Below, piece after piece: positions 1 to 64,000 of a stretch of 64,000 bases of DNA; the first letter of the stretch is position 1, and each line of letters begins with the position of its first letter. The notes beneath the pieces are model-generated. The model searched no databases. It saw only the letters and a list, made by a program, of their open reading frames with translations, and was not told where the DNA came from. The position numbers and the translations under genes are program-made. Source of the DNA: Tubulanus polymorphus. Its lineage: Eukaryota; Animalia; Nemertea. The stretch covers positions 5,146,001 to 5,210,000 of the forward strand of contig NC_134025.1 of NCBI RefSeq assembly GCF_964204645.1, in the 5' to 3' direction.

Positions 1-366
1 GCAACAAATATATACAAACTCATATTGAATGAAATAAACAACTCAAACATAGGAAACTACTGAATAGATAGATAGATAGAGATAGAATGATACGATTAGT
101 TCTCATTTCATGCACTACACTAGCCTTTTAATAATGAATGATAGTATTGTGCAAGCGTATCATAAAAACACTATTCTTAAAGAACATTAATCAATGAATG
201 CATTGAAAGCTGAACATGATTTCATGATTAGTCAAGAGACACCTATCAACTAGTAAATCATATTTTCTCATAATTGAGATTCCATCAATCATTTAACAAA
301 AACTAAAACATCATTGAGCAACTAACAAAATAGCGTTTGAAGTGAAACAACTAGCTTACTACATAC

Positions 367-1164
367 CCCTTTCAGCAGCCAACTCAAGACCAGTTTCATC
401 AAATTCTAATTCAGGTTCTTCCATACCAGCTAACTCGGGCTCGAAATCACTGTCACCGTCAGACGAATCTAAAAATAATTTGATAGGTGTTCAATTGTTT
501 GCAGTAGGCCTAAACCATTATTTTAGACTACATAGTCCATTCTTAGAATAATGTGTAAGTGTCCCGGTATGTCATTCAAGTCATTCGACAAAATTACAAA
601 ACAGTTTTCATCATAGAAAGTGAATATTAAGTAAGAAATTTTGTCAAAGGTGATTTGAATTTCAAGATATGGAATTATTAGTACATGTATATGACTAGTA
701 CCCGGTACTTATTATTCTCCCATGCCTATTATGTAGATCATGTGAATGGTAATATTAGGAAATACTTCCTGATTATAAATCAGCACCAGAATGCATTTAC
801 AACACATAGCGATTCGAAACATACAGGTAGGGATGATCAAGAGATGAAAATATTAGTAGGCTATAATCAAACCAATTGTAGAAATTTGATTTATAGATAG
901 AAAATGCTTCGATAAATTGTGATATTTGAAAAATTCATTATTGCATACCTTTAGGTACTTCAGGAATGTAACGTTCTTCTAAAAAAGAAAGGTAACAATG
1001 TGCGGTCGATAGAGTACAAAATTTCAACCAAATAAATCACACCCGATAAAGGGAGGCATCTATTGTAATTCTACTTGGACTCGAGAGAAGTTTTACATTC
1101 TGAGCTTACCGAGCCTTTCATCTGTACCATCATCAATAAGCGGATGTTCTTCATTTCCAGCCAT
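367..1164 (-). CDS. 5' coding exons of an unidentified acidic protein (partial, continues beyond the left edge)
   Basis: ATG at 1164 in AAAAATGG context; exons 1164-1110, 978-949 and 468-367 have GT/AG boundaries and splice in frame to MAGNEEHPLIDDGTDERLEERYIPEVPKDSSDGDSDFEPELAGMEEPELEFDETGLELAAER. A probable non-coding first exon has its donor at 1825. Family not recognised. Confidence 0.7.
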
Positions 1165-1434
1165 TTTTATTCAAAATCTTAGTGACTTTGATACAATGTT
1201 CTACTCATTCTACAAGCAATGAAAAGTGTCAGTGACAATAATAATCTTTCAGGACAAATCAGGAGTTTGCCAAATACGGGGTAGGCCTAGTCAAGCAAAA
1301 CTCAATAGATTTAGGCAATATACTTGCAGGGGTAGAGCCAGGGTTTCGTGACTTGTTGACAGATAGGGTGTTTGACTCACAACCAAGGAAGGGTTTCGAA
1401 CCCATTCAGTCAGGACATGTCAGTGTTCCAAATG

Positions 1435-1534
1435 TTGGAGCGACTGCAGTTTTTTGGTTTCCCTATGGTTATCTACCTAACCTTACCATATGACATGTCG
1501 GTATAACCCTAATCTACAACAACAGTCGCTACAA
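1435..1534. repeat. small inverted-repeat element with CCTAAC-type core (non-autonomous transposon-like remnant)
   Basis: TTGGAGCGACTG (1435-1446) and CAGTCGCTACAA (1523-1534) are near-perfect inverted repeats flanking ACCTAACCT and AACCCTAA motifs. Confidence 0.35.
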
Positions 1535-1825
1535 GCAGACCCTCTATCACTAGGCCTACTAAACACTAGCACCACACATCATCATGATGAGTGATATGAC
1601 ACGACCAACATATCATGGAGGAAAGATGATCAAATTAGCATTTAGATCCCCAAAGTTAGAGAGGTGGTTTAGTGATCCCCTCGGAACTCCAGTTAATCCA
1701 CCATTTCGTTTATTCCTTCGTCCAATATTTCATTGATCAATACTCGGAGTCGTTTTGCATTCCTTCCTTATTTTTCTTATCTATAAATAATCTATGTTAC
1801 ATGGTTACGTAGCCTATTTCCTTAC

Positions 1826-2083
1826 CTCTGACTCGTCAAAAAATGATTCCTATTTAACTCACACCACTGACGATAAATAGCTTAAGCCGAAACAACAATA
1901 ACAGATTAAACGCAATAACTCAGTGAGAAATAGAATGAGAATTTTGCAGAGATTTTGCTGAAAATTAGTCAAAAAACAATTCCCACTTCCGGTATTGCTA
2001 AGCACCGATGTAGAGCGTTTCATGGCTGGCAATCACCCGGCAGCAGCTTTTTTCAGGACTGGGGTTGCATAATCTGTTAACAG
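1826..2083. promoter_or_regulatory. bidirectional promoter region between the unidentified gene (-) and FAAH2 (+)
   Basis: Head-to-head arrangement; ETS/GABP-type CACTTCCGG at 1984-1992; minus-strand donor at 1825. Confidence 0.55.
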
Positions 2084-2312
2084 GTGAAGATGGTACTATC
2101 AAGATAGTATTGAATATAAATTGGTAAATTGTAATATGGGAAATATTATGACAACAATAGTGTACAAACTTGGGGAGCAGTGAATGAAGTGCTAAGGGCC
2201 CAGGGTGCCTCTTTTCGCCCACAGCAGAGAGGCCCTGTGGATATAACATTTGTATGTTCACTTTTTTAATGTATCTCATTTCAGTGTCGTTGCATGGTGG
2301 AGATTGACGAAG

Positions 2313-4496
2313 ATGATCACTATGAATTATATCGAGGATTTACTCGGTTACATCGTAACGGCTGTCGGTCGGGTTGTTAGTGCGATATTGAATCTAATTT
2401 TCTACCTCATCTATGAAAGACAAAGGTCTCGTGTTCCACCGATTACGAATGATATCCTCCTCCAGTCTGCGACATCGTTGGCTAAGAAAATTCGGACGAG
2501 AGAGGTGAGGCATGGATGGGTGACAGAAGATATCCTTTATGAAACTAAATAATCGTGTGCCGTACCCTACCATTCTTAATACTTGTATTTCTTTCCTGGT
2601 TTGTTTCAGTTGACAAGTGAACAAGTTGTACAAGCATTTATCGATAGAGTTGAAAAAGTCAATCCTATAATCAATGCATGCATTGCTGAATGTTATAACA
2701 CTGCCCTTGAAGAAGCAAAAGCAGTTGATGAAATCCTAGACTCAGGGAATTTAGATGAAAGCTACAGCGAAGAGAAAAAACCATTTCTTGGTGTTCCTAT
2801 ATCTGTTAAAACTGCATTTGCACTCAATGGTAAGAATCCTATTTGAAATAGATTTGTGTCTGCACAATTCTGAAAAATAACTAGTAATACCAGTTCATGT
2901 ATAATGATTTTGAAATTTTGTTAGGGATGCCATTTTCATCCGGATTGGTGTCAAGAAAGAATGTATTTGCTGACTTCGATGCACCTATTGTACAAAATGC
3001 TAAAAATTGCGGAGCAATTCCAATTGTGGTGACAAATTGTAGTGAATTGTGCATGTGGTGGGAATCGGCTAATAACATATATGGAACGACAAAAAACCCC
3101 TATAATACAGCTCGCATTGTTGGTGGAAGTTCAGGTTTGTATTGTCCAAGCAGGGAGGTGGACATTGACCGCAGTAACCCCCAAGTGAAAAATATATTTG
3201 TATTTTTAGGAGGGGAAGGTGCGATTCTTGCTGCCGGTGGTGCCGTTCTTGGAATTGGATCTGATATTGGGGGAAGTATTCGAATGCCATCATTCTTCAA
3301 TGGTATCTTTGGGCATAAACCATCGAAGGGTAATTATTTTTGCAACAAAAGTATCTTGTAATACAGAAATACAGTGGAAATTTATCAAAAGAATTTAAAG
3401 GATTGAATCCTTCAGATTTACAGATTTGTCAATCTCAAGATGGGAAGTCTAATGCACTAACTTTCACTTTAACCAATATTTTGCTTTTAGGAATCATCAA
3501 CAATGAAGGTCAGTTCCCGATGTGTGATGGCAAGGATGTTGACTACCTTACTTCTGGGCCCATGTGTAGATATGCTGATGATCTGGAGTCATGGTTCAAT
3601 ATTCTTGCTGGTTCAGACATATCAAACTTGAAATCATCTGGAATGGTAATTCATACTTTAAACCATCTAGTCGACATTGAATAGTACACAAAGTTCGTGC
3701 AATTAAATGTTTCCACATTTTCTCTATTGAATTAAGGTTGATGTAAAAAAGTTGAAGTTTTATTATATGGAGGATGATGGAGGGTGTCCAGTTGTAAAGT
3801 CGTTGCATCCAGAATTGAGAGCCGCCCATCGAAAGGTAAGCTTATGTTGCATGTACCTGTATTTTCATTCATCTTCATGTCCTATTTTACCCACCATTCA
3901 TTCATTTTCAGGTTGTTGAACATATACAGTCCAGTCTAGGAATAGAAGTTGAAACCATCAATATCAAGGAAATGGTTCACTCTCTACAAATTTGGTCTAC
4001 ACTTATGTCTGCCCGTCTCACTGGAGGTTCTTCATTTGCTTCGCTGATGGGCAATGGAGTTGAAGTGAACGTATGGCTTGAACTGCTAAAATGGACGATT
4101 GGCTGTTCTAAACATACTTTTCCTGCTATAGGGTTAGGAATAATGGAACGATTTTCGGGAAATGACCAAGAATTTAATGAGAAAATGATAGAAATGTGTG
4201 ACGAATTAAAAGAGAAATTTCAGAAGCTCCTCAGTGATGATGGAATCCTTTTGTATCCAACACACCCAACACCAGCTCCTTATCACAATCAACCAATTAC
4301 AATGATGTTCAACTTTGCTTATACTGCTATCTTCAATGTGCTCGGATTACCGGCGACATCTTGTCCTTTAGGTTTAGGAAGTGATGGTGTTCCACTTGGC
4401 ATTCAAGTGATAGCGTCTCATGCAAATGATTATAATTGTTTTGCAGTAGCTAGAGAGATAGAGAAAGCATTTGGCGGGTGGGTTAAACATATTTGA
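2313..4496 (+). CDS. FAAH2: fatty acid amide hydrolase 2 (amidase signature family), 7 coding exons
   Basis: Exons approx. 2313-2505, 2610-2829, 2925-3134, 3210-3329, 3491-3645, 3737-3835, 3912-4496. Motifs PFLGVPISVK, GGSSGGEG, GIGSDIGGSIRMPSFFNGIFGHKP, C-terminal EKAFGGW; hydrophobic N-terminus. The start could be 2313 or 2322. Confidence 0.93.
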
Positions 4497-5461
4497 TGGT
4501 TATCATGATTCAGTTCATATCAAAATGTTTATGTAGCCTATCTTAGTGCACCATACATTTTAACCTAGTCACGCATGTAACTTCTTCCTATAAGACAAAA
4601 CATATCGTTAATGGAAGTAGATTTAAATCATTTCACATATCAATAAAAATCAAGTGTAGTCCAGAATTTATGATTGTGATAGAACACAACATATCATTCA
4701 TACAACTTCTGGATACCGGTGAATTAGGGAAGTCTTATGATATGAGGTATTCTACTATTTAACCACAATCGATCAGATTTAACTTCCTTAATTCTGATTA
4801 TCGTATCTTTTTAATATACATGCACCCGGTATTAGTATTCAAGATATTTTTTGTTCTTTTACTCCTAATTAGTCTTCGGTAACATTCCAGATTTTGATAA
4901 CCTAACGGTATGTGTATGTATATGTAGTACTAATGTCCTGCATTTGGCATTTTTTTTCAGTTAAGATATCATTTATACTAATGATTTTAATATCCAAGTG
5001 GTTCAATTTGGTATTATTGGTATGCATTGTAGTATCACAAACTTTTGGATTTGAATACCAAGACGTACTAGTAATGATGAACATGTAACATGTAGATGAA
5101 CTTGAATAAAAACAAACATTTAAATATCTTCAAACTTTTTTCATAGTTGACAACAACAAGGCTCCACAAAGGCGGACGACAAATTTCATTTTACAAAAAA
5201 TTTATAATTTATTTTCAATATCATTCTTTACAAAAAATAAATTTCAAAATTTTTTAATATCACAATTTACCTGGTCTAGAGAAGATGAGCTCGTTTTTTA
5301 TGTTTAATGCATGGCATTTCATTTGTACCTGAACTACTAACTATGTACAGGAAAAGAATGTGCACATGAAAATTACACATTTTGTGTACCGGTAGTTATT
5401 TCATTTAATGCCAAATATTGAGACATTCATCTTTGAACCAGAAACAATTTTCTATTAGATG

Positions 5462-5641
5462 TACACTTAAACCTCCTCAATACGATTCTAAGACGAAACC
5501 CATTTACTGCGATGATTCCTGCATGTCCTCCCAGCTAACCTATTTATATCCATCAATACAACCCTAGGATAATACGAAACCCATTTAAAACAACAATTTC
5601 ACTTCTGGCCACAAGATTCGTATTAATGAGGTTCTACTGTA
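5462..5641. mobile_element. Tc1/mariner-pogo-type MITE with TA target sites, in the probable PHIP 3' UTR
   Basis: Left end TA-CACTTAAACCTCCTCAATACGA matches the reverse complement of right end TCGTATTAATGAGGTTCTACTG-TA (degenerate TIRs); internal repeat ACGAAACCCATTT. Confidence 0.65.
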
Positions 5642-6542
5642 TGCACGCACCTAAAAGAATTTCTATCGTCCAATCATAGAGGTCGCTACTATGATCATAT
5701 TTTTTAGTAATCGCTGATCTGGTGGTGATAGGTGGATGTGTTCACTAGAAAATCTGTATCTCCATTACATTACACCTGTTGTTTAAGAACAATGTGATCT
5801 CAACGCCCCTTACAGTTCTATCCTATCTCCGTGTATACAATACAACTAGGCTGCCACCAAAAAATTAACCCAATCAGTTGCGTGCCAGTTCGTGGTTAAT
5901 TGTTACAAGAACTGTAACCACCACAATTTCCAATCGAGACTTCGATTTAAACCAAAATTCTGTAAATTTATCCTTTGTTTTGTACTCCAATTTCAAAAGT
6001 GACACTAAATAAATAAGAGATGATGTGAATGCATGTAAATCAAGTAAAGGAATTCTACAGTCGAATGACTCATCATGTATTTTTACATAAATACCCGGTA
6101 TATCAAAGATGCTTCATAAAAGCATAACAATAGCACCAATAAGGTATAAAACCTGAACAATAGTCACCATTTACGTACACATTCTCAATGACACAAACTA
6201 TGTTATCAATATTGACCATTTGAAATATAATGCATGTACGTAAATGAATTATCATGATCATTTTATAATTCAAATCAACTTTTTATATCTTTAGTACAAT
6301 AGTACAATACATAACTGAAATAATGTTTTACAGTGATTTTACCTCGAGAGAAAATTTGTCTTGAAAATTAACATATGCCTTCATAAGGCATCACAAATAC
6401 ATGATTAGGTGAACATTACTTTGTCATTCGAAATTATATAACCATGAAATTCCATCAAAATGAATGAATGCAAAAGACAATTATCATATACATTAAAGAG
6501 AGGTACAAATAGAAATAAATAATTCAATGAAAAGCTGCCAAA

Positions 6543-15892
<9,350 letters not shown>

Positions 15893-16066
15893 TTTGAAGC
15901 TTTTAGTTAACGAGGAAATCGAATCAAATTGTCGTTATTACTTCGATATATTCTACGCCATTTTAGCGACTTACGGGTGCCGTTTCACGGGAGAAAATAT
16001 ATTCATACGCTAAAATAGTGCGCCACTTTGTCCAGTTCTCAGTGTTTTTCGATGTAATAGATCATG
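15893..16066. promoter_or_regulatory. bidirectional promoter PHIP (-) / DHDDS (+)
   Basis: Very short head-to-head interval, CpG-containing; YY1-type CGCCATTTT at 15956-15964; plus-strand donor GTAAGT near 16066. Confidence 0.55.
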
Positions 16067-16453
16067 TAAGTATCAAAACATTAAATTTGGTACCATACTG
16101 AAACAGATCAAGTATCAAATCTTGTTTGAAATTCGGTATATCTTTTAATTGGTTTGCTAATTGACTGTCAATCAACATGCGAATGGATATGCCTGTCCTA
16201 TTAATTGGTAAATGTCAAGGTTGTTTTGTCGACGTATCAGTATTTTCGTTTTATTTTGTAAATTAGGACATCTTAACATTTTTCACGTTCATTCTTAAGG
16301 TAACTTTTACTGAAATAAGGGATTTATGAAGCTATAATTATCACCTGGTGTCATAATAATCGTCGAATTTAATCTAAAATCCACAAAATATGAATAAACT
16401 CAAATTCAATTCAATTTATTCTTTCCAATTTTATAGGCTGAAACTGATGAAAC

Positions 16454-18043
16454 ATGTCTTGGGTTAGAGAAAGTGATGGTGGAGGATGGGTACATCAACT
16501 CTGTAGGGGTATACTGAAAACTGGTGCTGTACCAAAACACATTGCTTTTATAATGGATGGTAATAGACGTTTTGCAAACAAAAGAAGTTTGGACCGCGCT
16601 GCAGGACATCTAATGGGATTCGAGAAATTAGCTGAGGTAAACAGAAGAATTTTCATCATAAAAGTTGATTTCTTGTCTAGTAATCTTTAGTTTATAGATA
16701 TTTTTCTGTGACGGACGCATATTTTCAGACACTCCAGTGGTGTAGAGATTTAGGTATCTATGAAGTTACGGTGTATGCGTTCAGCATCGAAAATTTTAAA
16801 CGGAGTAAAGATGAAGTCGATAGTTTATTAGAGTTGGCAAGACAAAAATTTCAAAAATTACTCGAAGAAAAGTAAGTTAAACTTAAAAAATGCAGATGAA
16901 TAGTTAAACTGACCTCTATGATGGTATGTTTCTCATGATCGCAGTTTTCTTTCAAATTCACCCATCATTTGATAGGGACCAGTTAAAAAAGCATGGTGTA
17001 TGTGTGCGGGTGCTTGGTAATGTCACTTTGTTACCAAATGATATACAGGAACTTATAGCTGATGCTGTATGTAGCACTAAAGACAATGATAGGTAAAAGT
17101 TCTGAAGTGAAAAATAATGTAAATATATTTTATTCGCCTCTGTTTTCTTCATAGTCCTTGTAAAATTCTTTTCTAGGGCATTCCTTAATGTATGTTTCTC
17201 ATATACATCAAGGGAAGAAATATGTGCTGCAATAAGAGATATGGCGGAAGGTGTTCAACTTGGTTTATTAGACGAAAGGTAAATGTCCAAATAGTATAAT
17301 TCCTTCGAGGCCTCTGTGAGTCTTTACGCCTTTCGTGACAAGTCTGATTTTCTTCCTTATAGCGATATAGACGACGAACTATTAGAAGAATGTCTGTACA
17401 CAAATCATTCTCCTAATCCTGATCTTCTCGTCCGAACATCCGGGGAATGTAGACTAAGTGACTTTCTTCTGTGGCAGGTCTGTGTACCAATTATGAGCTT
17501 GAATGATTATTCTCAATTGAGGGACATCGTATGAGCTTGTCACCGATGCTAAGGTTATTATTGTAATCAAATATGATCATCTTTTCAGACTTCTTTTTCT
17601 GCGTTATTGTTCGATGATGTACTTTGGCCAGAATTCAGCATTTGGCATTTATATGCTGCAGTTTTACATTACCAGAGGAATCACAAGGCTGTTGTGGTAA
17701 GATTTTGAGACTGATAAAACTGCTATGATGATAATTAATATGAAGTGATATAACTTTTCAGATGATTCGTTCCTATTTTCAGCAAGCCAAAGGTTTACAG
17801 AGTAAAGATAGAATAAATCAACGTCGGATAATTGACGAAAAACTGATTCTCGCGAAAGAACATGATTTACGTTTTAGAGAAACGAAGGATTTACAGCATC
17901 ATGTTGAACAATTTCGACAAGAACGTGCACGTAGAATTAAAACATTCCTTACGTATTTAGAAAACGAACGGACTAAATATTTCGAAACACTCGTCGCAAA
18001 AAGGCAATCGAACTGGGAACCGCAAACAGTGTCTACAATTTGA
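16454..18043 (+). CDS. DHDDS: dehydrodolichyl diphosphate synthase (cis-prenyltransferase catalytic subunit)
   Basis: [82 protein letters not shown] across 7 GT-AG coding exons. Confidence 0.95.
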
Positions 18044-18093
18044 TTAATACTAATGATTGCAAACACTTGTATCTAGTCAAATTGTCTTTAGAA

Positions 18094-18107
18094 AATAAAA
18101 TTTTATT
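18094..18107. terminator. palindromic double polyadenylation signal between convergent DHDDS and TMEM161
   Basis: AATAAAATTTTATT is its own reverse complement, giving AATAAA on both strands about 50 nt after the DHDDS stop. Confidence 0.5.
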
Positions 18108-18918
18108 GTAATAGATTCATATATTATTAAAGACATGTTCTTATGATTCTTTTGATGGAAAGGAACTTTCTCAAATTTCTTACGCCACAGTACAGGGGTC
18201 CTAGAAATCAGACTCCTCTACTAACCCCTCTGACTCTTAAGATGAAAACCATTATCCCAGATAATCTGGGATACTACCTGTAATGTGAGGATGAATATAT
18301 TTCCAGTTCATTCTATTGTGAAATACATTTGCGCATTTGACGCATCGATCTATTTGTGCACCTGGCAACTTGTGTGTACAGTGTTCTATGTAACAAGTTA
18401 GAAAAGCTCAATATAGTAAATTTAATCCATAATTCAGAGAATGCAATGATCCACGGAACAGAGGGTTTGAAATGAAGACAAAAGAACACCATATCTAAAT
18501 TAGGGATCATATAAAACTTTATTTATTCAAACATATAGCATATTCATAAAACACTAACACATGCAAAAATCGAAAATTACATTGGGTCAGCTCAATAACT
18601 GATCAAATTGTATTCTACAATATAAATAATGCAAACCAATCGTACAAATCTTGTTTAGTATGATAAGCTTTATCTTGGTTGATCAGTATTTTTTCAATCT
18701 ACATAATTTCAAGAATGCATGCACATATGATCATTTTGTCAGCTAGCTGCCATAGACACAAAGGTCTGCAAGACCATCAGACTTAACAAACAGGCACGCT
18801 TTAAATGAATACTAGAAACACAATGAAACTCTCACTATCTGGTGAAATACTGATCATAGGCTTTCATCAAATTTGCATGCCTCAAATAAATGATATGAAA
18901 CAATGAATGACGCGCTTA

Positions 18919-20469
18919 TTATTGTGCAAAATACTGGTAGTAAAGCATACCGAATGCACTGGTAACAAACCATGCGGTAGATATCCACCAACATAAATAC
19001 GAAAACAATCCTCGATACCAAATAGGGGTGAATACGCTCTTCAACTGATTCAAAGCCACTCCGATATGAGCAACTGTTTCAGGAAGGCTAGCATTGCTCA
19101 AAGTTACCGGTTGTTTCGTCGAGTTAGTGACTAACGTTGTTGAATTGTCCGGAATAAACAAAAATTTTCCAGACCAGGATAAACCACCAAGGGTTTTCCA
19201 GCAGAAAGCCGCAAACAATAGCAGTACAACTGGAGCGAGGTACTGCAACGCGACAGCGCATAAGTAAAAGAAAACTCTGGCAATCATTCGCTGTAGGTCA
19301 ATATTCGAGATTCTGCCGGCTTCTTTATGCATCTGCTCAATTTTATCGTGCGCCAGGTTCAAATGCGACTGCAAGTAAACGACCATCAGAAACAATCGAA
19401 GCAAACAGAAAGCTACGATAAAGATGATTCTCATAGTGAAAAATCCTGCTTCCGTTAGTAACGGTTTCGATGAACTACGCGATTGAGATGTCAACACATC
19501 TTTCACAGCTGGTTTAATCCACATCACTGATATCAACAACGGGAACAAAAAACTCAAATGCAGCAATAACTGCACTAGAGGTCGCTCTTTCGCATATTTC
19601 AATGAATCCGAGTGCATTTTTGCATAACGTAATCCTGGAAATGTCAAGAAGGCTCCGACTATAGCGCTCAGGAAAGCTAATCCTAGCTTAAAAGACGTTA
19701 TCGACGCTGGCCCGTGCGAACTGATTCCTTGATCTTTTAGAAAAGCCTCGGCGGTTTTCGAAAAGTTTCCATGCCCCGGCACTAGACCGAATTCGAGCGT
19801 GTCTTCGCTGGTGATCAGAATTCCCATCGCGACGATCAGAAAGAAGAAACCGAATGTAACGCACAGGATTCGCTCGCCGGATTCTTCGAGTCGGAAATAC
19901 ATCGCCGTCAGCGAGAACATCACTTTCAAACTGAACAGCATCACGAGTAAACTCCACAACATGCTCAGATTGAATTCGTGAAATTGCGGAAACAAATGCA
20001 CGTACACCTCGGTGATGACGTAAACGAAGAATGCACTTAAAGAGAAATCAATCAACCATTGGTACTCGGCGTAGTAATGTAATGGCAGAAGATCAATCGG
20101 TCGAACTGCCGCTGTTTCTAGTTGAATGTTCAAACTGCGCGGCACAGTAAAAGTATCCCCTTTCTGTATACCATGTTTATCTTTGCGACCTGTAAAAAAT
20201 TACATATAGTTTAGTCTACTGGTATTTCATCTGAAATATTCTAATGGAAAAGGCCGATATTAAGAGTTAGATATGACACAGCAGATACCTTTTCCTTTGT
20301 TGGCAAGAGGAATTCCAGCAGTTATCCTCAATTCTTCATCAGTTGGATGAAGATATCTCACTAAATGATTACACAAGAGCCAACGTGCGAATGAAAAGTG
20401 TTGAGAAAGTTTCGATAGAAAACTTGCAGTGACCATCGTCACAACAAGCTGTACACCAAGGATTGCCAT
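18919..20469 (-). CDS. TMEM161: transmembrane protein 161 (TMEM161A/B family), 2 coding exons
   Basis: MAILGVQLVVTMVTASFLSKL...SFARWLLC...LVRYLHPTDEEL; FTVPRSLNIQLE; GAFLTFPGLR; VFFYLCAVALQYLAP; exons approx. 20469-20289 and 20189-18919. Confidence 0.93.
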
Positions 20470-21158
20470 GATTCTGCGCCTAGTTGGGCTCTTCTACTCT
20501 ACCACTGTGTAATGAAGATCTGACACCTGGAAACAAAGGTTGAAATAAATGAAAACGAAGAACAGTTTAATTGTCAAAAAGTTTCTATCCTCATTAGATC
20601 CTAAATTAATTAGTTATTAGGGACCATGAGCCTATGTATTGTAAGCCATGATACGACCTAATTGCCATACAGTCCATAGGTTTTTGATTATGCAGCAAGA
20701 AATCTGCTTGAAATAAAATTGACCTTGTGTATTCAGTTTTTAAATGTTATCAGATCAGACTAGGCTACGCTAACAAAATGGGGCTAGGCCTCTACACTAC
20801 AGCTCGGACCAGGGTAACTTGCTCACATTAATAACTTTTTTTGGTTTTTAGGCGTACATAATGTTATATCATAATATAAGTCAATCATAAGCTTATAGCA
20901 CGATCTGCATACACAAGGTAGGACCTCAAAGATGCTCTATACTTCAGCTAGAAAGGTAGGCATAGATACTACATGCAATAAAAAGACATTGATGCCGTTG
21001 GATGGATTGGATGAGACGCCGGCACTCGGCAGAACCAACTCATTCACTCGCAATTTGGAGGCTCTCTCCGCTCCCTCCTCCATCGATCGAGATTACAAAA
21101 TTCTAAGAAGGAATTTCCAGATTAACAAATTTGCAACATTTGATGAATGAATACTTAC

Positions 21159-21430
21159 AGCAGCAGAAATTAAGAGCAACTTTGGTCGAGCTAGGACGCT
21201 TTTTGATCCTACAATGGTGAACAGGCGTCCTGTTCGAAATCAAAATCCGATTCCGTGTTTTAATTTATACCGGGACTCATCCTATGACCTTCACCTTTCT
21301 TACTACGCCCGAACCCGGAAGTGAACGAAAAGAGAGAAATGTCAAAATTCGAGGATATTTAGCTGTAGTTTTCTACCCCATATCTCCTGTCTAGTGATGT
21401 CGAAGTGCAAACGTAGTACGTATATTTGTA
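21159..21430. promoter_or_regulatory. bidirectional promoter TMEM161 (-) / intersectin (+)
   Basis: Minus-strand donor near 21158, plus-strand donor near 21428, ETS motif CCGGAAGTG at 21315-21323, CpG-containing. Confidence 0.6.
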
Positions 21431-21741
21431 AGTTACGTAATGTTCTTCGGTAGGAATAGCGCTGATGAGGATCATTTATTCGTTGAAACCATATCTTAGA
21501 CGTCGATTTGTTATCGATGACAAATAAAATAATGTCGTGCTAAGTATCGAAATGGGCAAGTTCACTACATATCATGTATATTGTGATTTGATTTCCCTGT
21601 GAACCATAATGAAATAAATCAAACTGAATATATGAATATACAATCATGATAATATTTTATTGTGTTTTGTTTTATAGTTTAAGCTTCGCGTTGTATTCAA
21701 ATATTGGTTGACATTTTGTATTGTAATCAACAACGTTAGCA

Positions 21742-24700
21742 ATGAATTTACAGGGTAAGCTTACAGTTTCCTGTCCCATTTAAACAGACCTGTGATGCAT
21801 TCATTGTTAATGCTTGATTCATAAATTTTGAAACAGATACAAAATCATGAAATGATATTTATATTTTAAGGTGTGGAATCTTGGAGAATCTCAATAGAAG
21901 ATCGCGCTAAACACGATGCACAATTTTTCAAATTGAAACCTATCGACGGTTTTATAACTGGTAGGTTTTACTGAATTATTTTTATTTATGTTCATGAAAA
22001 AAAAACATTATTATCAATATTGTGTTCTGTTGTAGGTGAACAAGCCAAGGGATTCTTCCTGCAGTCGGGGCTTCCTGCTCCAGTGCTAGGTCATATATGG
22101 TAAGTATATTGTAAATCATGGATTTTTATTAACTCATTTTATTAACTCAACCAAATATTTTCGTTCAACATCTTAGTCACAAAAACGAACTGTCAAAAAA
22201 TCTATTCTATTCAACAGGGGCCTGGCTGATATGAATGCCGATGGAAGAATGGATAACAAGGAGTTTTCCATAGCGATGTTTTTAATTCAGAAAAAACTCC
22301 AGGGGTTTGATTTGCCAAAAGCTCTGCCAGCAGGGGTTGTAGCGGACCCCTCTCCATCACATGTTCCAGCCATGGGATTTTCCTCAATGTCACAACCAGC
22401 ATCTATGATGCAAGGACCACCAGGTAAAAGTCAATACTGAATACATATATTGAAGCTCAATGATATAATGGCTTGCACTCAAGCGTACATGCATACTATA
22501 TATTATTATTATATACATTAGATTTATGATACTCACTGCCACATTCATATGCCTGATGATGTATTACACTCACAGAATCCTTTGCTTTCTTTCCTTGCAA
22601 TCAACTTGCATTGGTGATTTGCCTATATAGCCAGTTATAATACAGCTGGTGGTTATCCCAGCGTTTCTCCACCTCCATATTCAGCAGCTGTAGCATTATC
22701 AACTGCTCCTTCAGCTTCTAACAGTAAGTTCAATAAGCATGTTTTAATAATCAATACTCAGGACATATTATAGTGGAAAAGTTTCAACTTTGCGTTATTT
22801 TTTTTTTTCAGCTTCTGGCATAAATGTAGCTTCGCCTAAAGATGTCACTCGGTGAGAAAAAATCAAAATTAATACATATTGTCCACCGTTAATGGCTCTT
22901 ACTATTCCGCAATACTTCATCTTCTAAATGGTATGTTCTTTCAGAGGAAGGTCAGGGTCAGTGAGTGCAGAATGGGGTATTCCACACAGACTCAAATACA
23001 ACCAAATATTCAATAGTCATGATAGACTAAGAAGAGGATACCTACTTGGTGAGTAGTTTTCCATTTATGGTCTTAGGAATGAATTTTTTGCAGATATAAA
23101 CCTCCGTATTTGTATATTTCTTTGTAGGTTTGGAAGCAAAAAACATTCTAATGCAGACTGGCCTGCCTCATCAATTACTTGCACAAATATGGTATGTGAA
23201 GATGGCTCAATTTTTTATTTGTGTCATCATAACTACCTTCAAAATTACTGATTTACATGTGTTGTATTTTGTGCAGGAACCTGTCCGATATAGACAATGA
23301 TGGCAAATTGACTCAAGATGAGTTCTGTGTAGCAATGCATTTAGTCGACTGTGTTAGAATTGGTCAACCTTTACCTCAAACACTGCCACCAGATCTGATG
23401 CCACCTTCATACAGAAGAGACCGCAAAGCTAGTATAACCTCACAAGGCAGTCTCGCCCAACCTGTTCAATCCCAAGGTAAACAGAGGTTTTCTCAATTGA
23501 ATATTTTCAACCGAAATTGCATACATGATATGAGAGAATGCATTACATTTTTGAAATCTGTAGGGATTGTACAAAGTGATGTGATAATGCCTGGAGGTTT
23601 CAGCCAAAGTCCTGTTATGGAAATTGAAGCAATATCACCAGGTAAGAAAATGTAAGAAAGAAAATGGATTCCAACATTTATGAGCATTCTCAATCTATTT
23701 TACCTGTGTCAAATTCTGGTTTTCAGTTACATTTGAGGATAAAAGAAAGGAGAATTTCGAAAAAGGGCAAGCTGAATTAGAGAAGAGGAGGGCATTATTA
23801 AGAGAACAACAGAAGAAAGAGGAAGATGCAAGAATTGCGGCTGAAAAAGCAGAACAAGAAAAGAGGGAAAGGATCAGGTGTGTAATATACTAAAAGCTGG
23901 ATATTTGGTTAAGAAATTGGCAGTTGCATTTATAAAACATCGGTTTCATTCTCGGCAGACAAGAACAAGAACGGAAAAAGCAACAGGAACTCGACAAACT
24001 ACAAGAACGACAAAGACAGGCAGAAAAAGAGAAGGAAGAACAGAGAAGGAAGGCTTTAGAACAGAGAGAGGTAAATAAATCGTTATCCGAAATATTGGTG
24101 TCGTTTATATAAAGATATAGAACTAACAGACTCCTGTTTATTTCAGGCTGCCCGAAGAGAAATGGAACGACAGCGTATGTTGGAATGGGAGCGTCAAAGA
24201 ATGGAGCAGTTGAAAGCTGAGCGAAATCGAGAACAGGAACAAGTTTTAACGCTGAAAAATATGACCAGTAATATGGCTCATGAATTAGAAACTCTCGTAA
24301 GGATGACTTTCTGTCTATTTGGTTGATTTCATCAATTACACATTTGCTTTAATTAAATCTTTAAGATACAATAATTGCTTTAAACCAGTATGAGGGATTG
24401 AAAAAATGTTTGGAATTCTCTAATTTTAGGATAAGAAGAAACAGGATTTGACTGATATGATTGGTCAAGCGAGAAATGGTGTGACGGATATCACGACAGC
24501 CATCGAACGCATGAGACAATCACGAGACGTTAAATTAACCAGCATCGAACAGTTGCAAGGTGAAATGCAGAAATATAATCAAATCCTGCTTGAACATCAA
24601 AAAGAAATGGAAGAATTGAATACGAAAGCTCAAACCAGCACCCAAAGTAACCCTATCAGTAAGTGAAACAAAGTTTTGAAAATTTAATCTGGAATCCCTT

Positions 24701-27700
24701 GATATTGATGTGCTAAATCTTATCTGTTTCTCAATAGCCGATACGTATAAGACAGTGTTACACAGTCACGGAAATAAACAGCTATCTATACAGAGATTGA
24801 ATGTTCAACTCGAACAATTACAGAAAGAAACAGCTACAAAACTGGCTGAAATTGATAACAACAACTCTGAAATCAATGTGAGTTGATTTTATTAAGTTTG
24901 TTTAGTTGAGCATTCTTGTATTGTAGTGTTTTGATATGATTTTATTAAGTCAGCATATTATATATTGGCAAATTTCTGGCGACGGAATTTTATTAGACAA
25001 ATGCAACATATTGTTTTCTCCAGACGATGAAAAATGATATCAATCAAATTGAAAATGATATAAAGAAGCTGCAGATTGAATTGAGAAATAAGAAACTCGC
25101 TGTCAAACAACAGAAAGAAGAAGAAGAAAAGCAAAAGATTAGGTATGTAGTTACGCATAAGCATGATTACTGATTTGAATTCTTCAATAGTGTCTCCCAG
25201 TCAGGAGTAACTCGTGTTCTATATGTCTAATGCAGAGAGGAGGAAGAGAAAAAACAGCAAGAACAACCAGCTTGGTTAGATGCGTTTAATACAACCGATA
25301 TGTTTGGCTCATCGACAACTTCCACGGTGTTTAGTTCCACAAATGCAACTGCTCCCGCTTCTACAAACGCTGATCCATTCAACGATAAACAGGATTCACA
25401 AGATGGTTGGGCATTTTTCAGCAGTCAGAACGAAACAGTCGAAAATAAACCGGCTTCTAATGATATATGGGATTCGGCATTCGGCGACGCATCAACGGCT
25501 AATACTGCAGGTAAAACAATGTGTCACAGAGTCTAGTCCCTGAGTTGATTGTATAATTTATCAGAGTCCCTGAGACTACTTGAATGATTCCTTAAAAACT
25601 CCTTCTGAACCGAAAATGCTTTTAGAGGTGTTTGAACTCCTATAATCCTGATCTGTAGGGACCCTGTTATCCTCATCTGGCTGTCATATTTTAGCTGATG
25701 ATACAGCATTTTCATTCGGCAATACTGACGCTTTTGGAAATGGTAATGATCCGTTTGGTAAAACTGATGTATTCGCCACTAACGATGCATTCAATGCAAA
25801 CACCGCTGCATTAACGACAGCAATAACAACGACTTCCGAATCAAAATCAACTCAACGCGTCATGTACCGAACTCTGTTCCCTTTTGAAAGTCGACACAAC
25901 GATGAATTAACGTTGAATCCCGGTGATATAGTTATGGTAAGTAGATTAAACCCATTTCATAAATACTACAGGTACAGGTAATACTATTCTCCTATTATAG
26001 CATCTCGTGCAAGGGTTCGCATCAATGAAATCCCTTTAGCCTCGACTCCTTTGAATATAAAGATTGTTTCATTTTAGGTATCCGAGGACCAAAATGGTGC
26101 CGAACCTGGTTGGATGGGTGGAGAGTTGAATGGTAAAACTGGCTGGTTTCCTGCTGCGTATGTGGAGCGTGTTACAGATGATTTACCAGTATCAATAACA
26201 TTCAGTTCAGCTGCTGAATCTAATAATACTACTACCACTGATAATTCAAGTTTTAGTTTAGGGTAAGCTATCCTATAAATTATCTGAAATTCAGGCAACT
26301 GTGCACTGGTGTAATAACCGAAGGTGTAGTAAAGTTTTTTGATTTATTTACTGGGCTAGCTGTACATAGATCAATGGTGATGTTCTATAAAACAATTAAT
26401 TGATTGTCTCTTTCTTATATTAAGGGATGTTACGACTGCAGAATCAACTACTGATGAACTTAAATTGGAGACATCGGGCTCATTAACCATTAGTCAGTCG
26501 GAGTCTTCATCATTTACCACAGTTATACCAGCTGCCATCAATACTGCTCCATCTCCTACTCCTGGACTGGTTAGTCTTAAAACATCTCAACCATAGGATG
26601 TTTATCCGTATTGTATAATGTATGATAAAAATGTTATGAATTGCAGGGTCAGACAGCTCCTGATGGTCTCCAGGCTCAGGCGTTATACCCATGGCGTGCG
26701 AAGAAAGATAATCATTTAACATTCAACAAAGGCGATATTATTCTAGTCAGAGAACAACAAGACATGTGGTGGTCTGGTGAATTAAATGGAAAGGTACAGT
26801 CATTGTTTATTTCTATATTAGCGTTTTTTTGGAATGTCTTCGATGTAAACCATTATAAGATGGTTTCATTCTATCTTTACAGATTGGATGGTTCCCAAAA
26901 TCGTATGTAAAACTTGTGAGCTCTACACCAAAACAATCTAAGTTAGTATCGGGATCATTTTTCAGAATTTCAGTTGTTTAGTTTTTGATTTCTGTCCTGG
27001 ATTCATGGTAATTGTTTGTTGATTTCAGCTCAAGGTCCGATACTCCTGTGAACAGCGACAGGCCTGCCTCAATAAATTCAAATCCATCACCGATATCCCC
27101 TGAACAGTCAATTCAGCAATCTGGTGGTAAGACAAACTTATAGTCAGTAACTAAGCTCAATTTCATATCCAAAAGTACCTGTATGTAGATATTCTCACTA
27201 TATCTGATATTTAGAATACTACGTGGCTATGTACAACTATACTTCAACTGAGTCTGGTGATTTGGTATTCAACCAAGGTGACGTTATACAAGTGACAAAG
27301 ATGGACGGTGATTGGTGGACCGGAATCCTCAATGAAAAAGCAGGAATATTCCCAGCGAATTATGTTAAAAAAATGGAAGTTCAGGTAAATGGATCATATT
27401 TCAGATTATCAGCTTTGGCTTTTAAAATATGTAGTTCAGCTCTCTGTTGTTCAAGCATCAGTCATTACCTTCAAAAGAGCGATTTTAAGTCGGACTATGG
27501 GTTTAAGTGGATTGTTATGTCTCCTTTAAACGCTTTGCATAGATAAGGCAATGTCCGAAAACAAAAATTAATGCTCCTTAGTACGTCTTGTTATTGAATG
27601 AAATAGGAACATTTAAAGAAGTGTCTACAATATGATGAATATGATGGTGATGATACTTTGTTTCCATTAGAGGTATAAAAATCCAATCGGTTTCGAAACT

Positions 27701-30700
27701 AAAATTCTGATAACATTTTCTTCGAACACCAAATCGTTGCGCTTGTAACGATGGATGATTTCTGTTCCAAGGCAATATATTAAACTCCCCTAATTCTGTG
27801 TTAAGACTCAAAATGATCCTTCATAATCGATTTAACAGTACCACAGGTAGGCCCTATACATCTGTATATTCTTAGTCCAATATTGTGTGATGTAATGTAT
27901 ACCATATTTGGAATTTCAAGTCATTTTCCATAAGCAATTTCTATCATCCAGTGCATGAAAACCAACCTTAGGCATTTTGTCTATGTGCACATTATATACC
28001 TATACAAAATGCTTCCTCTCATTCGACGACTCGAAATTTTTTCTTTTAACTCTGTAATTTATGGCTTCATTTGTGCCCCATAAAATCTAAACTGAAATTT
28101 GCTTTCCAACCATGTTGACCCAGAACATAATTTGTTCAAGGAAATCCATCCTTATAAAACCTGGACTCAGTTTCATGTTTAAACTGATTCATGGCTTATA
28201 GAGAAACCAAATCATTTTATGGAAGTGGTCACTTGATCTTAACTATTCAACTAACGCATGTTTGTCTTCTGCATGATGTTTTCTTGGCCTCATCTTCGCT
28301 AACCAAACCGTGACTTGTACGTACCATATTTGCTTGCTAACAAAATACGCACTCGCTGTCAGAATAAACCCACAGAAACTTCAATAGCAGCAGCAGCATT
28401 ACCACTTCCGGAAGGACCGCCGCCAACGGATAACCAACTTGATCAAGTATGATGATAACTTATATATTATCTTATTCATCTAGCAACTATGTCTTAACTA
28501 GTAGTTAATTTTCAAATACACTTTAAAGTTCATCTACATGTTAAGTCTACTGTAGATAAACAGTGAACGTTTTACAAGATTTTCTTTCTCATATCATAAA
28601 CGACTATGAATGTACAGTACATACTACAAGTTTCATTTTGCACCATTAACTTAAGTAACAAAATAGGAAATGGTTTCAATCCTTATTTGCACATATTCAG
28701 TTCTTAAAATACCACTGTGTAGTCGTAGTTACCGTGCATGATAGCTTGTTGCTTTCTTTGCCCTATTGCACTGTTTATCAACTACAAAAATGTACCACCT
28801 TATTCTACAATCTTTAGTCAGATCTGAGATAATAGTAAGATTTGATGATACAACATATTTTCGGCACAGGATATGATGCTAATGTTGATGAATATGTGTT
28901 AGGTGAATGTTGATCTAGGTAGCCAACATGGAACTAATATATGTTTCTCCTCATTCTTCAGCCTGGTGTAAAATTATCTAAAAAACCTGGTATGTATTGC
29001 ATCCACTTCATATTCTACTTAATTGCCATCAAATCTATTTGAATTTTATGAATAGATTTACTTTATACCGAGTAGCGTATTTTCCATTGACCCTTTGATT
29101 ATTTCAGAAATAGCATCTGTGATAGCGGCCTATAATGCTACCGGACCCGAGCAGTTATCTTTATCTCCCGGTCAGCTTATTTCTGTTCGTAAAAAAAGTC
29201 CCAGTGGTTGGTGGGAAGGAGAATTACAGGTACATTATAATTTCATGCACTTATCGCAACCTTACCATGAATCATATTGTTTCAAATGCCATGAAAATGA
29301 TCGTCTACCTTTAGGCCAAAGGCCAGAAAAGACGGATAGGATGGTTTCCGGCGAATTATGTGAAATTACTCGGTTCTTCCAGTGCCAGATCTACCCCAGA
29401 TAATTCCTCACAAAGAAGCACTCCTAACCCTATGGTAATTGATTATCCTATATTTTTTAATGATTGTACTCGGCACACAGTGTTCTTCAACCAATAAATT
29501 ACAAGAAAGATAATTAATACAAGAAAGATTATCAATAAAGATTATTATTATATATTATTATAAGCTTCTTAGCTAGGTGTACGCTACTGAAACTCTACTT
29601 ACCGTACTTTTAGAACGATCAGAGAAGTTCAACACCACAAACTCAGCCCCCAGATCTACCAGCCGCCAGTTCAAGTAGTAAGTGTAAATTTCACCTACCA
29701 TTATGTTTGGCAAGTTTTGGCTTAAGAGGCAAAGACATCAGGATATTATTTATATCAATAGAATTGCTTGAATATAACTCAATACAAATCTTCCAAAAAT
29801 GTTCTATTGCCCCCTTAGGCCTCACTCAAAATTAAAATGTTATCCTTTTTTGTATGTTTGCAGAAGAACAGGTGGTAGCTCTATACTCATATTCTGCCCA
29901 ACATGATGATGAGCTTTCATTCCAAAAAGGCTCTGTTCTCAGTGTACTCGACAAAGAGGATCCTGACTGGTGGAAAGGTGAAGTGAATGGTACAACGGGA
30001 ATGTTTCCATCGAACTATGTGAAACCACTCAGCGAAGCTACAATGTCTCCACCTAGTACATGTGAGTAGTTCCTAAATAAATCCCTCAATATGAAATACA
30101 CAAACAATATGTTTGCTAACAACAGCCAGTAAGTAGTTCTTGATAGGTACAAGGTTGAAAAACCATGAAAGCCATATTATGTACATTTGCGCTGATAATT
30201 CACCATTGATATTTATCTTTTTCTTTCATTTCATCTATTATTAGGATTCATTCATTCGCGTGGAGACCTTCAGCTGACCCTTTATTAGGACTGCCTACTC
30301 TTCATCTTATGGGATACTTTGAATTTGATAGAAAAGCTACAAAAATTACGTTTAGCCATATTTGCTCAGATGATGCAAAATATCCATGAAATGTTGTCAA
30401 CATTGAGCTTGTCATTACTTCACTCTTCATCTGAACTTCACCACTTCACTATTATCACAAATGTTATTACCGCAAATTCTGCCAGTACGGTTTCAACCTC
30501 TGCATATTAGATTTGTGACTTACAACACTTTTCTCAGTATCACATATACTCATCTTGTTGATTTGGATTGTGTATATACGTAACTTCTCGCATAATTCAT
30601 GTTACTGTTATTATTAGGCAATATCTACTCATGTATTAAAATGGCTGTCTGCATATAATTAAACTACCTCTTGGCAGTGAATATAGTTAAGTATTTCAGC

Positions 30701-33700
30701 CTGCGTTAGAACAGTGTAGACACGGAGTAAGAAATGCTTTTTCTGTCTTCGAGGAAGCATTGTTTTTATAACACAGCTGATTTCATTTCAACTCATTTGT
30801 AATTATCTTTGTGCAACGCATGATTTTTTTTCACATAATTTTAGATACCGCACAATTTCCGTTACTTTCTGAGCAAATATGGTTTTTAAGAAGATTTTCA
30901 AATTTATCAGAATCGATCAGTATTTGGGCTTTTTCTCTTTATTTCTGTGATTCAGTACATACATTGAATTCATTTTTTTAAACTAACAAACTGCATGTTT
31001 TTCGACATTATTTATACTAATTTGATATAGTATTCAATTTACCTGCTTGGTAATCGCATTTAACAGTAATCATGAATTGAACATTGCTTCATTCAAACTG
31101 TTAAAAAGCCCAAATCGATCCATTAAAAGATTGTATTGCAGGAATGTGATTGAGAGGGATCGATGTACGCATGTCTACAGTAGTGGGTCAGAGATGAAGG
31201 CTCCGCAGGTCACTCAATATTTGTCTTCTCTGCTTCAATCATATCTCAATCAATATAATTAAATAAGCTGCTGTTATCTTGCGCCTTTCTAACCTACTCG
31301 ACCCACCACGATATGGCATTCATTCAATGTTCCCCTCACACATGTTCCTCGTGTTGCTTCTAAACCTATAGTTCCATCAGTTTGATAACATATAGCGTAA
31401 GCTTGGTTATAATAGGATCACAAAATAGTGAATATGTATGCGTGAATCATGACTATACATTGATATAGGGACGTTCTTAGTAGTATAAAAAACTTACAAC
31501 TCAAAAGAAATTTCCTATGCATATGATGAAATAGATTCTATAATATTATGCAGTGCGTCTAATGTGTTATATTGTGTTATAGAAGATGTCTGTACATGTT
31601 ATTGAGTGCATAGTACATGGTGTATATTACGATATATAGTCTGTTGTATTGTTTTATGAGTGTTTTACAATATGTTACCGCTGCACTTGAATCCAATCAG
31701 TATGTTTCAGTAGACAGTGGTATCGCACTGTAATGTCCCCAGTAAAGGAAAGGTATATTTCACTCAAAGCCCCTCGCATCATCCAAGAATATAGAAAGTT
31801 GCATGTAAGTATCTATAATATGAGACGTTCGAACCATCTTATATTGGAAAATCTTCTCAACCCCATATTATCACTGTTGTGGGTATGAAAACTCAACTTG
31901 CGCTAAGTGACGATACATGAACGGTAAAAGTTTCGAAGATATTTGGATTTCCGTTGAGATTAGAAATCACAAATGTGTATTGATTCCTCAATTCATACTG
32001 TCGCCCATTTACTGATGATGATGCTCATAGCTAACTTTTTCTGTATTCAGAGTACAGCTTCAACGTATTTGCATTTCAAAGGAATATACATACATGTATT
32101 AGCAATAGTGATTCATTATTCAGTTAAATGCATTCCTCATTTGTAACTTTGAACACTGGCATTTGTACATGTACTCGATGTTATATATGATTGTGGTAGT
32201 AAAATAAATGAAAAATAAAAGTATTATAAAAGAAATACGAATTAGTTACCCAGATATTTTGTGCCCATGAAGAAGTGAGGGAGATTGGTAGTCACCACCA
32301 CAAGTAATGGAAATCTAATAACTAGCTAGACAAATTAAATGATTAATGTAAGACTGGCTGGTAAAAGTTGTTGTGAAATGGTTTTGCTGTCTTGATCATT
32401 AGATGAACGACTTATTGAAGAGGAATGCAGCAGTGATGATAGCAGTTCGACGGGCACAGATATTGAGCTGGGTATATTCACTACCGGTACATAGAACATG
32501 TAGAAATTCATTTCCAAGGTTTTGGCTCTACAAAATCTATGATTAGTTTATTCATTTGATGACCAACCAAAGAAGTGAATAAAACAGATCAATGTAGAAA
32601 AGATACTATCAGGTCTTTAAACCTTCCGTAACTACAATTGCATGCATTAGTCTCTGTTACTCTGAAAAAATGTATGCCTGATGACTGAATTTCTATAATG
32701 GAGGTATTTTCACTAGACAGATAGGCACACTTAGAATGACTACTACCGGTAATTAGGTAACATCTATCTTATTACTTGGTAAATGGAACACCAGTGTCTC
32801 TTAGGAAGAAAGTAGCAAAAGCACCTTTTCAAGATCTGGATCCACATTTTAAAGATGGTCACATGGCAGCATGTAAATTACCTGTATGATTGAAAACCCA
32901 TAGTATGTAGTGAAAGTATCTTAATGAATTACAGGGGCTACGGATCCAACTGTTTTCGCGATGACCTCTCCAGAAGAGCGTAAAAGGCAAAACTACATCC
33001 ATGAATTGATAAATACTGAGGAAACATACATGTCTGACATGTCAATAGTAATGGAAGTAAGCAACGACAAATATTCAGAAATTTGGGTGTATTTTTTCGT
33101 CAGTGCTCCTTAAGGCCTGGATCTACATTCTTTTTATTTCTGACAGATATTTCATCAACCAATGTTGGAGAGTAAGGTATTATCTCAAGAGGAACTGCAA
33201 CAGATCTTTGTAAATTGGGAAGAACTTATTGTCTGCAATACAAAACTGTTGAAGTAAGTTGATTATTTTTAAACAAATAGATCATACCATGTACTTAAAA
33301 ACAATACTGATGTACATAGAAATGACATAAATGATGTATTTCTTGCAGAGCATTGCGTGTTAGGAAAAAGATGAGCGGTGAAGGTCAAATTATCCCTATT
33401 ATTGGTGATATACTGGTTGAGAATGTGAGTTTCAAGTAATAATCAATCTGATAAACTGCAATTTCTGATTTAGCCCAGAAAAGTTGAAAAAGAGGATGCT
33501 TTATGCCAACAAGCCAAAATTTTCTTCTGTCATATAACATCATCCTAAATAATCTGATAATTTTTCACTATTTTTCAGCTTCCCCACTTGACTGCATACA
33601 TTAGATTCTGTAGTTGTCAGCTAAAAGCTGGCAAACTTATACAGCATAAAACAGATGAAGGATCTGAATTTAAAGAATTAGCAAAGGTAAAGTACAGTTT

Positions 33701-36700
33701 CTACGAAAGTGTAGAGAAAGTTCAAATGAGAGAATGCATCAACATACATACTGGTATGTACATTTATCTACAGAGATGTGCTCAGGATTCAAGAACCAAA
33801 GGCATGCCACTGAGCAGTTTCCTTCTGAAACCAATGCAACGAATAACAAAATATCCTTTAATGATCTCAAAGGTAATAAAATCTGACACGATCTATATAT
33901 ATATCATATTTCTAGTATTGCCTTTACTCTGTACTACTGAAGTTCTATAATTTCCTTTTTTTCTAGATTTTAGAGTATACTCCAGATAATCACCCTGATC
34001 ATCAGAATCTTGTCGATGCCCTTGCCAGAGCGGAAGAACTTTGTAATCAAGTCAATGAAGGAGTGCGCGAGCAAGAACATTCTGATAAATTGGAATGGAT
34101 ACAGACACATGTTATATGTGAAGGCCTTTCCGAGGTTAGTGACAATTTGAAATTCTAATAATTGTGTATTGAAATTTCATATATCTTAAAGCACTCTTTG
34201 GTTTTCAGAAACTAACATTTAACTCTGTCACAAATTGTCTTGGACCAAGGAAGTTTCTTCATATTGGCACTTTGTTTAAAGTGAGTAATGCTAATTATGT
34301 TGCATGAAAAAGCTTGATGAAGTATACATGTATTTCGATCATTGATTTTTCTTATTGCAGACAAAGAGTGGAAAAGAATTGGTAGCATTTCTGTTCAATG
34401 ATTTCTTGTTATTGACATTTCCATCAAAACCATTGCATAGTATGAATTACCGGTTCAATTTCGATCCTGAATGTCGTGTTATCTTCAAAATGTATAAAAA
34501 TGTAAGTCACCAATTTTACCCCAAATACAAACCTGTATGAAGCTGTCCACTATTCGGAACATGTATGATTGTTTTTGCAGCCAATTTTCTTGAATGAAAT
34601 TATGGTAAAAATGTTGAGTGTAGATCAAGAATCCGACAATAATAAGTGCAATGATCAGTTTCAAGTTTCACATATTGATCGAGTTTACAATATGAAAGCC
34701 ATCTCCAGTAGTGATTGGTAAGTATCATTATTGCAGCATTCACAAAAGTTCAATTCCATGAACATTACAGAAAAGGAAACTACATGACCCAATGTGTGTG
34801 TGTATGTATGTACCGGTATGTATATATGTATGCACGTATGTATTTTATCACATTGCAGTAACAATTGGGTGAAAAGAATTGAGGAAGCTTCGAAAGATTA
34901 TCTGAATACAGAAAGAAAACGAAGAGAAAGGGCTCATTCTTGTAAGTATTTTAATTTATCATTCTACTAGAAACTAAATGTCTCGAATACAAATCCATGC
35001 AGAATATTCCTTAGTGTAAACACATTTTCATTATACATGCATTTATAATTTCTATAGTTTGATAAATGGAGGTAGTTTATATCATACATTATATATATAT
35101 ATATAAGTTATGTGCACATGTACATTATGTGTACATGACCCAAAATCAGTGTATCGTCTATGTAAGTAAACCTGCCCTTCATAATCTAGAAATATCTAAT
35201 TAAACATGATCGATAACCTAGCAGATATCCTCATATAATTTTTTTTTCTTTGTTCCTGTTTTGTTGCTAGAGTTTGTTAAAGTCTTCAATTTTTCTGCAT
35301 GTGTGTATCTACATAACTACTTGCTGCATGTTGAGCTTCATGTCAGAACCTTGTCCAGTTTTGCTTTAAAGAGTTCTGATAAAAGAAATGTATGGCGAGA
35401 AATAACAATGTGAACTTAAAATATTGTATATAATATACAGTAAGGAGTTGTGCAGGGGATGGTCGTCTGATGATAGTCATTGTTGAAGGGAACAACCTTA
35501 TTATTGGTTGTAAGGGTAAGGAGATACATTATGTACAGATGGTTGTAGTTATCTCAAAAATAACTTGTCAGGTGCTTAATGGTGCATGTTTTTTTCAATG
35601 CTACACCATGAATGTCCTGTTTCTCATGGAATATATTTTGAAAATCTCACTTATTGTTTGCAAATATCTCTTATTTCATCTGGTGGTTCTTAATTGATAT
35701 TCATTATATCAATGATTTATAAGTCTATAATAAGTTTATAATGAATTTTTGATGATATTGGTATGGGATATCTTAAAACTTTTTTTTCAAAATATAATCC
35801 ATTCCTAGCCTACCTTTTACTATTCTGCCTTTGGCACCAGGTGATAACTGAAGGAAAGGCCAAGATTTTTCTATATTTTGTGTAACTTTGTGTTTAGTGT
35901 CTGCAGTGAAAGGTGTTGGGCGACTTCTAGTCATTGTTCTTGAAGGGCAAAATCTAATAGCTAGCGATGTATATGGTAAGGCTATGTTTATTATACAGGC
36001 GGTGTTTATTATTGGTATTTTCACTGATCACAAATCACTCTACAGAAGTTTCTAATCATCACAATCATTTAGTTGTCTAAACATCCTATATTAACAAGTA
36101 TAAATTTACATTTACGCATATAACAAACTTCTTTGCTAGTTTCATACCAAAATGTTCTTTTGTTATTCCTACTTGATGCACATTTTATCACCTAACTCAT
36201 AGACGATCCCATACTTGATTGATTTCAATATATTAATATGAAAAGGATGGATAGATAATGGTGTAAATCCAACAGGAACTTGCCCACTGATATTGGCAAA
36301 TACACCAATTGTGGCCCACTAATCAACCTCACATGTCATTCCATTAGACCGCACATGTTTCTAATTGTCACACATCAAATCTACACCAAACCACTGTTGA
36401 AGTAGATCTAAAAAATCATCACTGCATGTTTTTATCATCAACCATTGATCACTAATCACATCCTTCTCTCTGTCTTCTATGATGCATAGTACGCAGCATA
36501 CCAGCGGTGGGCCGACTTCTTGTGGTGGTTTTGGAGGGAGTAGATCTTGTCCCTAGCCTGTCTGATGTATCTGGTATGGTCGGTTTCCAATACTCAGCAT
36601 GCTGTCATATGTATTAAGTACAGAAGATATACATATACGTTGATACGTTTAATTTTGATTACAGAATACATAAACATTATTGTATCTTGTAAAATAGCCC

Positions 36701-37485
36701 CCCCCCCCTTGTCTACTGTTTATGTATTTTATGCGCTATTACAAGTATTTCCAAAATCAAAATTTACAAAATTCAGGTACATGTGAATGTACCAGTCAGA
36801 CCCTTCTTGTAATTACATGGTACTTGAAATAACCTACCTGCTTATAAAAACACTGTCCTATTTCTTATTCACTTCATTTCAATCCTACTCTACTAAATAA
36901 TAAGCATGATTATCTACTCTCCAATTCCTTCTTATCTATTATGGTACTGTAAATATGAAATGATGCTAAGCTAATTTTGCTGAATCTACTGTATCCACAC
37001 ATATTTACAAATGAATATGATGTTGTAGGAAAAAGTGATCCATATTGCGAGGTGAGCATGGGCTCTCAAGAACACAAAACAAAGGTGCTTATTGGTACTT
37101 TGAATCCGAAATGGAATTCGTCGATGCAGTTTACAATAAAGGATGTGCAGCAGGATGTATTATGTATAACTGTGTATGATAGAGATTTGTTTACACCAAA
37201 TGGTATGAAAATATGAATTAAAAATAATTTTGAAAATATGAATTAAAGGATACCATACATTGTCCTTACTCAACTCTCAATTATTGATGAAATAACAAAG
37301 TGCACTTCTACCAATAATGCGTGTATTTTTCAGATTTCTTGGGTAGAACTGAAATTCGTGTTCACGACATTCTTTCTGAAACGAGGGCAAAAAGAGGTCC
37401 AATCACGAAGCGCATGCAGCTATTAGAAGTGGAATCAGGAGAAGTTATAGTCAAATTAGACCTACAGTTGTATGGCAATAAATAG
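21742..37485 (+). CDS. ITSN: intersectin, long isoform (2 EH, coiled coil, 5 SH3, DH, PH, C2)
   Basis: EH ([28 protein letters not shown]; [19 protein letters not shown]), [21 protein letters not shown] coiled coil, five SH3 (e.g. [19 protein letters not shown]; [14 protein letters not shown]), DH ([16 protein letters not shown]; [17 protein letters not shown]), PH (FLFNDFLL), C2 ([13 protein letters not shown]...VKLDLQLY). Confidence 0.96.
28363..28446 (+). other. candidate cassette exon of intersectin between SH3C and SH3D
   Basis: 84 nt, CAG acceptor and GTATGA donor, phase 0-0 like its neighbours, encodes [28 protein letters not shown]; lies in an unusually long intron. Confidence 0.65.
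30245..32230 (+). other. alternative terminal exon and long 3' UTR of the short intersectin isoform
   Basis: Pyrimidine-rich acceptor ending at 30244; the upstream exon ends in phase-1 T (30061), so T+GA forms the stop; AATAAA signals near 32203 and 32214. Confidence 0.75.
35441..35515 (+). other. intersectin C2 alternative exon A (75 nt)
   Basis: CAG|...|GTAAG, phase 1-1, encodes [26 protein letters not shown]. Confidence 0.75.
35898..35975 (+). other. intersectin C2 alternative exon B (78 nt; 69 nt if the acceptor at 35906 is used)
   Basis: TAG|...|GTAAG, phase 1-1, encodes [27 protein letters not shown]. Confidence 0.85.
36490..36573 (+). other. intersectin C2 alternative exon C (84 nt)
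   Basis: TAG|...|GTATG, upstream CACTAAT branch-like motif and pyrimidine tract, phase 1-1, encodes [29 protein letters not shown]. Confidence 0.85.
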
Positions 37486-39297
37486 ACCTGTATTGCCCAC
37501 ACTTCCAGCTGGAGCTCAAATGGTTCCTTTATTCACTTTTAGAAAAATGTTTCAAACAAAATGTGTCATAGTTTAAGTGTATGTAGAAACTACAAACATG
37601 GAAAATTCTCGCCATAATGTAAATACAATGTAATTATCATGTAAAAATGAATGTTATGTATGGGTAATACTCCCTGCACTTGTTAAATGGAACATATGAC
37701 TGGTTTTGCCTTCATGAGGAAATCTATTCGCTTATTCTTATTCAAGGAATCTCTTGATTCAATCTATCAGGGCTCTATACTGAGGTTAACTTCAACCAGT
37801 ATGCCTTCTTGATGAATGCATGTGTGCCATGTCAAGATCAAAACCATTTCGTTATTTTTGTTTCTAGAATGTATAATTCTTATGTAATCCCATTAACTCG
37901 AGGGAGAAACTGTAGTCAATAAGAACACGGACACATATGATGCACATCATTGGTAATTTCTTTGTTTATTTCGAGATGATTGTTTTTCACATATGTACAC
38001 TGTACAGCGAAGATTCCTGTCTCATCAGGCTGTTGAATATAGGTATTAACAAAAATGCATATTTATATAATCCTCTTTATGTATTTTTGGTATTAAGTTT
38101 AATATTGAACATTCCAGATACAGTTTACAAATACAGTAACCGTTTTCTAATTATACATACTAGATATAGATCAACATAAATGAAAAAAATGCCTAGAATA
38201 TTAACAATTAACAAGGTCACAACTTAATGAACAGATAGATTTATTTCACTGAATCTCAAAAATCATATTTCTGTGAAATCATTGCGTACGTAAGAATCAT
38301 TATATCAATACTGTATGAATAAAGATTAGCCTGAAAGCATTTAATTTGTTTCGTTAGTTGACAAAATGATTTTGATTAATTCCCAAGTGTTTTCAAATTC
38401 AATGCAGTGTTGGGCAACGATGAAATCGTACAACTAAATCGTACCCTAACCCGGGATTCATTTTAGCGGAACCTACGTAAATACCTCGAAATCATCACAA
38501 TAAACAGATTTTAGATAGACTGTTTCGACTCGTCCTGGATCAAGTGGTTCTTCCCATCGATTCCGTTGAGCTACGATCTTTAGCCCCACTGCGGTACGTA
38601 AGGTTCTTGGTGAACTACTGGAGCTGTGGCAAGCATGGAAATCTCCAGCCTGTAATCGCCTTTTCGCAGATATTTACCATAGTGGTAACGACTTTATGGT
38701 CATTTGAAATTCTTTTGACAGATTACTTCCAATGTTTATCAGGGGCGTATCCAGGGCCATCTCGCCGGGTTCCGAATTACCGTATATAAGGGCACTCGCT
38801 ATTATTGTGGATGGCACTTTGCCAAATCACAGCAAAAAAGGGATCTAAACATCAAACGTGGTTTTCAGGAGCACACTACACCAAATCATGCCAAACGAGG
38901 GCATTTACGAGTCAAATCCATGAATTTAGGGGCATATCCAAGGGGCACAGACAAAGCTCGACGCGTAGGCCAGAACCCTCGGACCCCGATCCACCATGTT
39001 TATATTTATTGGAATTAAAATCAATTTCGCATTGGGTGGAAGTCTGGACGGACGCAATATTGCAAAATAGCAATAAAGTATTATGTGTGATAAAGGGACA
39101 GCAGCGGGCACAGGAGATTGATACCTGATAAGTTCTCATGAATCGTTTGATAATTCTATTCTTTTCATCTTTCAACATTTAAATCGTGTGATACAATTTA
39201 TTTATCATTTCATCATACAATATATATTATGGATACTTTAACTTTGTTACAATCTTCCGAACGGTGTGCGGGAATAGTTGCATCAAAAACAGTCCAA

Positions 39298-39393
39298 CCA
39301 TGGATGCCTAACTATAAACTTACATCCATGGTCCAACCATAGACTCTAAAACAGAAACGTCTATGGCCCACAACCATGGACTCTAATCTATGG
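39298..39393. repeat. three tandem short hairpin elements bounded by CCAT(A/G)GA...TC(T/C)ATGG
   Basis: CCATGGATG..CATCCATGG (39298-39331), CCATAGAC..GTCTATGG (39337-39366), CCATGGAC..TCTATGG (39374-39393), each preceded by CAA. Confidence 0.7.
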
Positions 39394-40184
39394 CTCCCTG
39401 CACTAAAACCAGAGATAAACCTGGCCAATTACTCTGGAAAGATTTAATGAATCAATCTGATTTACATTTTTACTCTTAAAATTTGACCCGGCCGGCCACC
39501 TATCTATACCAAGGTATTACTTTAAAATCATGATCAAGCTATAACCATTACAGATTCGGCAGTTATTAACTGATTAGGCTACAAATCTATTTGTGATTTA
39601 CAAAATGACAGTTGGCCGATCAGGCCGGAAAAACAAGGTATCATTTTGAGCCTTATAATGACTTATATTATCCAAAAAATAAAATTACCATACTAGCTTT
39701 TAACATCACAAATGCTACATCATACACACCGAGTTCGATTTAGAGGGTTACAGTCATATAATAAACACAGAATTAAATAAACCTTTTAAACGGAGCGGTG
39801 ACTTAGACCCGGACGCCGCCAAACACTCCGATACCGGCAAACACTGAAAGTGAGGAATTCAGTCATCAATTACAGGAATTTCTCCTGGAACGCCTTTGGG
39901 GGAGCATGCACCCTTATTTTCGCTAGCCTAGGGATTTTACGATACCAATAAATTTAGAGGGGATCCGGACGGTCCGGCGTTGAAGCCCCCATCCGGGATT
40001 ATAAAAAGGCTTACCAGCGATTAGGCCAAGTTATAACTATAACAAATTTAGGCTCCGGCGGTGAGCTGATCGCAATAGTTAGTTCGCATATTCGCCATCG
40101 ATATTGCAATGCAATCAATAGTGGCAGCACGTAACAGTCACAATCTGGCATAGGTTGCTATTCTTTCTGTGGCACGCGAGCAAT

Positions 40185-40325
40185 TGAAATGACGTCCAAT
40201 AAACGATTTCTGAGCTATGTGAATAATCCATAAGACCCCTTGTTGTTAAACACGGAAGTGTTTGATTATTTTTTTTCGATTTTTGGACATTGTTTGTTTT
40301 TTACTTCCAAATTCAAATTACCAGA
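40185..40325 (+). promoter_or_regulatory. promoter and non-coding first exon of the BTB-BACK gene
   Basis: TGACGT/CCAAT near 40190-40200, ETS-type CGGAAGTG 40253-40260, donor GTAAGT near 40326, acceptor TTGCAG near 40608. Confidence 0.5.
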
Positions 40326-40625
40326 GTAAGTTTGATCCGATTTACTCACTGTCCGATAATTCATTCCGTTAACTTACTTAGATCTCAATTTGCTGCTAAA
40401 AATCATCAACACTAACAGTCAGGAATACTTTCCAAAAACGGCTTATTCTGCCAATTTCGGCGTTTTCCGCCAGGCAGAATCAGCCGTTTATACTTTTTTA
40501 ACCTACTAGTTACTACAAGAGTAAGACTGCATTTTGTGGAGATTTCTATTCTCTTCTAATAATTGAGATGTCTTATTTATTATTGATCAGATGAATTATT
40601 TATTGCAGAAGTGTGAAAGAAAAAG

Positions 40626-41750
40626 ATGCCCCCAAAAAGATTCAAGCATCATTTGCTCAGCGACCAGAAGAATCCTGTAGTAACGTTGATCGATTACAAA
40701 ACAAAAGAATCAAAATATTATTTACACGTGGCCGATCCACCGAGTGCCGCCCTATACAACAATCCAAATTTAAGCGATATCACGCTGAAAGTCGGAGAAC
40801 AAGAATTTTTTGCGCATAAAATCATTATTGCTGCGGCGAGTGACGTTTTCGCTCGAATGGTGCATTCTGATTGGTGCAAACAGTCGGTTATGGAACTACA
40901 AGAAAATGAAGATTGCTCGCGTGTTTTCGATAAATTTCTTAAGTACTTCTACAGCGGTAAAATCCTCATCAACAAAGACTACGTATTCCCGTTGTTTCTG
41001 TTAGCGGACAAGTATAACGTTAAGGGTTTAGTCGACGAATGCGTTTTGCATATCGAGAAGGGTTTGGCCGTTCGTTCTTGTATGAATAAAGATAAAGACA
41101 TGTCGTTAGTCGGCGAAACGTCAAATGCTTCGTCCACAAAAAAGCGTGTTCTCAGTTTCGGCTTGTTAAGTTCCGGTGACAGCGAAAGCGACTCGTCCGA
41201 TTGCGACGATTCAGAAAGTATCGAAAAACTGCTGAAAATTCAACAGCAGCAGTCGTTCAAATGTTTGATCCCGTGCGAAATCTTCCCGATTGCGATGGTC
41301 ATGAAAATGTTACAGTTCACGCACAACGAGAAAATCTACGACGCCGCCTTGTACAACCTGGAAGCTCGTTTGGCGAAACAAGTCAATGACGGAGATACTA
41401 AAATGTGGAATTTGTTGGATGCACAGCTGCTCAAAACACTTCTCGATGACAATCATTTTTACTGTTCTGAATATAACATATATAAAGCCGTAAAATCATG
41501 GCTGGTGTTTGACGTATCGCGACAAGAATCGAACACGCTTAAAGAAGTTTATACGCGCGTTCGATTTCCATTAATGAATGCGGAGGAACTTTACGAAGTC
41601 GAAGCAGACAAGATTTTGAACGAATGCCCGGATGCGATTAAGCTTGTTCACGAGGCTATTCGGTATAAATTGTTCAAAGATTGTCCGCGTGCTGCTGCCA
41701 GTGAAAACTGGTCCGGATGTCAGTTTACCAAGAGAAAACTGAAGAGTTGA
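40626..41750 (+). CDS. BTB/POZ and BACK domain protein, single coding exon, no Kelch repeats
   Basis: 374-aa ORF: LSDITLKVGEQEFFAHKIIIAAASDVF...FLKYFYSGKI...LFLLADKYNV (BTB); SEYNIYKAVKSWL...VRFPLM (BACK). Confidence 0.9.
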   Translation: MPPKRFKHHLLSDQKNPVVTLIDYKTKESKYYLHVADPPSAALYNNPNLSDITLKVGEQEFFAHKIIIAAASDVFARMVHSDWCKQSVMELQENEDCSRVFDKFLKYFYSGKILINKDYVFPLFLLADKYNVKGLVDECVLHIEKGLAVRSCMNKDKDMSLVGETSNASSTKKRVLSFGLLSSGDSESDSSDCDDSESIEKLLKIQQQQSFKCLIPCEIFPIAMVMKMLQFTHNEKIYDAALYNLEARLAKQVNDGDTKMWNLLDAQLLKTLLDDNHFYCSEYNIYKAVKSWLVFDVSRQESNTLKEVYTRVRFPLMNAEELYEVEADKILNECPDAIKLVHEAIRYKLFKDCPRAAASENWSGCQFTKRKLKS

Positions 41751-42599
41751 ACCCCTAACCGTACCTACCTTAGATGGAATAGAGATTTAATTTATTGTAA
41801 TTTAGTCTCCAATATCTATTAAGTGTTCAGATGAAAAAAAGTTAAGATACTTTTACAACTTTTTCGGTTTCTTATATTTATTGGAAGCATTTCTTCTATT
41901 TATGGGCATTTATTGATGGGTTTAGCTCTAGACTGATTTAATCTTTTGCAGAACTGAATACTAACCCTTTCGACAGGTTCCTTTGGAAATCATTTTCTCC
42001 AGGTTTCATAGTTCTTGTACCATAACATATCAATACAAGTACCAGTAGCTGAGAATTTTTATGTCTATTGTAGATCTCGGCTCTCTGAATATTTAAGCTT
42101 GCAACAGTCTAAACCAAACCAAAAGGCCTTTCCATGAAACCAGGTCTAGGGATGTACAGTTATTATCAGTGAGACGCTTTTTCACCTTTCCTTTTAGTTA
42201 CTCGAGAATAGTTGAATAAATCAGATCTGTTCAATGGCTTTTTGTTTGACTGGAATTTCTTTTCTCATGATGACGATGAAGCTAAGATTTTTCCTGACCA
42301 CGAAGAGTGATTGAGAAGACATATGAGAAGACGCATATGAATTATATATAACTTTTATTTATTACATTTTTCGAAATAGAAACTAGACCAGTCAATTTCG
42401 GTTAACCGATCGCGAAACATTCCAGAATTAGTTATACAAAGCAGGTACCCGTTTGATAGCTAAAATGCTGTTTGACCCTGAATAGAGAGTTATTCCACAC
42501 ATTCTACAATTACCTCAAATGAAAACGAACACAACCCAACACGCCTTGATTCTGAAAATCATTCATCTTAATACTGAAACTAGTAATAGGACTAAGCAT

Positions 42600-44941
42600 T
42601 TACCAGAGAGCCTCCGAGGAGATAAACTGTTGATTTAAACAAATATCAAGATGATTATTGATAATATCCTCTGCGATTGATTTCTGGCAAATGGGACAAG
42701 ATATATTTGAAGCAGCAGTAAGATCAATAACATCAGAAGCAGTATTTTCCAGTTTCATAGATGAGGTAGATGGACTGTCAGATTTGGAACATTTATCAGA
42801 ATCACTTTTATTATCAGATTTAAATTTTTTTGTGGAAGGTTTTTCATCATCATCATTGTCAACAGAACGTTTTTCAACGATGTTTGTTCCAAATATTTGC
42901 TGAGAGGAACCAATTTTTTCAGACTTTTTAACGTTAATCGCAGGTTTACTTATCAAATCGGGAAGACTACATTTTGACTCTAAATTCTTGAGGAACAAAG
43001 ATTTACGTTCATCCATGGATATATTACCCTGCGTCGCACCAAGCTTTTTCCCGCCCCCAGAAAAAACTTGTACAGGCGTTTGTGTAACAACATTGTCGGA
43101 GTTATTTCCATTTGAACTATTTTCATAAGAAACGCCACCGCTGCTACCAACTTTAAATCCGTGCACATCTGCACCACGTTGAGAGTTTGTTGAACTTGCA
43201 AAATCTTTAGCCTTTACTTGAACCTTTCCTCCATAAGATACCCCTCCATTGGCTGTAGATTTAAATCCATGGACATTGGCTTTCGGTGTTCCACTTGAGC
43301 TTTCAGCTGGTAATCTCTTTGAATTGGGTTTCTGATTTGTACTCCACGCATCGTCCAAACTAATTTGAGTAGAGTTATTTGGTTTTTTGGGATTGTCATG
43401 TGTCACACTACGCGATAAACCCTTGTCGCCTCGTTTTGTAACTTTCTCAATTCCAGAAATATTGTTCACATTTTGAGATTCCATTTCACTGATATCTTTC
43501 CTTGAGTTATTGGAATTGATTTTTCCAGTTGATGAAGTACTACTACTGGTAGTCGATCCTAATTTATTTCCTTTTTCCAATTGATTTCGAATGTCCAAAT
43601 TTTTACCTGAAATGGGTAGACATATTTTTAAACAATTTTGCCCATTAATGAATCATATTAAAACAAAATTCCATATCCATTTAAAAGATAACCTGTTTGT
43701 GAGCTTTCAGCTTTCTTTTTACTGGTATCACCTTTCTTTTTCTTCTTTCCATAGTCTTCTGGTTCTTTAACTTTTGCATATGTACCACCACAGGTTTGTT
43801 GATGGCTCGCCCACCAAGGGTCCCGAGGAGAGGGGGCACGATTCATAGCGCGTTTCACAAATCCAAAATAAGGTGGCTTCTTTTGACAAGGACCATTGCA
43901 TTTCCACCAGTGCTTACGATATTCATTCACTTCATCGTGAAAACTATGATAGATCTGTTAAAAAAATAGTTCCATATCAACATTAGTTTAGCCTTAAAAG
44001 AATCAGAAATGCTACTATTTCACATTAGAATTTACTTACTGAAATGCTTGTTCCTGTTTCGGTATTAAGGCGGTTCATATGCTTTTGAAATTCTGGGCCA
44101 TGCCCATCATGATCCTGAAACCGTGTATTTGGGTTAGAAATGAAATCATTTTCAAATGGTAAGAAATTCTTATTTTCAATAATTCTGGTAGGCCTATACG
44201 TACTTTATTATTATCCGTGATGAAGAGATAAGCATGGATCATCTCATGCTGTGGAAGAAGAATCCAATAAATAATTCATATATCTTACATTATGTGTTAC
44301 CGCTTTAACAAAAGGATTCTATCGATGAGCTTACTAGTAAAGTTTCGACTAAATCTTTTCGTGGACGTAGCTTAAGTAATGGTTGACTGAGTCTGACAGA
44401 ACACATTCCACCTCGACCTTCATAAACGCAGAGACCAGCACATCTAAAACAGAAAATTGACCCCCATTATTGGAAAGCATTACTCTCAAAACAGATATCA
44501 TAATCTTGAAAAGCTAGATAAGGTAGAGGCTGTAATCTAATATAGTATCTATATATATATATATATATATAGTAAGTATTTTATTAGTATCTATCTAGCC
44601 ATTATTTCCAAACAACATTGTGCGGCAGCACTGAAAAAGAAAGGTTAACATTCAGGATTGAATACATACAAAGTCATTCTTGGACTCCAACGCACTTCAA
44701 TAGATGAAAGCATCCCCCAGAAAAATGCCTCATTGAACTCCAAAAATAAAGTCCTTATGTCAGGACTTGGATCCAACATTTCCCAAGCGGGGTCGACTAT
44801 TGATTTGGGATTTAACTTTTTTGAAGAGGGTGGCGATTGAATTGCCAAACACGCAGCTCTACTACTGTCATCCGCTTCAACTTCATTATCATACTCTTCT
44901 TGAAGCAGCTTAGCAAGAGCCAAATCATCAGAATAATCCAT
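42600..44941 (-). CDS. SPRTN: SprT-like DNA-protein crosslink metalloprotease Spartan
   Basis: IVDPAWEMLDPSPDIR..F..FN..FFWG.L..IEVRWSPRMT, LVETLLHEMIHAYLF (HExxH), HWWKCNGPCQ..PPYFGFVKRAMNRAPS, SHP box FSGGGKKLG, C-terminal UBZ CPICQ...NNHLDIC. Confidence 0.96.
44550..44571. repeat. (TA)n microsatellite in SPRTN intron 1
   Basis: 11 tandem TA units. Confidence 0.9.
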
Positions 44942-44999
44942 TATCGAAGTGACAATGTTAATTGACAGTAGTCATTACGCAATGACAGAGCGCTGAGAT

Positions 45000-45465
45000 T
45001 TAAATTAGGGAACGCTCCGATTAATATCCATGTTACATGAAATATTAACGGGTAGTAATAACAACGGTTTATAGAGAATAACAAAAGACAACCTTCTAAA
45101 CATTTCAGGCTTACGCGAATACAATTTAGACAAATCAATAACATAGTATACAAATTTGAGTGTTCAATATATCGGATGGCTATATTGCATTAAACATTTT
45201 CGGAGCCTTCCATTTTATGATAAAACAAATATTACCGCCGTTAGGCAATAATCTAAACCAGGAAGTAAATCGCGTAATTCGTAATTCGTTGTTTTTTTTT
45301 TTGTTTAGTCGAGGTTTTGAAGGATATATTAAAAGTATGCCGTTGAAAATAGTTTGATTTTCGATATGATTTACGTAGTTTGTCGACGCCTCTGAATAAG
45401 ATGTCCAATAGACAAATGTAGATCATATTTTGGTAAGTTTGATGTTATATGTTTTTACTTCCGGG
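45000..45465. promoter_or_regulatory. bidirectional promoter SPRTN (-) / FERM gene distal first exon (+)
   Basis: ETS-type CCAGGAAGT 45258-45266 and ACTTCCGG 45457-45464; plus-strand donor GTAAGT at 45433; minus-strand donor near 45113. Confidence 0.5.
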
Positions 45466-46925
45466 TTTTTATAAACAAATTAAATTCAAAAACTTTATTG
45501 TTTAAGATTTTTGCTATGTTTAAAGAGGCTTTTTCACGTCGCCTATAATATGAAGTGTCTTTGTTTTATGGATAAAGTTTAATTTATCCTGTGGTAATAG
45601 ATTGTTGACTAATAATGCCAGTCCTTGAATCTACTGATGGCTGCAGCGGCATTTGCTGCACAAGGTAATAAAACTATTGCTGCCAGTTTGTCTCAGTGAC
45701 AGTGGGCTTATACATTGTTATAATTGTCTATGACTAAATGCTTTGATCATGATCTGTTAATCAGTCATATCTTACATTGACGTATAAAACAGTAGAGGTG
45801 ATCATAGTTCAATTTATAGATTTAGCTAGATATATAAGAAATAAACAATGTTTGAGAATTTACAGCCCATTCATTGTAGGCCTAGTAGTAACACAAGAAC
45901 ACTGCACTGGCACGCAAATTATAATTCTATTGCCTGCAGTAGAAAGTGGTTGAATAATAAAGTTAATTTCTCATAAGTTATCATAAAAAACAATAATAAC
46001 AATCATATGATTGTACTTTAGTTGGTTGTAGTTCACTCCTTGTCACACTGACTGATGCACAAAATTGTTGATGGTAGTTTGCTATGGCAAATTTGATATT
46101 TAGAAATGTTGTGTGTTTTAGAATAATTGCCGTGGGTTGCTGTGGCCACCCACAATCTATGATAGTATTGCCGTAGGTCAGATTTTCCCAAATTCTAGTC
46201 CTGAATGCTGTAGAAGTAGAAATAAAAGGGTAGTCTTGTATCTAGCTGTCCCGGAAGCTGTACATCGTCTGGTATTCACACAAGGATTGCCATAATGCAG
46301 TAGGCCAAACGTTTGGGTTAAGGTCACCGAAGTGTAAACCTTCATACAAGTCTAAATAGATAGATGTGTAATATGAGATCAGTAGCTGAACTGTTTCAAT
46401 AGTTTGTATGAGCCATATCAGTTTTGTAGCCTTTAAACAATTAAAAATAAAATTACAAAATAATGAAACTAATCCTCAGTTTCGGCGCTTGCTCTCGAAA
46501 AGACTTTTCGATAGTAAGTTAAGCAGGCATTGTCTCGTCTTTGGTATGCAAGAAAGAATTGGCTAAATTTCATCGATGACACGACTTGTCAAAGATGATG
46601 TGCTTGACATTGACTGAACTGAAAAATGAAGTGTTTGTTTTTATCAAACAAATATTTGCACTATACGGAATGCATGCTTACTTTTTTATTTCTGAAATTA
46701 GAAATAAAAGTTCATGTCTTGTTCATATGGAGTGTTTTGAATAAAAGTGGAAATATGAGGATTGGCATTTATGTCAGTGATATCAAGAGCTCATGTGAAA
46801 ACCGACAATGTTCTGAATTTATCGAATCAATGTTTTGCTAACTATTAGAAGCATTTTGAAAATTTGAGTTCATGATTTTGAAAAAGTGGGTTTTCAACAA
46901 TAAAAGATATGGATGGGAAAACCAA

Positions 46926-47355
46926 GTGGATCCAGGGTTGGCACCTAAGGCACCTACCATCCCCCTCAAATTTTTCAAGTGCCCTTTTGAAAAAAAAAAT
47001 CTTGTGAAAAGAATACCGTCCTGCTAGAGCACCTGCCTAGAGTGAAAATATGTGAGATAACAAAGGTTCTTTATCATAATGATCATCTTGAGCATTTCCA
47101 CATATATTTTACCATTGTAGGCATCTGATCGTCTGAAGAGGTTAATGAAACCCTCTCTTCAGACAGCCTATACTCAGCTTCAGAGTGTCTAAAGTTGCAT
47201 CTCAGCAGCGAAAAATGCATTATGGAAGCCTCCCTTTGGATTCCTGGCTAATGGAAGGAACCCCTTGGCCTTGTTTTGGGGTTTCCATCGTTTTAAATAC
47301 ATGCACCCTGTATAATTAGTGCTACCTGGTGTATTTAGGTCTGGATCTGCCCCTG
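46926..47355. mobile_element. degenerate MITE-like element with GGATCCAG / CTGGATCTGCCCCTG termini
   Basis: Left GTGGATCCAGG and right CTGGATCTGCCCCTG are imperfect inverted termini; related CAGGGGCGTATCCAGG and TAGGGGCATATCCAAGG ends occur near 38740 and 38927. Confidence 0.45.
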
Positions 47356-47888
47356 GGAGAAGGTTGACTATAAACTGATATCTGTTAAGTTCACCTTTGT
47401 TATGCTCGAAATGACCAGTCCTCGAGTGCCAGTAATCTGGAATTTCAATTTATCACCCTTCAGACCTGTTATCATAATAGTGAATTTTGATAAGACTTGA
47501 ATTTGATAATGCATAAATAAGAGCCTTGTATAGAGGTCAACTACAGTAACGCTAAAAACCCCTCTGAACTTTAGGTATGTGTCCAGGGAAGTCTGAAGGT
47601 ATTTATGAACAACAGTTCGACAAAACAATTACATGCTGTGCATTCCTGATTCGACGAGTTTGATCAACGTTCCCTGTTGTATCAGTAATTAGGCGCGTTG
47701 TGTACATTTTGGTAAGGCTTTTAAGTCAGGGTTTTAAAGGCTAAGCACCCAAAATATTGCGGGTGGTTCTTTTGTCTCTCATCGAAACGAATCTTGTTTC
47801 TCGGTTGTTTTTCTGAGCCATTGGTCTGAGTATAATCACTTTAATCATTAACCTACCTACAATTGTCAAGTGTCAGTATGACTTGCAC

Positions 47889-48019
47889 TATAAATAACCG
47901 AGCTCCGCATAGTTGACATTCCATCCATTGTGGAAGCCACTGTTCATATTATTTGACAATTGCGAAGTAGGGAGTTAAGGCTAACCTGGAATAATAGCTT
48001 AGCGAATGAGGATATACCA
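47889..48019 (+). promoter_or_regulatory. candidate proximal TATA promoter and first exon of the FERM gene
   Basis: TATAAATA at 47889, donor GTAAGA at 48020, acceptor TTTCAG at 48207 before the ATG exon. Confidence 0.4.
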
Positions 48020-48252
48020 GTAAGAAAACGATTGATTAGGGCCTATCTACTTTTTATGTGAGTTTTTAAGTTAATTATGGGATTTTGTAATTGTTTTCAG
48101 TAAGTTAGTTAAACAGTAGGTTAGCGGCGCTGTTTATCCATGGTCGAAAGACTGAAGGAGCCAATGAATAGCCTGAGTAAATGAAAATGTTTACATTTTT
48201 TTTCAGGATTATGATCCAGCATGTTTATTATTTATGGGGTTAGAGGACCATC

Positions 48253-51200
48253 ATGCTCAAGTCTGTTAGGCGATCATCTCTATCATTATCAACGAGTCCT
48301 ATCAATCCGAGGAAGGTGACAGTAGTTTTGCTGGATGGTGAACAACTTGAACTAGTCATTGATGTAAGTCGTTATTTCAGTTTGTCTGAATCCTAGATAT
48401 ATTCAACGATATTATTTACTCAAAGAATACTTTGATGAGTTATCAACCCAGATATGATAATTATATTAGTATTTGACTACCGATAATTAATGCTTTCCTC
48501 ACTTGGATTTGATATAGGCCTATTTTCATTTCTTTTTCATACATCGTAATATTGTTTATGATTCCTGCTTATTGCGATGAAAAAGTTAGTATTTCTATAT
48601 TTCCTTATCTGAATTTCATCGGCCAAACTGTTCTAGATTTAATGATACACGATTTTTCAAACCGTTTTGTCTAACGAGAGAAATCCCACAATAGCGAAGC
48701 CAAGATTGAAAAATTCTATATCAGAATGATTATATTTGAGGAGCGACGTTTCGGCTAACAACTGTTAGCCATCATCAGGCCTACCGATCCTTTTGTCTAT
48801 TTTTTATGATCTCTTAAATTTCCGTCTAGACTATCATTACTATCAATGTGTCTCGTCTTTATTGAATTTCAAATCATCTAGTTTTAAGAAGGTTAATGGG
48901 GTCAGATGGTAGAGAAATATGCTTTTAAAGTGAGCTGTTTTTTTCAATAATTTCTAGCCTACTTATTTTCTGTCTAGTGTCGGTGATCTATGGCGTGTAT
49001 AAGTATTACTTATACGATGTTCACGGACGCTCCTTCTAATTCTTTAAGAATTCCATTCTAATATTTGTTTGTATTATATGTGCCTACAGAAATATTGCAC
49101 GGTATGACTTTGTACGTATAAGTATTTCTATAATTCCTCGTTGGGGTAAACGCTTGAAAAAAATCTGGCGCGCGCGCTGATCAGTGGCCTTTTCAACAAC
49201 GCGTTGGTATTTTAAGCCTTTTGATCGCGAACGAAGGCGAAAAATTACGCTTCACAATCTATGACCTAGGACCATTGAATCCCTCAGGAATGCTGTTGGT
49301 AAACTTTATTGGGGGCAATGTCGTTAAAGGATTGGTCTCTGCATGGCCTAAAACAGAACATTTCTCTCTATATGATATCTCCTACGAATATTGAAAATTC
49401 TTTGCTCCAGTTTAGAATCCCATTACAAAGATTTCGGTATAATGTCAAAATTAATCTAAGAAACAATATGTGCCACGAGCATAGTAATCAAACAAATCAT
49501 AAATTGAAGTCATCATTAAGGCTCGAAAATCCTTTTACATTAAGGAAAGTAGTTCAGTTGCGCTTTGAATTGGACACTATTATAGTTTAACTTTAGTATG
49601 GTTCACACAAATCCCATAAAAAAAATTCAAGTAGGCTTTGATTGTTCAAAACATTTTCCGAGTTCGCTCTGTACTTAATGCATTTCATCTTCAATTCATA
49701 GCTTCCGGATTTTTGATGAGTATGCGTCGATATAAAATTTGCCGTGTACGAGGTATTCGATACAGGTATTTAATGCGGCAGTGAATGATGGACGTATCGA
49801 TTAACATCGATAAACCTCTTATTTTCTCATTTCCGCGGGTGCCGTAGAGAAAATTAAATCATAAATTCATTATCGTTGATCAATTTATAGAACACTGCCA
49901 GCTATATCTATTAGCCATCGTTTTTTGGCGTAATGCAAATCCGAAACGATTTCTGTCAGCTCAGTATGCGTCGATGTTTAGTGAAAGGGTGCAGTCTTTA
50001 TTAGATTTAGGTCAAAATCACCGAAAATTAATTAGAAAATCTTGATTTACATCCTATGTGAAGTGAAGATTATTCTTAGTGCGATAATCAACACTAGATC
50101 TTCGCTAAAATTCTTAATGATTTAGCGGATATAGTAAATTGAGATGGCTATTATATAGAATTTTGATCACTGGTACCGGGTATTTAGTTTTCAAAGTTTT
50201 GCTGATATTGAGTTTAGTTCATATTTTAGTGGATGATCAGTTCAAGGTGAATTGGAATTTGAATCAGACAATATCTGGCGGAACCTTTCTTAAATCAATT
50301 TTAACCATTTTATGGGACTTTATTCTACTGTATACATTTTGTGCATGACAAAAGGTTTAGAAATTTGTATTTGTCGGTATACAAAAAGGAAATGTCTTCA
50401 ATACAAGCTCTGATATATCTTTCTCATGGTTTTTTGCAGGTGAAATCCCGGGTAAATCATGTATATTGTCAGGTCTGTCAGCATCTGTCTCTTAGAGAAA
50501 ATGAATACTTCGGCTTAGCTTCATACAAAGGTAAGTTACAAAGAATCTAATGTTTTATAGAAACTAAAAGCAGTGATGAGGCATGTCTGCTTGAAAGGTG
50601 TGGATTGTGTGATTCACATATACCCGGCAATGTGTGAATAATAGATTCGGTAAAGAATGTTCCAAATACTTAATATCAAACATAAATATGCGATGGGTGG
50701 TGCTAACGACAGTTTTACGTCTATATTTGGTCGTGTTTCCTCAGCTCAGTATCATCGATTGAGTATTTGATTTCCCCAGAAGAGCCCTCTTTGCAAGAGT
50801 GTAGAATAATCAAGTTTTGTTTTGTGACTGAACCATATGTCGCAAAATAAGAACAATAGCCCGTTGAAGTGAACTGAGCTAAATGTTGGCGTGTAATACT
50901 TTCTTGCTGCATTATAGCTGCCATCGTTCAAATAAAAAACCTTCCAAATGGCCGTAGCTTATGACAAAAAAATTGCTGTTAAGATGAATCAATGATTATA
51001 AGAAGATAATAAACAATGATAATGAATGTATTGATTAGTGTCTGACTTGCCGTCAGTATTGACTGGATGATGAGATTTTTTTTTCATCAGGGCGCTAACA
51101 ATTATTGATTGTATTTGCAGATGAAGAATACCAGTTTTTAGACTTGGACCATAAACTCCAGAAGTACGCGTCGAAATCTTGGCGATCCAAACGAAGCAAT

Positions 51201-54200
51201 GTAGGTTAAAAGAAAACGACGATTGAATGTACGAATACAAGATGTATTTTCATCATTCCGTCGTAATTGTGATTTATGCCTTTTGATTTGATTATAGTTA
51301 ATGACGCTAAAAATGATAATCATGTGCAAATCATTGCCTCTATTACTGACATACTGCGACCAGGTTACTGTCTGTGAAATAAACCCGTTTCATTGATAGG
51401 CCTTATTGTACGCGCGTGCACACACAGGCCGCATTGCAAGCTTAATAACGCAAATTGAATAATATATTGCAGCTGTTGTTTAGTAATAGCGTACTTCACT
51501 CAGAATGGAATGTGTTAATTCTGTGAATATAAATACCATGATATATATATATTCATACACACAGAGTAAATTCAGGACTGCATGACCAAGCCATGCTTTA
51601 TGTTTTATTTGTCCTCCCTATTGATTATTTACCTCCAGGATTTTTCCCTTGTTGATAATAATGACAATATACAATATAATTATACCCCTACTGTTATATA
51701 TTCAAATAAAAAAACCCCCAAAATATCACATTTTTTCGCATTTTGCTAGGGTTGTGACGCTTCAGGGAAGCCTCTTCTGGTGTTGTACTTCAGAGTGCAG
51801 TATTATGTCAATTATAAATTACTCAGGTAAACATGTGTTTCAGTTTCAAGCGCGCAATTTGTTCATGTGAAATGATATAGAATATTTATCGAATATTTCT
51901 CAAATATTGATTTTTCACAGAGAAAGGACATCCAGGAAACTGTATTACCTCCAGCTAAGAGAGAATGTGCTCCGTTTCTGTCAGTTATGTGGCGAAGAAA
52001 GACACTTTCAGTTGGCAGCTTATGCCATGCAGGCTGACCTCGGCAACTTTTATGGCAAGAAACACTCAGGGACTTACTTTGAGCCGTCGGAATATTTTCC
52101 AGCTTGGGTAAGTTGATTTGTGGTCTACTGAATTTTGATGACTCGCATCGAGACTCTTTTGCTTCAAAGAGGAGTATGTTTACGATAAATATGGTACTGA
52201 GGATGAATTGGATAAAGATGTTTGATGATCTATTTCAGATAATAGCTAATCGAGGAATACCTTACATCATGAAGAACATGCCGAAATTCCATAAAGATCT
52301 TCGTGGCATGTCGAAAATGGAGGCTCAAATACAGTTTATCAAAGAAGCGTCGAGTCAGCCTGCTGCCCACAACATCCACCTGTATCCGATACGGTTAAAA
52401 AAGTCAGACAAAAAACCGAACTTGTGGATGGGCATTTGCCCAACAGGTTTAGAAATCTATGAACCGCGAGAGGATGGGTTTAAGTCTTTGATGGGAATGT
52501 TTGAATGGACGTCTGTTCAGCGATTGCAGTTTGATGTAAGTTTTATGTGTGAATCTTTCCATGCGAGCCATTAAAAATCAAAACTGTTTATACACTTGTA
52601 TTTCTTTTCTAAGTGTTTTGTGCCATTAAAAAGATATGACATTTCTCCACTGAAGGGTTGACTTCCTGAATTATTAAGTAATATAATATATGTTGTTTAA
52701 CAGTTTAGTGGTATGTTTTCCTGGAAATACTCGTATTGGAATGCGCTTGTACATTCATTGAAAAAATAGCTATTCATTGATGAAAGTTTACTAAGGGTGT
52801 GCATTTCCTCGATATCTAGTTTATCGTTATTTTTTTTCAGCGCAAGAAGTTTCAGATTCGAATGGTTAATGGTGGTCGCCGATTTGCTTATTACACAACT
52901 ACTCAGGATCAAGCGGCACATCTATTTTGGCTTTGTCAGAAGACGCATCAACTGCAGATGTCTGTTAAGAAATCATTGGCTGAGCTTCGTAGACTTGAAC
53001 TGGAAGGTAAAAATTCCAAACCAATCAATCATGTGATATTTCTTTCAGTTGTAAAAATAAAGTGATGAATGTATAATATTCCATTGAATATTTCTAAAAA
53101 TTTCTAACAGAAAAGAAGCGTTATCGAGAGTCATACATCTACAGTAGTACAGATGACCTTGCCTGGGAACAACAGCATAATGGTGACCTTACATACAGAC
53201 CACGACACAAAGCTTACTCTGATCCTACTAACAGAATTTCAGTCGCGAGTAAAACTAGTTCCGGCTCAACAAGTGGAATTGTTAGTGATCGGCTGCATGC
53301 TAGCATAGCTGGAAGTGAAGGTTTGTGGAGACGTATTGGACAATTCAACACCATATAAGAAAAATGAATTATGATATGATACCAAACATAGCCGTACTTA
53401 GCATTTGAATTTTGGTGGCAGAGAATCCCAAAAAAAGCAGTTTTGTTGGATGTAACAATAATAGTAGCAAAAAAGGAACTTTTCCTAAATATCTGGGGGG
53501 CGACTGCCTCCTGCCCCTGCTAGTTACAGCCCAGTGATAAAGTTTCATTTAATTAACAAATCTTGGTTTTCATATTAAAAATGATATATACATATCTTTT
53601 TCAGAAAACTCTCCGTTCATGGATCACAATTCTCCGATTCAAAGTGGCAGAGTGAAAAATCCACAATTTGTGGCTCAAAATAAGACATGCGTTTCGATGC
53701 CGGCAAATCTAAACGAAACAACGAAATCTTTAACGACTGTCGAAATACATAAATCACACGATAAACTGGAAACCGCAGGATTCGATAATCCTGGTTTCGA
53801 AAATTTAATCGGTGATTCTGAAGAAAGTTTACTCTCCGACAAACCTCATCGCGGAGTAAGGCCAGCTTCAATTGCTGGTTTTGAATCGAGCGATCCAGTG
53901 AGTAAAACTGGATTGAATGTCGGATTATACAATCTTAATTTAAATCCGCCAGTTATTGGGCAGCAGGATTATCAACCAAACACTTTACAAACTGTAAATA
54001 CTGTTTCTACAGAGAAACCGATTGCGTCTGGACAAAATAACCAGGTCACTATACCGATGTCGCAATCGGAAGGAATCAGTTGCGATATCACTTATGAACC
54101 ACAAACTTATGCTCCATATACTTTAGTGAGTTCAGTGCCACGAACGGTTCAAGTCGCGCATAGCACAATGGTTAATCCATTGAACACAAATTCTAAAATA

Positions 54201-55586
54201 AACGAACAGCCTCGCGCGCCGGTTCCGGTCCAGTATAAACCGACTATATCTGGACAAGTTCAAATGGTAGCCACGTCAAGACCTATTAGTTCAAGACCTG
54301 AATATCTGTCCCATTACGTTAACGATGAAGTGCACAGTGACCGAGAGGTTATCGATCTTCCATATATCTCTGCCATGAAGACTTTGCCGGTTTATCCTGA
54401 TGGCAGCGGCAGTTCATTTCCAATTTATGAAAATGTTATAATCGATAGAGATGTATACAGTCAGGCAAACTCTGTTCAGCTTTATACTGATGGTTTGCCT
54501 GCATATTCGAACCCAAATCATTCGCTCTATGAGAATTCAGCAGCAGAAAATCAGGCAGTTCGCGTAAATTCTCATCTGCCCATGTATTCTGAGGCAACTG
54601 CCGCTAATCCTCCTATTTATTCGGATATGCATAATCTTGTACATATACCATATTCTGATGCAAATGTTACGACCAATCATCGAACTCCGTCATCATCATC
54701 CAGCGTGTCATATCAAACACCGTCTTCAAAACATCATACAAGCGGTGGTAGTTTCGACTCGCTACGATCGCAGCCAAATCTGCAGCAGGATATATGTATG
54801 AATCTGGATAGAATCGGAACGAGTGAATTTGCCGAAATGAACTTCATTACCTCGAAATCGCAAATGAGTCGCAGCACGGAACAGTTATTAGCGCAACCGG
54901 CGATTAAAGCTAATAGCAATAAGAAAACTAAACTTGTCGCGAAAGCTCATTCATTTGGCGAGGAAACGCGATTACATCCTGATCTAGAAGGCTTTCGAGG
55001 AATCCACAATTCGATGTCTCTTCCATTGATAACCGCTTTGTGTAACGATCGCACATTGTTAAATATTCACACGGAAAGTCCATTGCACAGCCACGAAGAA
55101 GAGATGTCGGAAAACAGCACGCTGAAATCTGAACGTAAAACCAGCGCCGGTAAACGCAGGGAGAAATTCGCAGAAACAGCACGACAGCGGACTCCGTCGG
55201 GGTATTCCGTCGATACCGAATACTCCATGGAAACTATGGTCTCGATAAAATCCGTCCAAGAGAATAATTCATTGAGCGATCCATCGAGTGACGTTCCACT
55301 CGATGACATTTCGCTGTTAGACGAAGAAGACGCTACGATGATCGATGGCATGGATAACATTTCCGAAGCTTCATCCATGCAGAGTTTGAAAATACTTAAT
55401 TCTCAAAGTTTAATTAGGGTTGATGCGAATCATAATCCCAGCCGCAGTCCCTCTGATAGCAACTCGAGCAGTAGCAATCATACATCGTTTAAACAAGTAC
55501 CAACAAAATTGAATAGTGGTGGTCACAATAATTTGATTGTTTATGAGCTGAATGATAACATGCCAGAAACATTCAGCGTTGCTTGA
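48253..55586 (+). CDS. FERM domain protein, Expanded / FRMD6 (Willin) / FRMD1-like
   Basis: Exons approx. 48253-48363, 50440-50530, 51121-51200, 51750-51826, 51921-52107, 52239-52535, 52841-53006, 53111-53320, 53605-55586. FERM motifs LRENEYFGLA, FLDLDHKLQKYASKSW, LYFRVQYYV, YYLQLRENVL, LAAYAMQADLGN, YFEPSEYFPAW; long low-complexity tail. Confidence 0.88.
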
Positions 55587-58500
55587 ACCATGGACTCCTA
55601 AATGGAGACTTGCCCCAAAAGCACATGCCTTGATTTCTAAACCTTTAAGAAACCTCTTTGCAATTATTTCTAGTATTGAAGTATATTCTTGAAACTACCA
55701 AATGGTGGAAAATTCACTGCTAAAATATCGTGATTTCATAGTTACATAGATCATAGTTAAATTCTCGAATTTCCGGAAAATTGAGATATTTACTGAGTAT
55801 GAATAATGAGCATGTGCAAATTTTGATCCATCGTTTTTTTGTTGATACGCAATCAAAATGCAAAGTGATGATTCCAATGGTGCTTTCATGTCTAATTGCT
55901 GCTGCTGAGATGTTCTATAGGCTTGCATAACGTTCGTTTGGTATGTCTACATACCGTAATTTCTTGGATTTGTTTACCTAGTCTTTGATAACATATTTTA
56001 TACATATTGGTACTTCAAACTTTCTTAAATTGATGATTCCAATTATCTTAACGTTAAAACCCCTGCCATAAGTAAGTCAAATTATCACTTCCTGTATGAA
56101 GTTATTAGCTGTGTTTGATCAATACGGGTAAATATCTATACATTTAAGGATATTCATTCCTAAATACTCAAAAAGCCAATTATACAATTGCCTCTCAATT
56201 TTGATTTTGAGTTTGTAAAGATGAACTATTTATAAGATTTTAGCAACATTTCCAAGATGACTTACGTAAAATACTGCATTTTTACATAACGCTCATCTGT
56301 TGTCAGATTTCTAAGCATTTTAAAAGGTTGATTTTTCAATCGACAGCAATTTGAGTGTAGATCTGCCATTATGGGTTTGCTAGTCAGTGGATGATGTTGC
56401 AAATGATGCATTTACTTGTATTCATTTTGAGTCTCGATATTGTGTTCTTTTTATATCTGCTTATAAAAAATCGAATTCCATGCCAGAAATTCATACTAAA
56501 GCTACTTGAAATTGAGTAAAGCAGATTATGTAAATGTTGTCATATTCACTTTTCTACAGATAGCTTTCCCTGATGGCATGGTCTGCACCAAGTTTTAATT
56601 AAGAATCCCTTTTATCTGATGTTTAAGATATTTTACACTCCGTTTTCAAACTGTTATCAGTTCAGGGACTGTGGTGGAGATGAACATTCATTCATGTATT
56701 CTGGTGGTAGAATTGAGGGTAGGATTGTATTGTCCGAGATAGATTGTGTAATGGAATAATTAGTAGGCTGTGTAGTATACTGCATACTGTAAACACTTCC
56801 TGAAATAATTTGTTCACGGCCCAGTCTCTACAAAATGTTCAGTTGCTCTGGACTCAAAGTAGCTGTAACATTTCCATGAAACTAAGTCCAGTATTTACCT
56901 ATCTTGCCGAACACTGATCTCTGCTTGTGAAATAATTCTATAAACCCAATAGACCATCCAAAACACTAGAAATTATCCTTAACAGAGAGAAATGGAACAT
57001 ATTCTTCCAGGGAGTAAGTATACATGTTTTCTTACACTTTAGATAGAAATAGTTACCAATTTAGTATTCATTTAAATACACTTGATATTATGAATATATA
57101 CATTTATATATTGAAAGTTATAAAATATACAAATTGACATTGACATATATAGCATAAATGTACATCTTATCATTACCAGCTGATGGTTTAATAATGAATG
57201 TTTTATATTATTACATAATTTATTATCAAAGACATTATGTTAGTACATATGAGTTTGAGGCAGCTGTCTGATACATTAACCATCAAACCAACATTTTATC
57301 CAACATACTTGATCAAATACCCGGTATTGCCCTGTTATATATCCAAGGTCTAAGGTTCAATAATTTTTGACATCTGCCTTAATAATGTGTGTACGTGTAT
57401 CTACTTGTTCTCAGCACATTAAGTACGTGTGAACTATAATCTCAAGCTGGGTTTATTTCAATGTGGGTTGGAATTTATGTAAATGAAATTTGTATTCTAG
57501 AGACATAGGTAGCTCATTTCATCTACCAGTAAATCAACATTAAATATACTTCAATACTTCTTAACTCGATTAAAAGTATATTGTCTAACATTTAGTTCCT
57601 TTTTGTCAATCTAAAACTCCTATTGTTTTTTTTTAAGGCACAGACTTCATTTACATGTGCAATGAAAACATGCTTGCATATCTGGTCTCAAGCTGATCAG
57701 GTTTGTTTTTAGCAATGACATGTCATAGCTTTTGGGTTTAATATGAGGTAATTGCATCTCACCTTTCGTTACAAGAATGTGCAACTTATGATTAACTTGT
57801 TTGTAGATGTAGCTTATGAATCCTTCACGTTTATACGTGTGTCATGTGTTTATATGTTTGTACATCTCCAGTGTAGCATCTTTAGACTCCATGGTATGTA
57901 TCTTTCACTTTCAGAGTTGATTTCTAAAGAATGTGTACACAATGATCTACAGATTCGTATTTTCGTAGTGAGCAGTACTAATACACTATTGCTCCATTTT
58001 ACAATTCTCAACTTTTATTATGATTTTTCGATATTTGGAGATGACTCATCTCATTGGCTTAATCTTTATAGGAGTTTTAGATTGACATTTACTATTTGAG
58101 GGGGAACCTCCCGGTCAGTTGTCTTTTATATACCAGCTGTGAAACTTCATGTTTTATATTGAATGTAGATTATTTCAACTACTTAAAAATGATATTACTA
58201 AACTGCATTCCATGTTTATATTAATTTGTACTAATATACCTTCCGTCCATAATCTGCTCGCATCTAAATCTGAATTAAAAAGGAACGCAATTAAGAATGT
58301 TTTAATATCTGGACAATTGATTCAGTGTGGAGTACAGGAGCTCTTATTCATTGAAAAAGTGAATGTAGCCAGCTACAATATATTATGTATACAAGACTTT
58401 GTATGATACAATATTTTGTACAGTTTGTACTCATATCTTGTAAATAAATGCAATACCAACTTCGATTCTCGAGTCTAGTTCACTTTCTATGAATTCCCAT

Positions 58501-59219
58501 TCTGATTTCCTCTACAGGTAAGTAAGCCAAAAACATGGATACGTGGACACAACCTAGAGCTACTCCCTCAAACATTTAATTTATCACTCTTCCAAGGTTT
58601 CAGGCGTGTTCTGAACCGACCTAATATTTCCAATCGAACCTCTGATGATCACTGACAAGCAAAGAGTTCACTCGGACCATTTTTCCACGGAATAAAAACA
58701 ATTGACATGACAAAGTCTACTATTCTGTATTTCAGAGACGTCTTAATTACAAATAAATGTAGAAACACTGACTATTGCTTCAACAGAGAAAAAAAAACAA
58801 GTATTATACACTACATAATGAAGTATTTTCAACATCAATGATCAGATAAATGGTAAAAAAATAGAAAGTCTGCAAGTTCAAAAGTTATTGACCAACCTGC
58901 AAAGTACATAAGATGCTACCAAAGATGGCACTTATCTTTTTCTAACGACAATTAATTTTTCTAATAATTTCCTAGTGATAAGCAAAAATACATGTAGCAA
59001 AGTCATCTAGACCTAATGAAAACCATGGGTGTTTAAGCTGCATACTGACTTAGGTAACCTAATTTGTCCATACTTTTCTATACATATCGCTGTGTAACAT
59101 TGTATATGAGCAGATAAAAAATGAATAACTATCACAAAAATATAAAATTTTGTATGTTTCCATCAATTGTTTGAACTAACACGCTATACAGATACTAATT
59201 TACAACACTTCAATAGTCA

Positions 59220-62200
59220 TCAGTTTAGTTTCACTAGTCCAGAATCCACTAATGGCTGATACACAAGAGGTAGTTCACATCCAGGCTGTGGAATATCTGA
59301 ATACAATTGCACTTTTGGTGTCGAGCTATTATCCTAAAATTGGAAGATAAATTCATATACACTCTCATTTACAAACTGGAAAATTACTATCAATCATAAC
59401 AGTTTCTAGTACATGACAATAGGCTTCTTACTGTGATACAAGCAATTAGATTCCCTGAAGCAAGAGTTGCATCCATCAATTTCAATGTTTCTTCAGGCCA
59501 CCCAACACCTGTTGGTGGAGTGATGCCATCTATTATGAAATGCAGACCTTGAGCCGGAAGCTCTAGATACTCCGAATAAATTTCACGCAAACTGAAAATT
59601 TGAAAGAACGTATTAACTTACAACACTGATCTCACCAAACCTGCGGAGATGCTATTCTAGAAATACTTTTCAGTCTTACTTTGAGAAATCCACGGTTTCG
59701 GCATTTCCATAGTCAACATATCTTACATCACATGTTCGCTTCGCTGCATTCATACTCATGATTTCAGCCCTATACCAACAATTATCATATGAAAACTGTC
59801 CCAAACATGCCATCCCTAAAAAAATCATTGAAATAAATATAATAAACATATATGCTTAACTTCATAACAGATCATTCATAACCATCAATTAGTTTAATCG
59901 ATTAGGTCAATATCTATGGGCTCACCTAATTCTGGTTCGTCAACTGGGGGTGCATCGGGGGCAATTTCATTAATTTCATGACTAAGCTGAAGAAGTGCAT
60001 CCAATTGAGCGTTTATCTGTATTTGTCTTTCATCATCGGTATTCTCAAAACGACTGAACTGGCAGCATACCTATGTGAACAGTTACAGTAGATTGTAATG
60101 TATTCATCAAATATCAAGCATCGGACAAATAATGATGAAAGAAGATAATTGTGATTTTGTACTGTTAACTCACCAGGTTGACATCGATGGTACTAGTTAC
60201 TGAGACACAGAAATATTCATGGAGGTTTGGCATAGATACAGTTTTATAAGTAGATGAGACCTGTAAAACAAAATCATTGAAAATTGTAAAAAACATTTCA
60301 TCTATCATTTCATTCTGAATCAATGAATTACCAGTCGCCTCAGTTTCACTGTAACCATAAACATATCTGTATTGACAGATGCTAGTGAAACTTAAGCCAA
60401 ACAAAGGAGGATTCAAGCTTCATTGATATGAATCTTATCACTTACAGCACCATTGAGATTTTGAGAAGAGATATCAGTAATAGTAGGTATAGTGGGCAAA
60501 TTTTCCTCCTCAATAATAACTTCTGGTTCAGGATATTCCGTCAATGATACAACCATATTTTCCTTCAGCAGTAACTCCGCTAAATTAAGACCCTTTCGCG
60601 TTTCGAGCATTACTTCGATGGGTTTTCCGGCTTCTGGTTGCTCCTATTCATGAAATTATTAATGCATAGATACAAAACCTACATAAATACTGGTACTGAA
60701 AAAACCCAACTCAGAATATACTTACGACAATCACAATGTCACACGGTTGCCCAACAATGACATTATGCATGTGATCCAATACTGGTACTGGCCAAGTCCC
60801 GGTGCTTGATTTCTACAAAAAGCGATTGGCGCTTTACATTATGACTAGAACACAACATTCTGAAGAAGAGGCACTTCTGAGATACTTACTGGAGCTATTT
60901 GGTGAAGCTTCATTTCTAGACACTGTTGTGGTATATCTAAATGAACAGCTTCACACCTCAACTGATCACGACTTACAAATTCTGAATTTCCAAAGTCAAT
61001 ATAAAGAACCTGAAATAAGGACAAAGCGACTTGTGATCTGAAGCTTCGAGACAATAATTACTAATAATAATCCCATCAAATTACCTGAATTCCCCTTTCT
61101 GGATTAAGCGCAAGTATTTTTGCTCTATACCAGCTATTATCAACATGGTATCTCGCCGTACATCCATTTCCGACTTCCCATAATACATCTTCCTCTGGCT
61201 CGGAGTTATAGAAAGTCCTTTGCAAATCACCCATCAGTGAATTGATGATGTCGCCTGCAAATAAGGCCGAACATAAAAATTCAATTTCCTATCAGCCCTA
61301 AATTTCCAAGACAACTTGATTCGTCATTTTTCACTTACTGTCATTCATATCTTGTACCATAATAATACCGGAGTAATCGACGTAAGTAGGCATGCCTTTC
61401 ATCTGCGGTGATTTCGGCATCTTTGGAGGGAGATATTTAACAATAGGAAGACGGCGCATTAGGCGCTCTTTTTTTGGTACTTTAGAGATATCGTTTATTT
61501 CTACGTCTTCACTTGAATTTTGACCAGATTCACCGTTATTAAGACTAGATCTTTGACTGAAAATGGATAGAATTCACATCATAATTTGATGTTCACAACT
61601 AAGAGATATGGATTAGCAATATTTACCCTTTGATTGGTAAAGCGACACCGTGGCTTATTAGAATGTCTATCCCTGAAACAATATTACACTTCTCTGCGTT
61701 CAATGCATCTGCTTCAACTACTTCATGAATCCTTATATCAACTGGAAGGATTCCATCAACCATATCACCCTTAAAATGATAACAAATCAGTAATTTCAGA
61801 TTCGAATAAGATGCACGTGGTGATATCAATGACCAATAAATGCATAACCATACATACAAAATTCATATAGTCGGCAGAACTTAGTTATTACCTTTTTAAT
61901 GATTTGACACTGCTTGCCAAGCACGGTATCTTTGAGTATGTCACACGCTGTCCGAGACCATCTACTTATATCACCAGCTGGTTGGATGCCATACAGACGA
62001 CATTGTAAGGCAAAGCAAGGGTATGGTTGTATGAATTTTTCATCTAGTAGCCTCATTGCGGTCTGTGGCAAGATGTCCGAGTATCCATAATCCATTAAAT
62101 GAACCTTTCATAATCAAAACAAGAATTATAAAACAACAAATCCTGCGACGTAAAATGGGTGTTCTCCAATTTGTTCCATGCCAGAGTATGATTGAGATGG

Positions 62201-63928
62201 CAAATTTCAAATAATATGCCTTTTCCATAAAAGCTTTACCTTGGATGTATCGTCTTCATAGACTTCCTTGACTTTAGCTCTGTACCACTTATTATCGCGA
62301 GAATAACAAACTGCACACACGTCATCAACTTCCCACTTCATATTCAATGTAGGCGAATTTTCGTACATTTCTTTCAGCTGCTTCATCAAACTAATTGGAG
62401 AGGACATTGATATAGAAATATCAAACGTAACATAGCCTTATACTGGTAATGATTAAGACTGAGTTGAAACATATTATTCTATTGTTACCTTTCTAACGAA
62501 GAATCAGATGCATTTTGCATGAAAATTTCATCTGGAGACACAACGTGCGTTACATGTAATGAGTAGGCATTAGATGTAGTTTCATCAGATGACGTCTCAG
62601 ATTCTGATTCCTCACATTTAACTGGGGAGGATTTCTAAAAATCAATTTTCAGCTTATAAGCAACTCCTTTACATATGACAGCATATACTGATATTCATAC
62701 ATGTACAGTATTTCATATCAAAATGTACCTTAGTTACTTGTTTGCCTTCCTTAGGATAAGATCCAGGTGGACCAACAGTTTCTGTTGTTCCTTGTTTATG
62801 CGCTTCAGCCAGCTCACTCAGGTCAGCCCAAGAAACTTTAACTACAGCTAAGTCAGCAATTTCTGCAGTCTTTTCTTCTGACTTGTTAGTTTTTCCCGGC
62901 GAAGGAGGTAGAGTACTTTGCGTTACTGATCTGTTGAATCATACATACATCTCAGAAATTACACGCACAAGGATTTTAGATTAGGTATGGTATGTTAAAT
63001 GGGGTGCTGGCAACACTAGTGTGGCAAGTATAATTCTACCAGCTTCCACCGGGTTTGCTAGTTTACTGTACAGATTGATGTCGACGCTGGATTTCTTGAT
63101 CGACTCAATTAAAATCTAATGATAATTTCTTTAATTCTATGATGTACAAATATCATGTCATGTGTGAACTCTTAAGACTAATTGAAGTTTATCTAGATCC
63201 TAGTACCTAATCTTCTGATTGGAAGACCAGACATTTGATAGCTTACCCCAGACCAGTGCTGAGTGCATAACCAAGTCGAACTAACTGAGCATTGATACTG
63301 ATTCGGTTCCCATCTTGTACTTCAAATGCTAATACTGAGAGCTGACTTTTGTTCAACTCTGCAAACATAGAATTCACTCATCACCAATAATTGGAGCAAG
63401 TTCAAGGTAGTATCAATAGTATCAATATAATAATTGAATGAATATCATGCAAGTACCTTTCACTTCAAAGACTAATTCCTTAGAAAACATCAGTTCTTTC
63501 ATCTTTTCAATACACTAAAATATGGAAGATTATCACGATTATCAATACAAACGCAAGGCTGTTAAAGATGAATAAATCTATGAACAATACCTCATCTGAC
63601 CATTGTTTTCCTGATAATGGTTGAATATCGGCTAATCGACAAGGTAATGCCTACAAAACACTTATTCTTAATAATCCTCAAAGGAAACATTTTCAACAGA
63701 TTTCTACATAAAACACTATGAAATATGAAAAGGTTTTCATGAATCAATTTACCTGTGCTTCGAGGATCATGAACTTTGGTAACACTTTCTTGACATCCCA
63801 GACAGTGATGAGCTTATTGCAACCAATATCAATTAATTCAACATCAATCATACGCTTACCGAGCATCCGCATGACATGAGCTCTGTACCACCTTCCATCA
63901 TCAGGATTCCTCACAATGCATGCCATAT
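59220..63928 (-). CDS. multi-Tudor domain protein, RNF17/TDRD4-like (3' part; continues beyond the right edge)
   Basis: At least four extended Tudor repeats (DDGRWYRA; YSRDNKWYRAKV...DYG; SWYRAKI...YIDFGNSE; CWYRAEI...YVDYGNAE). IQPAGDISRWSRTACD and terminal LVYQPLVDSGL resemble RNF17 as recalled; the orthology call is moderate. Confidence 0.85.
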
Positions 63929-64000
63929 CTACGTAAAATCAATGAATAATATCATTTAATATTGAGAGAGGGATGAGACTTGCATCAAAACCTATAAAAC

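What the first reader, a model, noticed from the sequence alone, without database searches (positions are those of the whole stretch)
35441..36573. Three tandem duplicated exons that swap the Ca2+-binding loop of the intersectin C2 domain
Seen: between the exon ending ..RAHS (34941) and the exon starting (G)KSDPYC (37029) lie three homologous exons, all phase 1-1 with valid splice sites. A = [27 protein letters not shown] = [28 protein letters not shown] = [29 protein letters not shown]. Each encodes beta-strand 1 plus loop 1, so only one fits the fold. Known: Ca2+-binding C2 domains (PKC-alpha, synaptotagmin) use LxxxDxxGxSDPY plus three loop-3 acids, and the constant exons here supply SDPY and YDRD...ND. 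Exon B gives the canonical spacing, exon C keeps the Asp but adds two residues, and exon A lacks the Asp and is one residue shorter. Inference: mutually exclusive splicing tunes or disables Ca2+/lipid sensing of a Cdc42-GEF endocytic scaffold. I do not recall such a cluster being described for intersectin.
Basis: partly seen in the sequence, partly recalled or inferred. Interest (0 to 1): 0.9.

Follow-up and report, generated by a model that had tools for sequence, protein, structure and literature searches.

The report
Swappable calcium-loop exons in worm intersectin
A ribbon-worm intersectin gene carries three side-by-side copies of the small exon for the first calcium loop of its C2 domain, only one with the standard calcium-binding aspartate; many invertebrates share such a pair, so one gene likely makes calcium-tuned versions of this endocytosis scaffold.

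Summary
Observation confirmed. The gene is intersectin-L of the nemertean Tubulanus polymorphus. Exons A, B and C are real homologous copies of the C2 strand-1/loop-1 exon. Spliced RNA contigs show U-A, U-B, B-D and C-D joints (U, D = flanking constant exons); A-D and U-C were not seen. The duplication is old: 29 of 72 species labels show two or more variants (nemerteans, brachiopod, molluscs, annelid, chelicerates, amphioxus). All 26 non-chelicerate ones have exactly one copy with the canonical first aspartate: the upstream copy in nemerteans and Lingula, the downstream copy in molluscs. The other four ligands are Asp in 63 of 70 labels; vertebrates changed two and lack the first. Strict mutual exclusion is not established: RefSeq joins B+C in 5 of 8 C2-bearing models, neither frame nor branch-point spacing forbids it, and two AlphaFold models of B+C keep an intact C2 with C as strand 1. 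Ca2+ tuning is inferred, untested. Such C2-altering exon pairs are known for invertebrate Syt1, Syt34 and Esyt2; I found none described for intersectin. The scan noted a similar otoferlin case on other DNA.

The parts
21742..37485 (+). intersectin-L gene (EH-EH-coiled coil-5xSH3-DH-PH-C2), 45 coding exons in RefSeq model X1
34859..34941 (+). constant upstream exon U, end of PH C-terminal helix (..RAHS), phase 1 donor
   Evidence: joints from 34941
35058..35161 (+). alternative acceptor at 35058 giving F-stop (C2-less RefSeq X9); its 3' extent is not determined here
35108..35161 (+). non-homologous 54-nt in-frame exon E0, joined to C in RefSeq X2
35441..35515 (+). exon A: strand 1 + loop 1, no first Asp, loop one residue short; acceptor used (U-A joint), donor use not seen
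35898..35975 (+). exon B: strand 1 + loop 1 with canonical L-x3-D-x2-G; U-B-D seen in one contig
36490..36573 (+). exon C: strand 1 + loop 1 two residues longer; C-D joint seen, weakest acceptor of the gene
37029..37202 (+). constant exon D: GKSDPY (second Asp) to loop 3 (third and fourth Asp)
37334..37485 (+). last coding exon: fifth Asp to stop
35296..35301 (+). UGCAUG (Rbfox-type, motif recalled) site before A
35325..35330 (+). UGCAUG site before A
35583..35588 (+). UGCAUG site after A
36423..36428 (+). UGCAUG site before C

Best explanation
Three tandem-duplicated exons each encode the first strand and first calcium loop of the intersectin-L C2 domain, and regulated alternative splicing likely chooses which copy is joined to the constant exon, which is predicted to switch the domain between a full five-aspartate Ca2+/lipid site (B) and weakened or re-shaped sites (A, C). 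Shown: anatomy; U-A, U-B, B-D, C-D joints; an old conserved pair with one canonical Asp per species outside chelicerates. Inferred: the choice is made at weak 3' splice sites (donors are ordinary), perhaps with Rbfox-type factors; exclusion is usual but leaky, and when two copies are kept the last one would fill strand 1 and set the loop while the first becomes a PH-C2 linker. Untested: Ca2+ or membrane binding, tissue pattern, effect on Cdc42 exchange or endocytosis.
For: Anatomy and profile test. Spliced joints: U-B-D in one contig of X5; U-A, U-B, B-D, C-D in X2; B-D and C-D in two studies. Lineus longissimus has three single-exon RefSeq variants, 12 of 12 models single; amphioxus X1/X2 are equal-length 1932-aa variants with and without the Asp. 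29 of 72 labels have 2+ variants; 26 of 26 outside chelicerates have exactly one canonical Asp (21 of these are molluscs). Ligands 2-5 all Asp in 63 of 70 labels, so the duplicated exon holds the one variable ligand. Upstream and downstream copies separate with 1 change on a tree without the Asp column (shuffled mean 8.2, 0 of 500 as low), with I versus V/L at one column in 12/12 and 12/12. 7 of 7 Logan-sourced proteins that span U to D in pair-bearing taxa carry one copy (mostly oysters). Acceptors A, B, C score above only 5, 4, 0 of 42 other acceptors; donors mid to high. UGCAUG 4 in cluster introns, shuffle mean 0.75, p=0.006. B+C models: C forms strand 1, B is low-confidence coil; C2 matches human ITSN2 3JZY, TM 0.97, rmsd 0.9.
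Against: RefSeq joins B+C in 5 of 8 C2-bearing Tubulanus models, has no A model and no U-C model; 20 of the 29 multi-variant labels have double-inclusion models. In both RNA runs the listed C-bearing contigs enter C from unspliced intron (36463 in X5; 35947-36574 in X2), and reading on through that intron stops 26 codons after B, so some C-D joints may belong to unproductive or unfinished RNA. A is the most diverged copy and does not group with the Lineus third exon (8/24 identical). Echinoderms and chelicerates keep ligands 2-5 without any first Asp, so its loss need not abolish Ca2+ binding; many mollusc 'Asp-less' copies have an acid one place later. Tree support is low (29/67) and an Asp-positive clade was not rejected (p-AU 0.058). 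UGCAUG also occurs 7 times in other introns of the gene (0.83/kb against 2.16/kb).
Confidence: 0.6

Rival explanations
1. Strict mutually exclusive cassette: exactly one of A, B, C per mRNA, enforced by a dedicated mechanism; B+C database models are annotation chaining or splicing noise.
For: No A-B, B-C or A-C joint listed in the two RNA runs (contigs show presence only); 9 of 29 multi-variant labels have single-copy models only, including Lineus 12/12 and amphioxus 18/18; the B-C intron is spanned unspliced, as if B-C splicing were slow.
Against: All combinations stay in frame; AG-free zones are only 39, 31 and 82 nt in introns of 382-514 nt, so no distant branch point; no shared docking/selector pairing among the 25 longest of 55 inverted repeats; B+C in 5 of 8 RefSeq models.
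Confidence: 0.2
2. Only B (and perhaps C) makes protein in Tubulanus; A, E0 and the retained introns mainly act as unproductive routes that lower full-length or C2-bearing intersectin-L.
For: A-D joint not listed, A absent from 9 RefSeq models; stop-giving acceptor at 35058 (model X9); C2-less models also end at this junction in a scorpion and an oyster; cluster introns spanned by RNA contigs; read-through stops.
Against: A keeps frame, strand-1 pattern and an ordinary donor although its flanking introns share no long repeat with those of B or C; Lineus uses a third exon with the same D-G-R-L start, found in none of the other 55 units.
Confidence: 0.12
3. The variants differ in lipid or protein partner choice or in PH-C2 spacing, not in Ca2+ sensing; the Asp pattern is a by-product.
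For: Chelicerates keep two copies with no first Asp in either; exon N-termini differ in length; double inclusion lengthens the linker.
Against: Exactly one canonical Asp copy in 26 of 26 non-chelicerate labels, on opposite copies in different phyla and in an apparently separate amphioxus duplication.
Confidence: 0.08

Closest known systems
Mutually exclusive C2-altering exons of invertebrate Syt1, Syt34 and Esyt2 (Craxton 2010, PMC2823689; passages read)
   Same: Alternative homologous exons that change a C2 domain, arisen repeatedly in invertebrates.
   Different: Other proteins (membrane-anchored sensors and tethers); here a soluble endocytic scaffold and Cdc42 GEF, three copies, and the swapped piece holds the one variable Ca2+ ligand.
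Dysferlin C2A versus C2Av1 (passage in PMC3898210; PDB 4IQH listed; primary paper not held)
   Same: Splice variants of one C2 domain, one Ca2+-dependent and one not.
   Different: Vertebrate ferlin; recalled to arise from alternative first exons, not an internal cassette; binding was measured there, not here.
OGDH exons 4a/4b (PMC7969005; abstract and passages)
   Same: Ancient duplicated exons giving Ca2+-sensitive and -insensitive isoforms through an Asp motif.
   Different: Not a C2 domain; exclusion enforced by distant branch points, for which there is no room here.
ACTN1/ACTN4 EF-hand duplicated exons (passage in PMC9741552)
   Same: Only one of the duplicated exons keeps Ca2+-binding residues.
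   Different: EF-hand, vertebrate.
Human intersectin-1/2 long form, C2 structure 3JZY
   Same: Orthologous domain: 56% identity, TM 0.97.
   Different: One variant seen in the vertebrate rows examined, without the first Asp and with Asn at the second; reviewed splice variants affect EH, SH3 and DH, none named for C2 (passages, PMC3645719).

Membership tests
Intersectin long form | EH-EH, coiled coil, SH3 array, DH-PH-C2 | tested here: met
   Exon D 100% identical to P0001 with Pfam EH, SH3, RhoGEF, PH, C2; models map to 21742-37485
Tandem duplicated exon substitution / mutually exclusive exons | Adjacent homologous exons of compatible phase | tested here: met
Tandem duplicated exon substitution / mutually exclusive exons | Each copy used alone in spliced RNA | tested here: inconclusive
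   B alone shown; A only at its acceptor, C only at its donor; three single variants in Lineus RefSeq models
Tandem duplicated exon substitution / mutually exclusive exons | Copies not joined to each other | tested here: inconclusive
   No such joint listed in 2 RNA runs (contigs drop rare forms), but B+C in 5 of 8 RefSeq models
Tandem duplicated exon substitution / mutually exclusive exons | Enforcement by frame shift or by branch point too close to the upstream donor | tested here: not met
   All combinations in frame; AG-free zones 31-82 nt in 382-514 nt introns
Tandem duplicated exon substitution / mutually exclusive exons | Enforcement by competing RNA pairing | tested here: inconclusive
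   Single-genome repeat scan only; no relative's DNA for covariation
Tandem duplicated exon substitution / mutually exclusive exons | Deep conservation of the alternatives | tested here: met
   B and C types across nemerteans, Lingula, molluscs; A weaker
Ca2+-dependent C2 domain | C2 sandwich fold | tested here: met
Ca2+-dependent C2 domain | Five Asp ligands in canonical spacing (B form) | tested here: met
Ca2+-dependent C2 domain | Five Asp ligands in canonical spacing (A and C forms) | tested here: not met
   A has no loop-1 Asp; C has it in a loop two residues longer, Asn in Lineus
Ca2+-dependent C2 domain | Measured Ca2+-dependent phospholipid binding | not testable with these tools
   needs bench assay

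The most novel reading that the evidence does not exclude
The ancestral animal intersectin-L C2 is a true five-aspartate Ca2+ sensor. For over half a billion years lophotrochozoans, and separately amphioxus, have switched it on and off cell by cell with duplicated loop-1 exons under a 'last exon wins' rule, always keeping the aspartate in exactly one copy though in opposite copies in different phyla, while vertebrates fixed the off state. Ca2+ control of a Cdc42-GEF endocytic scaffold would then be a splice-selected ancestral trait that vertebrates lost.
Probability: 0.3. Interest if true: 0.8.

Novelty: new member of a known kind. Interest (0 to 1): 0.62.

Why it matters
The role of the intersectin C2 domain is open; a review calls it calcium-binding and a possible link between exo- and endocytosis (passage, PMC3753573), yet the vertebrate domain lacks two of five canonical Asp ligands while most invertebrates keep four constant and toggle the fifth by splicing. 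Natural on/off variants in oysters, Aplysia-type gastropods, octopus and amphioxus make that question directly testable. It adds an undescribed, apparently convergent case to C2-altering exon pairs, and shows that RefSeq often presents double-inclusion models and misses the third Tubulanus exon.

Tried and rejected
No whole genome held, so no relative's intron DNA for covariation or direct exon order; order in relatives comes from double-inclusion protein models. No RNA holder listed; X2 and X5 were judged RNA only from GT-AG joints; X6 laid nothing. Joints not listed (A-D, U-C, E0-C, A-B, B-C, A-C) and uncovered bins prove no absence; 14 and 15 pieces were not shown; contig depths cannot rank exons. 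YCAY (Nova-type) clustering: 40 against shuffle mean 43.4, p=0.81; best 50-nt window in the B-C intron p=0.17, though that intron tops 124 tiles in raw count: not accepted. Distant branch point and frame enforcement rejected. Docking/selector pairing not found. Variant sites in DNA run X1: 0 of 17 in A/B/C against 2.3 expected, p=0.10, uninformative. First AlphaFold alignment was biased (59 of 60 single-copy-occupying rows sat on C), so it was repeated with double-copy rows only: same answer, lower confidence (mean pLDDT 72.7). Orthology of A with the Lineus third exon and of chelicerate or annelid pairs with B/C unresolved. The pattern used for counts missed some second variants (Mytilus galloprovincialis, Limulus) and two labels wholly; cluster listings show at most 15 members, so single-variant labels are not shown to be single-copy. 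Primary dysferlin paper not held. pdb_via search not obtained. Supplements not read; a table of duplicated exons in one could list intersectin. No complex prediction sent.

Full report
Observation. A profile from 55 exon units of other species, with Tubulanus rows left out, finds just these three among 2,885 six-frame segments (E 1e-10, 6e-10, 7e-4; next 0.94).

Identity. The constant exon D is 100% identical to intersectin-1-like of Tubulanus polymorphus. Its RefSeq models map to 21742-37485 with 45 coding exons. Of 9 models, 5 carry B+C, 2 carry B alone, 1 carries a non-homologous 54-nt exon (35108-35161) plus C, 1 stops before the C2 through an acceptor at 35058, and none has A.

RNA. No run was on record as RNA, but X5 and X2 (two studies) give contigs that skip GT-AG introns. 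X5 has one contig U-B-D and one C-D-last exon. X2 lists U-A, U-B, B-D, C-D and the two flanking constitutive joints. A-D, U-C, A-B, B-C and A-C are not listed; contigs drop rare forms, so this is no proof of absence. In both runs the listed C contigs enter C from intron, and in X2 single contigs span the whole B-C and C-D introns while joints cross the neighbouring constitutive introns. The cluster introns thus seem slow to splice. Read-through of any of them hits a stop.

Relatives. From 383 proteins fetched I labelled 72 species or genus groups that gave a parsed unit; only 5 vertebrate rows were labelled. 29 of 72 show two or more variants: 21 molluscs, 2 nemerteans, Lingula, Paralvinella, 3 chelicerates and amphioxus. 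None of 9 cnidarian, 6 echinoderm, 2 hemichordate and 5 vertebrate labels did, but these are protein models, not genome scans. Lineus has three single-exon variants: B-like with Asp, C-like with the same two-residue longer loop but Asn, and a third that begins D-G-R-L like A. All 26 non-chelicerate multi-variant labels have exactly one copy with L-x3-D-x2-G; the 3 chelicerates have none. The Asp is in the upstream copy in Tubulanus and Lingula and in the downstream copy in molluscs and Paralvinella. On a 57-row tree the lophotrochozoan upstream copies form one branch (SH-aLRT 88.9 / bootstrap 75), Tubulanus C pairs with Lineus C (94.4/96), the amphioxus pair groups together (87.6/85), and A groups with nothing reliably. 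With 27 rows and the Asp column removed (A, the Lineus third exon, annelid, chelicerate and amphioxus rows left out; 4 of 12 'upstream' rows assigned by likeness), upstream versus downstream needs 1 change (shuffled mean 8.2; 0 of 500 as low) but support is only 29/67, and an Asp-positive clade was not rejected (p-AU 0.058). So reciprocal loss of the Asp after one lophotrochozoan duplication, and a separate duplication in amphioxus, are the likeliest reading, not proven.

Ligands. Positions 2-5 are all Asp in 63 of 70 labels; the 5 vertebrates read N,E,D,D, and human ITSN2 lacks the first Asp and has SNPY. The B form therefore has the full set that aligns with synaptotagmin-1 C2A. That the first Asp matters for Ca2+-dependent lipid binding is established knowledge, recalled. 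Against a simple on/off view, echinoderms and chelicerates keep ligands 2-5 with no first Asp, and many mollusc upstream copies have an acid one place later.

Splicing mechanism. Scored against the gene's other 42 introns, donors of A, B, C are ordinary (above 20, 36, 22 of 42) and acceptors weak (above 5, 4, 0 of 42). AG-free zones are short, so OGDH-type distant branch points do not fit; frame does not penalise double inclusion; no docking/selector pairing stood out. UGCAUG occurs 4 times in the cluster introns (shuffle mean 0.75, p=0.006) but also 7 times in other introns, 6 of them beside other alternative exons or in the long intron before the DH region. YCAY was not enriched.

Structure. 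An AlphaFold model of PH-B-C-C2 keeps a C2 that matches 3JZY (TM 0.97, rmsd 0.9) with C as strand 1 and B as low-confidence coil. That alignment favoured C; with 22 double-copy rows only the result was the same. So 'only one fits the fold' is right but does not demand exclusion: the last included copy would set the loop.

Literature. Ten searches of the open library (listings only) found no paper on this cluster. Passages read: PMC3753573, PMC3645719 (variants in EH, SH3, DH), PMC4824007 (no splicing), PMC2823689 (such exons alter C2 domains of Syt1, Syt34, Esyt2 in invertebrates), PMC3898210, PMC7969005, PMC9741552 (no ITSN hit in main text), PMC9013439, PMC10968265. Subscription papers and supplements were not seen. 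The scan's notes hold one similar otoferlin case in another genome and nothing on this sequence.

Verdict. A real, old, undescribed alternative-exon cluster; a new member of a known kind (C2-altering duplicated exons). Alternative loop use about 0.85; strict exclusion about 0.25; a real Ca2+/lipid difference about 0.65.

Noticed in passing
window 35058-35161: Two acceptors share a region before exon A: 35058 gives F-stop and a C2-less DH-PH protein (RefSeq X9); 35108 gives an in-frame Cys-rich 18-residue exon (X2). A contig in run X2 has 36 unmapped leading letters at 35115, which would fit a U-E0 joint. Models ending at the same junction occur in Centruroides (X6) and Ostrea (X7).
   Followed up: partly
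window 27607-27672 and 28363-28446: Two cassette exons between SH3 domains, skipped singly or together in RefSeq X3, X5, X7, X8, with three UGCAUG sites in the introns around them (27952, 28270, 28735).
   Followed up: no
window 30062-32934: Longest intron (2,873 nt) just before the DH region; read-through gives C-E-stop, likely the short-isoform end; three UGCAUG sites.
   Followed up: no
window 35509-35515: Exon A ends in a tandem GTAAGG GTAAGG; the upstream donor would create a stop on joining exon D.
   Followed up: partly
proteins P0250, P0251, P0367, P0371 (Dreissena): An extra 8-residue insert in loop 1 after either copy, a further layer of loop-1 splicing.
   Followed up: no
proteins P0095, P0101 versus P0096, P0099, P0100: Copepod-like sequences also show two very different strand-1/loop-1 versions, so crustaceans may have the pair too.
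   Followed up: no
vertebrate rows P0264-P0292 and PDB 3JZY: Vertebrate intersectin C2 lacks the first Asp and has Asn at the second ligand, at odds with its description as calcium-binding in a review.
   Followed up: partly
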